Assembly (NCBI GenBank): GCA_047601445.1 | Contig: JASGJH010000001.1 | Span: 7,520,001 to 7,584,000, forward strand | Direction of reading: 5' to 3' | DNA: 64,000 bases | Source: Myxococcales bacterium | GTDB lineage: Bacteria; Myxococcota_A; Polyangia; Polyangiales; DASUME01 | In this document: positions 1 to 64,000 of the stretch, piece after piece | Layout of the letters: the number at the start of each line of letters is the position of its first letter | Position numbering within the stretch: position 1 is the first letter of the stretch | The notes under the pieces: generated by a model | The model's input: only the letters and a program-made list of their open reading frames with translations | Told to the model about the DNA's origin: nothing | Database searches by the model: none | Made by a program: the position numbers and the translations under genes

Positions 1-105
1 GTCGGTCGTGTTGCGGTCGATGGCCTGGGCGTCCTGGGGGGCCAACAGAGACAATGCGGCGGACACACCGAGCAACGTCTTCATTCGCTTGGTTCGATTG
101 GACAT
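1..105 (-). CDS. N-terminus of a secreted protein running off the window edge; possibly an outer-membrane lipoprotein-sorting (LolA-like) partner of the ABC exporter
   Basis: ATG at 105 preceded by AAGGAG. Reads MSNRTKRMKTLLGVSAALSLLAPQDAQA (signal-peptide-like). Starts 15 bp after the permease stop. Product is inferred from context only. Confidence 0.55.
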   Translation of the reverse strand, partial: MSNRTKRMKTLLGVSAALSLLAPQDAQAIDRNTTD

Positions 106-120
106 GGATGCTCTCCTTTT

Positions 121-2786
121 TCACTCGTAGTCGAGCGCATCGCGGACGACCAAACGGGCCGCCTGACGCGCAGGGTAGAAGCCAGCCACGGCCGAGATGG
201 GCAGCGTGACCAGCGCCATGGTGACGATGGAGCCGAGCGGGAACGTGTAGGGCAGACTCCAGCCCATCTGCACGCCCGCGATGTAACGCAGCAGGATGTA
301 GCCGACCCCCAGCCCCACCAACACGCCGCCGAGCGCGCCCACGCCGCCGATCAGCGTGGACTCCACCATCACCATCTTGCGCACCTGCTTGCGCAGCATC
401 CCAACTGCCCTCAACACGCCGATCTCGCGCACCCGGTCGAGCACGTTCGAGAGTACGGCGGTGACCATGCCGAGCATCGCCACCACCAGCGTCACCAGCT
501 CGAGCACGTGCATCAGCGCGAAGATCTTGTTGGCGGCCTTCACGAACTCGCCGCGGAACTCCCGGGTGGTCAGCACGAACAGGTCGTGCTGCTCGGCCAG
601 GTTCTCGTTGATGGTGCGGCGCACCCGCTCGGGGTTCGCACCTTGGGTCAGAAAAAGCTCATAGCTGTCCACGCGCTGGTCGCCCCAAAGCTCCACATAG
701 GTCTTGCGATCGACGCGCAGGGTCCCGCGGTCGCTCGTGTAGTCGATGACCACCGCGGCGACCTTGAAGGGTTGCGTGCCTCGCCCGGTGCTCAGCGCAA
801 TGCGGTCGCCGCGGTGCACGCCGAAGCGGCGCGCGAAGTTCTCGCCGATCACCAGTTCCCCGCGCTCGAGGCCATCGTGCACGTCGCGCTGGCTGCCCTC
901 GAGGGGCGTGTAGTGAGAGGCCCGCGACTTTTCGACGACGATCATCTTGACCGGGTAGCCCTGGTAGTCGATATCCATGAACTTCGCGGCGCGCACCATC
1001 GCCACGCCCGGTACGGCTTGCAGCTTCGCGCGCATGGAGTCGTCCATCGGCGTGTTGCGCTCGCTCAGCCCGACGATGGGGGTGCCGCTCGCGACTACGA
1101 GATCGCCGGGTAAAAGCTGAGCAGACCACGTATTCAAGCTGGTGATGAAGCTGACGATGAAGGTGCCCACGCCCACCGTCAGTGATACCCCTGCCATCAA
1201 TCCGGAGGCCATGCTGGCCGTGCGCTGAATGTCCCGCGGCAGGTTGTCGGTGGCGATGGCGGCCTCTACGCTCAGGACCCGCCCGCGCAGCATGGTGAGC
1301 GCGACGTGTGCGACGCGCACCATGCCCGGCATCAACATGCGTCCCGCCAAGGTCAAGGTCAGGCACGCGACCAGCGGACCGTAGGGCATGTTTCCCGAGG
1401 CCGGAACTTGCAAGAGGAGCAGGGTGGCAAAGAGAAGCAACACGCCGATCCACTCGCCTCGCGTGGCGCCCGAGGTGCTGGCCGAGAGGTTGAGCGTGCT
1501 GGTGCTCAGCGCCTCCGTGGGCTTGATGCGACCTGCCCGGGCCGTCGCGATGAACGCGGCCAGGGTCGCGGCCACGATGCCCAAGGCAAACCCGGCCAAC
1601 AGGACGCTGGGGTCGAGCTGCACCTCGCCCGCAGCTTGCTGCATGTACACCTCATTGACGGCGTCGCTCGAGAGAGCCAGCGCACTGCGCGAGATGGCCA
1701 GCGCCAGGAGCACGCCCAGGCCCGAACCCACGGTTCCGAGCGCGGCCCCCTCCAGGGTCAGCAGGGTGACCAGCTGCCTGCGTGTGGTGCCGAGCGCGCG
1801 CAGATCCCGAGCTCTCGCTTGCGCTGCACCACGCTGATCCCCATGGTGTTGACCACCAGGAACGCACCGGCGAGCAGCGCCAGGACGCTGGCCATGAAGA
1901 GTGCGGTGCGCATCGACGTGAGCATCTGCGCCACGCGGTCGCCACGACTCCCCGGGGGCTCCACGTTGAAGGTCGCTCCAAGCGCGCGCTTGAGGCCTCT
2001 CGCAACGTCTTCGGAGCGTATGCCAGGAGCCAACGCGAGGTCGATGCGATCGATGTTGCGGCCGCGCCCGAAGGCGACCTGCATCGCCGGGTAGTACATG
2101 ATGCCGATGGCGCCCCCGAAGGCGTTGCCCACGCCGGTGTCGTCAATGAAGCCCCAAACCTCGAAGGGCTCGAGGCCCGAGCTGGTGGCGATGGAGATCT
2201 TGTCGTGCAGCCTGGCCCCGACGCGCTCGGCCAGCGCGCGGCTGAGGATGATGTTGCGCGGCGAGTTGAGGAATGCGAGAGGGTCGCGACGAATCGCCTC
2301 GAGTTCGGAGGAGGCGTAGCTGCGGAAGTAGCTGTCTTCGGTGCCCAGTAGATCGATTCCAACGATCATCAGACGCTCGCGCTTTCCCGCCTTGGTGCGC
2401 ATGCCGACGATCTGCTGCATGACCGGCGTGAGTTTGTGGACGCCCGGCTGAGCTCGAGCCACGTCGAGCACCGACTCGTCGAAGCCACTGCCGCCCGCCC
2501 CGATCTGCAGCTCGGCCTTGCCCGCCAGGTCGCCCACGGTGTTGGTGACGCTGGTCACGATGGAACGACTGACCAGGACGACCGCCACGAGCACGGCGAC
2601 ACCGAGAGCGACGCCCAGGATGGTGAAGCCGGTGCGCAGCGGATGCTCGCGCATGCGGGGCAGACTGACGGTGCGCAGCAGGCGACCGAGTCGGAGCAGA
2701 GCTAGCGGCGCGAGGAGTGAGCGCACGCGGGCACGCACGAAGGCGAAGGGAAGCCGAAGCAACACCCGCAGGATTCCTGGAAACAT
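121..2786 (-). CDS. FtsX/MacB-type ABC transporter permease (double-domain), interrupted by a 1-bp frameshift near 1803
   Basis: ORF 1758-2786 (MFPGILR...VVQRKRELGI) and ORF 121-1731 join if one base is restored, giving RELGILRALGTTRRQLVTLLTLEG, which parallels the C-terminal REIGVLRAVGMLRKQVRKMVMVES. Start overlaps the ATPase stop (TGATG). Confidence 0.85.
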
Positions 2787-3541
2787 CAGACGGCCGCCTT
2801 GTTGGCCGCGCTCACTGCGCTCGGCGCGCGAGGGATCTCGGGAAGCCCGTTGCCCGAGCTGCGATCGATCCGCTCGTCCTTCACGATCTGCCCGTCTTTC
2901 AGCCACAGGATGCGGTCGCCCACCTGCGCGGCGTGGCGGTCGTGGGTCACCATCACGATCGTGGTGCCGGTGCACTCACAGGTTTGGCGCAGCAATGCCA
3001 GGGTGGCCGCGCCGGTCACGCTATCGAGGTTGCCCGTGGGCTCGTCCGCCAGGATCAGGCTGGGCGCCATCATCAGCGCGCGCGCGATGGCCACCCGTTG
3101 CATTTGACCACCCGACAGCTGGTGGATGTAGTGGTCCTGGCGCCGCGCGAGGCCCACGCTATCGAGCAGCTGCTCCGCGCGACGCCGGTCGGCATCCTCG
3201 ACTCGGCGCTCGAGCATCACCGGGAGCAGCGTGTTGTCGAGGGCCGTCAGGGTGGGCATCAGGTTGAAGGCCTGAAACACCAGGCCCACCTTGCGGCGTC
3301 GAAACAGGGTCAGGGCGTCGTCGTCGAGGTGTGCGATGTCCTGGCCGTCGATCCGGATGCTGCCGGAGCTCGGGGCGTCGAGGGCGCTCACCAGGTTGAG
3401 GAGGGTGGATTTGCCGGAACCACTGGCCCCCATGATGCTGACGAACTGGCCGGCGGGAACACTGAGGTCGAGGTCGCGCAGGGCGACCACCGTGTGCTCG
3501 CCTTCGCCGTAGCTCTTCCCGACTCGCTTGAGCTCAATCAT
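2786..3541 (-). CDS. ABC transporter ATP-binding protein (LolD/MacB-like)
   Basis: Walker A GASGSGKS, signature LSGGQMQRVAIARAL, Walker B/D-loop ILADEPTGNLD, H-loop VTHD. ATG at 3541 follows GGGAG. Confidence 0.95.
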   Translation of the reverse strand: MIELKRVGKSYGEGEHTVVALRDLDLSVPAGQFVSIMGASGSGKSTLLNLVSALDAPSSGSIRIDGQDIAHLDDDALTLFRRRKVGLVFQAFNLMPTLTALDNTLLPVMLERRVEDADRRRAEQLLDSVGLARRQDHYIHQLSGGQMQRVAIARALMMAPSLILADEPTGNLDSVTGAATLALLRQTCECTGTTIVMVTHDRHAAQVGDRILWLKDGQIVKDERIDRSSGNGLPEIPRAPSAVSAANKAAV

Positions 3542-3724
3542 CGGACGTTCTCCCGTTCGGTCGAGCAGACGCGCGGTCTGCCGATGGGAGGAACCTGAGG
3601 CGGCGTGCGATGACGTGCTTGAGTTCTGCGTGAATACGAGCGTTTGATGGCCGCTCACGCGGAGCTCACGCAGAACTCACGCAGGCCTGATGGAGGGCTA
3701 CAGTGCGGTGGCGGAGCCGCGGGG

Positions 3725-5695
3725 CTACAGGAGCGGCGCGAGCAGCGGGGCGAACAGGGGGGCCGAGGTACCGATCAAGTGCTGGTCGTCGAAGTAGAGC
3801 GACCTGGCTCCATAGGTGACGTCGCAGCGACTGGTCTTGCACAGGACACGGACGGGCTCGATGACCTCGAAGGTATAGTGCGTCCGAAGCTGAGCGAGCA
3901 TCGCGTCGAACGGGCGCTGTCGCGCGCGGGCTTCGGCGCTGTCCGGGCGGATGTCGTAGGCCAGGTGACGCCAACTACGGCGTGCCAGCGCATTGGGCAC
4001 GTTGGTGTCGGCTTCGGGGACGGGGCCCACGATGGTCACGCGTTTCCCCTTGGCATGGAGGAACGCCAGGGTGCTCTCCAGTCCCCGCTGCACCAGCTGC
4101 ACGCCTTCCTCGAAGCGCGACGCGGTCTGAGCTCCGTATTGCACGGTGATGTGCGCGGCGCCCTGGTAGCGACGCTGCTCGAGCCAAGCTCCCCAACGTC
4201 CGACCAAGACCACGCTCTCGTAGTCCGGGGAGCTCTCGAGGAGGCTCGTCACGTGCTGATGGAAGCGACTACAGCGGTCCGGTCGAAACGCCAGGTGCAC
4301 GCCCCCCGCGGGTGGACAGCCGCCCTGGGTCACCACCGTGCCACGGACGCCTCGCCCTTGTGCCGCCAACGCGGCCGCGGGACTCATGGACTGCGCGTGG
4401 GAGTCGCCCCAGATCAGGAAGGTCTTGGTGGCGGCCTTGGGCTCCCCCACGTCGCACTGGGTCATGCCCTGAAGGCGCGTGGTGGTGTCCTGGCTGCCAG
4501 GAATACAGGCCGCGACCTGAGCCTCGGCAGGGTTGCGGCCCACGTCGAGCAGCGTGCGAGCGGCCTGGGGCAAGCGTTGGGGGAGGCCCTCGCCGCGGAT
4601 GCTCACGAAGGCGAGCAGGCAGGCCGTGGCCATGGCGGCGACGGCGAATCCGAGCACCGCGCGCGGCTTCAGGAGCAGCACCCGCTTGCGTACGGGGTCC
4701 TCGAGCAGGGCGCGCGAAGCCATGGCCAGCGCCAACGTGAGGGCGAAGACCAGCGCCAGCTGAACGGGCCCCAGCTCACGCCCGCTCAGCAGTCGCCCGT
4801 AGACCAGGGCGGGCCAGTGCCAGAGGTAGAGCGCATAAGAGATCAGGCCGATGAAGACGAAAGGACGGCGAGCGAGCGTCTGGCCCACCCAGGTGCGCTC
4901 CGAGCTCTCTGCGTAGAGGAAGGCGCTCGAACCCAGGGTCGGTAGCAGCGCTGCCAGGCCCGGAAAGGTCATGCCCCCCGTGTACGTGAACACCGAGTAG
5001 AGGATCGCGCCGAGTCCGAGCCCGGAGATGGCTCCCCGGAGCGGTCGACTCGGGACCACCGGCACGAGCTGCAGGGTCACCATGGTGCCGAGCAAGAGCT
5101 CCCAAGCGCGCAGGTGCGCGAAGTAGAACGCGCCCATGGGGTCGTTTGAGACGGCGCGCACGGAGAGCAGCAGTGAACCCGCGAGCAAGAGTGGCAGCAC
5201 GACGCGGATGGAACGCGGAGACCAGCGCCAAAGGCACCCAAGCAGCAAGGGGAAGACCAAATAGAACTGCTCTTCCACACACAGCGACCAGGTATGGAGC
5301 AATGGCTTCGTCTCGGCCTTGGGCTCGAAGTAGCCCGCCTGCCTGGAGAAGCCCACGTTGGCATAAAACAGGGTCGCCTGAAGCAGGCTGCGCGCCATGG
5401 CCGTGAGCTCGCGCGGCACGAGCACCAGGTAGCCCACGAGCCAGGTCGCGCCGAGCATGGCGAACAGGGCCGGAAAGATCCTGCGTACCCGTCGCTCGTA
5501 GAACGAGCGCAGCGAGAACGTCCCGTCGCGCAGCTCCTTCATGAGGATCCCGGAGATGAGGTATCCGGAGATCACGAAGAACACGTCGACGCCCACGAAG
5601 CCGCCGTCGAAGCCAGGAACGTTTGCATGAAAGAGGATCACGGGCAGCACGGCGACTGCCCTGAGACCATCCACTTCGGGGCGGTACTTCAGCAC
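3725..5695 (-). CDS. OafA/OatA-like acyltransferase-3 protein with C-terminal SGNH domain
   Basis: YRPEVDGLRAVAV, GVDVFFVISGYLI, HTWSLCVEEQFY, SYALYLWHWP, then WGDSHA and DDQH. GTG start at 5695 after GGAGG. Confidence 0.92.
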   Translation of the reverse strand: MLKYRPEVDGLRAVAVLPVILFHANVPGFDGGFVGVDVFFVISGYLISGILMKELRDGTFSLRSFYERRVRRIFPALFAMLGATWLVGYLVLVPRELTAMARSLLQATLFYANVGFSRQAGYFEPKAETKPLLHTWSLCVEEQFYLVFPLLLGCLWRWSPRSIRVVLPLLLAGSLLLSVRAVSNDPMGAFYFAHLRAWELLLGTMVTLQLVPVVPSRPLRGAISGLGLGAILYSVFTYTGGMTFPGLAALLPTLGSSAFLYAESSERTWVGQTLARRPFVFIGLISYALYLWHWPALVYGRLLSGRELGPVQLALVFALTLALAMASRALLEDPVRKRVLLLKPRAVLGFAVAAMATACLLAFVSIRGEGLPQRLPQAARTLLDVGRNPAEAQVAACIPGSQDTTTRLQGMTQCDVGEPKAATKTFLIWGDSHAQSMSPAAALAAQGRGVRGTVVTQGGCPPAGGVHLAFRPDRCSRFHQHVTSLLESSPDYESVVLVGRWGAWLEQRRYQGAAHITVQYGAQTASRFEEGVQLVQRGLESTLAFLHAKGKRVTIVGPVPEADTNVPNALARRSWRHLAYDIRPDSAEARARQRPFDAMLAQLRTHYTFEVIEPVRVLCKTSRCDVTYGARSLYFDDQHLIGTSAPLFAPLLAPLL

Positions 5696-5919
5696 GGGAT
5701 CCCCCTCCGTAACCAGGCCGAGACCGGCGCGCAAGGGTGAACTTCGTTCAAGTCCCCGCGGCCCGAAGCGAGACCTCGGCCGCGACAGATCCTGGCGCAA
5801 CCCGCGCGGGGCAAGGCACTCGGATCGCTCACGGGCAGCGCTGACCTGGTCTGGCTGCTGCGAGCTCGAAATCGGTGTGCACCAGCGTACTTGAAGCAGT
5901 CGGTCTCGCGCGCACCTGC

Positions 5920-5935
5920 TGGCACATCGCCTGCT
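5920..5935 (+). promoter_or_regulatory. Putative sigma-54 (-24/-12) promoter of the sulfatase gene
   Basis: TGGCACATCGCCTGCT = GG-N10-GC with TGGCAC core, 13 bp before the ATG at 5949. Confidence 0.6.
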
Positions 5936-5948
5936 AGCTGCCGCGGCC

Positions 5949-8042
5949 ATGAACATGAAAACCAGGCAAAGTAACTCAGGGCTCGTTACGAGCCTCGGCA
6001 GAGCTTCTCTCATCTTCTCGTTGGCGACCGCCGGTGCGGCCAACTCCCTCGCCGGTTGCGCCAGCGAACCGAGCAGCGACGGCAGCGAGGACGGCGAGCA
6101 GGTCGGTTCCCTCGACCTCAATCTGGACGTCGCGCCGGGCGTGACCATCAACACGGTCAACTACAGCATCACCGGCAACGGCTTCACCAAGAGCGGCACC
6201 ATCAACGTCAGCGGCGCGCCGACCATCAGCGCCAACATCGGCGGCATTCCCGCGGGCACCGGCTACTCCATCACGCTCACGGCGAGCTCGACCCAGGGCA
6301 ACGCGAGCTTCACCGGTTCGGCTAGCTTCGACGTTAGCGCGGGCGGCATCGCCTCGGTGAAGGTGAGCTTGCGGGGCTCGGTCGGCAGCGGAAACGGCAG
6401 CGTGAACGTCACCGGCACCATCAACGTGAGCCCGGTGATCGACGAACTGACCGTGTCGCCGTTGACCGTGTACGTGGGCAGCTCGGTTGCGTTGACCTCG
6501 GTGAGCCGCGATCCCGACCAGTTTCCCGCCCCGTTGACCTATTACTGGAGCACCACCGGGGGACTCATCGACACCCCCATCGCGCAGAACGCGACGCTGA
6601 CGAGCACGACCGCAGGCACCTTCACGGTCACGCTCACCGTTTCCGACGGAGACGCCACCACCACGGCCACGCGCAGCGTGACGTTCGTGAACCCCGAACA
6701 AGACAGCGACGGCGGCGTGGTCGGCACGGGACCGAGCAAGCCCAACGTGCTCCTGATCATCGCGGACGACTACGGCGCGGAGGCCTCCAGCCTGTACCCC
6801 CAGCTCGCGGGTACCCAGGGCCAGGTCTCGGTTCCGAACATCGAGGCGCTCGCGGCGAACGGCCTCGTGTTCGACAACGCCTGGGCGAGCCCCGTGTGCT
6901 CGCCGACGCGCGGCACCATCATCAGCGGCCAGTATGGCTATCGCACCGGCGTGACCACCGTGGGCGACGTGCTGCCGACCTCGACGGTCACGCTCTTCGA
7001 CCGGCTCACGGCGGAGAGCCCCAGCTACGAGCAGGCCTTTTTCGGTAAGTACCACGTCGGCGGCGGCAGCATCAATCCGCGCGCGGGCGTTGCGTACCCC
7101 GGCGTCCCGCAGATCCTGCAGCACGCGCGTGACATCGGCATCACCAACTTCCGCGGCATCCTCGGCGGCGCCATCGTCGACTACTTCAACTGGGTGCTCT
7201 ACGACATCAACGGGCCTAGCGTCCCCGAGACCACGTACGCGACTACCGTGCTCACGGACCTCGCCATCGATTACATCCACCAGCACGAGACCAACAAGCC
7301 CAACGAGCCCTGGTTCCTCTACCAGGCGTTCAACGCGCCGCACGCGGCCAACGGCGGCAACAATCCGTACCAGTTGCCCCCGTCGAATCTCCACCACGTG
7401 GACCTCAGCTCCGTCGGCAACCCTGCGCCCGGCGCCTACCAGACGACCATCCCGGCCTACCAGGCTGACATCCAGGCTCTGGACACCGAGCTCGGCCGTT
7501 TGTTGGCCGAAGTCGACCTCGAGACCACGACCGTGATCTTCATCGGCGACAACGGCGTGCCGCCGCCCGTGAAGGACGTGCAGACGGGCCTGCGCGACTC
7601 CAAGGGCAGCGCCTACGAGGGCGGCGTCCGCGTGCCGCTCATCGTCGCCGGCGCCGGCGTCACGCGCCGTGGCCGCGAGGACGACCTGTTCGTGACCACC
7701 GATCTCTACGCGAGCATCCTGGAACTCACCGGCGTCTCGGTGCCGCAGGTCAACAACAGCTACAGCTTCAAGCCGCTGCTCAGCGACGAAGCTGCCAGCA
7801 ACGGACGCACGCACTCCTTCAGCGAGACCTCGAGCGGTACCAACAACCGCCGCTATGCCATCAAGGACAAGCGCTACAAGCTACTGAACAACCTCGGCAA
7901 GTGGGAGCTCTACGATCTGGTGACGGACCCCAAGGAGACCACCAACCTCTACACGAGCAAGCCCCACACGGCAGTGCTCGCGAGCCTGCAGGCGGAGATC
8001 GCGAAGCTCAAGGCCGACGCGCGCCCTGGCTACTTCCAGTGA
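5949..8042 (+). CDS. Lipoprotein type-I (Cys-type) sulfatase with N-terminal Ig/PKD-like beta domains
   Basis: Lipobox-like LAGC, then a Ser/Thr/Gly-rich beta region. KPNVLLIIADDYG, CSPTRG (CxPxR), GKYH, APH, GDNG, KGSAYEGGVRVP, ELYDL..DP.E..NL. Confidence 0.92.
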   Translation: MNMKTRQSNSGLVTSLGRASLIFSLATAGAANSLAGCASEPSSDGSEDGEQVGSLDLNLDVAPGVTINTVNYSITGNGFTKSGTINVSGAPTISANIGGIPAGTGYSITLTASSTQGNASFTGSASFDVSAGGIASVKVSLRGSVGSGNGSVNVTGTINVSPVIDELTVSPLTVYVGSSVALTSVSRDPDQFPAPLTYYWSTTGGLIDTPIAQNATLTSTTAGTFTVTLTVSDGDATTTATRSVTFVNPEQDSDGGVVGTGPSKPNVLLIIADDYGAEASSLYPQLAGTQGQVSVPNIEALAANGLVFDNAWASPVCSPTRGTIISGQYGYRTGVTTVGDVLPTSTVTLFDRLTAESPSYEQAFFGKYHVGGGSINPRAGVAYPGVPQILQHARDIGITNFRGILGGAIVDYFNWVLYDINGPSVPETTYATTVLTDLAIDYIHQHETNKPNEPWFLYQAFNAPHAANGGNNPYQLPPSNLHHVDLSSVGNPAPGAYQTTIPAYQADIQALDTELGRLLAEVDLETTTVIFIGDNGVPPPVKDVQTGLRDSKGSAYEGGVRVPLIVAGAGVTRRGREDDLFVTTDLYASILELTGVSVPQVNNSYSFKPLLSDEAASNGRTHSFSETSSGTNNRRYAIKDKRYKLLNNLGKWELYDLVTDPKETTNLYTSKPHTAVLASLQAEIAKLKADARPGYFQ

Positions 8043-8132
8043 GCGTCTAGTCCCTGAACGCGCCGCTCCTGCCGAACGTGGTGGGGGCGGCGCTCGCTAA
8101 TTGAAACTCTCGAAAGCGCGAAGCAAAAAAGC

Positions 8133-10436
8133 ATGCGAAACGGGCTCGTCGTCCTTGGGTTCCTCATGGTGGTCTCGCTCGCGGCGTGCGCGCGCGAGCA
8201 CGCTGCCGATGCACCGTCTGCTGCGCCGCAAGGCGCGCTCGACAAGGCGAACGCGAGCTCGCCACCGAAGTCGAACGCGCAGCCCGAGCCCACGCCGCGC
8301 GGTCGCGAAGAGTTCGTCGGTTCGCAGGTCTGCGCGTCGTGCCATCGTGCGCAGGCAGAAGCGTACCTGAGCTCGCATCATGCCAAGGCGCTGGTGAAGC
8401 CCAGCGCAGAGCTGGCCAAAGCTCGCTTCGACGGCGCCCACTTCAACTCGAAGCTCGGGGGAAGCACCCGATTCGCGCTGCGCGACGGCGTGCCCGAGGT
8501 GACCACGGCCATTCCCGGCGGAACGTCCGTGAGAGTTCCCATCACCCACGTGTCCGGCGTTTGGCCGATCGAGCAGTACGTGGTGGCGACCGAACGCGGC
8601 AAGCTGCAGGCGCTGGGCGCGGCGTGGGACAGCCGATCATCCGCCGAGGGCGGTGCGCGCTGGTTCCATGTCTATGGGGCGGACGGCATCGGACCGAAGG
8701 ATCCCCTCTTCTTTACCTCGGCCGCCCAAAATTGGAATCACATGTGCGCGGAGTGCCATTCGACCTTGGTCGAGCGTCGCTACGACGTCGAAGCCGATAG
8801 CTTCGACACGCGCTGGGCGGAGCTCTCTGTGGGGTGCGAGGCTTGCCATGGTCCGGGGGCTCGCCACGTGCAATCGGCGAAGGCCTCGCCCGCGCTGCCC
8901 GTGGTCCCGTTGCCCGCTCGCTTGAAGCCTTCCGCGCCATGGACACCGTCCGCCACGGGCAGCCCCACTCCGCACGCCAAGGACGGCGTGGAGGTGGAGG
9001 TCTGCGCCCCGTGCCACAGCCGCCGCGAGCCGCTCAAGGAAGGCTTCCTCGCGAGCGATCCGTTTCTCGACTCGTTCGAGCCCGAGCTCCTCTTGCCTGG
9101 TCGCTACCACGCCGATGGTCAGGTCGAGGGGGAGGTCTACGAGTGGGGGTCGTTCCTGCAGAGCAGGATGCACCAGGCGGGCGTGACATGCTCTGACTGC
9201 CACAATCCCCACTCGGGCAAGCTCCATGCGCAGGGCAACGATCTCTGCGTTCGCTGCCACGAGCCCACGCGCTTCAACGTGGAGGCTCACTCGCACCACG
9301 CGGCCGGCACGTCGCCGCTCTGCATCGACTGCCACATGCCACCCAACACCTTCATGCAGATCGACGAGCGACGCGATCACTCCATCCGCATTCCACGTCC
9401 GGACCACAGCGTCGTATTCGGCACCCCCAACGCCTGCAACGGTTGTCACGCCAAGGAGTCCGCGAGCTGGGCACGCGACCAGGTTGCCGCCTGGTTCCCC
9501 GGGTCTCCCAAGCGTCCCCATTTCGTCGAAGCGCTCGCCAAGGATCGCAAGGGGGCGCTCGATGCTCCGCGCGCGCTGCGGTTGCTTGCCGAGGACGTGA
9601 GCGTGCCCGCCATTGCGCGCGCCACGGCCCTCGAGCGCATGGGGCAGTATCCAGCACTCAAGGTGCCGCAGACGCTGCGCGTTGCGCTCGGCAGTCCCGA
9701 GCCGCTCGTGGTCTACGGTGCGGTGCTCGGTGCGGCGCAGCTGCCGCCCCAACAGCGTGGGGCATTGCTTGCGCCGGTGCTGGAGCATCCTGCCCGGGCA
9801 GTGCGCGTCGCCGCCGCGAAGCTCCTCGCAGGCGTGCCCCTCGCAGGGCTTCCTGCGAACACTCGGGGCGCCCTCGAGCGCGCCTTCGCCGAGGTCGAGC
9901 AGAGCTTCGCGGTGAGCGCCTCACAGGCCGAAACCCACGTCGAGCGCAGCGCATTCGAGCTTGCTCGCGGCAGGGTCTCGGAGGCCGAGGGCTCCCTGCA
10001 CACAGCGCTCCGACTGCAGCCCTGCCTCGCCGAAGCGCACCTCAACCTCGCCGATTTGGCGCGCCAGCGCGGCGACGAGGCCGGAGCCGAGCAAGCCATC
10101 CGGGCCGCCCTCCGCTGCCACCCCGAAAATGCCGCCGCCCATCACGCGCTCGGCCTGTGGCAAGTGCGCGCGCATCAAGCGAAGTTGGCCACGGAAAGCT
10201 TGCGACGTGCCGTCGAGCTCGCCCCGTCCGACACGCGCTTCCGCTATGTGCTGGCGGTGGCACTGCACGGCAACGGCGAGCACGAGGCCGCGATTCGCGT
10301 GCTGGATGCAGCGCTGACGCAACGTCCGAACGACGCGAGCGCGCTGCAGGCGCTGGCCGGTTACCTGCGCGAAGCCGGGCAGGGCGAGCGCGCCTTCGAA
10401 GCGCAGCGCATGCTCGAGACCCTCTTGCGGGAGTGA
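8133..10436 (+). CDS. Lipoprotein multiheme (8 CxxCH) cytochrome c with C-terminal HEAT/TPR repeats
   Basis: LAAC lipobox. CASCH, CAECH, CEACH, CAPCH, CSDCH, CVRCH, CIDCH, CNGCH. C-terminal TPR-like AEAHLNLADL and AAAHHALGL. Confidence 0.92.
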   Translation: MRNGLVVLGFLMVVSLAACAREHAADAPSAAPQGALDKANASSPPKSNAQPEPTPRGREEFVGSQVCASCHRAQAEAYLSSHHAKALVKPSAELAKARFDGAHFNSKLGGSTRFALRDGVPEVTTAIPGGTSVRVPITHVSGVWPIEQYVVATERGKLQALGAAWDSRSSAEGGARWFHVYGADGIGPKDPLFFTSAAQNWNHMCAECHSTLVERRYDVEADSFDTRWAELSVGCEACHGPGARHVQSAKASPALPVVPLPARLKPSAPWTPSATGSPTPHAKDGVEVEVCAPCHSRREPLKEGFLASDPFLDSFEPELLLPGRYHADGQVEGEVYEWGSFLQSRMHQAGVTCSDCHNPHSGKLHAQGNDLCVRCHEPTRFNVEAHSHHAAGTSPLCIDCHMPPNTFMQIDERRDHSIRIPRPDHSVVFGTPNACNGCHAKESASWARDQVAAWFPGSPKRPHFVEALAKDRKGALDAPRALRLLAEDVSVPAIARATALERMGQYPALKVPQTLRVALGSPEPLVVYGAVLGAAQLPPQQRGALLAPVLEHPARAVRVAAAKLLAGVPLAGLPANTRGALERAFAEVEQSFAVSASQAETHVERSAFELARGRVSEAEGSLHTALRLQPCLAEAHLNLADLARQRGDEAGAEQAIRAALRCHPENAAAHHALGLWQVRAHQAKLATESLRRAVELAPSDTRFRYVLAVALHGNGEHEAAIRVLDAALTQRPNDASALQALAGYLREAGQGERAFEAQRMLETLLRE

Positions 10437-10568
10437 ATGCGAGCGCGCTTCGACGCGAAAACACCAACGCATGTTCACCGCAAGCGAACGCGGCTGTGAC
10501 ATACGGGCGGCTAGTCTGTCCCGCGTCGAGCAACGTCGGCTGCTTGCCTGCACAGCGGAGGTCTCTGA

Positions 10569-11990
10569 ATGAAGCGTATGAACGACTGGTTCGGTCCCGT
10601 GGCTGCCCTGAGCGCGCTGCTGTTGATGCCCGCCTGGGCCAGTGCTGCGCCCAATTGTGCGGCGCTCGTCGATCCGATCTATCACCGCGTCAACCCCACC
10701 ACGCAAGCCAACCTGCTCACGGCCTCGCTCAGCGAAGCCGAGAACGCGGAGACTCAGTACGGGTTCACGGACGATCGCGGTGCCCCCATTCGTGCGTCAC
10801 GCGCAGCAGCCAGCGGGCTGGTCGCCGTACATCGGCTCTACAAGTCCAGCACGGGCGACTTCGTATGGATCTCGAATCCCAGCGAGATCTCGGCCGCCAC
10901 CACGAACTACGGCTACGCGGACCAGGGCACCAACTTCTATGCGTCCACGGAGAGCGGCGCCTGCACCCAGCCGGTCTACCGCTACTCCAAGGGCAACAAG
11001 CATCGCCACGCTTTCTCGCAGGCCGAGCGCGACGCCCTGGCGGCAAGCGGATGGACCTACGAGACGATCTCCTTCTATGCTGCCCCCGCCGCGCCCGTCG
11101 TCGACACCAAGTTCACCATCGCGGTGATGCCAGACACCCAGCAAGAGGTTCGGCCCACGGAGCCGCGCAATTTGAACGACGTGCGCTTCCGCAACCGAAC
11201 CCAGTGGTTGGTCGATCACGAAGACGAGCTCGACCTGCGCTTCGTGGCCCACAGCGGCGACGTGGTGAACTGGGGCGAGCGCGATGCGTACCAGTACAGC
11301 GTGGTCGTCGACGGCGTGCAGCCATTGGTGCAAGCCGGCGTCCCGTTCGCTTTCACGCCCGGCAATCACGACACCCGCGCCGTCTGCGCTGGCGGCTCGG
11401 CCTGTCCCGGGGAGAGCGCGAGCACCAACGTCCGACTCCTGCCCCTGTTCAGTCAAAATTTCAACCCGTTGTTCGCGGTCTCGGGTCGCTACGAAGCCAA
11501 CAAGCTGGACAACTACTACACGCTCTTCGAGGCTGGCGGCGTCAAGTGGATGCTGCTCTCGCTGGAGCTATGGCCGCGCAGCCAGGTCATCGACTGGGCC
11601 AAGTCCGCGGTGCAGTCGCATCCGACCCACAATGTCTTCGTGGTCACGCACATGTACCTCGACGGCAACGGCAACATCGCCACCGACAACGGCGGCTACG
11701 GCGCCAACAGCCCGCGCTTCCTGTTCGACAACCTGATCAAGCAGTATGCGAACATCCGCCTCGTGTTCAGCGGGCACACCGGGCTGGCGGCCTCGCGTGA
11801 GGACACCGGCCTCAACGGTAACAAGATTGCCAGCTTCATGCAGACCTTCCACTCCACGAACAACCCCGTGCGCCTGGTGGAGATCGACACGGCCGCGAAC
11901 CAGGTGAAGACCTGGATCTACGCGCCCCAAACGAACACCAGCTACCCCGAATACGACCGCACCGTCACGGGCTTGAACTTCGTGCATTGA
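10569..11990 (+). CDS. Secreted calcineurin-like metallophosphoesterase with N-terminal DUF5648-like repeat domain
   Basis: Signal peptide. Three ~47-aa repeats (PIYHRVNP / AVHRLYKS / PVYRYSKG). Motifs PDTQ, HSGDVV, PGNHD, VVTH, FSGH. Confidence 0.85.
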   Translation: MKRMNDWFGPVAALSALLLMPAWASAAPNCAALVDPIYHRVNPTTQANLLTASLSEAENAETQYGFTDDRGAPIRASRAAASGLVAVHRLYKSSTGDFVWISNPSEISAATTNYGYADQGTNFYASTESGACTQPVYRYSKGNKHRHAFSQAERDALAASGWTYETISFYAAPAAPVVDTKFTIAVMPDTQQEVRPTEPRNLNDVRFRNRTQWLVDHEDELDLRFVAHSGDVVNWGERDAYQYSVVVDGVQPLVQAGVPFAFTPGNHDTRAVCAGGSACPGESASTNVRLLPLFSQNFNPLFAVSGRYEANKLDNYYTLFEAGGVKWMLLSLELWPRSQVIDWAKSAVQSHPTHNVFVVTHMYLDGNGNIATDNGGYGANSPRFLFDNLIKQYANIRLVFSGHTGLAASREDTGLNGNKIASFMQTFHSTNNPVRLVEIDTAANQVKTWIYAPQTNTSYPEYDRTVTGLNFVH

Positions 11991-12059
11991 CGGCGGGCGC
12001 CGGGCTCACTGCGAGGCTCGGCGGGCGCACGTCCAGCGTTCCCGACAGCCGCGCAGCGC

Positions 12060-13292
12060 TCAGAAGCGGCCCCCGAGCGTGGCCTGCAGCTGATGCGGCC
12101 CCGGGAGCGCCGCGTAGTTCAGCTGCCGCAACAGGCTGGCGCGCTTGACCATCAACGGCTTGAGCCGCGCGTTCAGGTCGCGATTGTGATCGATGTGTCG
12201 GATCAAGCGCATCGTCCCGCTCAACCCGAACAATAGACTGGCGGCGGCGAGGCCCGTGAAGGCATAGGCCGTATAGCGTAGCGTCGTCTGATCGTGGTGG
12301 TCGATCGGCTCACTGTGTGACTCGGCGGCGGCGTAGGCACTCAAGGCCACCGTCGAGGACACCAACATGCCGCCGTAGCCGAGGGTCATCAGCGTGATGG
12401 GCCCGCCGAGGCTCTGACGGTCGGCGCGCAAGAGACCGATCTGCCTGTTGACGCCAGCGAGTTGGCTTGCCAGCAGCGGTAGCTCGGCAGGCGGCGCTTG
12501 AGGCCGAAGTGACGCGGGAACCACGGGCACGAGCATGTAGCCCGGGGGAACCGAGGCTGGCGGGCAGTTGCCTGGCGTCGCAGCGTTCGCCGCGGGCACG
12601 AGCTCGGGCGTTTGCTGGGCTGGAAGCAGCGGAGCCGGCGTGGTGGGCTGCGGCCAGAGTAGGGTCGGAACTGGCGGCACGTACGGCGTCGCGGGCGGCG
12701 GCACGTAGGGCAGCGCAGGCGGGGGCACATAGGGCATCGCCGGCGGAGGCGCATAGGGCTCCACGCCAGGAACCGGCAGAGCGGGCGCTGTCGCAGCAAG
12801 GGGCGCCGGGGCGATCAGAGGCACAGACTCGACCAGGGGCGTTGGCGCAACGTAAGGCGCTGGCGCGATCACGGCTGGTGCTACATAGGGCGCTGGCGCG
12901 ATCGCCTCGGTCGGCGCCGCCTGTGCTGCAGGCTGCGGCACGTAGCTGAGCGCCGGAGCGGGATAGATCGTCACCGGACCTGACGCGGCCGGCTGCACGA
13001 TGGTCGTCACCGGTGCGGCCGTGGGCGCTCCCGGATCGGAGACGCCCGACATTTCCAGCGCCGATGCCAGCTCCCCTTCAGGCATTCCCTCGGGGGCCAC
13101 CGGAATCTGGCTGGTGGCTGGCAACGTGTACGTGGTCACGTACTTGCGCTGAGCCGCCAGCTTGCGCTGGTTGGCAGATTTGGTTCGCACCGCGATTCGC
13201 CCCTGGGCGCTCACGGGCTGATCCAGCAGCAAGAGCGGCAGCAGTAGACAAGCACAGGCGCGCAGGCGCCATGACGCCCGTCCGTTGTGCAT
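12060..13292 (-). CDS. Secreted or membrane proline/alanine-rich protein with two C-terminal hydrophobic segments
   Basis: Signal-like CACLLLPLLLLDQPVSA, PYVPPP/APYVAP repeats and two predicted TM helices. Start is uncertain. Confidence 0.65.
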   Translation of the reverse strand: MHNGRASWRLRACACLLLPLLLLDQPVSAQGRIAVRTKSANQRKLAAQRKYVTTYTLPATSQIPVAPEGMPEGELASALEMSGVSDPGAPTAAPVTTIVQPAASGPVTIYPAPALSYVPQPAAQAAPTEAIAPAPYVAPAVIAPAPYVAPTPLVESVPLIAPAPLAATAPALPVPGVEPYAPPPAMPYVPPPALPYVPPPATPYVPPVPTLLWPQPTTPAPLLPAQQTPELVPAANAATPGNCPPASVPPGYMLVPVVPASLRPQAPPAELPLLASQLAGVNRQIGLLRADRQSLGGPITLMTLGYGGMLVSSTVALSAYAAAESHSEPIDHHDQTTLRYTAYAFTGLAAASLLFGLSGTMRLIRHIDHNRDLNARLKPLMVKRASLLRQLNYAALPGPHQLQATLGGRF

Positions 13293-13605
13293 TGTACGAG
13301 ACAAAGGTTTGCGACCATGGCAGGTCGCCCTCGACAACCAGGCGAGCATGACTGGAAAGCACTCCTGAGCCTCGCGCCTTACTGTCCTCGCCAATTTTCA
13401 CGACACCGTGAACGAGGAACGACGCGGCCCGTACTCTTCAGTGTGCAGCCGAAGCCGCGCGGGTCCAGCCGCTCACATCGCGATCCGATCCGCAGCGGCC
13501 CTTGCGTCTGAAAGCTCGAACGAGCACTTCAGGGGCTCCGTGATTCGGCCGAGTCATCGGCTTGGAGCGGTGTGCAACCGCGTCCGATCGAGGTCTAGTG
13601 CCGCG

Positions 13606-15678
13606 TCACTGCACGAAGACATCCAGGTACATCATGTACGGGCCACTCATGCCCGAAGCCGTCACCAAGGCAGGGCGCCCGCCCACCTGGATCAGCGCCA
13701 AGCTGCCCGCGTTGTTCCCCGGAATGCAATCGACGCCCCGCGGCTCCCACCCGTCCTCGCCGAGCGTGAACACGCCCGCCTTGGTCCCTGCGTAGAGCAC
13801 CTGGCCGGGGTTGTCCCAGAGCAGCGAGTTGGCCGAAAGACTCGGTAGGCCGTCGTTCACGAACACCCACGACGTTCCGCCATCCTGCGAGCGTGCCACG
13901 CCGCGCTGCGAGATCACCGCGTAGAGGTCTTGGTCCGCCTGCACGATTTGGGGCACCGAGGCGTTCGCCAAGTCTCCGCCTACGGCGACCCACGAATCGC
14001 CGGCGTCGGAGGACTGGAACAGGCCCCGGCCATTGGTGCCGATGATCAGGTGCTGCGCGTTGTTGGGGTCGAACCAGATGCTGCGGATGTCGCGGAACGT
14101 GCCAGCGGAGGTCGCCCAAGCCTCAGGCAGTCCCGCATTGCTCTCCTGCCAAGTCAGCCCCCCATTGACGGACTTCAGCACGCCACGGGTCTGCGTCGCT
14201 GCGAGCACTGTGTTTGTGTTTCCGGGCTGGAAGGCGAACGCTAGCGCATTGCCCTTGTCGACGGCCGTGAAGGTCTGTCCCGAATTCTGCGAAAGCCAGA
14301 TCGAAGGCCAGCCCCCCACGAGCACCGTCTCGCCCGACGCGGCCATGCCGAACGCATAGTCATCGGGAAGCGCATCCAGGGACACCCGCTGCCAGCGCGC
14401 GGTATCGGCGGACCAAACCCACGGGCCGCTGCCCCACGAAGAGAGCCAGAGGGAAGGACCCATGAGCGAGAGCTGGGTGATCGAGAGGCTGCCAATGCCG
14501 TCGATCAGACTCCAGGCTTCTCCCGCGTCGGTCGATAGATAGGCGCCCGAGCGGTCACTCATGAGCACCAGATCTGGGTTGTGCTGATTCATCCGCAGGC
14601 TGTGCGTGACGGGACCGACCGTCTCGAGCAGCCCCGACTTGAGCACATCGGTCCAGCTCTCACCGCCATCGTCGGACCGCCGGATCCCCTGATTTTGCCC
14701 CTGGACGTCGAGGATGACGCGCTTGCAGTCCGCTCCGGATACTTCGATGGATTGAATCGCTGCAGCGAGCGGGATGTGATCCCAGTTCGCTCCATCGTCG
14801 ACGCTGCGGCTAACTCCGGTGGCCGTGGCGACGAAGATCACCTCGGGCATGGCTGGACAGATCGACACGTCCATCACCCGACCGCGACCGTCCAAAATGG
14901 TGTTCCAGGTGTGGCCCCCGTCGACGGTGGAGAGCACGGCTCCGAGCATGGACCAGCCGCCGGAGTCGTTGAGCTCGATGAGGCCTGCCACCGCGCGCAG
15001 AGGATCACTCGGATGCCCCTGCAAGGCCGTGATGTGGCTGTATGGGACACCCTGATTGAGGTTTCCCCACGAGTGCCCTTCATCCACGGATCCCAGGATG
15101 CCGTAGCCGATGGAGCCGGCGAGCAGTCGTCGAGGCTCGGCGGGCATCGCCAGGAGCGTCGTGATGGCGAGTCCTCCGAGCGCCTTCGGTGACCATGTGG
15201 CGCCGCTGTCATCGGAGAACAGCACGCCGTCGTTGGTGGCCGCCAAGAGCGAGTCCGGTGCGTCCGACGGGAAAGCAAGATCGACGATGCCTGCCGAAAG
15301 TGGCTCGGAGGCAACCCAGGTGTTGCCGAAGTCCGTACTCGCGTACAGCGTCTCGCCCGCGACCGCATACACACGGTCGTCGTCGCGGGGGTCGAGCCAC
15401 GCACCCGCTACATGACCAGGAGCCAGGCCATCTCCAAACCGAGTCCACGTACAAGCCGGGGACTTGCCAGCATCGCCGGCGTCCGCGCCGTCGCCCACGT
15501 TCGCCTGGACTTCCGCATCCCCGGGCCCCGCGTCGCCAAGCCCGCCGTCTCCCTCCCGGCCACCCGAGCCGCCATCACCATGGCAGCCCCCGAGCGACAA
15601 TCCGACACAGACCACGTACGGCAGGGGGCCCCCGGACGAAGCGCTATTGCGAGGCAGACGGGATGACTGAGTGACCAT
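13606..15678 (-). CDS. BNR/Asp-box (VPS10/YCF48-like) beta-propeller lipoprotein
   Basis: More than ten S-x-D-x-G-x-T/S-W boxes (STDFGNTW, SDDSGATW, SDDGGESW, SQDGGTSW). LGGC lipobox. Start chosen at the ATG at 15678, uncertain. Confidence 0.85.
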   Translation of the reverse strand: MVTQSSRLPRNSASSGGPLPYVVCVGLSLGGCHGDGGSGGREGDGGLGDAGPGDAEVQANVGDGADAGDAGKSPACTWTRFGDGLAPGHVAGAWLDPRDDDRVYAVAGETLYASTDFGNTWVASEPLSAGIVDLAFPSDAPDSLLAATNDGVLFSDDSGATWSPKALGGLAITTLLAMPAEPRRLLAGSIGYGILGSVDEGHSWGNLNQGVPYSHITALQGHPSDPLRAVAGLIELNDSGGWSMLGAVLSTVDGGHTWNTILDGRGRVMDVSICPAMPEVIFVATATGVSRSVDDGANWDHIPLAAAIQSIEVSGADCKRVILDVQGQNQGIRRSDDGGESWTDVLKSGLLETVGPVTHSLRMNQHNPDLVLMSDRSGAYLSTDAGEAWSLIDGIGSLSITQLSLMGPSLWLSSWGSGPWVWSADTARWQRVSLDALPDDYAFGMAASGETVLVGGWPSIWLSQNSGQTFTAVDKGNALAFAFQPGNTNTVLAATQTRGVLKSVNGGLTWQESNAGLPEAWATSAGTFRDIRSIWFDPNNAQHLIIGTNGRGLFQSSDAGDSWVAVGGDLANASVPQIVQADQDLYAVISQRGVARSQDGGTSWVFVNDGLPSLSANSLLWDNPGQVLYAGTKAGVFTLGEDGWEPRGVDCIPGNNAGSLALIQVGGRPALVTASGMSGPYMMYLDVFVQ

Positions 15679-15929
15679 CCGCGCATGCTCGCATGAAGCG
15701 AAAAGCGCTGACAAACGATTCCCGTCTGCGAAAATACTTCGTTTTCTCCGGCGATCGAACATGAAATTCCGGGGCGCGGCCGAGCAACCAAGGGTTCTCT
15801 CGAGCACACTCCGCGCGGGCTCTGCACCTTCTGAAAGGCGATCTGCGGCCAGCGCAAGCCGAGTCCGCGACGTGGCGTTCGGGGTGAGCCGGCTGTCTCG
15901 CCAGGGGTGACCTGGGGCATAGTCACCCC

Positions 15930-16469
15930 ATGACCAAAACTTGGATGGTACGCAGTTTCGCTGCGGGGGTGTTCCTGTTCGCTGGAGCTGCGTGTGGCGG
16001 CGACAAACAGGCCGAGGCAGCTCCGGCTTCCACGACGCCCGAGGCGCCCGCCGCGGCCAACGCGGCCGACAGCAAAACAAAGCTTCTCCACTGCGGCGAC
16101 TTCTTCACGGCCGCTGAGATCACGGCGCTCGGACTCGACGCCAGCACGTTCAAGCCTGACGAAGTACAGATGTCGCCCGGAGGACCCATCCTCTGCAACT
16201 TCGCAGGCTACGGCTTCACTCTATTCTCGGGTGACAACTATTCGAGCATCGTCGGCGGCTCGAAAGAAGCCATCGCCAAGGGGAAGATCACGGCGGCCAC
16301 CGGTCCGACCATCGGCAAAAGCAGCGAGTGGACCATCTCGTCTGGGTTGAGCACCTGCTTGATGCTGTCGACCAATGGCCGCTTTGCTGGCGTGGTGGAC
16401 GCAGGGGATCAAGCTACGACCGAGAAGTTCGCGCGAGCGCTCGACGCCAACATCAGCAAGATGCCATAG
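15930..16469 (+). CDS. Hypothetical lipoprotein
   Basis: Signal peptide with AAC-GG lipobox, Ala/Pro linker and a small Cys-containing domain. Confidence 0.75.
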   Translation: MTKTWMVRSFAAGVFLFAGAACGGDKQAEAAPASTTPEAPAAANAADSKTKLLHCGDFFTAAEITALGLDASTFKPDEVQMSPGGPILCNFAGYGFTLFSGDNYSSIVGGSKEAIAKGKITAATGPTIGKSSEWTISSGLSTCLMLSTNGRFAGVVDAGDQATTEKFARALDANISKMP

Positions 16470-16514
16470 GGTCGGCGAGCGTCTACTGCTTTACGCGGTT
16501 GGCGAAGGAAGCGC

Positions 16515-17453
16515 CTACGGCGAGGAGCTTGCGGGCGGCTTGGCGCCCTCGCTGGCAAGCGCGAACACGGTGTAGCCCGCGCTGTTGTATACGGCGGCCG
16601 TCAGCGCATAGCCGGCCGATCCCAATGACGCCGTGGTGTCCTCGAGGTCGGGCCCGACCACCTGGTCCACGAGCGTCGCGAACGTTTGTGTTCTTCCCGA
16701 AGCGCGCTGCGCGAAGAGCGTATATCCCGCATCGTTGGTGATCGCGCCCACGTGCGCGAAGCCCATGCTGGAGAAGCCGTCCAAGGTGTCGTCGAGGTCG
16801 CTGCCGATCACTTGGTCGACCATGCCGTCGAACTCGGTGGAGTCGCCCTTCAGATGCGTACCCACGAGCGTGTAGCCCGCGCTGTTGTACATGGCGGCAC
16901 TGAGCACGAAGCCCCCGGCGCCCAAATCCGAGAGGGTATCGTCGAGCTGACTCCCGATGACCTGCTCTACCCGCGCTTCGTAGGTGTCTGCCGACCCTCT
17001 CACCTTGTAGCCGAGGAGGGTATAGCCAGCGCTGTTGGTCAGCGCGGCCGTGATCGCAAAGCCATCCTCACCCATGGTCGTGAGCGTGCTGTCGAGGTCT
17101 GAGCCAACGACCTGCTCCACCTGGGTCTCGAAGCGCAGGACCGACCCCTTGTCGCGGGCAGCGAACAAGGTGTAGCCGGCATCGTTGGTGACCGCTGCCG
17201 TGACCACGTAGCCGTCGCCTGCGAGATCTTGCAAGGTCTCGTCGAGCTGATTTCCGATCACTTGCTCGACCCGCGTCTCCTTGGCGTGACCGGGCACCAA
17301 CCAGTCATGCAGGAGGGCGCTGTCCTCGGCGCTGTCGCCATCTCCATTGCCGGGGCCATCCTCATCGCCCGTGTTCACCGCGGTGCCGTTGCTACCGTCG
17401 TCCCCGCAAGCAACCAGGCCAAGACTCAGCGTCGCCACCAACCACAGCTTCAT
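16515..17453 (-). CDS. Lipoprotein built from five tandem 50-aa repeats
   Basis: LVAC lipobox and GAGG RBS. Five copies of V(E/D)QV(I/V)G..L..T......G(Y/F)....A..N(D/S)AGYT(L/V). Confidence 0.85.
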   Translation of the reverse strand: MKLWLVATLSLGLVACGDDGSNGTAVNTGDEDGPGNGDGDSAEDSALLHDWLVPGHAKETRVEQVIGNQLDETLQDLAGDGYVVTAAVTNDAGYTLFAARDKGSVLRFETQVEQVVGSDLDSTLTTMGEDGFAITAALTNSAGYTLLGYKVRGSADTYEARVEQVIGSQLDDTLSDLGAGGFVLSAAMYNSAGYTLVGTHLKGDSTEFDGMVDQVIGSDLDDTLDGFSSMGFAHVGAITNDAGYTLFAQRASGRTQTFATLVDQVVGPDLEDTTASLGSAGYALTAAVYNSAGYTVFALASEGAKPPASSSP

Positions 17454-17714
17454 GTCGCTCTGTTCCTCCAGGCGCGATCATGCGCAGCCCGGGCGCGATG
17501 GTAACAAGCCCGCCGCGGCCAGTTTCGGCTGTTCGTCGAAACCTCGGCCTGGTTCACCCTCTGGGGAGTTGAGCAACGGAACGCAACAAAAAAATGGCGC
17601 ATTCTTCTTCTGCGCAAAGGAAGCCTGACGAAGCGAGGACTCAGTCGTCCGGCTCCTCTGGAGTTACACACATCGGACGAATGTCATCACGCCGGTCAGG
17701 CTACTATCCCCGCA

Positions 17715-18142
17715 ATGAGACGTCTGCTGTTGGGGCTTACTTCCACGCTCGCTCTCTTGCTCAGTTCGAGGCGGACTACCACAAGGACTGGCCTGTTCAG
17801 GCCCTGCATGCCTTCGACAGCGCGGGCCCCGAACTTGCGAGCGTGCTGGCAGAATGGGTCGCGCGAGCTCCGCAGTCATGGGCTGCGCACGCCGCGCTGG
17901 GAGCCCACCAGAAACATGTGGCCTGGTCCCGCCGAGGGACCTCGTACGCTCGGGACACCTCGCGCGCCGAGATGGCAGGAATGCGTGAGAGTGCACGTCT
18001 CGCAGCGCAGAGCTTCGAGAAGGCGGTCGCGCTTAGACCTCGACTGGCAGCCGCAGACACCGAGCTCATCATTCTCGCCCGAGCGCGCTTGCTCGCTCAA
18101 GCTGGAAGCGGCCTGTCAGACCGCCAAGCGCTTGTAGGCTAG
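17715..18142 (+). pseudogene. Degraded DUF4034-like gene fragment
   Basis: WVARAPQSWAAHAALG....AWSRRGTSYA resembles DUF4034. A signal-like MRRLLLGLTSTLALLL at 17715 is in a different frame. The C-terminal part appears truncated. Confidence 0.5.
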
Positions 18143-18170
18143 TTTTTGGGCGCCGGCGGTGCTCCCGAGC

Positions 18171-19859
18171 TCAGAAGGCCATCATCAGCTGCAACGTCGC
18201 GAGATTGGACTTTCCCTCGGCGAACGGCAGGACGAAACCATAGGGCGCATCGGCGAGGTCCGGCGACTTCTGCTTCAACCAGGCGTAGCGCAGCTTGAGC
18301 ACGAGCTCTGGCGGATGGATGAAGTACGCGAGCTGCGCCTCCACTTCCGTGGATTGGTCGTTCGCGAGATCCGTGCTCGGGTTCATCCAGCCGCAGCGCG
18401 CTCCGATGCCCAGCAGGTTCTTGTACAGATTGAACACGGCTTGACCCCATGCACCGTAGGAGCCGTAGGCCGACGTTCCCCCGCCTACCGGGTCGACGCG
18501 GCGCCAGTAGAACTCTCCGAAGAGAATCAAGCGATGGGCTTGAAACCACACATCGGCAGCGGCGGTGCCCAGCTTCTCGGTGACGATGGAGTGAGCGGGC
18601 GTGAGGAAGTTGTTGGCTGCGTTGAAGTTCTCCTGCGCCGTCTGCAGCTTGCCCTGGTAGCCCTGAAGCGTGAATGAAAATCGCGTGGGAAGACGATCAC
18701 CGTCCGGTGTGAAAGGCATCTCGTTGGCATTGACCGCGCCGAGAGGATTCAGCGTGAGGCGTGCCTCGACGACGTAGTTCTTGGGCAGATTGACGGGCTC
18801 GTCGATCGGTGAGCCGGCGTAGATGCCGGCGTAATATTCGAGGATGTCGGAGAGTGCACCGCCGTAGACGGTGAGACCGCGTTCGCGGCCAGACCAGAAG
18901 TAGCTCGCGACCGCCGCAAAATCCGGAAAGAAGATTTGCTGTGGGCCGAAGTTCTCGTGCCGCGAAACCGGCGTGGCCTGCTGTCCGAAGCGGAACGCAA
19001 ACTCCTCCAGAGGTGCCACGTCGAAATAGGCATCGAAGACGCGCGGTGTCCCTGAATTGGCCTCGAAGGAAAGGCGGTACCCCAGCCAGGGGCGATAGAA
19101 ATTGCCGCGGATGATCGGTCGCAAGAAGGCAAAGGTGCTGTTGAACTGCGCGTCGCCGTCGGTCCACTCGGGCTCCACCTTGAGGCCGACCTGCAACGCG
19201 ATGCGCAGGACGTACGCGCCATCCTTGGAGCGCATGCGAAAACCTTCGCCGGCGGACCAGCCGAACCAGGACTCTTCGCTCGGTTGCCCGGCAACATGTT
19301 CCCCAACCGCGGGGTACTCGGCGGGGGCTACGCCATCCGGAAGGTCCGACGCTGGGGCTCCAAATTCAGGCTCGGGCTCCGCGCTGGTCACGTCCAGGGG
19401 CACGGCAGGCGGAGCCGCCTCCAACGGGGCGGGTAAGGTTTCCGGCGGCGGGGCTAGAAGGGTTGGCGGAGGCGCAGGCGGCGGCTCGGGTGCCGGCGGC
19501 GTGTCGAGCGCTGGTGCAGGACCAGCCTCAGTTTCAGCGGGCGGCGGCGGAGGAGACTCGGGCGCCGGCGCGACGGGTGCGACCTGGGCCCGAACGAACG
19601 TAGGCGCGCCCAGCATGAGGGCGAGCACGGCCCATCCGACAGGCACGCTGCGTCTCTTGGTGTTTCCGACGGCAGCGGGTGCCTCGAAGGTTCGCCCTCC
19701 CGGCACCAGCGAATCGTGATGGGATGAACGCTCCGTGCGCGCGTACCGGGAAACGCCTCGGCGAGAGTCTCGCAGGATGGTCTTGACCACTGGATGAGCT
19801 CCGAGTCGATTACAGCGTTGGCCTTTCTGGTTGTCTACGCCGATTCGCACGAGCTTCAA
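18171..19859 (-). CDS. Outer-membrane porin (OprO/OprP-like) with proline-rich N-terminal linker
   Basis: Signal-like WAVLALMLGAPTFVRAQ, Pro-rich linker, GF...S.DG.Y.LRI, DAYFD, FRFGQ, RERG and terminal Phe (QLMMAF). True start is probably near 19650-19710. Confidence 0.75.
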   Translation of the reverse strand: MKLVRIGVDNQKGQRCNRLGAHPVVKTILRDSRRGVSRYARTERSSHHDSLVPGGRTFEAPAAVGNTKRRSVPVGWAVLALMLGAPTFVRAQVAPVAPAPESPPPPPAETEAGPAPALDTPPAPEPPPAPPPTLLAPPPETLPAPLEAAPPAVPLDVTSAEPEPEFGAPASDLPDGVAPAEYPAVGEHVAGQPSEESWFGWSAGEGFRMRSKDGAYVLRIALQVGLKVEPEWTDGDAQFNSTFAFLRPIIRGNFYRPWLGYRLSFEANSGTPRVFDAYFDVAPLEEFAFRFGQQATPVSRHENFGPQQIFFPDFAAVASYFWSGRERGLTVYGGALSDILEYYAGIYAGSPIDEPVNLPKNYVVEARLTLNPLGAVNANEMPFTPDGDRLPTRFSFTLQGYQGKLQTAQENFNAANNFLTPAHSIVTEKLGTAAADVWFQAHRLILFGEFYWRRVDPVGGGTSAYGSYGAWGQAVFNLYKNLLGIGARCGWMNPSTDLANDQSTEVEAQLAYFIHPPELVLKLRYAWLKQKSPDLADAPYGFVLPFAEGKSNLATLQLMMAF

Positions 19860-20061
19860 TGAAAATCACACGCTTGCGAACATCGCGCGCGCCCGACGTC
19901 GCGCGCCTGTACTCACGCGGTGGTCTGCGGATGAATGACCGCAAAATGGGGCGTTCGCGCAGCGCGCGCTCATCGAGCGCGCGGGCATGCAGCAACGTCG
20001 GTAGCTTCGTCTCGGTAAACCACTAGCCAACACCTGAACGGAGCACAGATCAACTACGACA

Positions 20062-20586
20062 ATGATGAAGTACCTCGCACCGCTCCTGCCGTACGCCACG
20101 CTCCTCACCGTCATCGTCGCCGTCGTCTTCGGACTGATCACGGCCCGACACGGCCGGCGCCTCCGTTACCTGACGGCCGCCACCCAGCTGGTGCACATGA
20201 CGCAGACTCCGGAATTCTCCCAGGGTGTCCAGCGCGTCCTGGAGCTTCCCGCAAAGGTGCCCGCTGGCACCATCATGTCGGATCCTGAGCTCGTCTCCGC
20301 TGCGTACGTGGTCGGACACGCCTTCGAGAGCCTGGGTGTGATGGTCTTCTACCGGCTGTTGCCGCTGCAGCTAGTCGATCATCTCATCGGCGGCTACGCG
20401 CGTGCCAGTTGGCAGCGTCTTCAGCCCTACGTAGAGGCGCGTCGCGAGCGCCTCGGACCCATGTTCGGAGAATGGTTCCAGTGGCTCGCCGAACGTCTCG
20501 AGGAAAGCCCTGCGCCAGGCAAAGACGTCGGTGCGGCGTTGGCTCACCGCGCTTGGCGCGTGGGTCGCTTCGGCGCGCACCCGTGA
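20062..20586 (+). CDS. Membrane-anchored DUF4760-like protein
   Basis: N-terminal TM helix. FESLGVMV...L..VD......W..L.PYV...R......EWFQWLA pattern. Confidence 0.7.
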   Translation: MMKYLAPLLPYATLLTVIVAVVFGLITARHGRRLRYLTAATQLVHMTQTPEFSQGVQRVLELPAKVPAGTIMSDPELVSAAYVVGHAFESLGVMVFYRLLPLQLVDHLIGGYARASWQRLQPYVEARRERLGPMFGEWFQWLAERLEESPAPGKDVGAALAHRAWRVGRFGAHP

Positions 20587-20587
20587 G

Positions 20588-22066
20588 CTAGATACTCACC
20601 CAGCCCTTGCTCAGCGCAATCAACGCAAAGACGGCTCCACTGGCCAGCACGGCGAACAGCGCTCCTTCCTTGGCGGAGAAGACCTTGTGTCCGTGCTCTG
20701 TGCGTGACCTCCAGAACAGCACCGTGCCAGGCCCATAAATCAGGCACGAAACGAGGAGGTACTTGGGCCCTGCTGCGTACAACAGAAAGGCCGTGTACAG
20801 GGTGGCGAGGGCCGCGATCAGCAAGCCCGTGCGTTCGGTGGTGCGTCCCAGCTTGCGCTCCTTCCTGCTCGCTAGCGCTAGCTTGAGCGCGAACGCCGCC
20901 GCCAACAGATAGGGCACGAGCGAGAGGGCGCTGGTCAGCTCCAAGGTGAAGTTGAACGCATCATCCGAGAAGAGAGTGATCAGCAGGAACACCTGGGTGA
21001 GTCCCGAGGTGGCTAGCAGAGCCGTCGAGGGAACCCCGCGCCGATTCGTGCGCGAAAACGCGCGCGGCATGTCTTCGTTCTTGGCCGCCATGTACGCCAC
21101 TTCGGTCGCCATCAGGGTCCACGCGAGATAGGCGCCCAGCACCGAGACGATGAGCCCGGTGCCGATGAAGCCCGCGCCCCACCTCCCGACCACAGCCTCG
21201 AGGACTCCGCCCATGGAGGGCTGCCGTAGCTCGCCGAGCGCCTCCCGCGAGAGCACGCCGTAGGAGAGAAGGGTCACCGAGGCGAACAGCGCCAGCACGC
21301 CCACGAAGCCGAGCACCGTGGCCCGTCCGACGTCCTCGCGCCGCTTGGCGTAACGCGAGTACACGCTCGCTCCCTCCACCCCAATGAACACGAACACCGT
21401 GGCGAGCATCGTGGCCTTGATCTGACCGTATAACGCGCCCACGGAGCGCTCGCCGCCACCCCACAGGTTCGCGCTGAACTGACCGCGCTGGACCGCGAAT
21501 GCCACGAGCGCGATGAAGGCCAGGATCGGAATGATCTTGGCTGCAGTGACGACCTGATTGATCCCGGCAGCTTCTTTCACGCCGCGCAGGATCATGATGT
21601 GGAAGGCCCAGATGCCCACGGACGAGATGGCCACCGCGATCAGGGTGTTTCCCTCGCCGAATTTCGGCAGTACGGCACCCAAGGTGGACTTGATCAAGAC
21701 CCAGTAGGTGACGTTGCCCACGCAGGCGCTGGCCCAGAACCCGAAGGCGGACATGAAGCCCAGATAGTGTCCGAAGCCCTCCTTGGCGTAGGCGTAGATG
21801 CCCGCGTCGAGATCGGGACGGCGCACGGCCAGGGACTGGAACACGAAGGCGAGCATCAGCATGCCGAAGCCTGCGATAGTCCAGGCGATCAGCGCGCCGA
21901 AGACGCCCGTGGCCTGGGCGAAGTTTCGCGGTAACGAGAACACGCCCGCGCCCACCATCGAGCCAACCACCATGGCGGTCATGGAGAAGATCGAAAGCTT
22001 TTGGGGCGAGCGCGGAGCTTGCGCTTCCGTGGTCGTTGCCCCGTGGTGCGGACTTGCGATGGTCAT
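20588..22066 (-). CDS. arcD: Arginine/ornithine antiporter (APC family); in frame with the upstream NhaC-family gene in this sequence
   Basis: MVVGSMVGAGVFSLP, GIYAYAKEGFG, VFIGVEGASVYS, GAYLAWTL. Has its own GGGAG RBS before the ATG at 22066. Confidence 0.88.
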   Translation of the reverse strand: MTIASPHHGATTTEAQAPRSPQKLSIFSMTAMVVGSMVGAGVFSLPRNFAQATGVFGALIAWTIAGFGMLMLAFVFQSLAVRRPDLDAGIYAYAKEGFGHYLGFMSAFGFWASACVGNVTYWVLIKSTLGAVLPKFGEGNTLIAVAISSVGIWAFHIMILRGVKEAAGINQVVTAAKIIPILAFIALVAFAVQRGQFSANLWGGGERSVGALYGQIKATMLATVFVFIGVEGASVYSRYAKRREDVGRATVLGFVGVLALFASVTLLSYGVLSREALGELRQPSMGGVLEAVVGRWGAGFIGTGLIVSVLGAYLAWTLMATEVAYMAAKNEDMPRAFSRTNRRGVPSTALLATSGLTQVFLLITLFSDDAFNFTLELTSALSLVPYLLAAAFALKLALASRKERKLGRTTERTGLLIAALATLYTAFLLYAAGPKYLLVSCLIYGPGTVLFWRSRTEHGHKVFSAKEGALFAVLASGAVFALIALSKGWVSI

Positions 22067-23614
22067 ACGGACACTCCCACGGACTTGAGCGGCGGCGCTG
22101 GCGGCGCCGTTCTCTCGAATCTTGAACCCGGTGACCCCATACAAGACGCTGAGGGCCGGACTGAAGATGTTGAAGAACGCGAAGGGCAGATAGGCGAGGG
22201 TCGGAACGCCCAAGACCGCGGCCATGAATGCACCGCAGGAGTTCCACGGGACCAGGGGCGAGGTTACGGTTCCGGAGTCCGCCGCCAGCCGCGACAGGTT
22301 CGTGGCAGCGAGGCCGCGCTTCTCGAACTCGAGCCGGAACACGCGCGCCGGGAGCACGAGGGCGATGTATTGGTCGCCCGCGATGATGTTCAAGCCGAAC
22401 GCATTGGCGAACACCGTGAAGTACAGACGGCCGGTGCTCTTGGCCGAACGGACCATGGGGTCGACCAGGCGCTTGATCATGCCGAAGTCCTCCAGCAAGG
22501 TGCCAAAGGTTACGGCGCCAATGATCAGCCATAGGGTGAGCATCATGCTGTCCATCCCGCCGCGCGTGAGCAGGCGGTCGATGTCGGCATAGCCGGACTT
22601 GATCTCGAAGCCGGTGGCCATGGATTGCCAGATGGCCGCCAGCGCGGTGTGAACCGAGCCGTACTCGGCTTCGCCGACGAAGTTCCGCACCACCTCGGGT
22701 TGCGTGAAGGGCGCCATCAGGCCCGCGAAGAGCGCCGCGGTCATCAGGCTCAAGGCTGCCGGAATCTTACGGATCGACATCACGGCGAGCAGAATCAGCG
22801 GCAGCAGGTTGATCAGCGAGAGATTGTAGATCTGGTCCAGCGACTTCAGCTCGATGCCGGTGTCCAGGGCCTTTTCGGTAGGTGCGCTGAAGCGAGCGAG
22901 CAAGAAGAACCCGAGCAGCGCCAACACGAAGGCCGGAACCGAGGTCCACGCTTGGCGCTTGATGTGCTCGTAGACGTCCACCTTGACCATCTGCGCGGTC
23001 AGGATGGTGGTCTCCGACAGCGGGGACAGCTTGTCTCCGAGATAGGCACCGGAGATCACGGCGCCCGCGGTGATGGCAGGTGACACCCCCAGCATGGTCG
23101 CGATGCCAACCAGGCCCACGCCGATGGTGCCAGCCGTGGTCCAGGAGCTTCCGATCGACATCGCGATGATGCCGCAGATCATCGCGCAGGCCGGGTAATA
23201 CCAGGCCGGCGAGAGTAGCTGCAGGCCATAGTAGACCATGGTCGGGATCGTGCCGGCCAGACACCAGGAGCCGATCAGGGCGCCGACCGCCAACAGGATG
23301 AACACTGCGCTGGTGATGGAGGAGAGCGCGCGTTGACCCGAGGCCTCGACCTTCTCCCACGGGTGTCCGTTCTTCATGATCACCACGCCGGTGACCAGCG
23401 AACACACCACCAGCGCCGCCTGCACCGGTCCGTCGAGCGCGTCGAGGCCGAACAGCAAGATGCCCCCGCCGATCATGATGACCAGCAGGAACATGGGAAA
23501 GAGGGAGTCGAACAAGCTCGGCTCGCGAATCGGTCGGGCAGGCTTGCCCGAGTCCAGCTCCGCGTCGCCTTCTGGATCCATGCCCTCCGGACCGGGTTTG
23601 CCTAGGTCACTCAT
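22067..23614 (-). CDS. nhaC: NhaC-family antiporter (Na+/H+ or amino-acid/amine); no in-frame stop before arcD
   Basis: GSSWTTAGTIGV, GAVISGAYLGDKLSPLSETT, RGGMDSM, DSGTVTSPLVPWNSCG. Confidence 0.85.
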
Positions 23615-23649
23615 AGAACCTCCGAACGTGATGATCGTGAAAGGTCGTC

Positions 23650-24918
23650 TCAGGCGTCACGCAGCAACGGGCAGGTCATGCAGTGGCCGCCGCCGCGACC
23701 CTTGCCGACCTCGAAGCCGTGGATCTCGATGACCTCCACGCCGGCTTCCCGGTACTTTTGATTGCTGTAGATGTTCTTCGAGTAGGCCACGACGACACCG
23801 GGCGAGATCGCCACCAGGTTGTTGCCGCTGTCCCACTGCTCGCGCTCTTGCTGAGCTTCGTCGCCGCCGGTGGTGACCACCTGCAGGTCCTTTTCCTTGA
23901 TGCCGATCGAGTCGGCCACCGCGGCCAGGAAGCTCGGTTCGGGACGCACGTCGAGCACGGCGCCGTTGCCGGGGCGCAGGCTATAGGCCTTGGTCGTCTC
24001 GATCACCTTGGGGTAGACGGTCACCTTGTCGCGGTCCATGAAGGTGAACACCACGTCGAGGTGCATGTAGGAGCGTTTCTTCTCGAGCTCGACGGCGATC
24101 ACGCGCTGCGCCGCTTCCTTCTCGAACAAGCGGGTGGCCAGGAGCTCGACCATTTGGGACGTGGTTCGCTCACTCACGCCCACTAGAATCGTGCCGTTTC
24201 CGACCGGCATCACGTCGCCGCCCTCGAGCGCCGAGCGTCCGAAGTCCTGGATGTCGAACTCGTCGTGCTCCTCGGCGTGGCCCTTGTCCGGGTACCAGAA
24301 CTGGAAGTCGGCATCGCGGAACATCGGATGAAAGCGGTAGATGACCCCGACGTTGACCGTCTCCAGTTGACGCGAGGGGTAGTGCATCGGGTTGAGCGAG
24401 ACCCCGTCGTAGAGCCAGCAGGAGGAGTCCCGCGTGAAGAGATGGTTTGGGAGCGGGGGGAGAATGAAGGCCGCGTCGCCGGTGGTGGAGGCCGTCAGCG
24501 AGTGCAACTCTAGATCGCGATCGGTGTGCTCCATCAGCTCCGCGCGCGTCACCCCTCCGATCAGATGTTTCGCCAGGTCTTCCGGGCTCATCGCGAATAG
24601 GGCCGCGCGTACAGCCTCGACCGCGGCGGGCCCGACCGTATAGGGGCTGACCGTGTGCTCGATGGCCCACTCCTTGGCGCCCGGGGTGGCGAGCGCCTGC
24701 GCAAGCAGCTCTTGCACGTAGAAGACCTCGACGCCGCGGCTACGGAACTCCTGGGCGAATTGATCGTGCTCTCGCTGGGCCTGCTCGACCCACAGCACGT
24801 CATCGAAGAGCAACTCGTCTCGATTGGATGGCGTGAGGCGCTTCAAGCTGAGGTCCGGTCGATGGACCATCACTTTGCGAAGCTTTCCGACCTCGGAATG
24901 GACACCAAAGGCTTGCAT
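23650..24918 (-). CDS. arcA: Arginine deiminase
   Basis: GVHSEVGKLRKVMVHRP, LLFDDV, PNHLFTRD, LEGGD, MHLD, GRGGGHCMTCPL. AGGAGG RBS before the ATG at 24918. Confidence 0.95.
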   Translation of the reverse strand: MQAFGVHSEVGKLRKVMVHRPDLSLKRLTPSNRDELLFDDVLWVEQAQREHDQFAQEFRSRGVEVFYVQELLAQALATPGAKEWAIEHTVSPYTVGPAAVEAVRAALFAMSPEDLAKHLIGGVTRAELMEHTDRDLELHSLTASTTGDAAFILPPLPNHLFTRDSSCWLYDGVSLNPMHYPSRQLETVNVGVIYRFHPMFRDADFQFWYPDKGHAEEHDEFDIQDFGRSALEGGDVMPVGNGTILVGVSERTTSQMVELLATRLFEKEAAQRVIAVELEKKRSYMHLDVVFTFMDRDKVTVYPKVIETTKAYSLRPGNGAVLDVRPEPSFLAAVADSIGIKEKDLQVVTTGGDEAQQEREQWDSGNNLVAISPGVVVAYSKNIYSNQKYREAGVEVIEIHGFEVGKGRGGGHCMTCPLLRDA

Positions 24919-25016
24919 TTGACGGCTCCTCCTAGAGCGCGATGGGCTCAACTCACGTTGTTCCTCGGTTGCGCTCTCCGCAAGGGAGCGCCTGAGGGGC
25001 GCCGCTCGAAGAGATG

Positions 25017-25170
25017 CGAGGACGTGCAGGAGTACGTGGACGTGCAGGAGTACGAGGGCGTGCGCGAAGGCGAAGCAGGTGCTTGTGCGAGCGCGAGGCC
25101 GTGCAGGTTACCCGAGCACGCCCGCATGCTCGAGTCGACAAGCCTTCACGTCCGCGTGCACGCGCACGCT
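25017..25170. repeat. Intergenic 18-bp tandem repeat with a partly complementary hexamer-periodic arm
   Basis: GGACGTGCAGGAGTACG occurs twice at 18-bp period plus one degenerate copy (25020-25073). CACGTCCGCGTGCACGCGCACGCTC lies at about 25147-25171. Confidence 0.6.
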
Positions 25171-26231
25171 CATGGAGCGCGCTTACGCTGGCCGGTCGCT
25201 TTGCGAGTCTCGGTCGAGGCCGCGCGGCGGCGCGCTGCTTCCTTGCGTTCTCGGTACACCGAGGGCGGCACGTCTTCCCAGCGCTTGAAGGCGCGGCGAA
25301 AGTTCGCCAGGTCCGTGTAGCCCAGGCGATAGGCGATCTCATCCATGTTGAAGTGGCCGGAGCTCACGTGCTCGACGGCCAGCGTGTGACGCACCGACTC
25401 GAGCTGCGCGCGGTAGGACGTGCCCTCGTCGACCAACCTGCGATGCAGCGTGCGCGGCGTCACGTGCAGCATGCGCGCCGCGACCGTCAACGAAGGAAAG
25501 CGGTGCTGCTTCTCCAGGAGCAAGCGGCGCACGCGCGCCCCGAGCGTTTCGTTCTCGGTGAGCTGTTCGAGCTCACGCTGACAGATCAAGGCCGCTTCCT
25601 GGAAGGCCGCGGGGTCAGCGAGCTTCAGCGGAGCGTCCAAGACCTCGCGCGCCGCCGAGAAGCCCGCCCAGTCTTGCCCGTAGGTCACCTTGCAACCGAA
25701 CATCTCGCGCGCGAGGGGCGCGTACTCCGGGGCCGGGAAGGGGAAGGCCACCTCGTGCACCTGACAGGCTCCCATGGTGGCGGCGTCGAGCACGTTCTTG
25801 ATGCTGAGCACCACCGCCTCGAGCAACGGACGCTGGATGGGCCCGAGCGGCAGCACTTCGTCGAAGCGCACGCGCGCCATGCTGTCCTCGATCTCGTGTG
25901 AGATTGCAAACAGCGAGATGCGCAGGCGTGAGAAGCGCTCCACGATCTCGAGGGCCCCTTTGACCGTGCTGCTGTTGATGGCGGCAAAGCCGACCATGCC
26001 GTGGGTGGTGGCCACCAGGCGCTCCCCCACGAACAGTCCGAGCGCCGGCTCCCGGGAGCTTTCGAGCGCGTCGAGCACGAGGCCGCGGAAGGTCGGATAG
26101 GGCAAAAGGTGGGCGGGCTCGCGAGCGAGGCCGTTGCGATGCAGCCATTCTTCGACGTTTACGCCGCTGCTGCGCAGCTGGTCCGCGATGGGCCGCACGT
26201 ACTCGACGGGAACCGTGAAATCCTCGTGCAT
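25170..26231 (-). CDS. AraC-family transcriptional regulator
   Basis: HGMVGFAAINS N-terminal domain. C-terminal RTLHRRL..EGTSY and EIAYRLGYTDLANFRRAFKRW. Confidence 0.93.
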   Translation of the reverse strand: MHEDFTVPVEYVRPIADQLRSSGVNVEEWLHRNGLAREPAHLLPYPTFRGLVLDALESSREPALGLFVGERLVATTHGMVGFAAINSSTVKGALEIVERFSRLRISLFAISHEIEDSMARVRFDEVLPLGPIQRPLLEAVVLSIKNVLDAATMGACQVHEVAFPFPAPEYAPLAREMFGCKVTYGQDWAGFSAAREVLDAPLKLADPAAFQEAALICQRELEQLTENETLGARVRRLLLEKQHRFPSLTVAARMLHVTPRTLHRRLVDEGTSYRAQLESVRHTLAVEHVSSGHFNMDEIAYRLGYTDLANFRRAFKRWEDVPPSVYRERKEAARRRAASTETRKATGQRKRAP

Positions 26232-26257
26232 GGGGCGACCTCACCGCCTCGAACGAT

Positions 26258-26293
26258 TGTCCATAAATGACCCCTGCCTGTCAATAAATGACC
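26258..26293. promoter_or_regulatory. Tandem AraC-type operator half-sites
   Basis: TGTCCATAAATGACC (26258-26272) and TGTCAATAAATGACC (26279-26293): 14/15 identical, 21-bp period, between the divergent AraC gene and its presumed target. Confidence 0.75.
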
Positions 26294-26361
26294 TCCTCGC
26301 GCTGCTCACGCTTCCTTACAAAGGTCGTCGACCCACACGCAGGCGGGTTCAGGAGTACGTC

Positions 26362-28611
26362 ATGGCGAGCGGCAGTCCCAAGCGTCTGACCACCTTACGG
26401 ATCAATGACCAAACCATCACCGCCGAGCCCAAGCAGACGGTTCTGGAGGCCGCCCTACGCCATGGCATCGACTTCCCCAACAGCTGTCGCGTGGGCGGCT
26501 GCGGTAGCTGCAAATGCAAGCTCACCCGGGGCAAGGTGAAGGAGCTCACGGAGACGGGCTATCTGCTCACGGCCGACGAGCTCGAGCAGGGCTACGTGCT
26601 GGCCTGTCAGAGCATTCCCCAGTCCGACGTGGAGATCCAGGTGGACCTCGAGCACGCCGCGGAGCGCGGCATCGCAGGGCGCATCGTGGCGCAGGAGCAG
26701 GTCTCCCACGACATCATGCAGCTCACGGTGCAGCTCGAGCGCGAGCTGAGCTATCGGGCAGGGCAGTTCGCGAACCTGAGCATCGAGGGGTTACCCGGCG
26801 TGGTCCGCAGTTACTCGTTCGCCTCCCCGGCGCGCCCCGACGGACGCGTCAGCTTCTTCATCCGCAAGGTCCCGGGCGGGCGCTTCTCCAGTCTGGTCAA
26901 CGAGAAGGTCCTGCTCGGCCGCAGCATCCGCGTGGACGGGCCTGCGGGAGATTTTTGGCTGCGTCCCGGGACCGCCCCGCTCTTGCTGGTGGCCGGCGGC
27001 AGCGGTCTCGCGCCTATTCTCGCCATCCTCCAAGAAGCGCTGGCGTCCGGCGTGTCGCGCCCCGTGACTTTGCTGTTCGGCGCCCGCGAGGCCAAGGACC
27101 TGTACGCGTTGAATGAGATCCAGGCCATTGCCCGTGACTGGCGTGGAGTCTTCCGCTTCGTCCCCGTGCTCTCGGCCGCAGAGAACGATGCCAGTTGGGA
27201 CGGCGCGCGCGGGCTCGTGACGGACCACATCCCCGAGTTTCTCGAGCCAGGCACGCACGGCTATCTGTGTGGCCCACCGGCCATGATCGACAACGCCATC
27301 GTGCAGCTTCGCACCTACGGCATGGCGTCCGAGCACATCCACTTCGACCGCTTCACCACCCAGGCCGACGCTGCCTTGGCGAAGACGGCCGACGTCGTGG
27401 CGGAGAGTGTCCCGACCGCGGGATTCACCGACTACCTCAAGTACTTCGCGTTCCATCTGATCGGCTTGCTGGCCACCATCGCCACGGTCGGTGGTGGACG
27501 TTTCGCCTCGGCGGGCCTCTTGGCCGTGGTGGGACTGTACATGCTCGGCGACGCCTACCTCGGTGACGATACCTCCACGCCGCATTTCAAGCGGCCCGGC
27601 GTCCTCACGGTTCAACTGTGGCTGGCCCTGCCGCTGCTCGCGCTCATCGTGTTCGCTGCGGTGTGGACGGTTTCGCCTGGGGACCCGCTCGGCTTCGGCG
27701 CTTGGATTCAGGGCTGGAGCACCTATGATGTGTTCGCGGCCCGAGAGCGCACCCAGAACGGGCACCTGTTCTCCATCTTCGTGCTGGCGGGCTTGATGAT
27801 CGGCATGGTCGGCACCATCACCGCGCACGAGCTCACTCATCGCACCTGGGATCGCGTCTCGATGGTGGTCGGGCGTTGGCTGCTCGCCTTCAGCTTCGAC
27901 ACCAACTTCTCCATCGAGCACGTCTACGGACATCACCGCTACGTCTCCACCATTGAGGACCCGGCCACGGCGCCGCGCGGTCGCAACGTCTACTTCCACG
28001 TCATCGCCTCCACGCTCAAGGGCAACGTCAGCGCCTGGAAGATCGAGGCGGAGCGTCTGCGCAAGAAGAAGCTCGGCTTGTTCTCCTGGCACAACACCGT
28101 GATCCGCGGACAGCTGATGAGCCTCAGCATCGTCGCCGCCGCCTACGCCATGGGCGGCCTGTACGGGGCGCTGTTCTTCGTGTGCTGCGGACTCTGGGGC
28201 AAGGCCTTGCTCGAGATCGTCAACTACATGGAGCACTACGGCATGGTGCGAAACCCGGAGACGCCCGTGCAGCCGCGTCACTCCTGGAACACCAACCGCC
28301 GCATCAGCTCCTGGACGATGTTCAACCTCACGCGGCACTCCCACCACCACGCGCAGGGCGAGGTCCCGTACCACGACCTCAAGCCCTATCCAGACGCGCC
28401 CATGATGATCAATGGCTACCTCACCACCATCGTCGTGGCCATGATCCCGCCCCTCTGGCACAAGCTCATGACGCCCAAGGTGCTCGCCTGGGATCGCGAC
28501 TACGCTACCGCAGAGGAACTCGAGCTCGCTGCGCGCGCCAACGCGAAGAGCGGGATTCCCCAGATGACCCGGCAGGTGTCGTCGCCGGGTACGCCGCGGT
28601 TCGAGCACTGA
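26362..28611 (+). CDS. Fusion of 2Fe-2S ferredoxin, FAD/NAD(P)H reductase and AlkB/XylM-type membrane di-iron monooxygenase
   Basis: CRVGGCGSC...LAC, RSYS, AGGSGLAP, LCGPPAM, then TM helices and His boxes HELTH, EHVYGHH, NYMEHYG, LTRHSHHH. CAGGAG RBS before the ATG at 26362. Confidence 0.93.
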   Translation: MASGSPKRLTTLRINDQTITAEPKQTVLEAALRHGIDFPNSCRVGGCGSCKCKLTRGKVKELTETGYLLTADELEQGYVLACQSIPQSDVEIQVDLEHAAERGIAGRIVAQEQVSHDIMQLTVQLERELSYRAGQFANLSIEGLPGVVRSYSFASPARPDGRVSFFIRKVPGGRFSSLVNEKVLLGRSIRVDGPAGDFWLRPGTAPLLLVAGGSGLAPILAILQEALASGVSRPVTLLFGAREAKDLYALNEIQAIARDWRGVFRFVPVLSAAENDASWDGARGLVTDHIPEFLEPGTHGYLCGPPAMIDNAIVQLRTYGMASEHIHFDRFTTQADAALAKTADVVAESVPTAGFTDYLKYFAFHLIGLLATIATVGGGRFASAGLLAVVGLYMLGDAYLGDDTSTPHFKRPGVLTVQLWLALPLLALIVFAAVWTVSPGDPLGFGAWIQGWSTYDVFAARERTQNGHLFSIFVLAGLMIGMVGTITAHELTHRTWDRVSMVVGRWLLAFSFDTNFSIEHVYGHHRYVSTIEDPATAPRGRNVYFHVIASTLKGNVSAWKIEAERLRKKKLGLFSWHNTVIRGQLMSLSIVAAAYAMGGLYGALFFVCCGLWGKALLEIVNYMEHYGMVRNPETPVQPRHSWNTNRRISSWTMFNLTRHSHHHAQGEVPYHDLKPYPDAPMMINGYLTTIVVAMIPPLWHKLMTPKVLAWDRDYATAEELELAARANAKSGIPQMTRQVSSPGTPRFEH

Positions 28612-28662
28612 GCCGAGGAGGCCAGGTAGGCGCAAATTCTTCGCCTCCGCGCAGAATTTGCT

Positions 28663-29124
28663 CTAGCGGTCTGCCGCGGAATCCGCGGTTTCCCGTGCGC
28701 GCAGGGCGGCCTTCTTGATGACGAGCAGCGGCACCGGGGCATGGCGCATGACCTCGAAGGCCACACTGCTCGAAGTCCAGCGATTGAAGCCGTGGCGGCT
28801 GTTGGTGCCCATGACGATGAGGTCCGCGTGGATCTCTTGGGCCACGCGCACGATCGTCTCCGCCGGATCGCCGAACTGGATGAAGGCACGATTTATGCGA
28901 CCGCTCGGCTCCAAGCGCTTCTCGAGCTCGGCCATCTCCCTGCGTAGCTCGTCGGTCTCTCGATTGACTGGTGGCACGCCGCCGACGGGCGTGTAGACGC
29001 TCACCACGCTGAGTTTCCCGTCGAATAGCTCTGCCAATTCGAGCGCATGGTCCACGACGCCGCGGCCAAGCACGCTGAAGTCGGTGGCAGCCAAGAGGTT
29101 CTTGGCGATCTGCATAGCTTCCAT
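28663..29124 (-). CDS. Universal stress protein
   Basis: LLAATDFS, GDPAETIVRVA, ADLIVMGT, SVAFEVMRHAPVPLLVI. Start at 29124 or 29115. Confidence 0.88.
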   Translation of the reverse strand: MEAMQIAKNLLAATDFSVLGRGVVDHALELAELFDGKLSVVSVYTPVGGVPPVNRETDELRREMAELEKRLEPSGRINRAFIQFGDPAETIVRVAQEIHADLIVMGTNSRHGFNRWTSSSVAFEVMRHAPVPLLVIKKAALRARETADSAADR

Positions 29125-29160
29125 CCTCGGCCGGCGCGTCGTGGCCAGCATCCGGGCCGT

Positions 29161-29176
29161 TGCAAGGGACGGGCCG
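29161..29176 (-). promoter_or_regulatory. Putative sigma-54 promoter of the leftward USP gene
   Basis: Minus strand CGGCCCGTCCCTTGCA = GG-N10-GC with TTGCA. Confidence 0.5.
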
Positions 29177-29201
29177 GGAGACGAGGCGTGGCCCTCAATG
29201 C

Positions 29202-29217
29202 TGGTTTGAAGATTGCT
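29202..29217 (+). promoter_or_regulatory. Putative sigma-54 promoter of the rightward USP gene
   Basis: TGGTTTGAAGATTGCT = GG-N10-GC with TTGCT, 42 bp before the ATG at 29260. Confidence 0.5.
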
Positions 29218-29259
29218 ATGGCTGGATCGACCGGCGTGCGTCGACCAGAGGACCGACCC

Positions 29260-29682
29260 ATGAGATACCGAACCATCCTGCTTGCGCTCGACATGGACGC
29301 GAAGAACGCGTCCGTGATCGACTACGCGTTCGCCTTTGCCGAGAAGGCAGGCGCCACGTTGCACACGCTGCATGCGTGTCCGGTGGGCGTGGCCCCGGGG
29401 GGCGCTGAGAGCCGCTACTACGCCGACCTGCGTGAGCGCGCGAAACAGGAAATGGAGCAGGCGCTCGCCCTTCACCGCGGCTCGCCGAGCCGGGGCAAGA
29501 GCTTCCTCGACCTGAACGAGCCGATTACGGCGATCGTCAACACTGCAGCGAAGCTTGGTGCCGACCTCGTCATCCTCAGCACGCACGGGAGGCAGGGACT
29601 CGAGCGCGTCGTCGTGGGGAGTGTCGCGGAAGGCGTGCTCGACGAGGTTCAAGTTCCCGTGCTTGTCATGCGATCGTCCTGA
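29260..29682 (+). CDS. Universal stress protein
   Basis: YRTILLALD, GADLVILSTHGRQGLERVVVGSVAEGV...VPVLV. GAGG RBS. Confidence 0.92.
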   Translation: MRYRTILLALDMDAKNASVIDYAFAFAEKAGATLHTLHACPVGVAPGGAESRYYADLRERAKQEMEQALALHRGSPSRGKSFLDLNEPITAIVNTAAKLGADLVILSTHGRQGLERVVVGSVAEGVLDEVQVPVLVMRSS

Positions 29683-29837
29683 CGGTTGCCAGGCACCTTG
29701 CAGGGGCCGATGTGTGCCGTCTGGCCCAACCTGGTCGATTCGGCTCAAACCGTGTGGAGCGGAGAGCATTCACGGTTTTGCTGCGCCGATGCGTTCCCAG
29801 CCTGTGATATCAATCGACTCCTGGCTGGGGGGCGCAC

Positions 29838-30281
29838 GTGGAAAATCGCTTGGTATCGACGAACATTGCAATCACCCGCGTTGGAGGATTGCTCGTGACG
29901 TGCGTGGGCGCGGGCGATCCCTCGGACGCCGAGGTCGATCAGATGATCAAGCGCTTTGCGATGGCTGACTTCGAGAACCTCTTGTTCTCTGCGCGCAGCG
30001 GCGGGCCGAACTCCAAGCAACGAGCCCGCATCGCCGAGTACTGGAAGAGCACGCCCACCGGAAAGCCGCCGCGCACCGTGGTGATCTCCGACTCGGCGGC
30101 GGCGCGCTTCGTCACACAGGCCATCTCCTGGTTGCTCGGAGTGGACACCAAGTGCCTACCCTCCAAGGAGCTCGAGCAAGGCCTCGCTCATCTTGGCTGC
30201 AGCAACCTGTTCGCGGAGGTGGCGGGAACCATCGCCAGTCTGCACGCGGCCATCGAGTTCAAGGCCCGACGCACCGGCTGA
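29838..30281 (+). CDS. Small STAS/SEC14-like alpha-beta protein
   Basis: PSDAE, GGPNSKQRARI, VVISDS...RFV..AISWL pattern, typical of myxobacterial SpoIIAA-like proteins. Confidence 0.65.
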   Translation: MENRLVSTNIAITRVGGLLVTCVGAGDPSDAEVDQMIKRFAMADFENLLFSARSGGPNSKQRARIAEYWKSTPTGKPPRTVVISDSAAARFVTQAISWLLGVDTKCLPSKELEQGLAHLGCSNLFAEVAGTIASLHAAIEFKARRTG

Positions 30282-30285
30282 TTCG

Positions 30286-31464
30286 CTAGACGGCCACTGC
30301 GTCGATCACGTTGGTGGTGGGATACGGGAACAAGCGTGCGTTGGCGAAGCCGGTCGCGCGCAGCAGCGCCTCGAACTCCGCGAAGGAGCGCTCGCGCCCG
30401 TCCGAGCACACCATCATCATGTGGACGTCCACGAACGCAGGTACGTGGTCTGCATCGTGACGAGGCGTGAGGATCTCCACCAGGATGAGCCGTTGTCCTG
30501 GCTTCATCGCACGCCGCACGTTGCTCAAGATGAGCTTGGAGCGCTCGTCGTCCCAGTCGTGCAACACGTTCTTGAGCAGGTACGCATCGGCACCCTCGGG
30601 CACCGACTCGAAAAAGCTGCCAGGACGCAGCTCGACCCGGTCGGCTACGCCGCGCCGCGCGAGTAGTTCTCTCGCCGACTCCAGGACGCCCGCTCCATCG
30701 ACGAGCACGCCGCGTAGCTGCGGATAGCGCACGAGCAACTCGGACATCAAGGTCCCGCGCCCGCCGCCGACGTCGCACAGGGTGCGGATTTCGTGGAACG
30801 GGTAGAGCGTCGCGACGGCCGGCGCGTCCTGCACCGTGATGCCCATCATCGCCTGGGCGAACATCTCGCGCTCGTCGGGGTGGCCATCGAACCACTGCCA
30901 GATATCCATGCCGAATACGCGCTCGAAGGCGTTTTGGCCCGTACGCAGCGTACGCTCGAGGTCGTTCCAGGCGGCGACATTCGATTGCGAGCCGAAGTAG
31001 GTGGCCCACTCGCGCATGCGGTCCAGGCGCCCGCCCTTCAGGGCGCGGGAGAGATGGTTGTTCGCGAAGCGACCATCGGGCAGGGTCCGAAGAATCCCCA
31101 CAGACACCAGCGTCCGCATGACGCGCAGCATGGGGTCGGCCTTCGTACGGGTCTCCCGCGCGAGCTCCTCGGCAGTTCGCGGGCTCGTTTCCAGCAGGTC
31201 GGCGATTCCGAGGCGTGCCACCACCGAGATCATCGACGTGTAGACCAGCCCCAAGGAGCGCTCCATCACCACGATGTGCGGCGGAGTCACCAGGTCCGCG
31301 AGCCGCAGCAGCGCACGCCTGAGTCCCATGCCAAAGCGCAGCAAGAATGCCGGCGGCGCATTCGGCAGGGGCTTGGGGCCCAGGTCGACTGGGCTGCTCG
31401 AGGGCGGCGGAAGACGGTCGCGTGGTACTGCTGGGATCGGGAGGGCAGGTTGCGGCTCGTGCAT
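30286..31464 (-). CDS. SAM-dependent O-methyltransferase (dimerisation + methyltransferase-2 domain)
   Basis: LGIADLL, LCDVGGGRG, GSFFESVP, YLLKNVLHDWDD, GRERS. Confidence 0.92.
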   Translation of the reverse strand: MHEPQPALPIPAVPRDRLPPPSSSPVDLGPKPLPNAPPAFLLRFGMGLRRALLRLADLVTPPHIVVMERSLGLVYTSMISVVARLGIADLLETSPRTAEELARETRTKADPMLRVMRTLVSVGILRTLPDGRFANNHLSRALKGGRLDRMREWATYFGSQSNVAAWNDLERTLRTGQNAFERVFGMDIWQWFDGHPDEREMFAQAMMGITVQDAPAVATLYPFHEIRTLCDVGGGRGTLMSELLVRYPQLRGVLVDGAGVLESARELLARRGVADRVELRPGSFFESVPEGADAYLLKNVLHDWDDERSKLILSNVRRAMKPGQRLILVEILTPRHDADHVPAFVDVHMMMVCSDGRERSFAEFEALLRATGFANARLFPYPTTNVIDAVAV

Positions 31465-31597
31465 GCGTTCGACTGTAAGACGACTTGCGCCCGAACCGCT
31501 AGAGAGCTGCTCCCAGGCCGACGCGAGTTGCGGCGATGAGCTCGCGTGAGCGCTCGATGTCTCGCGCGGACAGGCAACCCATGCCGGCTCTCGGCGC

Positions 31598-31630
31598 AAA
31601 GAAAAAGCCGGTCAGCATCAGCTAACCGGC
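31598..31630 (-). terminator. Rho-independent terminator
   Basis: Minus strand GCCGGTTAGC-TGAT-GCTGACCGGC followed by TTTTTCTTT, downstream of gene 31708-32712. Confidence 0.8.
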
Positions 31631-31707
31631 CTTCGCGAATCAGAGGAGGTCGGATCGAGGTCAGCTCTGTCGCTGCCGACCCATGTGATGCAGCCCTCTG
31701 AGCTGGA

Positions 31708-32712
31708 TCACTTCGTGGGAGCGGCAGGGGCCGCAGGCACGGTCGCAGTCGCCTGCAGCGGCGCGGCTGGCTTCGGAGTGACCACAGGCGCGATCGCGGG
31801 CTTTGCGGCAGCCGGCTGTGCAGGCGCGGCGGCCACGGGGGCCGCTGCGGGCTTCGCGGCAGCCGGCTGTGCGGGCGCGGCGGCGACAGGAGCAGGAGCG
31901 ACCGCGGGCTTCGCAGCAGCGGGCTGTGCAGGCGTGGCGGGAGCCGGCTGCGCGGGTGCAGCAGCGACCGGCTGAGCCGCCGGCTGGGCAGCCGGGGCGG
32001 CCGCAGGAGCAGGAGCTGCGCTCGCGGCGAGCTTGGCTTCCTTCTCGGCCTTGGCAGCGGCGAGCTTGGCTTCCTTCTCGGCCTTGGCAGCGGCGAGCTT
32101 CGCCTCCTGCTCGGCCTTGGCGGCAGCAGCCTTGGCTTCCTTCTCGGCCTTTGCGGCGGCGAGCTTCGCCTCCCTGTCGGCCTTGGCAGCGGCGACCTTG
32201 TCGTCGCGCTCCTTCTTCTTCTGTGCGGCGTCAGCCTTCTTGCGCTCGCTCTCGAGCTTGGCCTGAGCGGTCTTCAGCGCGGCCTTGGCCTTGAAGGCCG
32301 CCTTCTGCGCATCGGCCTGCGCCTTCTTCGCGTCGGCGAGCTGTGTCTCCGCAGTGGTCAGGTTCTGCTTGGTTGCGGTCGCCTGTGCGTCCGCGTCGGT
32401 AGCCGCCTTCTCGGCCGTGGTCAGCTCCGCTTGCGCGGTGGCGACGGCGTCGCCGCTCGCAGCTGGCTGTGCGGCGGTCGCGGGTGCGGGCTGGCCGGCC
32501 GGAGCTGGCGCAGCAGGCGTTGCGGTGGCTTGTGCACCGGGCGCGGCAGTCGGCGCAGCCGGGGTCACAGCCGCTTGAGGCTCACCACCCGCGGCCGCAG
32601 TCGCCGCCGGCGTGCCTTGGCTCGCAGCGGGCGTCGAAGCATTGACTGCGCAGCCGCCGAGAGCGAGCAAGAGAACACACGAGACCAGCGTTGCCTTGGA
32701 CTTGCAGAACAT
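31708..32712 (-). CDS. Ala/Lys/Pro-rich low-complexity lipoprotein (TolA-like coiled coil)
   Basis: LGGC lipobox and GGGAGG RBS. EAKLAAAKAEK 11-aa repeats and PVAAAPAQPAAAK repeats. Confidence 0.8.
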   Translation of the reverse strand: MFCKSKATLVSCVLLLALGGCAVNASTPAASQGTPAATAAAGGEPQAAVTPAAPTAAPGAQATATPAAPAPAGQPAPATAAQPAASGDAVATAQAELTTAEKAATDADAQATATKQNLTTAETQLADAKKAQADAQKAAFKAKAALKTAQAKLESERKKADAAQKKKERDDKVAAAKADREAKLAAAKAEKEAKAAAAKAEQEAKLAAAKAEKEAKLAAAKAEKEAKLAASAAPAPAAAPAAQPAAQPVAAAPAQPAPATPAQPAAAKPAVAPAPVAAAPAQPAAAKPAAAPVAAAPAQPAAAKPAIAPVVTPKPAAPLQATATVPAAPAAPTK

Positions 32713-33245
32713 GAAAGAACCCTCCCTGGCCCTGCGAGCGCGCGCGTAACGCAATGTCGAGCATTCACGCGTTCCCCAAGGCGAGGGCGCGACCCTAACC
32801 CAAAAACCGTCTCTGCGGTCAGTAACAAGAGCGAAGCTCGAGCCATGACAGCCCTGGTCGAACTTGGTGGCCGCTTTGAAATCGGGCGCGGAAAATCAGG
32901 CCACAAGTCAGCGTTGCTAACGGCGCGCGCTTTTCACGCGATCGTCGCGCTGGCAGGGGCTCGTGACGCCTCTCCGTCTTTCGTCTAAGACCTCTGTAAG
33001 ATGTTGTAATTGTGCGCCAAAATCGACAGGCGTTGAGCCTGGTTCTCCGCGCAGTTTCCCGCTCCCGTGGGTCCCCCATTTGGAGTGGGGAAAGCGATCG
33101 AGACGGGCCAGGCTCGGGAAGGTCACGATCACGGCTCGGAAAGTCAACGCGTTGAGGTGCGAGAAGGAGCGCGATGGTCTCCCGGACGACCGTTGGTCGT
33201 AGGTCGACCGCACGATCGCCGTCCGTGACAAGCTGGTGGCGAGCC

Positions 33246-34136
33246 ATGACCGTCGAGCTCCCGTCCATCGCGTCATTGAGAGCGTTCGCAGTCACGGCGA
33301 GGAGTCTCAGCTTCAAGCAAGCCTCCGCCGAGCTGCACCTGTCACCATCTGCCCTGAGCCGCCAAGTCGCTGCACTCGAAGAGCACCTTGGTGTCGTGCT
33401 GTTTCAACGCCTCCATGCCGGCCTCGCCATCACGGTCGAGGGGGCGCTGTACTTGGAGGCGGTCACGTCCTGCTTGAACGAACTGGAACGGGCCCAAGAG
33501 CGTATCGGACGGGCCCTCCTGGGGCCGGTACGCGTGAGCGCCCTGGAGTCGTTTTGCGAGAGCTGGCTCGTACCGCAGCTTCCGGACTTCGAACGCTTGC
33601 ACCCAACGATCGAGCTCCAACTGGACACCACCGTGCGGCACGCGGACTTCGAGCGCGACAGTGTGGATGTCGCCATCCGCTTTGGAAGGGGGCCTTGGGA
33701 CGGTTTGCACTCCGAACCGATCATGGATTTGACCGTCTTCTGCGTGTGCAGTCCGGCGTTGCGCGATGCCAACCCTCCACTGCGGCATCCCGCCGATCTC
33801 GCGCAGCATACGCTCATCCACGTGACCCAGGTACCGGACGCGTGGCCGGACTATCTGCGGGCTGCCGGTGTGGCGGGGCTTACGCCGCGCCGCAACCTGA
33901 CCTTCGACCACGCTGGGCTCGCGCTCAGCGCAGCCGAGAGCGGACAGGGCGTCGCGCTCACGACCGGTATCCTCTGTGAGAAGCGCCTCGCAGAGCAGAA
34001 GCTTTGCAAACCGTTCGCGCTGACCGTGCCGACGCCGCTGACCTACCACTTCGTTTGTAGACCGGCGGGGCTCTCGGACCCCCGCATCACCGCGCTGCGG
34101 GACTGGCTGGTCGATAGCTGCGCCAGCTACGGCTGA
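33246..34136 (+). CDS. LysR-family regulator (GcvA-like)
   Basis: LPSIASLRAF...SFKQAS.EL.LSPSALSRQV..LEEHLG, DVAIRFG.G.W.GL, GQGVAL. Confidence 0.93.
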   Translation: MTVELPSIASLRAFAVTARSLSFKQASAELHLSPSALSRQVAALEEHLGVVLFQRLHAGLAITVEGALYLEAVTSCLNELERAQERIGRALLGPVRVSALESFCESWLVPQLPDFERLHPTIELQLDTTVRHADFERDSVDVAIRFGRGPWDGLHSEPIMDLTVFCVCSPALRDANPPLRHPADLAQHTLIHVTQVPDAWPDYLRAAGVAGLTPRRNLTFDHAGLALSAAESGQGVALTTGILCEKRLAEQKLCKPFALTVPTPLTYHFVCRPAGLSDPRITALRDWLVDSCASYG

Positions 34137-34141
34137 CCCGG

Positions 34142-34162
34142 CGCGTGCAGGAAATGCACGCG
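34142..34162. promoter_or_regulatory. Putative LysR operator (T-N11-A dyad)
   Basis: CGCGTGCA-GGAAA-TGCACGCG, followed by a second half-similar GCGTGCAGAAT site. Confidence 0.55.
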
Positions 34163-34270
34163 GGCGTGCAGAATCCTCGCGTGCTTCGGGGGGGCGCCGT
34201 CCACTACGTTGACCTCATGCGGGGTCAACGTGTTCCGAGCTCAGATTCGTCCCTTGCAGCGGGAGCCGCG

Positions 34271-34798
34271 ATGGCGGCGCCCGACGGGCCGAGGCCTCAG
34301 CTCCACTTCGAGGCTGGCAGGCGCTCGCGCGGGGTTTCGATCGATTGGCAGCGGACGCTAGAGCTATGGGCTTTCGGTGCGCTGAAGGTTCCGTTGATTT
34401 TCTTCGTACGTCCGGAGGTCCTGCGCCTCGATCACGACGAGGTCTTGCTTCGCGTGCGTCTACGCCGGGGCACGGCCAATCACTACGGCACGATGTTCTT
34501 CGGTGCGCTGGCCATTGGCGCGGACGTCGTGCCTGGTGTGCTCGCCGTCGCCACCGGGCGGGCGCAGAAGTGTCGGGTATCCATCCTGATCAAGAGCGCC
34601 AACTTCACGCTGCGACGCGGGGTCTCATCACACGTCTTGCTGAAGTGCACCCAGGGACCGCTGATGGCCGAGCTGGTAGCGCGGTCACTCGAAAGCGGTC
34701 GACCAACCACTGGAGAGCTGGAGATCGACGCCATCCTCGAGACCACGTCCGAAGCGGTGGCGAGCTTCCGGATGGGCGTGTCCGTCAAGGCGGTTTAG
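34271..34798 (+). CDS. Hot-dog fold (DUF4442/PaaI-like) protein
   Basis: KVPLIFFVRP, NHYGTMFFGALAIGAD. Start at 34271 (GGGAG RBS) or 34217. Confidence 0.75.
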   Translation: MAAPDGPRPQLHFEAGRRSRGVSIDWQRTLELWAFGALKVPLIFFVRPEVLRLDHDEVLLRVRLRRGTANHYGTMFFGALAIGADVVPGVLAVATGRAQKCRVSILIKSANFTLRRGVSSHVLLKCTQGPLMAELVARSLESGRPTTGELEIDAILETTSEAVASFRMGVSVKAV

Positions 34799-34846
34799 GC
34801 CGGCGAGCTTGCGCTCTAGCCGGCCGATGGGCGCGCTGTCTCCGTG

Positions 34847-35446
34847 CTACTCGGAGAGCGTCTCGCAGAGGTTCTCGATGTGGCCCGAAAGCTCGAAGTC
34901 GACAGCGAAGACCCCTCCATTGAAGACGTATTCCACGTCCACATGGCCATTCGCCACGGTGAGCCCGGGGAAAGTCGAAGTGCCGAAGTAGCGCTCCGCC
35001 GCTTCGGCGAGGTTGCGCTGGCTCACCGGTCCGAAGAAGAAGTAGTTCGTTCCCTCGCCTTCGTAGTGAAGAGGAAGGTCATTGCTGTCGAGGGTCTCGG
35101 TGTACGGGCCACCGACGTTACGCGTGACGGTCTTGCCCGACGTGTCGTTCTTGAACTCCACGACGAGGGTGCCAGTACCGCGTCGGACCTTCGTTCCGTC
35201 CTCGAGGATCGTCTCTTTGACGATGTACTCGTTGCTCTTCACAGCCCGGATCGACACCGGAAAGGCGCAACGTCCCCCAATGCCCTCGCCCTCCCTCGGT
35301 ATGACCGCCTCCTGCTTTCGCAACCCCTCCACCTGGCCCGTCGGCTCAGCCGACGGTTCGTCGGCGCAACCTGCGACAGGCGCGCCCAGCATCAGCGCCG
35401 CCACGGCAGCCATCCGCCGAGCGAGATCCCCCCTCGTTCCGTTCAT
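34847..35446 (-). CDS. Hypothetical lipoprotein (beta-rich, two further Cys)
   Basis: VAGC lipobox and GGGAG RBS. CAFPV...NLCETLS. Confidence 0.75.
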   Translation of the reverse strand: MNGTRGDLARRMAAVAALMLGAPVAGCADEPSAEPTGQVEGLRKQEAVIPREGEGIGGRCAFPVSIRAVKSNEYIVKETILEDGTKVRRGTGTLVVEFKNDTSGKTVTRNVGGPYTETLDSNDLPLHYEGEGTNYFFFGPVSQRNLAEAAERYFGTSTFPGLTVANGHVDVEYVFNGGVFAVDFELSGHIENLCETLSE

Positions 35447-35707
35447 ACGAACTCCCTTCCCTCTGTCTTACTGTGTATGAACCTGACACGGAGATCGTGG
35501 GCGCGACAGGAAGGATGGGCCGTGCGCGGATCGTTGCTGTGGTGGCGCTTGAAAAGCGCCTTTTCGGCGTCTCGCTGGCCGACCGATGCGCAAATCAACG
35601 TGTCGCGTTCGCCGTGGTTCGCACCAGAGACTGCCTGCGATCTTGCTGGTGACACTCATGGTTTGTTCATGAGTGGTCTGCAGAATGTTCAGCGTTTGTC
35701 TGCGTGC

Positions 35708-36829
35708 TCAGACGTAGCGGGTGAGCCAGTTGTCGTGGCGCCGCTTGTAGCCCTGGTACCAGCGGCACAAGGGGTACATCGCCAGCACCAGCAGCGCGGC
35801 GCCGAGCAAGGCGCCCGGGATCCCTAGCTTGCCCATGGTGGCGGTCACCATGGCGGCGAGGATGAGTACGTAGAAGTGGAGCATGTAGAAGAAGAGCGCG
35901 GTCTGCCCAAACACTGTAAGAGCCCTGAACTCGTACCTCTGGCGCTGCGCCCAGGCGAAGGCTGCGAGGAACAGGCCCAGGATGGCGAACTCCAGCCCCA
36001 AGAACGCGAGGCTCGGAGGGTTCTTCGACACGTTGAGCCACTGCTGCAGACTGTCGTCGAGCCGCGGTGCGCCGGCGTTGCCGAATCCGTTGGCGGCTCG
36101 CAGCGCGACGAACAGCGCAAACAAGGGGACCAAGGTCCGTAGCGCAGCATGGGTGAGACGGATCAGCGCAGTCGCCTCGTCGTGGCTCGGATCCAGGACG
36201 AACTCGCCCCAGAGAAAGCCGACTACCATGACGCCGATCCAAGGCGCGATGGGATACTGAATGAACCAGCTAGGCGAGGCCGGTCCCCCTTCGTAAAGGA
36301 TGCGTGCCGCCCAGGCGGGCAGGACTCCGGAACCGAACAGCTCGGGCGTGAGGATGAGACCGAGCGCGAGCACAGCCAGCGCTGGCCGACGCAGGTGTCG
36401 AAGGAGACCGAGTACCATCATCGCGCTGCCGATCGCCGTGAGCACGTCCAAGCGGAAGTTCTCGTAGCCGCCGAGGAGATTCAGCCACACGATGTCGATG
36501 AGCAGGATCACCAGGCCGCGCGAAGTGATGAAGCGACCGATCTCGCCCCGCGTTGCGCCCCTGGCAGCCTTCTGCCTGGCAAGCATCGAGATGGAGCAAC
36601 CGGCGAGGAACACGAAGGCGACCGGGCAGACGTGAGTGATCCAGCGCAGGAAAAACTGGTCCGGAGGAAAAGACGTGGCCCCTGCTGTGAGGTTGCGACT
36701 CCCCGGCGTCACCCGGCCGCGATTCAAGACCCCCGACGCGTGATCGACGGCCATCAGGATCATCACCAGGCCGCGCGTCCAGTCGATCGGCAGTAGACGC
36801 TGGCTACGTGGCGTTGTGGGCTCGCGCAT
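35708..36829 (-). CDS. DUF1624/HGSNAT-like multi-pass membrane protein (putative acyltransferase)
   Basis: IDWTRGLVMILMAVDH, RWITHVCP..FVFLAG, KNPPSLAF, FGQTALFFYMLH. Confidence 0.85.
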   Translation of the reverse strand: MREPTTPRSQRLLPIDWTRGLVMILMAVDHASGVLNRGRVTPGSRNLTAGATSFPPDQFFLRWITHVCPVAFVFLAGCSISMLARQKAARGATRGEIGRFITSRGLVILLIDIVWLNLLGGYENFRLDVLTAIGSAMMVLGLLRHLRRPALAVLALGLILTPELFGSGVLPAWAARILYEGGPASPSWFIQYPIAPWIGVMVVGFLWGEFVLDPSHDEATALIRLTHAALRTLVPLFALFVALRAANGFGNAGAPRLDDSLQQWLNVSKNPPSLAFLGLEFAILGLFLAAFAWAQRQRYEFRALTVFGQTALFFYMLHFYVLILAAMVTATMGKLGIPGALLGAALLVLAMYPLCRWYQGYKRRHDNWLTRYV

Positions 36830-36878
36830 GTCCGGAGGCTAGCGCGAGTAGCCCTCTGAGGTGTAGTCTCCGGCCGGC

Positions 36879-37760
36879 GTGGATTGGGATGACGTACGCC
36901 ATTTTCTCGCCCTTGCTCGCACCGGCTCGGTGCGTGCTGCCGGTTCGCAGCTCGGAGTGAGCCACTCGACCGTGGCGCGGCGGGTCGAGGCCCTCGAGAC
37001 GCGGCTCGGCGTGAAGCTGTTCGACCGGCACCGCGACGGGTACATGCTGACGCAGGCCGGGCACGAGATGGTCGCCGGCGCAGAGCGCGTGGAGCGGGAG
37101 ATCATCGCCCTGGAGCGTGGCCTCGCCGGGCAAGACGCTCGGCTCGAGGGGCCCGTGCGGGTGACCTGCACCGACCCGTTCATGGCGAAGATCCTGCTCC
37201 GCGCACTGGCCGGACTCTGCGAGTCCCATCCTGGCATCGAACTCGAGCTGGGCGCCAACCCCAAGAACCTGGATCTATCTAAACGCGAGGCCGATGTCGC
37301 GGTGCGCGCGCTCTTGCCGAACGCGGTCCCGCCGGAACACTTGATCGGACGGCGGCTCGTCCCCATCACCCTGTGCAGCTACATCGCAAGCACGCACGCG
37401 ACCCGCTTCGACCCCGAGCACAGCGCGGGGCGCCTACGTTGGCTCGGATCCAACACGAGCAAGCTCGACGAGGAGAAGGTTGCTTCCTCGAGCTACCCGG
37501 AGGTTCCGCTGTGGGGCTCCTTCGAGTCGATGGCGGTCATGATCGAGGCTGCGCACGCGGGCCTCGGCATGGTGATGTTGCCGACCTATGTAGGCGATGC
37601 GGACCCGGGCCTGGCGCGCCTGCCCAAGCCTGACCTGCGACACGTCGCAGATTTCTGGCTCCTCAGTCATGGCGACCTTCGGGACAACAAGCGTCTGCGT
37701 GCCACGCGCGACTGCATCAGCGCGACGTTGACCGAGCAGGCCGCCCTGTTTCGCGGCTAG
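36879..37760 (+). CDS. LysR-family regulator
   Basis: DWDDVRHFLALARTGSVRAAG..LGVSHSTVARRV..LE, DLSKREADVAVR. Confidence 0.93.
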   Translation: MDWDDVRHFLALARTGSVRAAGSQLGVSHSTVARRVEALETRLGVKLFDRHRDGYMLTQAGHEMVAGAERVEREIIALERGLAGQDARLEGPVRVTCTDPFMAKILLRALAGLCESHPGIELELGANPKNLDLSKREADVAVRALLPNAVPPEHLIGRRLVPITLCSYIASTHATRFDPEHSAGRLRWLGSNTSKLDEEKVASSSYPEVPLWGSFESMAVMIEAAHAGLGMVMLPTYVGDADPGLARLPKPDLRHVADFWLLSHGDLRDNKRLRATRDCISATLTEQAALFRG

Positions 37761-37874
37761 GCCGATAGGTCGAAGCGGGCGCACCTCGGGGGCGAGAGCT
37801 GGAGCAAAACTGCGCTCCTGCGTCACGAAAGTAGACCGAGCATGGCTGCACCGCTTACGTAGAATCGTCCCTTC

Positions 37875-38507
37875 ATGAGGAACACCGAAGCCAAGTTTTG
37901 GGACGACATTGCCGAGAAGTACGCCAAGAAGCCGGTGGCCAACGTCCAGGCCTTCGAGCGCAAGAAGGCCATCACCCGCGAGCAGCTGCGACCCGATTCC
38001 AAGGTCCTCGAGATCGGCTGCGGCACGGGCTCGCTCGCCCTGGACCTGTCGCGCTTCGCCGGCCACATCCATGCCATGGACCTCTCGGCCGAGATGATCC
38101 GCATCGGCGAGCAGAAAAAGAGAACCCAAGGCGTAACCAACGTCACCTTCCACGAGGGCACCCTCGACGGCCAGCTCCCCTTCCCAGGCGAGCGCTTCGA
38201 TAGTGTGTGGGCCTACTCCGTCTTCCATCTAGTTCGCGACCGCAAGCGTACGCTCGAGACCCTGTTCGACATTCTCGAGCCCGGCGGCTCTCTCATCTCA
38301 TCGAACATCTGCCTCGGCGACTCATGGGTGCCCTACGGCCCCGTCATCACGGTGATGCGCTGGTTCGGCAAGGCGCCTGTCGTCCATACCTACGACCGCG
38401 CCACGATTCACCGCGAGATGCGTGAGGCCGGTTTCGTCGACATCGAGGAGAAAGAGGTGGGCGCCGGGAAGACGGTCGCGTTCATCGTGGCGAAGAAGCC
38501 AAGCTAG
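37875..38507 (+). CDS. Class I SAM-dependent methyltransferase
   Basis: FWDDIAEKYAKKP, VLEIGCGTG, DLSAEMI, LEPGG. Confidence 0.92.
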   Translation: MRNTEAKFWDDIAEKYAKKPVANVQAFERKKAITREQLRPDSKVLEIGCGTGSLALDLSRFAGHIHAMDLSAEMIRIGEQKKRTQGVTNVTFHEGTLDGQLPFPGERFDSVWAYSVFHLVRDRKRTLETLFDILEPGGSLISSNICLGDSWVPYGPVITVMRWFGKAPVVHTYDRATIHREMREAGFVDIEEKEVGAGKTVAFIVAKKPS

Positions 38508-38561
38508 GACTTCATACGCATTTTCGTTGAACACCCGGGCCGCCTGCGGGCACCCAGGTGC

Positions 38562-39743
38562 ATGAAGATCGGGTACCAAGGCAACTGGATCGGGTTGGAG
38601 CGCGTAATTCGTCGTGGGGCGCTGGCCTTCGTGCTGGCCGGTAGCGCCATCGGTTGCAACGACGACGAGCACCAGGATGACCCGCGGGAAGTCTCGAACG
38701 AAGACACTGCGCTGCTCGGATCGGAGCTGCGCACGCTGGCGGAGCAGGATCTCCAGGAAATGCAGGCCCTCGGTATGGGGATCACGGTGCAGTTGGCAGA
38801 CGGTCGTCTCGTCGAGGTCGCCGCCGGACGCATCGGCCCGAACGCCACGGACCCGCTGTACGACGTGGGAGCGACCCGGCAAATCCTGGGCAGCGTCACC
38901 AAGCTCTACACGGCCACCATGATCATGCAGCTCGTGGAGGAGGGTAGCCTCAGCCTGGACGACACCCTCGAGCCGTGGTTCTCGATTCCGAAGGCCGACG
39001 CGATCACGGTGCGCATGCTGCTGAGCCACACCAGCGGTCTGCGCGAGTGCCTCGAGGCGCTCACGCAGGAGGAAACTGCACAGCCATGGACGCCCATGCA
39101 GCTGCTGGACAAGGCGGTCGCGCTAGGCCCCTGGGCCGAGCCAGGCGGGAACGTCGCGCGCTACGCCAACACCAACTTCCTCGTGCTGGCCATGCTGCTC
39201 GAGAAGCTGACGGGAACCTCCTGGGAGCAGAACGTTCACACGCGCATCACCACGCCGCTCGGGCTCGTGCACACGGGCTCAGCTACCGAGCCGGGCGGTC
39301 GCGGCGATCTCGTCGAAGGCTGGTTGCACACGGAAGAGACGGGCTGGACCGCTGCCCTGGCCCTGACTGACCCGTCCGTCGGCTGGGGATACGGAGCGAT
39401 GGCCGCCACCAATCGAGAGCTCGCGCGATTCACCAAGGCCCTGTTTGCAGGAGAGCTGTTCGAGTCGCCGAGCACCCTGGCGCAGATGCGGCAGTTCGAC
39501 GCCGAGATCGACCCAACGTTGCTGTCGGACGGAGAACCGCCGTATCGCGTGGGCCTGGGCATGGTGCGCTACGAGATCGACGACTTGCAGCTCGAAGGTC
39601 ACGTCGGACACGTCGTTGGGTTCAACAGCGCGACCTTCCACGACCCTGCAACGGGTTCGCTGATCAGCGTGACCTCCAACGACGAAGACGAAGTGGCGGG
39701 GCTAACCGCCGTGAAGGTGGCGCAGCACCTCCGAAGCCGGTAG
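38562..39743 (+). CDS. Serine hydrolase, beta-lactamase/D-Ala-D-Ala carboxypeptidase family (lipoprotein)
   Basis: SxxK (GSVTK), LLSHTSG, YxN (YAN), GHVG. AIGC lipobox-like. Confidence 0.9.
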   Translation: MKIGYQGNWIGLERVIRRGALAFVLAGSAIGCNDDEHQDDPREVSNEDTALLGSELRTLAEQDLQEMQALGMGITVQLADGRLVEVAAGRIGPNATDPLYDVGATRQILGSVTKLYTATMIMQLVEEGSLSLDDTLEPWFSIPKADAITVRMLLSHTSGLRECLEALTQEETAQPWTPMQLLDKAVALGPWAEPGGNVARYANTNFLVLAMLLEKLTGTSWEQNVHTRITTPLGLVHTGSATEPGGRGDLVEGWLHTEETGWTAALALTDPSVGWGYGAMAATNRELARFTKALFAGELFESPSTLAQMRQFDAEIDPTLLSDGEPPYRVGLGMVRYEIDDLQLEGHVGHVVGFNSATFHDPATGSLISVTSNDEDEVAGLTAVKVAQHLRSR

Positions 39744-39896
39744 TTTGCTCGCGCCACGCTCACCGCGAAGCTGGTGGGGACGGTCTCGGCGCAGCCTATT
39801 GCGGAAAGAGTAAGGTCGCGGGCGCGGAACGGCTCTGAGGTTGGTTCACCCCGAGCGTGCGTGCATTTTTCGCGTCCACTCTGCGTTCATGGCTGG

Positions 39897-40448
39897 ATGA
39901 CCAAGCGCTTTCCGTGGCACGTGGGGCCCTTGCTGTTCGCGGTTTGGCTCCTTTCCGGAGCCTCGTCGGCGCGCGCTGACATTTGGGATGCAGGAAAGGG
40001 TACGTATCTCCCGTTCGGCCTGACAGCTTCCTACCTGCGCCTTCATGAAGGCGACGACAAGGTTCGCACCGGCAAGCTGGGGCTCGAGCTGAGCTGGGTG
40101 GAATACGACAGCGCCTGGTGGGGCGGCTATGCGGATGTGGCTTATGACTTCGCGGGGGAGCGTGTCTGGATGACCGCTGGTCCAGAGTTTGGACTGTTTT
40201 CTATCGGGCTGGACGCAGGGTTCGTGTACGTGCTGGACAAGGGGCGCGACGACATGGGCTTCAGGGTGCGCTTCGTGGTCAGCGTCTTTGAAAATGACGG
40301 GCAGATGCACCCAGATCGCCACCGTGTGCGTGAGTACTTCAAGAGCAGCACGATCTTGCTGACTTTAGGGGGCGGCGCGTTGTTGCGAAACGAGCCTCAG
40401 CGCTTCTTGGAGTTGGGCGCGCTGTTCAAGCTGAAGAACGAGCGGTGA
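39897..40448 (+). CDS. Hypothetical secreted beta-strand protein (possible small outer-membrane barrel)
   Basis: Signal peptide ending ARA and alternating-pattern strands (GPEFGLFSIGLDAGFV). Confidence 0.6.
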   Translation: MTKRFPWHVGPLLFAVWLLSGASSARADIWDAGKGTYLPFGLTASYLRLHEGDDKVRTGKLGLELSWVEYDSAWWGGYADVAYDFAGERVWMTAGPEFGLFSIGLDAGFVYVLDKGRDDMGFRVRFVVSVFENDGQMHPDRHRVREYFKSSTILLTLGGGALLRNEPQRFLELGALFKLKNER

Positions 40449-40483
40449 GCGAGGCCGCCTTTGCGGTGAGGCATAGCGGGAGA

Positions 40484-41932
40484 CTACCAGTCGTGGATGC
40501 CGAGCCTCTCCAACTTCAGGTAGAGCTGATGCCGTGACAGCGCCAACATGCGGGCCGCCTGAGCTTTGTTGCCGCATGCTCTCCTCAAGGCCATGCGTAT
40601 GTGGCGCCGTTCGATCTCGGAAAGCGGAGCAACCTCCAGGTCCTCGCTAGCGGTGCGGTTCGGAGCGTGGGAGAGCGTCGGTTCGAACGTGGCGCTGTCG
40701 CACATGCGGATGTGGCGCGGAAGATGGCGTGGTTCCACCAGGATGTCGGGCGCGGCGGCGCAGCAGTGCTCCACCACGTTGCGGAGCTCGCGTACGTTGC
40801 CAGGCCACGAATAGCGCGAGAGCTCGTGCAAGCTCGTCGCCGAGAATTCGGCGGGCACGCGGTGACCCTGGTCGCGCAGCTCAGCCACGAAATGGGCGAG
40901 CAAACAGGGGAGGTCCTCGAGTCGCTCGGAGAGGCGCGGAAGCTCGATCCGGTGGGCGCTCAGACGATAGAACAGGTCGGCTCGCAAGGTGCCGTGTCGG
41001 ACCGCCTCCGAGGGGTCGCGGTTGGTGGCAGCGATCACCCGCGCGTGGACCGGGGCCTCGCGCATGCCCCCGACGGGACGCACTGACTTTTGCTCCAGGG
41101 CGCGCAGCAACTTGGGCTGGGTCGCGAGCGGCATCTCGGTGATCTCGTCCAGAAACAGCGTGCCATTCCCGGCCGAGCGCATGATTCCCGGAACGCTGCC
41201 GCGGCTCCCCGTGAACGCGCCCTTTTCGTGGCCGAAGAGCTCGCTCTCGATGAGGTCGTGGGGGAGGGCGGCGCAGTTGACGGCGGCAAAGGGGGCGCTT
41301 TCATGGCCACCCAGGCGGTGCAGCGCACGGGCTACGAGTTCTTTGCCGGTGCCGCTTTCGCCCGTAATCAACACTGGACCTGGCGCGCAAGCAACGCCAG
41401 CGATCTGCGCGAACACGGCTTGCATGGCCGCGCTGCCGCCCACGAAGTCAGGCAAAAGGCTGTTCGGATCGGCGCTCTTTCCAGCTGGGGGCGGGCGTAG
41501 TCGTAGTCCGCTGTCGAGGTGTCTTTCCGCGTCAGGAAGTGCATAGGTCGCGGCGACCTGATGAGAGAGGGTGCGCCCGAGTTGCTCGACCACGTCTCGC
41601 CATTTCGGGTCTGGCACGGCCTTGTTCACGGCGACCTCGAATGCACGCATCACATCAAGGGTGTCCGCCAGTGCCAGGCCGCTCGCATGCAACTCGCCGA
41701 TGAGAGCCGAGACGTGAAGCTGCACGTCGCTCGCGCGCCCAGCGCTCAACGCCAGGAGCAGCGGCGAGAGCGCCTGCGCGAGGAGGGGGAGTAGGGGGTG
41801 CACTGCGGTTGGCAGCGCGGAGTACGACCCGAGCCAGGTACTGCGAAGCACGTCGAGCTCCCGCAGGAGCACGCGTGCGAGCAGCTGAACCTGCCGTGCG
41901 TCGGTTCCCGCTGCGCGCGCTTGGGTGCTCAC
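40484..41932 (-). CDS. Sigma-54-dependent enhancer-binding protein with non-receiver helical N-terminal domain and Fis-type HTH
   Basis: GESGTGKELVA, ESELFGHEKGAFTGS, LFLDEI, LRADLFYRL, WPGNVREL, GNKAQAARML. GTG at 41932 after AAGGAGG. Confidence 0.93.
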   Translation of the reverse strand: MSTQARAAGTDARQVQLLARVLLRELDVLRSTWLGSYSALPTAVHPLLPLLAQALSPLLLALSAGRASDVQLHVSALIGELHASGLALADTLDVMRAFEVAVNKAVPDPKWRDVVEQLGRTLSHQVAATYALPDAERHLDSGLRLRPPPAGKSADPNSLLPDFVGGSAAMQAVFAQIAGVACAPGPVLITGESGTGKELVARALHRLGGHESAPFAAVNCAALPHDLIESELFGHEKGAFTGSRGSVPGIMRSAGNGTLFLDEITEMPLATQPKLLRALEQKSVRPVGGMREAPVHARVIAATNRDPSEAVRHGTLRADLFYRLSAHRIELPRLSERLEDLPCLLAHFVAELRDQGHRVPAEFSATSLHELSRYSWPGNVRELRNVVEHCCAAAPDILVEPRHLPRHIRMCDSATFEPTLSHAPNRTASEDLEVAPLSEIERRHIRMALRRACGNKAQAARMLALSRHQLYLKLERLGIHDW

Positions 41933-42065
41933 GACGGTTCCTCCTTCTTGGTGCCCGTGCTTCTCGCTCGAAAGCAAGCTAACGGTGAGGACCGCCGAAA
42001 CTCAAGTCATGCTGGATTCATCCGAGCAAATAGTGGGGTGGCAAGCAGGCTTGACGCGCGCGGGC

Positions 42066-42887
42066 CTAGAGGTCGTCATTCGCGGCCATCGCTCCACTCA
42101 TACTCCCGTCGAGCGACGCAATCATACTGACGCGCATGCGGTCGAACGACTCGCTCAGATCCCGGACTTCCTGGGTGCCTTGGCTGCGAAACTGCACGTT
42201 CAAATTGCCCGTGCTCATCACCCGTGCTGCCTCGGCCAACTCCTGGATTGGTCGCGCGATGGTGGCACGGGCCAGCCAGCCGCCGAGTGCGACCAAGACC
42301 AGTCCGAGAAAGAGGGCCACACCTTGCACGACGTAGAGAGTCGCTACCTTACTCTCAGAGTCTGCTTGCATCAGAGAGACTGCGCCGTCCATGGCCTCCA
42401 GCAGCTGCAGATTGGTGTCCATGATGGCATCGACGTCGGGGGTGCTCTTGCCGTGAGAGGCCAAGACGGCGTTCAGATGAGTCTTGAATGCGGACCACTT
42501 GCCCTCCACGATGTCGAGCTGCTTGCGGATCTCCTCCGTGGCCGCAGGGGGCGTCTGCCGCATCTTCGTCATGTCCAGGTTCGTCGGTGCCGAGCCGCCG
42601 TCGCGCAGTGCGAACAAGGTGGACTCGAAGACCCGCATGGTGTGCCGCAAGACGTCTCGATACTCGCTCACCTGTTCTTCTCGTCCTGCGGCCGCCGCAT
42701 TGGCGAGCTGCACGCCTTCCTTGGTCATGCGCTGCGTGAGCATTCTCTGGCGGCCTGCCAGGTTGACGATGAGACCGTCGTCCTTTTGGGTCTGCAGTAC
42801 CTGAAAGCTGGCAGCGACCACGCCGCTGAGCAGTACGAGGAAGGCAGCGAAGATCAGCAGCATTCTACCTTGGATTGTCGTCAACAT
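42066..42887 (-). CDS. Membrane sensor: TM, NarX/PilJ-like periplasmic domain, TM, HAMP; no output domain
   Basis: VNLAGRQRMLTQRM motif. Second TM followed by ARPIQELAEAARVMSTGNL...EVRDLSESFDRMR, then a stop about 20 aa later. Confidence 0.85.
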   Translation of the reverse strand: MLTTIQGRMLLIFAAFLVLLSGVVAASFQVLQTQKDDGLIVNLAGRQRMLTQRMTKEGVQLANAAAAGREEQVSEYRDVLRHTMRVFESTLFALRDGGSAPTNLDMTKMRQTPPAATEEIRKQLDIVEGKWSAFKTHLNAVLASHGKSTPDVDAIMDTNLQLLEAMDGAVSLMQADSESKVATLYVVQGVALFLGLVLVALGGWLARATIARPIQELAEAARVMSTGNLNVQFRSQGTQEVRDLSESFDRMRVSMIASLDGSMSGAMAANDDL

Positions 42888-44664
42888 GCGGGGCGTTCCT
42901 TTCTGAATAGGGGGCGCCCTCCCGAAGGCGCCGTAGCAGGCAGAGGAGGTCGGCGGGAGGCCAAGCGGTGGGACGCTTGCGCAGTTCACTCGGCACGTCT
43001 TGCACGTGGGTCAACGCGGCCGCTTGCGCGTGTGCACCTCGCACGGACCACGTGGTTACGATGCGCTGCTGCGCGGCCGCCGCCACCAGCACGCTGCTTT
43101 GGGCGAGCTCCGGCCAGGGCATGCTTCCCTGCGCGCAGACGTGCTGCAGTAGTCGTGCCGCGTCAGGCGAAAAGAAGTAGCGATCCGCGGTGGCGGCAGT
43201 AGCCCACCGTGCCAAGCGAACCGAGAAGATACCTGGTGCCAGCCCGTCCTCGCCCATGCGGAGGCTGTGCGACCCGTCGTCTTCAGGCGGTCCCCACTCC
43301 TCGTCCAGGGTGGTGACCTGCACCGTGCTGATCCCGAGGCCTGCGACGCCCGCAGCCAGCTCGCGCAGCTCGAGCACTTGCCGCGCATCCAGGCCCCGAG
43401 GGCACGAGACCCAGAGGAGTGGCAACCGGCCAGAACTCTCGAGCACGCCGATCTCCATCAGAGCCTTGCCGACCTGTTCGAGCGAGCCTTCCGCGGTCAT
43501 GCCGAGCGCCTGGGTGAGCATCGCCAGCGTGCTCCCCAGCCCCCGCTGGACGGTGAGGCGTGCCAGCACCGTGCAGTTGTCCGGTGTGCCGCGGCAGGCA
43601 GCTTCGAGTACCAGCTCGGCGTGGCGAGGGGCCCGCGCGCACACGCGAATCAAGGGCGTGCGCGCCTCGAACAGCCTCTGCAGCGCCTCTCGGGTCTCAT
43701 GCTCCAGGCCTTCGTCCAGGCTGGCCTGGAGCGCCCGCTCGAGGCCATTGGGTACGAAGGGCTGGACCTGCCTCGGATCGGGTCGGATCGAGCTGGCCCC
43801 GCGCCCCTTCTCGCGCGCGGGATCCTGCGCCACCTCGGCCAGCTCCCTCGACAATTCGCTCCCAGAGTTCGGTCTTTGTCCGGGGTCCTTGGCCAGCATC
43901 GCGAGGAGAAGCTCGCTCACGCCCCGCGGAAGATGCGGCGGTAGCTTCGGCGTCAGCTCGAGGTGCGCGCCCCTCAGCTGCTGCAGATCCGGCAGGGGAA
44001 ACGGTACCCGCCCGACCAGCATGAAGTAGAGACATGCCCCCAGGCTGTACACGTCCGAGGCTGGACTCGGGGGGCCATCGCGCCACAGTTCGGGCGCCAG
44101 AAAGGCCGGTGTGCCCACGACCGGCAGCAGTCCAACGCTGTCGCCCGGGCGCTCCAGCGCCAGGCCAAAATCAGCGATTTTGACTTGTCCGTAGCGGGTG
44201 ACCAGCAGGTTGTGCGGCTTGATGTCCCGATGGATGATCCGCTCCTGGTGCGCATAGCTGAGACCGGACGCAGCCTGGCAGATCAACTCCAGCGCTTCCG
44301 CCAGCGGCAAGGGGCCCGTGCGTTGGACGCGAGTCTGAACACTGCCTCCGCCCACGTACTCGTAGACGATGAACCAAAGACCCTTGTGGCGCCCAGCATG
44401 GTAGACGCGCACCACGTGGGGATGCTCGAGCTTGGCGGCGATACGGGCTTCTTCGACGCCGCGCGTTTCACCGATCCGCCCGCTGCGTGCAGTCTTGAGC
44501 GCGACGTAGCGCCCGAGCAGGGAGTCGCGCCCGAGCAAAACGGTTCCTTCACCGCCGCGCCCGAGGTTTCCCTCGATCACGTAGTTTCCAATCAGCGTGC
44601 CCGTTGCGATGGACAGCCCGTCGTCCACTCTCTGCTCCGCCTCGGCTAGATCTGAAGTCACCAT
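42865..44664 (-). CDS. Hanks-type Ser/Thr protein kinase with C-terminal degenerate AAA/ExeA-like domain
   Basis: LGRGGEG, VALK, HRDIKPHN, DFG, GTPAFLAPE, SDVYSLG. No TM segment is evident. Confidence 0.9.
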   Translation of the reverse strand: MVTSDLAEAEQRVDDGLSIATGTLIGNYVIEGNLGRGGEGTVLLGRDSLLGRYVALKTARSGRIGETRGVEEARIAAKLEHPHVVRVYHAGRHKGLWFIVYEYVGGGSVQTRVQRTGPLPLAEALELICQAASGLSYAHQERIIHRDIKPHNLLVTRYGQVKIADFGLALERPGDSVGLLPVVGTPAFLAPELWRDGPPSPASDVYSLGACLYFMLVGRVPFPLPDLQQLRGAHLELTPKLPPHLPRGVSELLLAMLAKDPGQRPNSGSELSRELAEVAQDPAREKGRGASSIRPDPRQVQPFVPNGLERALQASLDEGLEHETREALQRLFEARTPLIRVCARAPRHAELVLEAACRGTPDNCTVLARLTVQRGLGSTLAMLTQALGMTAEGSLEQVGKALMEIGVLESSGRLPLLWVSCPRGLDARQVLELRELAAGVAGLGISTVQVTTLDEEWGPPEDDGSHSLRMGEDGLAPGIFSVRLARWATAATADRYFFSPDAARLLQHVCAQGSMPWPELAQSSVLVAAAAQQRIVTTWSVRGAHAQAAALTHVQDVPSELRKRPTAWPPADLLCLLRRLREGAPYSERNAPHVDDNPR

Positions 44665-44676
44665 GTGCCGAGCAGC

Positions 44677-45369
44677 TCACACGCGCAGCGGTTGACGCAG
44701 CGCACGCGCGGCCTCGATAAAACTCTGCTGGCGTTCGGGGTTGGGAATCTTGGCCGCCAGCCGCGTCAGGAAATCGTTGAACTGCCCGTGGCGCAGTGTG
44801 CGCGCGGTGACGCCCAGTGCCGCCAGTTGCTGCTTGAACAACACCTTTGCCGCCGGACCCGTGTAGTTCACGTAGACTCCGAGCATCTGCACGACCAGCG
44901 CCTTACCCACGGCGTCCGGTGGCACCTGCTCGCCGTAGGCGCCGCTCGAGCGCGACGTCAGGTCGGCTCCCTGGGTGAGCGAGCGGCTCACCTCGGGCGC
45001 CTTGCCCGACGCCAGCACACTCGAGGGCTCGGCGCGTGCCAGATTGAGCGCCAACACGTTCAGGGCGACGTGCAGCATCGTGATGTTCACGTCGGGGGTC
45101 GTGAGCGCGAGCACGGTGTAGGAGTCGAGTCGGCGCAGCAGGATGCCGCCGCCTTCGCAGTTCGCGAAGAACCCATCGACCCGGCCATCGTTCAGCGAGC
45201 CGAAAATGTCGAACGAAGACGCCAGGCGGCGCGTCACCTCGGTGAGGAGGATGGCCTCGTAGGGGGCGGGCAGATTGTTGGTCACACAGCGACCTGCGCC
45301 ATCGAACAGCGCCACTCCGCGTACCCCTTCGGCTTCCGACAACGATGCTAACGGTATGCTCACAGTCAT
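44677..45369 (-). CDS. Roadblock/LC7-like protein with C-terminal small helical domain
   Basis: L....GVRGVALFD..G.....NLP..Y at the N-terminus. C-terminal Y.GPAAKVLFKQ.L..LG domain. ATGA overlap with the upstream gene. Confidence 0.7.
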   Translation of the reverse strand: MTVSIPLASLSEAEGVRGVALFDGAGRCVTNNLPAPYEAILLTEVTRRLASSFDIFGSLNDGRVDGFFANCEGGGILLRRLDSYTVLALTTPDVNITMLHVALNVLALNLARAEPSSVLASGKAPEVSRSLTQGADLTSRSSGAYGEQVPPDAVGKALVVQMLGVYVNYTGPAAKVLFKQQLAALGVTARTLRHGQFNDFLTRLAAKIPNPERQQSFIEAARALRQPLRV

Positions 45370-46748
45370 CTCCCTTGGCCTGAGGCGATCTTCTTCAGCA
45401 CCGCCATCGGATTCTTGTTCGCTCCACCCATCACCAGCAGGAAGCCGAAGTCCTCGTTGACCACGTACCAGTTGGAGCTGCCCATCGAGATGCACCACGA
45501 CTCGGGTTCTCCCAGTCCGAGCTCCGCTGCGGCCTCACCGAGCTGACGCGCTGCGAGCGCAGCCACCGCGCAGCCAGTCTCGGCGTCCATCTCGCCTTCA
45601 TTGGCCACCACGCTTCCATCTCGCTCGGCGCGTGCCGCGGCGCGCAGTGTCGGAGCGCGCTGCAAGACCTCACCGAGGGCGACCTCATTCTTTGCCGTAT
45701 TGCTTGCGTTCACGGTCTTCTCCTTCTCCTGCGGCGCGTTCGGCGCGCGGGCTGGCTCCTTCGAGCTCGTCGGGTTCGTTGCCTGAGGCACCTGCGGCGT
45801 GGCTGACGCGCCCGCTCGGGCAGAGGATGCGCCGCCGGAAAAGGGCGTAAGATTCGACGTGCGGACGGTGTTGGAGCGCGATTCAGGGCTCGCTCGCGGA
45901 GCGGGCGTGGGCGAGGCTGGCGCTTTCTGTCCGCGCAGAGGTGGCAACCCTGCGGCCAGGGCGGTCGTCGTGGGGGCCGCCTCTCTCGACCGCAGATCAA
46001 GCTGCACGATGCCCGACGGATCCCCGGAAATCGCGGCCATGTTGGGCGCCTTGGCAAAGCGTCCCATGCTCCGAGATGCCCGTTCGTCGGCGATGCGCAC
46101 GGCGTCGAGGAGCAGTTGCTCGAGGCTGCCAGTGAGGTTGGCGGGTAGCGCCACTCCGGTCAAAGACTCGCAGTGGATGTCGGCATCCTCCAGCAACGCG
46201 AGTCGAGAGAAGGCTTCCACACCCTCGCCGAGCTCGTCGTTGGCCCAGGTGACATCGCCAGCTTCAATCACGATGCGCCCGTGGCTACCGAGGCCGTTGG
46301 AGACGGAAAGACCGACGCTGCGACGGGTCAGCGCCGCGAGCTGAAGGTAGTCGGCGACCGTAAAGACGGAAGCTGGTGGCGGGAGCGTTCTTACACGCTC
46401 GAGTCGCCGCTTCACGAGTTCGCGAAAGGCCGCGCCGTCAACCGGCTTCTGAATCACGTCGATGTTCGAATTCTCCGGCAGCTCAGGGCGAATCCCGACC
46501 TCCCCGGCCACGAAGATCACGGGGATCTTGAGGCCGCGGCTCGCCAACTCCGGCAGCAGATCGAGGCCCGACCCGTCGGGCAGAGAGAGCCCAGCGACCA
46601 CGAGGCGTGGCATCGTTGCGTCGAGTGCATCGATGGCCTCTTGAATGCCCCTCGCTTCGACCACGGAGATGGCCTGATGCGTGAGCAGATGCCGGCTGAG
46701 CGTTCCCCTGAGCACGATTTCATCCTCGAGGAGAAGAACTTGGTCCAT
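45366..46748 (-). CDS. Atypical receiver, DUF4388/PatA-like domain, Pro/Ala linker, roadblock-like domain
   Basis: VLLLEDE...RLVVAGLSLPDGSG...IQKPV. Then F.VADYLQL......S..L.V....GRI..E.G.V..A.....GVEAF and L...LEQLLLDAVRIADE. C-terminal alpha-beta domain. GGGAG RBS. Confidence 0.8.
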   Translation of the reverse strand: MDQVLLLEDEIVLRGTLSRHLLTHQAISVVEARGIQEAIDALDATMPRLVVAGLSLPDGSGLDLLPELASRGLKIPVIFVAGEVGIRPELPENSNIDVIQKPVDGAAFRELVKRRLERVRTLPPPASVFTVADYLQLAALTRRSVGLSVSNGLGSHGRIVIEAGDVTWANDELGEGVEAFSRLALLEDADIHCESLTGVALPANLTGSLEQLLLDAVRIADERASRSMGRFAKAPNMAAISGDPSGIVQLDLRSREAAPTTTALAAGLPPLRGQKAPASPTPAPRASPESRSNTVRTSNLTPFSGGASSARAGASATPQVPQATNPTSSKEPARAPNAPQEKEKTVNASNTAKNEVALGEVLQRAPTLRAAARAERDGSVVANEGEMDAETGCAVAALAARQLGEAAAELGLGEPESWCISMGSSNWYVVNEDFGFLLVMGGANKNPMAVLKKIASGQGR

Positions 46749-46842
46749 GCGCGACTCTCCCTGACCACCGAAATGGCGGGCAAGGCAGTGTGCCCCGCCC
46801 AGCTCCCGCTCCTCGCCTCGACGAGATGGCGGGAGGCATCGG

Positions 46843-46859
46843 TGCACGGCGCGCGCCAA
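46843..46859 (-). promoter_or_regulatory. Putative sigma-54 promoter of the 40484-46748 operon
   Basis: Minus strand TTGGCGCGCGCCGTGCA = GG-N10-GC, about 95 bp before the ATG at 46748. Confidence 0.6.
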
Positions 46860-46964
46860 CTCCGTGGGCGATGCGTGCCGTCGCGAAACTGCCCGACTTT
46901 CCTGGAAGACCAACAGACGGTCTGCACGCTACGAGGCCTTCACAGGCTGGTTGCTCGCTCCGGC

Positions 46965-47005
46965 GAGTGTCCCGATCGGAACACTCGGCTGCGATCGGTA
47001 CACTC
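46965..47005. promoter_or_regulatory. Putative upstream activator sequences
   Basis: Palindrome GAGTGTCCCGATCGGAACACTC (contains TGT-N10-ACA). Direct repeat CGATCGG(A/T)ACACTC at 46973 and 46992. Confidence 0.55.
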
Positions 47006-47160
47006 CCGGCGCGTCTTACCGAAACAGTCGAGCACGAGAGTGTAAGGTCCGTCTGCAAGCGGGAGCCGCGTGAGCAGTGTCCCTTGGGCTAGGCCGTATT
47101 GTCGGACCCAATGCACAGTTTGGGTCAGAGCACCTGCCCCGTGGGGGTAGGGTTCACAGC

Positions 47161-49101
47161 ATGGGCCGATCCGGAAGTCGGACCGAGGACGCCGGCGAGA
47201 CCAGTTTCCGCACGCTCTGCGAAACCTGCGGAGTCGGGTTTTGGCACATCGATAAGGCTGGCCGCACCGTCTACGTGAACGCCGCCATGTGCGCGCTGCT
47301 CGAAGCGGATTCGGCGGCCGAACTCGAGGGCGTCGGATACCACCGGTTCTTCACGGAAGAGAGCCTGGTACGCATGCGCGAGGAGCACGCCAAGCGGACG
47401 ACCGGCGCGCCCTCGACCTACGAAGCGGTGCTGATCGGGTTGCGTGGCGGACGTCGCAGCGTGGTGATCTCGGGCGCTCCGCTCACGGACAGCGCCGGCG
47501 AACTGCAGGGACTGATCGGAACTTTCACGGACATCACCGCGCGCAAGCAAGCAGAACTTGCGCTGCAGGACAGCGAGAATCGGTTGCGCTCCGTTTTTGC
47601 TGCTTCCAACGATGCCATCGCCGTCGCGCGCGCCGGCGTGTTGATGATGGTCAATCCGGCACTCTTGCGCATGTTCCGCTGCATCGACGAAGACGAACTG
47701 CGCGGACACTCGGTGCTCGAACTGATTACCCCCGCTTCGCGCGAGGATGTTGCCGAGGGCGTGCGCTTGCGCGCGGAAGGCAAGCAGCAGGTCGGCCACT
47801 ACTTCACGACCGGGATTCGCCGCAATGGCGAGGAGTTCCCTCTCGAGGTTCGCGCCGCCGTCTACCAGGAGGCCGACGCGTTTTACTCGGTGGCCATCCT
47901 GCGCGACAACACCGAGCGCATGGCGCTGGAGGAGCAACTTCGGCAGTCACAAAAAATGGACGCCCTCGGCCGCCTGGCAGGCGGCGTCGCCCACGACTTC
48001 AACAACTTGTTGATGGTGATGATGGGCTGTTCGGAGATGATCCTGGCCGACCAGAGCGCGAGCGCAAAGGTTCGACACAACGCGCAGCTCACGGTGTCGA
48101 CCGGCGAGCGCGCGGTGAGTCTGACCCGTCAGTTGCTGGCCTTGAGCCGCCGCCAGGTCATCGATCCCAGAGTCATCGATCTCGACGGGGTCGTGCAGGA
48201 GATGGCGGACATGCTGCGCCGACTGCTCGGGCCCCAAATCGAGCTGGTGGTGAAGCGGGGCGACGCGACCGCGCGCGTGAAGGCCGATCCGGGGCAGATC
48301 CAGCAAGTCGTGATGAACCTTTGCGTGAACGCGCGTGACGCCATGCCTGAAGGCGGACGCATCACGCTGGAGACCGAGCACGTGCGCTTGAGTGAAGGGC
48401 AGCTGCGCTCGTTCGTGAATACGCCCGCCGGCGACTTCATCCGCCTGGCCGTCAGCGACACGGGGCATGGGATGGACGCGGCCACGCAGGAACGCCTTTT
48501 TGAGCCCTTCTTCACGACCAAGCCGCTCGGTGAGGGGACAGGACTCGGCCTCTCCACGGTCTACGGCATCGTCAAGCAGAGCGGCGGCCATATCACGGTG
48601 AACAGCTCCGTTGGCGAGGGCAGTGTGTTCTACGTGTACCTTCCGCGCGTCGACGCGCCGCTCGCGGCGCCGCCCGCGGCGCGAAGCATTCCACCAGCTC
48701 CCCACGCATCCGATCTGACCGTACTCCTGGTCGAGGACGAGGCTTCCGTTCGGGCGCTGGTCGGGACCTTTCTCGGTGCCATTGGCTACAAGGTGATCGC
48801 CGCCAGCTCGGGCGAGGAGGCGCTAAGTCTGTTTGCGCGTCGACAGGCGGTAATCAAGCTCGTGGTGACCGACATGCTCATGCCGGGCATGTCGGGCGCC
48901 GTGCTCGCCAACGAGCTCGATCGTGTGGCTCCCGGCCTGCCGATTCTGTTCGTGTCGGGCTATCCCAGAGACAGCAGCTCCACCCTCGTCACCGCGCGTC
49001 CACGCTCGGCATTTCTCGCCAAGCCGTTCACCCCGTTGCAGCTGAAGTCGCAGCTGCAGCAGCTGCTCGCTGCGGGCGCCGACGGCGGTCGGTTGGAATG
49101 A
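47161..49101 (+). CDS. Cytoplasmic PAS-PAS hybrid histidine kinase with receiver (CckA-like)
   Basis: Two PAS/PAC domains. LAGGVAHDFNNLL, NARDAM, DTGHGM, FFTTK..GEGTGLGL. Receiver LLVEDE...TDMLMPG...FLAKP. Confidence 0.95.
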   Translation: MGRSGSRTEDAGETSFRTLCETCGVGFWHIDKAGRTVYVNAAMCALLEADSAAELEGVGYHRFFTEESLVRMREEHAKRTTGAPSTYEAVLIGLRGGRRSVVISGAPLTDSAGELQGLIGTFTDITARKQAELALQDSENRLRSVFAASNDAIAVARAGVLMMVNPALLRMFRCIDEDELRGHSVLELITPASREDVAEGVRLRAEGKQQVGHYFTTGIRRNGEEFPLEVRAAVYQEADAFYSVAILRDNTERMALEEQLRQSQKMDALGRLAGGVAHDFNNLLMVMMGCSEMILADQSASAKVRHNAQLTVSTGERAVSLTRQLLALSRRQVIDPRVIDLDGVVQEMADMLRRLLGPQIELVVKRGDATARVKADPGQIQQVVMNLCVNARDAMPEGGRITLETEHVRLSEGQLRSFVNTPAGDFIRLAVSDTGHGMDAATQERLFEPFFTTKPLGEGTGLGLSTVYGIVKQSGGHITVNSSVGEGSVFYVYLPRVDAPLAAPPAARSIPPAPHASDLTVLLVEDEASVRALVGTFLGAIGYKVIAASSGEEALSLFARRQAVIKLVVTDMLMPGMSGAVLANELDRVAPGLPILFVSGYPRDSSSTLVTARPRSAFLAKPFTPLQLKSQLQQLLAAGADGGRLE

Positions 49102-49540
49102 AAGGCGCTGAAACTGACGAGCACATGAGCTGCTCTGAAGTTGGTTGGCCCATCCCTCCATTCCAACACAATCAGGTCCCGTCGGAGCATCGGCTCCCTT
49201 GCTCACGACGCACCTCACGCGTTGACAGAATGGACACGGCGCTCTGACAGGACCGACCCCCGGCTCGGCCGCGGTGACACGACGCCACCACGGCACTGGT
49301 GCAGTTGGGAATGGGTGGTTCGGCTCCCCGTGCATGAGGGCGACTTTCGCGATGTTTGAAGATCGCTCTCTGTCCTGGCACCAACCATATGGAGAGCAGC
49401 TTGCCATTGAGCAAGCTATGATCTGCTGAGCAGCCGCCAACCAAAGCCCCTTTGGGCAACCCTCTCCCCAAGACCAATAGACGCCGGTGCCGGCGAATGC
49501 GTGTAGGCGACGCGTAGTTGGTTGGACAGCGGATCTAGAA

Positions 49541-49939
49541 ATGAGTCACGACTGCCATCGGAACTCGGACCTAGCAACATCCATCCTGCTGGTTGACGAT
49601 GACCCAGCGGTGCTGGATGCGACGCGGGCGATGCTAGATGACCTCGGATTCGAGGTGCATGCATGTCTTGGTGGAGCTGCCGCGCTCGAGGTCATCAAGG
49701 ACGCGTCCGTCCGCATTGATGCGCTCGTCAGCGATGTGGTCATGCCAGGACTCGACGGGCTCGCGCTCACGGACCTCATCGAAGTACTTCGACCGGGTAC
49801 ACCGACCATCCTCATGTCGGGTTATCCCTTCGATGGCTTGGCCGCGAAGCATCGACAGGTCGCGGTGCACTTTCTGCGTAAACCCTTTCGCATTGTCGAA
49901 CTGATCGAAGCGTTGGATCAAGCGTGTCCTACTCGCTAG
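49541..49939 (+). CDS. Single-domain response regulator
   Basis: ILLVDDD, LVSDVVMPG, ILMSGY, FLRKPF. Confidence 0.9.
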   Translation: MSHDCHRNSDLATSILLVDDDPAVLDATRAMLDDLGFEVHACLGGAAALEVIKDASVRIDALVSDVVMPGLDGLALTDLIEVLRPGTPTILMSGYPFDGLAAKHRQVAVHFLRKPFRIVELIEALDQACPTR

Positions 49940-49991
49940 CTTCCTGGCTTGCTCCGAGCTCTCGCGAACTCGAGGTCGTGTATCGACCGAG

Positions 49992-51311
49992 CTATGCCTT
50001 CTTTCCCGCGGCCGGTAACAGGATGACGAAATCAGTGCCAACGCCCTCGGTGCTGGTTGCGCGTATGCTTCCGCCGAGTCTTCTTATGATGCCGTAACAG
50101 GTTGAGAGTCCCAAGCCTGTCCCTTTGCCCTCGGCTTTCGTCGTGAAAAATGGCTCGAAGAGACGAGAAATCACGTGGGGTGGCATGCCCGTGCCCGTAT
50201 CACGCACCTTGATCTCGAGCCATCGCCCCCGGTGCGCTCGGTCGTCCTCCACGGCTTCGGCGCGCTCTCGTGCTTGAAGGTACAACGTACCGCCGTTCGG
50301 CATCGCGTCGCGCGCATTGATCGCAAGATTCAGGAGGACCTGCTCGACGTGCGTTGAACCCGCGATGATCGAAGGAAGCTCGCTCGGGATACCTACCTCC
50401 AGCCGTACGCTCGGGCCGAGCACGCGCGGAAGAAGATCGGCTAGGGCACACAAAGTGGCGCGCGAATCTATGATCGAGAGCTGCTCCGCTTCTTTGCGAG
50501 AGAATGCTAGGAGGCGCTTCGTAAGCTGGGTGGCATCCGCCGCTGCCTTGTCTGCTGCCTTGAGAATTTCGCTGGTGTGGCCAGCGAGGTTCTCGTTCAA
50601 CGAGGCTATCTGGATTGCCCCTTGGATCACCGTTAGCAGGTTGTTGAAGTCGTGCGCTACAGCTGCCGCCATGCGCCCGAGGGCGTCCATCTTCTGCGCC
50701 TGCTGGAGCTGTGATTCCAAAGCAACGGCCTGGCGTTCGCGGGTCACAACCTGCTTGAGCGCTCGCCTCGCGTTTCGGACCTGGATAGCCGAAAGGATTG
50801 CGGTTACCACGCATAGCGCAAGTCCATAGGTTGTTGCCGTCCCCCATGTTGCCGGGAGCTGCACTTCGTTGCGCGACACGACGCCCATCGCGATGACCGC
50901 GCCAGCGTTCAAGAAGGCGCTCACGATGACTCCCCGCAGTGGCAGCGTCGCCCCCGCCACGAACAAGGAGAACCCGACGAACGCAGGTCCCGGACCGATC
51001 TGTCGGTTGGCCGCCACTGCGGCGAAAACGGCTCCGGTCACGAGACAATTCAAGAGCACGGCCACCATTTGGCCGCGGCGTTCGTCCGTGGCCATGCGGT
51101 GCACGGCCGCGAACAACGGGGCGGCGAGCAGCGGCACGACCACCACTCGTGTGTCCATCCCGACCAAGAGGAGCGAAGCCGCGAGGACCAACGTAACGCA
51201 GGCAAATGCCAAGGCGATGGCGCGCACGTTGCGAACCCGGCGTCGACGATCGAGACGTTCGACCCGCGCGCGTACGTCATCGAGCTCTAGCGAGCTAGTT
51301 AGCGAGGCCAT
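49992..51311 (-). CDS. Membrane-bound sensor histidine kinase
   Basis: About 5-6 TM segments. VAHDFNNLL, NARDAM, DTGTGM, FFTTK..GKGTGLGL. Start is uncertain. Confidence 0.9.
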   Translation of the reverse strand: MASLTSSLELDDVRARVERLDRRRRVRNVRAIALAFACVTLVLAASLLLVGMDTRVVVVPLLAAPLFAAVHRMATDERRGQMVAVLLNCLVTGAVFAAVAANRQIGPGPAFVGFSLFVAGATLPLRGVIVSAFLNAGAVIAMGVVSRNEVQLPATWGTATTYGLALCVVTAILSAIQVRNARRALKQVVTRERQAVALESQLQQAQKMDALGRMAAAVAHDFNNLLTVIQGAIQIASLNENLAGHTSEILKAADKAAADATQLTKRLLAFSRKEAEQLSIIDSRATLCALADLLPRVLGPSVRLEVGIPSELPSIIAGSTHVEQVLLNLAINARDAMPNGGTLYLQARERAEAVEDDRAHRGRWLEIKVRDTGTGMPPHVISRLFEPFFTTKAEGKGTGLGLSTCYGIIRRLGGSIRATSTEGVGTDFVILLPAAGKKA

Positions 51312-51673
51312 GCTAGAGGCCGAGCCAGGTGGATGCACCCATTTTGCACGAGGTTCGACGGATGCTTCACCGTCCACCGATGCATATCAAGTGTCAGCAT
51401 ACTGCTTGCGGCGGGCCGGTCTCTCTTCTCCGGCATCAAGGAAACAGCGGCCGCCTTCGAGCGCTGCACGGGTCCAACCATTGACGAGGGGGCAGCATGC
51501 AGGAGAGCGCTCCCGGGCACTTGCTAGGTCGCCTGACGACGGGCGGTCAATGTTCGTGGCCATCGCAGTCACTCCCGTCGAGCACGCGACCAGGAGCGAC
51601 GCAGGAGAGGAATCCGCGATATCCGTCCCAACGTTTTTCGCCAAGGATCGCCGATGCCGCCGCAGTAAAGGGA

Positions 51674-52498
51674 ATGTCGCGGTTCAAGCAATACCTTGGT
51701 TCGGCGCTCATCGCGCTGCTGTTCGCCGGCTGCACCGAAGATGTGCCTCTGCCGCCAGGGATCTCGGGAGACGCGAGTTCCGAAGCGAATGGTGATGGCG
51801 ATGGCGATGGCGACGCGGACGCAGGTTGCGACGAGAACTCCGCACAGACCTGTGACTGCGACGGCGGAGCCACCGGTATTGCGGTCTGTTCGAATGGCCA
51901 CTTGGGCGCTTGCACGGCCTGTGTTGCCGAATCGACTGGTTCGAGCCGCTGCGTCCCCGGCACGTATGTGGGCCACTCAATGGGCACCTACAGCGGCGGC
52001 GGAGCTTTCTGGGGTCTTATTCCAGGCTGGAATGTGAACACCAAGAACGGCATCGTCTTGCGACTCAGCAATGCCGACGAGGGCAGCGAGTTCTCCGAGG
52101 TGAATAGCGGCTGCCTCGAGGCAAGGCTGCCCGACGGCGGCTTGGACACCACGGCGGGTGGCCTGCTCACGGGCACAGTGGACTGCAGCACAGGTCGTCT
52201 GGATGCGGTACTGCGGAACTACGGCGAACGCCCGACCGGGCTCACCTTGGCGCTAGAACGATGGTACGCGCGAGGCGTGGTGCACGCGACCTACGATCCC
52301 GCCACGCACTCCTTCAATGGAACATGGGAGCAGCACGAGCCGCCCGACGCGTTCAACATGGTCGCTGGCGGAAGCGGGACCCTGACTATCGCGGAGGCGG
52401 ATGCTGGAGTTTCGGACGAAGGGCGGAAGGGCACGACCTTCGAGGAGTGCTGGGGCTTCGCGTTTCCTGATGAAAAGTTTCCCGACGCCGGCCCCTAG
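51674..52498 (+). CDS. Cys-rich hypothetical lipoprotein
   Basis: FAGC lipobox, GDGDGD linker and multiple Cys pairs (CDC, CTAC, CVPGTYVG). Confidence 0.8.
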   Translation: MSRFKQYLGSALIALLFAGCTEDVPLPPGISGDASSEANGDGDGDGDADAGCDENSAQTCDCDGGATGIAVCSNGHLGACTACVAESTGSSRCVPGTYVGHSMGTYSGGGAFWGLIPGWNVNTKNGIVLRLSNADEGSEFSEVNSGCLEARLPDGGLDTTAGGLLTGTVDCSTGRLDAVLRNYGERPTGLTLALERWYARGVVHATYDPATHSFNGTWEQHEPPDAFNMVAGGSGTLTIAEADAGVSDEGRKGTTFEECWGFAFPDEKFPDAGP

Positions 52499-53175
52499 AA
52501 CGAAACGACCAGAGCCAACGTTGAAGGCCTTGCCAAAGAAAGGCTTCATCAGAGGCCAGTTTTGCACCCACCGTCATCCTTTGTTTCAACCGCCCCGCCC
52601 CGTGTCGCCACAATCACGTCGCTTGTCTGAGTTCACGATCAGCCATCCAACCATAGCGAAGGACGAACCGCTCACCTTCCGGCGATTCCTGCCCGGCAGA
52701 GCCGGACTCAGTGTGCAGGTTTACATTTGGCCGGACCTTTGCCTGGTCGTTCGCCAAGTTGCGGATAAGCGAGTAGTTCTAACCGGTCGCTACCAGCGTG
52801 GGCGGATTACCTGGGATCAAGAGCCATCCTCCAAAGTCTCGGAAACGGCCCAGGAGATCATCGGTGCCGACGTGAGTGATGCACTGCAGATTTTCCATCA
52901 GCGCTGCGTAGACCCTCGCCTATGGACCTCGGTCCAAGCCGCTCTCGTTCAACTGTAGTGCGCCAATGGCATCGGGATGCCTTGGGCGCTCGCGATAGCG
53001 AGCCTCACGGTGCGGCACGCTGTTGCCTGCGTGCCATCAGCCGTGCGCGCCAGCATGCGCGAAGTGCCCGTTTCAGCGCCGTTTCGCGGTGCAATTTCTC
53101 TGACTGAGGAGGCCGTTCCCGTGGAAGGATCTGGCCAGGTCAAAGTCGCAAAGACAGAATGCCTAGCGCTCCTCA

Positions 53176-53580
53176 TTGGGGAGCTACAGGAGTAAATCGC
53201 CGGTGCGAACTCAAAGTCTTGCAGAACGGAAATTCGCCACCGCCATCGAGTGTCTCGCGACCGGAACGGGCACCATTCAAGAGCGCTTGCAAACCGCCTG
53301 CACTTGCCTGGTCGGACTGGGGCATGCGGACATACCACTCGTCGTCCGCGATAGGTGGAAGTCCATCGCAGGTCGCAGCGCGACCTGCGGTGAGCTTTCC
53401 AGTCGCGAGGCGCGCGAGCTCGCCATCTTGTTTGTGGAGGTCGCGCGCGAACTTGCATTCGTCCACCTGGCACAACCCGACGAGAATCATGCGACTGTCA
53501 CGACTGGAGATGAAAGCAAGGAGCCGGCGATGCAGGCCAGGTCGACGGCACGTCTCAAGAGGGACCCGGCCAAGGGGTAG
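53176..53580 (+). CDS. Hypothetical small helical protein
   Basis: Amphipathic, protein-like ORF (KFATAIECLATG.G.IQERL..A). Start is uncertain. Confidence 0.4.
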   Translation: MGSYRSKSPVRTQSLAERKFATAIECLATGTGTIQERLQTACTCLVGLGHADIPLVVRDRWKSIAGRSATCGELSSREARELAILFVEVARELAFVHLAQPDENHATVTTGDESKEPAMQARSTARLKRDPAKG

Positions 53581-53598
53581 GCGGGCCAGCCGACGGGT

Positions 53599-53883
53599 TT
53601 ACCTTCGTGGAGGTCCCGGATCGCTGGTTGCGGAGGTGTACTTGCCGATCAGGATGCCGACGAGCGTCTCGTCGTAGGCGCGTTCGAGGTCGGCGGACTT
53701 GAAGCCAGTGATGAAGGCCACCGCGATGCCGAGCACCGCAAGCGGCGGCCAGGGCAACACGGCGACGTCTACTCCGAACCGGTGGAGAATCAGGGGGAGC
53801 GAGCCCAGCCCTACGAGGTAAGCGATGTCACGCCTGGTCCAAGCCAGGATCTCCCGCAAACTGCAGTGCCGACCCGCAGGCAT
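53599..53883 (-). pseudogene. Truncated bestrophin-family channel (N-terminal ~60 aa only)
   Basis: MPAGRHCSLREILAWTRRDI...LPWPPLAVLGIAVAFITGFK resembles bacterial bestrophin N-termini, then diverges and stops. Confidence 0.55.
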
Positions 53884-53886
53884 CGC

Positions 53887-54147
53887 TCAGTGCCACTTCC
53901 ACCAGAGCGCGAGCGCGATGGCAGCTGGCACCGCGAACACGACCAGAAAGACTGGCGCTTCGTCCGCTACGCTGTAGCCCGCGCGCTTCACGCCGATGTA
54001 CATGTTGATGGAGGCTCCGATGAACCACAGCGGCAGGAATGCCACGAGCGCGCGCATCATTCCGCTGTGGCCACCGACGATCCGTCCCAGCCCCGCCGCG
54101 AACGCGAGCACCAGGAGTCCAGTTCCAATGATGGCGAGGGTATGCAT
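53887..54147 (-). CDS. Small three-TM membrane protein
   Basis: MHTLAII...FLPLW....NMYIGV..AGYSV.DE.PVF. AGAGG RBS. Confidence 0.75.
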   Translation of the reverse strand: MHTLAIIGTGLLVLAFAAGLGRIVGGHSGMMRALVAFLPLWFIGASINMYIGVKRAGYSVADEAPVFLVVFAVPAAIALALWWKWH

Positions 54148-54160
54148 GGTCGCCCGGCCT

Positions 54161-54481
54161 CTACTGCGCTTGTCCGATGTCAAGGCGACGGATCTTGCCA
54201 GCGGGGGAGAGCTTGAAGCGAAAGAATGTCCTGAAGTTTCCCCACTGGTCGGAGTGGAATGCGCCGACGACTTCGAGCCCGTCGTCGCTCACGCTTTCGA
54301 TGCTGGTGAAGCGCTCGTGCCCGAGTGCCTGCTCAATGAACTCTCGGAGACTGCGCGGACTACCATCGTCGTATAGAGTCGCGTCGGGCTCAAATTGGGA
54401 ATCCCATGTGGCCCGGTCGCCCCGCTCGAGGGCGTCGATGGTGGCTCTCACGATCGGGTTCTTCAAGCGTTCGGAACTCAT
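54161..54481 (-). CDS. SnoaL/NTF2-like protein
   Basis: VRA.IDAL..GD...W...F..DA.L.DDG...G.FHSDQWG.F...F.F....GKI.RLDIGQA. GGAG RBS. Confidence 0.85.
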   Translation of the reverse strand: MSSERLKNPIVRATIDALERGDRATWDSQFEPDATLYDDGSPRSLREFIEQALGHERFTSIESVSDDGLEVVGAFHSDQWGNFRTFFRFKLSPAGKIRRLDIGQAQ

Positions 54482-54635
54482 GTGCTGTTCTCCGAGTCAT
54501 GTGGAGATGCGAAGCATTCGCGAACGGGAGTCCTCCCTGCTCGGTCGGATGAACCCCTCGCTGACTTTGAGCTTGCGCAAACGAATACCTAGCTCGCAGG
54601 AGGCAGGCCCGGAAGCGCATGGTGACCCGACACTG

Positions 54636-54654
54636 TGTTTAGGTTCCCTAAACA
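54636..54654. promoter_or_regulatory. Putative LysR operator (T-N11-A dyad)
   Basis: TGTTTAGG-TTC-CCTAAACA, a perfect 8-bp inverted repeat directly after the LysR stop and upstream of the SnoaL-like gene. Confidence 0.65.
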
Positions 54655-54655
54655 A

Positions 54656-55618
54656 TCAGCGGCGGTGAGGGCCGCGCGCGCGTCGACCTGGCGAGGTGCG
54701 CGTCGGTGAGGCATCTGGATCCAGCATCCCATGGCGCTCGAAGAGCGTGCTGGCCCAGTTGGCAAAAGCCACCAAACGTACGGGCACTTGTCGACGACTC
54801 GGGTAGACCAATGAAACGGCGAGAGGCGGCGGTGCATGTCGTGTCAGGATCGGAAGGAGCGCTCCTGATTCCAAGTGATGACGAACGTCATAGGCGGGGA
54901 TCTGAATGATCCCAAGGCCTGCCAAGCAGGCCGCGACGTAGGTTTCTGCGTTGTCGACGGTCACCACGCTACGGGCTGGAATCGAACGCTCATCGCCAGC
55001 GACGACATAGTCCCAGCTGGTCGTGCCAGAGAACGACGGCGAGTAGGCAACGATGAGGTGATCCTTCAGGTCACTCAAACTCGCCGGCCTCCCGAAGCGG
55101 GCGACGTACGAGGGGCTTGCGCAGTTAATCTGTGTCATCAAGCCCAACGAACGTACGATGTGGCTCGAGTCTCGCAGGGGACCGACCCGCACCACCGCGT
55201 CGACCCCCTTCTCGACCAGGTTGACCGTGCGATCGGAAGCGCCGAGATACACCTCGAGCGCGGGGTTCTGAGCGAGAAACTCGGGGAGTGCAGGAATGAT
55301 CACGCGACGCGCGATTCTGGTGGGGACGTCGATCGCGAGACGCCCCGCCACGCGCGGTGATGCCTCGCGGAACAATAGCTCGGCCGCCTCGACCCGCGAA
55401 AGTATCTCTCTCGCGCGCTCCAGGTACAGGCGTCCTTCCGCCGTGAGACTGACGCTGCGAGTCGTGCGCTGGACCAACCGCACTCCGAGCTGCTCCTCGA
55501 GCTGCTGCAGCGCTATGGAAACGGTAGCTCGGGACACCCCTAGCGAGGCGGCTGCTTTGGTGAAGCTAGAGGTCTCGGCTACCTGCGCGAAGATCGACAT
55601 TAGGTTGAGACGGTCCAT
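54656..55618 (-). CDS. LysR-family regulator (CrgA/DmlR-like)
   Basis: MDRL..M..F..V....SFTKAA..LG, LGVRL..RTTRSVSLT.EG, VDAVVRVG.L.DS. Confidence 0.93.
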   Translation of the reverse strand: MDRLNLMSIFAQVAETSSFTKAAASLGVSRATVSIALQQLEEQLGVRLVQRTTRSVSLTAEGRLYLERAREILSRVEAAELLFREASPRVAGRLAIDVPTRIARRVIIPALPEFLAQNPALEVYLGASDRTVNLVEKGVDAVVRVGPLRDSSHIVRSLGLMTQINCASPSYVARFGRPASLSDLKDHLIVAYSPSFSGTTSWDYVVAGDERSIPARSVVTVDNAETYVAACLAGLGIIQIPAYDVRHHLESGALLPILTRHAPPPLAVSLVYPSRRQVPVRLVAFANWASTLFERHGMLDPDASPTRTSPGRRARGPHRR

Positions 55619-55769
55619 CTGTTTGAGAACGTAGCCGATCGTCGGGCCTCCCAAAACGTGTGTCCACGCTCGCGCGCGCCAGGTCGCGGCACGGGCTGGT
55701 CTTGTTGTTGGACCAATGCGGCGCAACCTTGGTCGGGCCTTTACCTGTCCACCGCTCGGTAGCACTTCA

Positions 55770-56110
55770 GGAATGCGAGCCGAGATGTTCGGCTGCGCCA
55801 TGCGTACCGCGGCCCGGGTCGTGCTCCGCATGATCCCGCCTACATGTATAGCTTCGAGATTCCTCCCGCTGCCCACGCCCAGGAGCTCGACTACGTCTTC
55901 GGCTGGCCCAGCGGCGAGCTCTCCAAGAGCTATTCCGAGGCTCCGTTTCCGTTGCCTCAGAACATGGTCGATGCAATCCAGAGTTACTGGGCAAACTTCG
56001 TCGCGACCGGGAACCCCAACGGCCCCGGACTACCTGCCTGGCCTCGCTACACGAACGAAGGCAACCGCCAGATGGTGCTCGGACTGACGTTCGTGAGGGG
56101 ACCGCCCTAA
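55770..56110 (+). pseudogene. C-terminal remnant of a type-B carboxylesterase
   Basis: AEMFGCAMRTAAR (one frame), then AYMYSF...AAHAQELDYVFG...YWANF..TGNPNGPGLPAWPRY (another frame). No N-terminal GESAG region. Confidence 0.75.
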
Positions 56111-56174
56111 CCGGCGATGACTGCGGCGTCTGGGATGAGTATGCGTCTCGACCGTGACAGCGTGACACCCGCCG

Positions 56175-57116
56175 CTACATGCGCACGACTAGCTTGCCTC
56201 GCGCGCGCCGCGTCTCGAGGTGCTGCATGGCTTCGATCAGCTCGTCGCGCGCGTAGACGCGCTCGATGGAGGGGCGCAGCGATCCGTCATCGAGCCAGCT
56301 CGCCAGCAGCGCGAGATCACGCTGACGCGACCGCACGGCCGTCAAGCGAGTGCGCGGACCGGACACCACGCCGCGCGCGATGTCGCCCACGATGCCCGCC
56401 GATGGAACGAGCGACACGAATCGGCCGCCCGGAGCGAGCACCGGCCGCAGGGCATCTGCGCGGGCCTTGCCAAAGCAGTCGAGGACGAGATCGTAGGGGC
56501 CGTCTCCGAGCGCGCGCTGCGAAGCGTAGTCCAGCACTTGATCGGCGCCGAGCGACACCAGGAGTTCGCGATTGCGCACGCTCGCCGAAGCCGCCACCGT
56601 GGCGCCGAGCTTCTTTGCGAGTTGCACGGCAAAGCTGCCTACACCGCCAGAAGCACCGATCACCAGCACGCGCTCGCCGCGCTGAAGCTTTCCGTCATCA
56701 CGCAGCGCCTGCAGGGCCGTGGAGCCTGCGAGCCCCGTCGCCGCCGCGTCCTCGGCGCTGACGCGATCCGCGACAACCGCGACCTCGCCCTGCGTGACCA
56801 CGACGCGGTCGACCAAGGAGCCGCGCAGGGCGCGAAAGCCACCGAAGAAGCCGAACACTCGCTTGCCGAGCCGCTCGTTCGGTACACCCGGTCCCACTGC
56901 CGTTACGCGGCCCGCAAAGTCGAGACCCAGGCGCTTGGGAAACTGCTTGCCCGACAGCAGAGCGTACTTGCCCTTGCGTACGAGCACGTCCTTCGGGTTG
57001 AGCGCCGCGGCTTCGACCGCCACCAGCATTTCGGCTGGCCCGCAGCGAGGCTCCTCGATGTCCTCCCAGTGCGCTACGTCAGCGGGGCCATACTTGCGGT
57101 AAACGACTGCCTTCAT
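56175..57116 (-). CDS. NAD(P)-dependent MDR oxidoreductase (zinc-free, quinone-reductase-like)
   Basis: MKAVVY..YG, AALNPKD, G.DFAG.V, VLVIGASGGVGSFAVQLAK, RARGKLV. Confidence 0.92.
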   Translation of the reverse strand: MKAVVYRKYGPADVAHWEDIEEPRCGPAEMLVAVEAAALNPKDVLVRKGKYALLSGKQFPKRLGLDFAGRVTAVGPGVPNERLGKRVFGFFGGFRALRGSLVDRVVVTQGEVAVVADRVSAEDAAATGLAGSTALQALRDDGKLQRGERVLVIGASGGVGSFAVQLAKKLGATVAASASVRNRELLVSLGADQVLDYASQRALGDGPYDLVLDCFGKARADALRPVLAPGGRFVSLVPSAGIVGDIARGVVSGPRTRLTAVRSRQRDLALLASWLDDGSLRPSIERVYARDELIEAMQHLETRRARGKLVVRM

Positions 57117-57215
57117 CTCCGTCCGTCCATGGGCCACCATTTTCGTCCCGACCGCGAGATGACGCAAGGTCATGTCCGTCAGGACATCCCGCGGATGCGA
57201 ACGGCTTCGGAGAGT

Positions 57216-60200
57216 TCACTCTGCAAGTACACTGGGCGCGGTCTCCGAACCCCCGCTGAGGAGGGCTTCCATTTCGTCCTCACCGCGATCCACCGGAATT
57301 CGCTTGGAACGCCGCGCAAGCCAGCTCCGCACGTCGTCCACGAAGCTGTGGATCACGGGCACCGCGAGCAACGTGAGCAAGAGCGAGAGCGTTTGTCCGC
57401 CCACCACGATGCTGGCGGTCGCCTTGTTGAAGCCGGCGCCGACGCCGCCCGAGAACAACAGCGGCGCCATACCGGCCACGAAGGCTATGGTCGTCATCAG
57501 GATGGGGCGCAGGCGGTCGCGGTTGGCCTCCAGCAGAGAATCGAGCTGAGAGCGGCCGAGCTTGCGCAGGTGATTGGTGTGGTCCACCTGCAGGATGCTG
57601 TTCTTCTTCACGACCCCGAACAGCACGAGCAGACCCAACATGGAGAACATGTTGATGCTCTGGCCGAAGATCTTGAGACTGATGAAGGCGAACGGCACGG
57701 TCAGCGGCAAGGTCGCGAGGATGATGGCGGGATCGACCCACGACTCGAACTGTGCGGCGAGGATCAGGTACATGAACACGAAGGCCATACCGAGCGCGAG
57801 GATGAAGCCGGCGGCGGTTTCGGCCGAGGACTTGGCAGCACCGGTGGGCTGTAGGCGATAGCCCGGGGGCACGTGTAGCTCATCGAAGGCGGTCTTGATG
57901 ATACTGCCTACCTCGGCTTCGCCGACGCCGGCGGCGGCGTTGGCCAGCAAGGTGATCTGACGCTCGCGGCCATAGCGGTTGATGCGCGACTTTCCGATGT
58001 CGTCCACCCAGTGCACCACCGAGCTCAACGGCACGCTGCCGTATTTGGTGGAGGGCACGCTCATGAGCGAGAGCGAAGACGGGTCGGCGCGGAACTTCTC
58101 TTCGGCGCGGATGCGGATGTCGAACTCCTCGCCCAGCTCCGGATAGGTGGAGGCCTTCACACCGGCCACCAGCATTTGCAGGGTGGAGGCCACGTTCTGC
58201 ACGTTCACGCCCAGGTCGGCCGCGCGATCGCGGTCGATCACCACGCGCACCTCGGGACGGCCCGGGATGTTGGTGGTGTCCACGTCCACGGCCTTACCGC
58301 TCTTGCGCAGGGCAGCGACCACGTGCTCGGCATTCTTCTCGAGAACCGAGTAATCGGGGCCGGACAGGATGTACTGCACGCGCTGGGTGTTGCCACCCAG
58401 GGCGAAGTCGGGCACCTCGGCCACGTTGATGCGCAGATCCTTCGGCATCTTGCCGAGTACGAGCGTGCGCGCCTGGTCCATGATGGCGAACTGCGAGAGC
58501 TTGCGATCACCGGGATCGGTCAGGTCGACGTAGAGCTGGGCGTAGTTGCGCGAGCGCTGGTCGTCTTCGCCGATCGTGATCAACACGTGCGTGACGGAAG
58601 GCAGTGTGCGCAGCAGCGCCTCGGCGCGCTCGGCGATCAGCAGAGTCTCCTCGGAGCTGGTGCCTTCGGGGGCCCGCATGGTGACCTGGAACTTGGCCTT
58701 GTCGTCCAACGGCAAGAACGAGCCTGGCAGCGACTTGGCCACCGGCACGCACGAGCCGAGGGCCGCCATGCACGCGAGCACGACTACCCAGCGGCGCCGC
58801 AGCGAGAAGGCAAGCATCGCCATGTAGACGCGCTCGATGGGGCGATAGAAGAAGTCGACCAGCCGCGTGAGCCAGCCGCCGCCGTGGCCGCCGAGCCAGC
58901 GAGCCGACAACATAGGCGTGAGGGAGAAGCTCACGATCAGCGAGACGCCGATCGAGAAGGCCATGGTGTAGCCGAAGCTCTTGAGGAAGCGCCCCGGGAT
59001 GCCGCCGATGAACGCCACCGGGATGAACACGGCCATCAGCGAGAGCGTGGTGGCCAACACCGCGAGCCCGATTTCCTTGGTGGCCAGCACGGCCGCAGGG
59101 AAGGGCTTCATGTGCTTCTCGTCGATGAAGCGGATGATGTTCTCGAGCACCACGATGGCGTCGTCGATCACGATGCCCACGGCGAGAGCCAGCGCGAGCA
59201 AGGTGATGTTGTTCAGGGTGTAGCCCCGGGCGTACATCAGGCCGAAGGTGCCGATCACGGACACGGGAATGGCGAGGCCAGCGATGATGGTGCTGCGGGC
59301 GTTGCCCAGGAACAACAAGACTACGATCGCTGCCAGGAACGCGCCCACGATCAGGTGCTCGATGACCGAGTGCACGCTGGTGCGGATGGTGCGCGAGTTG
59401 TCGCGGATTACGCTCAGCTCCACGCCCTTGGGCAGCGCTGCGCGCACCTCGTCGATGCGCTTGAAGACGTTGTCCACCACTTCGATGGTGTTGGTGCCCG
59501 CCTGCTTCACGACCGAGAGCACCACGGCTTCCTTGCCGTCGTAGCGGGCGAGGCTCTCCACGGCCTCCTCGCCGTCTTCCACGGTGGCCACGTCCGACAG
59601 GCGCAGGATGCGACCCTGATCGGAGCGCACGACCAGCCTGCCTACGGCCTCCACCGAGGTGACGCGACCGTCGATGCGTAGGGTCACGCTCTGTGGGCCG
59701 GTCTCCAGGTTGCCGCCGGGAGTGGTCAGGTTTTGTGCCTGGAGCGTCCGCATCACGTCGACCGCGGTGAGGCCTGCGGCGCGCAGCGCGAGCGGGTTCA
59801 TCATCACATTGATCTGGCGCTTACGACCGCCGATCACGGTCACCTTGCCGACGCCGAGGATGGTCTCGACTTGGCGCCGCACCTTTTTGTCGGCGAGCTC
59901 GGAGAGGTCGCGCACGCTGAAGCCCTGTCCGCGCAAGCCGAGGTAGACCACGGGCGTCGCTCCGGGATCGACCTTGGTGACGATGGGCGGGTCGATGCCC
60001 TCGGGCAGGTCGCGCAGCGCCGTGTTCACCTTGTCGCGCACCTCCTGGGCGGCCACGTCGGTGTCCTTCTCGAGCTTGAAGCGGATGATGACCTGGGAGA
60101 TGCCCTCGCTGGAGACGGAGGCCAGGTCGTCGATGCCGGAGATCTGACTGACCGCGCCCTCGATCTTGTCGGTGACGTCGGTCTCGATTTCCTCCGGAGC

Positions 60201-60365
60201 TCCGCCCGGAAGCGTGGTGTTGACCACCACCACGGGGATATCGATGTTCGGGAACTGGTCTACGCCGAGCCCCTTGTACCCGACGGCGCCGAGCACGAGG
60301 ATCACCAGCATGAGGACCGATGCGAAGACCGGTCGTTGTACGCAAACTCTGGCTAGCCATTGCAT
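57216..60365 (-). CDS. RND efflux transporter permease (AcrB/MdtB family)
   Basis: RPVFA, VGIVIDDAIVVLENI, LAAQFES, GVVKKNSIL, RLRPILMTT. Confidence 0.96.
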   Translation of the reverse strand: MQWLARVCVQRPVFASVLMLVILVLGAVGYKGLGVDQFPNIDIPVVVVNTTLPGGAPEEIETDVTDKIEGAVSQISGIDDLASVSSEGISQVIIRFKLEKDTDVAAQEVRDKVNTALRDLPEGIDPPIVTKVDPGATPVVYLGLRGQGFSVRDLSELADKKVRRQVETILGVGKVTVIGGRKRQINVMMNPLALRAAGLTAVDVMRTLQAQNLTTPGGNLETGPQSVTLRIDGRVTSVEAVGRLVVRSDQGRILRLSDVATVEDGEEAVESLARYDGKEAVVLSVVKQAGTNTIEVVDNVFKRIDEVRAALPKGVELSVIRDNSRTIRTSVHSVIEHLIVGAFLAAIVVLLFLGNARSTIIAGLAIPVSVIGTFGLMYARGYTLNNITLLALALAVGIVIDDAIVVLENIIRFIDEKHMKPFPAAVLATKEIGLAVLATTLSLMAVFIPVAFIGGIPGRFLKSFGYTMAFSIGVSLIVSFSLTPMLSARWLGGHGGGWLTRLVDFFYRPIERVYMAMLAFSLRRRWVVVLACMAALGSCVPVAKSLPGSFLPLDDKAKFQVTMRAPEGTSSEETLLIAERAEALLRTLPSVTHVLITIGEDDQRSRNYAQLYVDLTDPGDRKLSQFAIMDQARTLVLGKMPKDLRINVAEVPDFALGGNTQRVQYILSGPDYSVLEKNAEHVVAALRKSGKAVDVDTTNIPGRPEVRVVIDRDRAADLGVNVQNVASTLQMLVAGVKASTYPELGEEFDIRIRAEEKFRADPSSLSLMSVPSTKYGSVPLSSVVHWVDDIGKSRINRYGRERQITLLANAAAGVGEAEVGSIIKTAFDELHVPPGYRLQPTGAAKSSAETAAGFILALGMAFVFMYLILAAQFESWVDPAIILATLPLTVPFAFISLKIFGQSINMFSMLGLLVLFGVVKKNSILQVDHTNHLRKLGRSQLDSLLEANRDRLRPILMTTIAFVAGMAPLLFSGGVGAGFNKATASIVVGGQTLSLLLTLLAVPVIHSFVDDVRSWLARRSKRIPVDRGEDEMEALLSGGSETAPSVLAE

Positions 60366-60453
60366 GGTCGTATGCCTCGTGAGTCGAAGCGCGCCCTCGG
60401 GCGTCGCGAGCAAGAAATCGCGCGCCAGCGGGCAGCGCAGCAGGAGGAATCTT

Positions 60454-61578
60454 TCAGTTCACGGCCTGGCCGTTGCTCAGCTCTTTGGCGTAGGTGCTCA
60501 CCACCTGTTCGCCGAGCTCCACGCCGCGCAGCACGGGCAGACGACCCGCGTCGGCGGCAGGCGCTTGCGCGTGGGCGGCGCCGTCGGTGTCGATCTGGAG
60601 CACGCGTTGCTCGAGTCGACCGTCCTTCACCACGAAGACGTTCTGCTTGCCGTTCTGCTCGAACACGGCGGTCTTGGGCACCGACGGGAGCGCGCGCTGG
60701 CCCAAGATGAGGGCCACGTCCGCGAACATGCCGGGCAGGAGCTTGTGATCCGCGTTCGGCACGATGGCCTCCACCAGCACGTCGCGTGTTTCGCGTACGG
60801 CGCCAGCGATGTGGGCCACTTTGCCGTGGAACGCAGTGTCACCGTAGGCGATCACCCGGAGCGACACGTCCGAGTCGTGCTTGACGTCGGGCCAGTTTGC
60901 CTCGGGCACGCTGAATTCCAGGCGCAGCTCGTCGACCTGCACGATGGACGCGATCTTGGTCGAGGCTTGCACGTACTCGCCCTGCTCGATGAAGCGCTCG
61001 GCGATGACGCCCGAGAAGGGCGCGCTGATGGCGCCGTCGCCCAGGTTCTTGGCTGCGATCGCCTCGCGTGCACGGGCGGCTTCCACATTGAGCGGAGCAG
61101 TCTTGCACTTGGCGGTGACCTGGTCGTATTCGAGGTCGGTGGCCGCACCCTTGGCCTTGAGCTGCTCGTAGCGGGCGCAGTCGGCGCGGTTGATGGCCTC
61201 CTGCGTCTGCGAGTTCGCCACTTGCACACGGGCTTCGGCGAGAGCCAGCGAGGCCGACTTCATATCGACCTGGGCGAGTACGGTCCCCAGCTTGACCTCC
61301 GAGCCGCGCTCGACGAAGACCTTGCTGACGCGCCCTGCGACGTTGGCGGCCAGGTCGGTCTCGCGCGCGCCACGCAGGACGCCGGTTAGGCGCAGCACGC
61401 GCGGCGAGTCCAGCGTGGTCACGGGCGTGGCCGCTACGTGGACGGCGGCGGGAGCTTGCTCGGCCTGTGCCTTGGTCGGCGCAGCGCTCGGCTTGCAGCC
61501 GGCGAACGCGAGCAAGCACGGGAGCGCGAGGGGCAGGAGAGAGCGGTGGCGGAGGCGAGTGAAGTAGATGGAAGCCAT
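60454..61578 (-). CDS. RND periplasmic adaptor (membrane fusion protein), lipoprotein
   Basis: FAGC lipobox. GRV..V.VE.G..V..G..L, I.APFSGVI, LLPGMFA. Confidence 0.93.
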   Translation of the reverse strand: MASIYFTRLRHRSLLPLALPCLLAFAGCKPSAAPTKAQAEQAPAAVHVAATPVTTLDSPRVLRLTGVLRGARETDLAANVAGRVSKVFVERGSEVKLGTVLAQVDMKSASLALAEARVQVANSQTQEAINRADCARYEQLKAKGAATDLEYDQVTAKCKTAPLNVEAARAREAIAAKNLGDGAISAPFSGVIAERFIEQGEYVQASTKIASIVQVDELRLEFSVPEANWPDVKHDSDVSLRVIAYGDTAFHGKVAHIAGAVRETRDVLVEAIVPNADHKLLPGMFADVALILGQRALPSVPKTAVFEQNGKQNVFVVKDGRLEQRVLQIDTDGAAHAQAPAADAGRLPVLRGVELGEQVVSTYAKELSNGQAVN

Positions 61579-61618
61579 GGGGACCTGAGGGCGTGAAGGG
61601 GACACTCTGGGCGAAAGC

Positions 61619-62947
61619 TCAGTTGGAGGCAGCGGACGGTGAAGCGCTCGCTGCGCTGCTGGTCGTAGGGGACTTGCCTGCGGCCGTGCGCAGCGCGACG
61701 CGGGCGTAGGCGAGGTCGGCGTCGGCCTGGATGCGCGCAGCCTGGGCCTGAAATGCGTCGCGTTGACTCTGCGTGACGTCGAGCTGCGTGACGGCGCCTG
61801 CCTGGTAGCGCTCACTCGCGAGCGACGCCGCCTTCTGGGCGGCATCGGCCTGGGCGCGGGCGGATGCGCTCTTCGCAAGGCCGGCCTGCACGCGCTGATA
61901 GGCATCGAAGATGGCGTCTTCGACCTGCCGGCGGGTACGCTCGGCGCGAATCTGCTCTGTGCCGAGCGCGGCCGACTGGGCGCGTGCATTGGCGTAGGTC
62001 ACGTAGTCGAGCTTCCACGCTGCGACGGCCTGCAGCGTGTAGAAGTTGGACTGTCCCGCGAAGCCGGTGGCATTGGTGATGCGTTCCACGCCATTCGCGG
62101 AGAGCGTGGGCAACAGGCTCGAGCGCGCAGCTCGTCGGCCCGCTTTGGCCGCTTCCACCTGCTGGCGCTGCGCACGTTCTGCTGGTGTATCTCGGGCGCT
62201 GAGCCAGGCATTCAGCTCGCCTTCCGAGTGAAGGTCGTCTTCTTCGAAGTCGCCGACCGGCGTCGGCGTGAGACCGCTGAGCGTCTCAAGATTTCGCGCC
62301 GCCGTCACCCGCAACAGATTGGCGTCGGCCACGTCTTGCCTGGCGCGCTCGACGTTGGCGCGCGCACGCTCCAGGTCGAGCGCGAGCGCCACACCCGCTT
62401 CGTGGCGCACCGCCACGAAGTCTGCGTTGGCCTGGGCCATCTGCAGGCTCTGCTCGGCAGCCTGCTGCAGCGCGGAGGCTCCAATGAAGGAGTAGTAGCT
62501 GCGTGAGATCGAGCGCTGCACGTCGGTGGCCACCACGTCCGATTGCTCATCGGCAGCCTGGGCGAGATGGCGCGCCTGGGTAATCTTGTGGAAGCTGCTC
62601 AGATCGAGCAGCGGGACATCCACCTGAAAGTAGGCATCCAGCTGATCCTGGGGCGTCAGCACGGTGGGCTTCGCCCCGGGGGCCAAAGCTCTCGACACCG
62701 GGAACTCGTTGCGCTGATAGACGCCACGCGCCGACAGGGACGGCAAGAGGCGGCCGATGGCGGCCTGGACCTCCCAATCGCGCTGCTCTTCGGTGGCTTG
62801 CTGCACCCGCGCGTCGTAGTTGTGACTGCGCGCCTTGGTGAGGAACTCCTCCATCGGCTGCAACGCCTGCGCTTCGAGCGGCGCCAGGGCCAGCACGAGG
62901 CCGAGCATGATTGTAAAGTAGTGACTCGATAAATGGACGCGTTGCAT
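61619..62947 (-). CDS. TolC-family outer-membrane efflux protein
   Basis: Signal peptide and two internal repeats (LLPSLS/LLPTLS; R.EAG....LD / RYQAG....LDV). Confidence 0.92.
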   Translation of the reverse strand: MQRVHLSSHYFTIMLGLVLALAPLEAQALQPMEEFLTKARSHNYDARVQQATEEQRDWEVQAAIGRLLPSLSARGVYQRNEFPVSRALAPGAKPTVLTPQDQLDAYFQVDVPLLDLSSFHKITQARHLAQAADEQSDVVATDVQRSISRSYYSFIGASALQQAAEQSLQMAQANADFVAVRHEAGVALALDLERARANVERARQDVADANLLRVTAARNLETLSGLTPTPVGDFEEDDLHSEGELNAWLSARDTPAERAQRQQVEAAKAGRRAARSSLLPTLSANGVERITNATGFAGQSNFYTLQAVAAWKLDYVTYANARAQSAALGTEQIRAERTRRQVEDAIFDAYQRVQAGLAKSASARAQADAAQKAASLASERYQAGAVTQLDVTQSQRDAFQAQAARIQADADLAYARVALRTAAGKSPTTSSAASASPSAASN

Positions 62948-63008
62948 GGCAGGACTGCTTCTCAGTGGGGGGATCCAGGCGCGCCGTAACAGGCTCGGAC
63001 GAAGATTT

Positions 63009-63719
63009 TCAGCGCCTGGGCTGACGCCCGGGGAGGGCTCGAGGCTGGGCCTCGGCCGCGCGGGGGAGCGCGCCGCTCAAGAGTAGGTCGATCAGGCCGC
63101 GCAGGAACATGCCCTGAGGCAGGGTGTGCTCACCGAACAAGACGCGGTGCATCCCGTAGTTGTGGAGGGCCCCGATGAACGCGCGCGCGAAGACCTCCGG
63201 GTCGAGAGGTCGCAGCTTACCGGTCTCCACTTGGGCTTCGCAGTAGGCCGCGAACTCTTTCACAGCACGCTCGAAATGCGCGCGGTTCTTGTGCGGTAGC
63301 GGCGAGCCCTTGCTCAGCTCCGGGTTCGACCAGGACATCATCATCAGCGGTAGCGCCACCTTGCCGATTTCGAGGATTTTCTCCCCCAATTGGGCCAGCG
63401 CGTCGTGCACCTCCAGCCCGTGCATCTGCTGGAGTGCCTCAAAATACAAACGTGGCGCCTCCAACTCGTCGAAGCGCATGGCGGCGCGAAACAACGCGTC
63501 CTTGGTCTTGAAGCGATGGAAGACGGCGCCTTCCGAGACCCCCGCGCGTTGCGCCACCTCCAGCGTGGTCGCGCGCACGCCGTGCTCCAAGAACACCGCG
63601 CGGGCCACTTCGAGGATGGCCTCGGTGTCGATGGTTCTGGGGCGACCGCGACCGGGACGCTCGGTCGTGGCGGTTGCTGCGTCGGAAGTCTTGGGGCGGC
63701 GGGGAGGCACCAAGGGCAT
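63009..63719 (-). CDS. TetR/AcrR-family regulator
   Basis: RGRPR, ILEVARAVFLEHG..ATT.EVA.RAGVSEG.VFHRF.TKD.LF. True start may be the GTG at 63710. Confidence 0.93.
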   Translation of the reverse strand: MPLVPPRRPKTSDAATATTERPGRGRPRTIDTEAILEVARAVFLEHGVRATTLEVAQRAGVSEGAVFHRFKTKDALFRAAMRFDELEAPRLYFEALQQMHGLEVHDALAQLGEKILEIGKVALPLMMMSWSNPELSKGSPLPHKNRAHFERAVKEFAAYCEAQVETGKLRPLDPEVFARAFIGALHNYGMHRVLFGEHTLPQGMFLRGLIDLLLSGALPRAAEAQPRALPGRQPRR

Positions 63720-63748
63720 TTATAGAGTCGCCGCTTAATAAATGTCAA
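63719..63748 (-). promoter_or_regulatory. Sigma-70-type promoter of the tetR-tolC-MFP-RND operon
   Basis: Minus strand TTGACA-N18-TATAAA, with an imperfect dyad (TTTAT...ATAAA) across the spacer. Confidence 0.65.
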
Positions 63749-64000
63749 GGCGGCGGGCCCTGGCCATTTCCAGCACTGGGGCGCGAGTGAGGGAATGAGC
63801 TGTGAGGGCGTTGCACGCGCCGGAAGTCCGCAACCGATCCGTGCCAAAACTCACGCTTTTCACGCGTAAATGCCGGGGTGAGCGTGCGTAATTACGTTAG
63901 CCCGTATCGAAACACCAACATATCATTCGCCACTCGAAATTCGTTCCTTAGTAGGGGTCGCGGAGACCCTGGAAGGCAGTGCTGCGTGAAAAATCGAATT

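Follow-up and report, generated by a model that had tools for sequence, protein, structure and literature searches.

A five-gene myxococcal operon that may connect an effector-less PilJ-HAMP receptor to a sigma-54 activator through STAC-like and roadblock adaptors

How does a membrane receptor that ends at its HAMP domain, with no enzyme of its own, pass on a signal? Structural work on transmembrane signalling uses the HAMP domain of Af1503 as a standard model, and the question is raised anew by a five-gene cassette of about 6.6 kb in a 64,000-nucleotide stretch of a Myxococcales genome (contig JASGJH010000001.1, positions 7,520,001 to 7,584,000; hereafter the window). The targets of effector-less receptors and the STAC domain's role are described as unresolved in the available text of PMC4834066, PMC5715377 and PMC13488458 (of 2026). 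The features of the locus are as follows.

46987..47002, no strand assigned: a second palindrome, weaker (5 mismatches), in tandem with the first
46968..46983, no strand assigned: palindromic enhancer-like site, 1 mismatch from TGTCCCGATCGGGACA
46843..46858, minus strand: sigma-54 -24/-12 promoter box TGGCGCGCGCCGTGCA, consensus match
46748-45366 (45366..46748), minus strand: gene 1, ORF intact; receiver, DUF4388/PATAN, low-complexity linker and C-terminal roadblock-like domain
45701-45369, minus strand: the roadblock-like domain of gene 1, assigned via Pfam matches of relatives
45369-44677, minus strand: gene 2, ORF intact; roadblock domain (aa 1-116) and STAC-like four-helix domain (aa 146-230)
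44934-44680, minus strand: the STAC-like domain of gene 2, PF26309, with Af1502 as top natural match
44664-42865, minus strand: gene 3, ORF intact; Hanks Ser/Thr kinase and C-terminal ExeA/AAA_22-fold domain
42887-42066, minus strand: gene 4, ORF intact; TM-PilJ-TM-HAMP receptor, effector absent
42767-42732, minus strand: N-box VNLAGRQRMLTQ of gene 4, 12/12 against the nitrate-sensor pattern
41932-40484, minus strand: gene 5, ORF intact; sigma-54 enhancer-binding protein
47161..49101, plus strand: divergent PAS-PAS-HisKA-HATPase-REC hybrid kinase, by Pfam

The preliminary description had claimed five co-oriented genes free of histidine kinase, Che and GTPase genes, and we confirmed both points: all five minus-strand frames are intact, and none of these was found among the five genes. 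Its junctions were also correct, namely an ATGA overlap of genes 1 and 2 (45366-45369), a 12-bp gap between genes 2 and 3, a 23-bp overlap of genes 3 and 4, and a 133-bp gap between genes 4 and 5, where the frame of gene 5 is open from 41977 and the Atlas record starts at 41932. The STAC-like domain, nitrate N-box, degenerate ExeA-type domain, promoter and enhancer did not figure in that description.

The five genes had been read as one system, and their homologues do co-occur in several myxobacteria: the order 1-2-3-4-5 was found again in seven other distinct loci (L002, L003, L005, L012, L013, L018, and L022; gene 1 is cut in L018, which otherwise has the five-gene order), and thus the arrangement is not due to chance. 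Gene 2 identity among the five-gene loci is 46-88%; because these loci belong to related lineages, the co-occurrence counts are not independent. Counts were made from tblastn and six-frame HMM scans, as simple gene callers miss genes in lower-GC loci. We left out L014 (>99.8% identical to L013), L020 (>99.8% identical to L003), and L055 (same DNA as L005), and reduced the L027-L040 cluster (at least 90%) to one or two members; 25 roadblock-STAC proteins gave a tree that was largely unresolved. The activator lies 3' of the receptor in 7/7 kinase-containing loci that extend far enough. Six loci have receptor and STAC genes with no adjoining activator (L006, L024, L025, L026, L039, and L063), and the kinase and activator are dispensable to such receptor/STAC loci. 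Gene 2 was not found in the 9 same-genus and 51 same-order genomes searched, many of them fragmented, and had no match in a plasmid collection.

What kind of receptor is gene 4? Its Pfam matches are PilJ and HAMP, with nothing C-terminal of HAMP, and the 120 relatives listed are likewise output-less (191-293 aa), which extends the earlier call of an output-less sensor to a truly effector-less family. The N-box VNLAGRQRMLTQ fits the pattern [IVL][ND]xAGxQRML[ST]Q, given in the available part of PMC6381276, at 12/12 positions, and among the 120 relatives listed the box is strict in 95 and relaxed in 116. The tail, SFDRMRVS, is Af1503-like, and of the 120 relatives listed, the 95 that share the tail motif continue for 14-28 residues beyond it. 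The best PDB matches of the receptor profile were the AF1503 HAMP domain (E 1e-10) and McpN (E 1.3e-10). These features make gene 4 a HAMP receptor of the Af1503 type, devoid of an effector and carrying the nitrate N-box in full, and nitrate is the predicted ligand of its PilJ domain. The reading of gene 4 as a truncated MCP or a NarX pseudogene was rejected in view of the 120 output-less relatives listed and the conservation of N-box and tail among them. The operon has no conserved nitrate gene as a neighbour, a NarK-family gene being present in 1/7 loci; the five-gene operon contains no transporter, and those near homologues are the NarK-family gene after L022, an MMPL gene before L003, and Amt in L056 and L057. 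Searches of the present genome gave rpoN, nirB, and, below cut-off, two NarK-like genes, and no narG.

The candidate reader of this receptor is gene 2, whose full protein has no Pfam match. Modelling of residues 1-116 gave a roadblock fold (Foldseek E 5e-7), with VIA Z scores of 16.2 and, against MglB over 118 residues, 15.1, and the roadblock assignment made earlier for this gene is thereby borne out at Z 15-16 on the modelled N-terminal domain. For the STAC-like domain, Af1502 (5A1Q) was the top natural match in three PDB searches, each weak. In the profile search it was the best natural sequence among 177,635 (E 0.0085), below a designed repeat protein that scored through summed weak repeats; Foldseek ranked it first with a weak E of 0.15 (TM 0.52/0.61); and VIA ranked it first at Z 6.7 (rmsd 2.7, 68/68 residues), a tie with the unrelated next match at 6.4. 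The domain has four helices in the full-protein model, and h1-h2 are read as one in the domain-only model. Between helices 1 and 2 STAC domains carry an LGPx(x)A motif, according to the available text of PMC4834066, and the consensus here, YLGPAA, agrees with it; the G, P, and A are nearly invariant in 32 rows, and the window copy reads YTGPAA. We consider it likely that this is a STAC domain, and it is the one STAC-like domain of this genome.

The genomic company of the domain points the same way from the sensor side. Among 401 genomes we found seven output-less receptor matches, with a STAC gene no more than two genes upstream in 4/7 by profile and in 3/7 (one genus) weakly and by eye, and a STAC gene lay within 1.5 kb of 0/5 sensor matches with HK/MCP outputs. 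The roadblock/STAC pair also occurs beside other output-less sensors (dCache in L008, Tll0287 in L058 and L028, double PilJ in L007), and a STAC gene adjoins an Amt transporter in L056 and L057. STAC genes had no receptor in the fetched flank of L059, L060, L062, and L064, the last being a REC-STAC fusion that adjoins histidine kinases. When the HAMP dimer and the STAC-like domain were modelled as a complex, the score was 0.23, below the mark of 0.32, and the model is not counted as evidence.

Gene 1 matches REC and DUF4388 in Pfam. Its receiver has Gly at Asp53 and Ala at the Thr position, so that of the Asp, Thr/Ser, and Lys of a phosphorylatable response regulator it keeps the Lys. The Asp is present in 11/11 homologues and Gly only in gene 1 of this window, and in this alignment the pseudo-receiver is a local loss, not a trait of the system. 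Thus, the earlier label of the relay as His-Asp-independent does not hold as a property of the system. Variants replace the receiver with a stand-alone roadblock, kinase, or GTPase (L025, L058, L060, L061, and L079). At the C-terminal end, 31 relatives gave matches to Robl_LC7 in 5 (best E 2.6e-4), LAMTOR5 in 5, and DUF2173 in 7; the roadblock call for gene 1 stands on those five Robl_LC7 relatives and not on the window copy, which has no Pfam match and no clear PDB sequence match.

Gene 3 is a Pkinase by Pfam (E 1e-47) with VAxK, HRDxKPxN, and DFG intact in the window copy and HRD..N and DFG kept in 11/11 homologues. Its C-terminal domain resembles ExeA/AAA_22 clusters (Atlas TM 0.54-0.61). 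Because a Walker A is found in only 1/15 aligned rows (L062), the tail is likely a pseudo-ATPase, a dead ExeA-type enzyme, and because it is lacking in 14/15, this is a family trait.

To what does the activator respond, and what does it control? Gene 5 matches Sigma54_activat and HTH_8 (E 8.5e-62), and carries the Walker A/B, GAFTGA-type loop, and C-terminal HTH of a sigma-54 enhancer-binding protein, here as GESGTGKE, FLDEI, GAFTGS, and a Fis-type HTH at the C-terminal end. Across eight members the loop is GAFTGS in six, GSFTGS in one, and GAFTGG in one. The N-terminal domain is helical, with no family assigned to it, and has an Atlas feature score of 0.86 to a cluster with 18% RsbRD_N; the RsbRD_N profile itself matched 0/8 members, and no clear PDB match was found.

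Upstream of gene 1, we scored boxes against the sigma-54 -24/-12 consensus. Such a box was found in 11/11 loci, 35-110 nt 5' of gene 1, at 10-11 of 12 consensus positions, and 0-3 of 500 shuffles reached 10. The palindrome TGTCCCGATCGGGACA is the sole match in the window at ≤3 mismatches; the window palindrome alone is not above chance, with 39/100 shuffles reaching 1 mismatch. A matrix that excluded the window site scored this site highest of all in the 9.5-Mb genome, and the palindrome occurs in 10/10 homologous loci with enough flank, as a tandem pair in 7/9. In a held-out locus found by the DNA motif alone (G442:C393), the palindrome leads into a gene 1 homologue. It is missing from 13/13 variant loci that have no activator (hand-picked control regions of 70-605 nt from more distant loci), and the activator therefore likely drives its own operon. 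The gene 5 activator probably binds at this palindrome and on this comparison likely switches on the promoter of its own operon; the functional link between activator and operon assumed earlier gains support from the promoter and enhancer common to the homologous loci.

No conserved sigma-54 box lies between receptor and activator (1/8 gaps at 9/12, 0/8 at 10), and the matrix scan found no further palindrome target in this genome, the next five matches being CPDPDN-type coding repeats. Searching for a wider regulon with degenerate palindrome patterns was too noisy (111/301 genomes match). Among the fetched tandem-site loci, a strong site together with a sigma-54 box marks operon promoters only, and in G598:C290 a strong site lies inside a gene, with no sigma-54 box.

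How does this operon compare with known systems, as far as the available text of the cited papers goes? In Archaeoglobus fulgidus Af1503/Af1502 (PMC4834066), too, HAMP is all that the receptor has in the cytosol, the HAMP tail is similar, and the receptor is genomically coupled to a protein with a GP motif that, like the STAC-like domain of gene 2 in the full-protein model, has four helices. Unlike that archaeal pair, the operon is bacterial, fuses its likely STAC domain to a roadblock domain, has a sensor with a predictable ligand, and in place of an MgtE-type transporter encodes REC-PATAN-roadblock, a Ser/Thr kinase, and a sigma-54 activator. For Af1503-like receptors a transporter-rich neighbourhood is frequent, not strict. 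McpN, NarX, and NarQ (PMC6381276, PMC8199190) share the PilJ four-helix sensor, the N-box/P-box G-x-x-R site, two TM helices, and HAMP, whereas gene 4 lacks an MCP or histidine kinase output and ends about 20 residues past the HAMP motif. The SLC5-STAC kinases CbrA and CrbS (PMC13488458, PMC5715377) likewise place STAC between membrane sensor and cytosolic signalling, but within one polypeptide, docked under the SLC5 transporter; here it sits on a separate adaptor with a HAMP dimer as proposed partner (Amt in L056 and L057). When CbrA or CrbS was deprived of its STAC domain, growth was not obviously impaired (PMC5715377). Roadblock proteins beside a membrane sensor, and PATAN neighbours, are also found with MglA/MglB/MglC and the actinobacterial conservon (PMC4316618), but the present operon has neither GTPase nor CvnA-type histidine kinase. 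PatA/PixE regulators (10.1101/2021.06.11.447907) join receiver and PATAN/DUF4388 in one protein, unlike gene 1 in its REC-PATAN-roadblock order and lack of a chemosensory cluster.

Gene order, domain anatomy, N-box, effector absence, promoter box, and palindrome are features of the sequence and its comparison, and with them in hand we give an even chance to signalling by contact, in which the receptor reaches the activator by way of STAC/roadblock adaptors and the kinase. We infer an order of sensor, adaptors, kinase, and activator. As in McpN/NarX, nitrate would be bound on the axis of the PilJ dimer, and the HAMP dimer with its conserved RMRxS tail would be read by the gene 2 STAC domain. 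Genes 1 and 2 may form a heterodimer through their roadblock domains, which would carry REC-PATAN to the receptor. Using its likely dead ExeA-type domain as a scaffold, the kinase would phosphorylate or release a partner, and the helical N-terminal domain of the activator would be the recipient of this step. With the activator on the tandem palindrome, the operon would then turn itself on in a positive feedback loop. The receiver of most relatives could add His-Asp input from a kinase encoded elsewhere, an input lost in this genome. More tentatively, and with some doubt, we propose that this is a self-contained nitrate pathway, from Af1503-type receptor to STAC-roadblock complex and Hanks kinase to sigma-54 activator without histidine kinase or GTPase, and that STAC is what reads effector-less HAMP receptors and Amt-type sensors in the cytosol generally. 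No pathway of such composition was found in the literature searched.

The same module could instead serve motility, with the roadblock heterodimer acting on an MglA-family GTPase elsewhere, PATAN on the type IV pilus motor, and the activator setting only operon expression in response to a separate cue. This genome has five MglA-family genes, all outside the operon (found by protein query; PF03029 missed them), an MglA-type GTPase is fused to a gene 1 roadblock homologue in L060, and no activator target beyond the operon is evident here; in the available text, Synechocystis PATAN binds PilB1 (10.1101/2021.06.11.447907) and PATAN genes lie near some mglA genes (PMC4316618). We judge this rather unlikely: an MglA-type gene is present in only 1/32 related loci examined, and the activator keeps its place after the receptor in all seven loci noted above. 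A motility role and signalling by contact can coexist.

A satellite of two-component signalling, in which the receptor modulates a histidine kinase elsewhere, the gene 1 receiver is the real switch, and this genome holds a locked variant, would account for the conserved receiver Asp, the adjacent hybrid kinase, and the REC-STAC fusion of L064. It seems improbable given that no histidine kinase is conserved beside the operon in 32 related loci, that the receiver is replaced in five variants, and that the copy here, without the Asp, still has promoter, enhancer, and all frames. As an operon member the hybrid kinase at 47161 was rejected, having no orthologue beside the 32 related loci and only distant two-component matches near L003 and L017, and by this comparison it is probably outside the system. 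Lastly, the losses of receiver Asp and Thr and of Walker A, together with the failure to find gene 2 in the 9 same-genus or 51 same-order genomes searched, many fragmented, would suit a decaying, horizontally gained cassette, but we regard this as very improbable, since the five frames are intact, the Walker A lack is a family trait, and the copy retains its N-box, promoter, and enhancer along with the kinase and activator motifs.

Returning to the receptor-to-activator pathway, the system offers two things: nitrate as a predicted small ligand, through a motif whose Arg has been tested, and, in the form of a sigma-54 promoter and its conserved enhancer, a read-out of its own. This bears on two questions: is STAC the reader of HAMP, and can a sigma-54 activator be reached by a Hanks kinase in place of His-Asp transfer? 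PF26309 would be reassigned as STAC-like and, if the pathway is true, the operon would provide a direct read-out for how enzyme-less receptors signal.

Re-reading of the window sequence bore out the earlier account of five minus-strand open reading frames and their junctions. Pfam matched gene 1 to REC and DUF4388, gene 3 to a kinase, gene 4 to PilJ and HAMP, and gene 5 to a sigma-54 activator with an HTH; the same search with gene 2 gave no match. The host genome is a single contig of 9.5 Mb. Using 35 aligned gene 2 proteins, we retrieved loci from genomes (7) and metagenomes (32); with duplicates removed, these showed conserved synteny in the order 1-2-3-4-5 in L002, L003, L005, L012, L013, L022, and L018, where the contig end truncates gene 1. 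Several other loci are cut short but agree with this order. Gene 2 identity is 46–88% among the five-gene loci and the window. The wider gene 2 family comprises 628 representatives (E up to 0.001), and its spread is patchy: the profile matched 11 of 401 genomes of the phylum, and a single-protein query matched 0 of 60 close-relative genomes, many of them fragmented. A separate two-component cluster occupies 47161–51377 (Pfam), and a predicted Ala/Lys-rich lipoprotein with AKAEKEAKLAA and AAAPAQP repeats lies at 31708–32754.

Pfam-assigned genes of the neighboring two-component cluster
Start at 47161, divergent: hybrid PAS histidine kinase
49487–49939: lone receiver
49992–51377, convergent: membrane histidine kinase

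The structure model and fold searches upheld the roadblock call for the N-terminal domain of gene 2. Its C-terminal domain is PF26309, which we take to be the family named DUF8082, with a consensus YLGPAA at the position of the STAC LGPx(x)A motif. Af1502, the archaeal STAC protein, was its best natural match by profile (E 0.0085) and ranked first by Foldseek (E 0.15) and by VIA (Z 6.7), all weak scores; the STAC assignment draws on the agreement of the three together with the motif and the gene context. According to the accessible text of PMC4834066, Af1503-like receptors lack an effector and are coupled to STAC proteins of 60–90 residues carrying the LGPx(x)A motif. The operon resembles the Af1503/Af1502 pair in coupling a gene for an effector-less HAMP receptor with a STAC-like gene bearing the GP motif.

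Truncation of gene 4 was ruled out because the 119 listed relatives are themselves 191–293 residues long and contain only PilJ and, in most, HAMP. Searched against the PDB, the receptor profile gave AF1503 HAMP and McpN as best matches, and gene 4 fits the McpN N-box pattern at 12 of 12 positions. In McpN, the N-box Arg is required for nitrate binding (accessible text of PMC6381276). Among 120 listed proteins, 95 match the N-box strictly and 116 in relaxed form, and the two HAMP-tail Arg residues do not vary across 117 aligned rows. Family members usually have a Gly-rich linker and acidic DDL at the C-terminus (61–75% per position; window 42066–42080), possibly a docking peptide. At one locus, a NarK/NarU-family transporter immediately follows the activator (L022:15266–16681).

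Sensor-side searching of the 401 genomes yielded 12 places in 11 genomes; 7 of these receptors are output-less, and the other 5 have an HK or MCP output. A profile-detected STAC gene lies at most two genes upstream of 4 of the 7 output-less receptors, and the other 3, all of one genus, have a weak STAC candidate; none was found beside the 5 HK/MCP-output receptors, for which the 1.5 kb flank made a shorter test.

The preliminary description made gene 1 a pseudo-receiver. This stands for the window, where Gly replaces the acceptor Asp, and fails for the family; because the Asp is present in 10 of 10 aligned homologues and in L127, the loss is local to the window's genome. The kinase motifs of gene 3 are intact; its C-terminal domain is ExeA/AAA_22 ATPase-like by predicted structure, and Walker A is absent from 14 of 15 aligned rows. 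In gene 5 the AAA motifs are the usual ones and the loop reads GAFTGS; its helical, weakly conserved N-terminal domain received no assignment from family and fold searches.

In variant loci, the roadblock pair and STAC accompany double PilJ-HAMP (L007), dCache-HAMP (L008), Tll0287-HAMP (L028, L058), or, in L056 and L057, an Amt transporter; in L059, L060, and L062 they occur without a visible receptor. The fusion partner of the gene 1 roadblock is REC-PATAN, a kinase in L061 and, weakly, in L079, or an MglA-type GTPase in L060; in L025 and L058 the roadblock is a separate protein. We therefore conclude that the core module is receptor, STAC, and two roadblocks, to which one group adds kinase and activator.

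In the Amt clusters (L056:5695–13899, L057:5678–11312), the HAMP receptor is replaced by an ammonium transporter whose gene precedes roadblock-STAC, possibly forming a STAC-read ammonium transceptor; kinase-ExeA, gene 1-like, and OmpA-type proteins are encoded there as well. Fusions of roadblock-STAC to SpoIIE phosphatase and Ser/Thr kinase and of DUF4388 to STAC (P0174, P0169, P0182), together with PP2C genes upstream of the module in L023, L033, and L036, suggest that the module repeatedly partners with Ser/Thr phosphorylation. A divergent three-gene form (L079–L081, L083) comprises a kinase-roadblock fusion, a roadblock-STAC-like gene, and an output-less receptor with a degenerate N-box. 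The window's genome carries a second pair (G000:C1:2815404–2816948; L065:8405–9949), a DUF4388 and roadblock-like protein and, after it, a roadblock protein whose tail is rich in proline, with no STAC match and no receptor within the 19-kb region.

Scored against the −24/−12 consensus, a sigma-54 box precedes gene 1 in all 11 loci with DNA there (10–11 of 12 positions), a score attained by 0–3 of 500 shuffles in the 10 loci tested. Upstream of the box, the palindrome TGTCCCGATCGGGACA is present, usually in tandem, in all 10 loci whose flank is long enough. A matrix built on the nine remaining loci ranked the window's palindrome first in its genome; among 205 sites scoring at least 10, 6 had a sigma-54 box nearby, only the window's exceeded 14, and the scan found no target other than its own operon. 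G442:C393, a held-out case found through the DNA motif alone, combines a perfect palindrome with a sigma-54 box and a gene 1 homologue, which confirms the palindrome–operon link. Among 13 hand-picked upstream regions of activator-less variants, none has the palindrome and 2 have a sigma-54 box. The simplest reading of these sequence patterns is that the activator would bind the palindrome and drive its own operon.

We give roughly even chances to signaling through contacts that we infer: the receptor would bind nitrate and signal by contact to STAC, STAC and a heterodimer of roadblocks, together with the kinase, would relay to the activator, and the activator would drive its own operon in positive feedback. 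The genome carries rpoN, nirB, and NarK-like genes; a search of it for narG gave no match. Growth was not obviously affected when STAC was deleted from CbrA and CrbS (accessible text of PMC5715377), a point against giving the domain a central role. The main rival, which we consider less likely, sends the module's output to motility; it is favored by five MglA-family genes elsewhere in the genome, by the MglA–roadblock fusion, and by binding of PATAN to PilB1 in Synechocystis (accessible text of 10.1101/2021.06.11.447907). That fusion lies immediately upstream of roadblock-STAC (L060:8027–9741). The nirB matches at G000:C1:6313269–6315648, beside a NarK-like gene, fall in two overlapping frames (model 1–519 and 516–794), reflecting either a split gene or a frameshift.

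In the main texts of non-subscription journals, we found no paper joining DUF4388 with roadblock or Af1503 with effector and roadblock, and no mention of DUF8082 or PF26309, and the term Af1503-like appeared in a single paper; non-subscription journals likewise gave none on STAC, roadblock, and HAMP, and Korycinski 2015 may already list such fusions. The operon is a variant form of a described kind of system, and it is valuable because its ligand and its read-out are both predictable.
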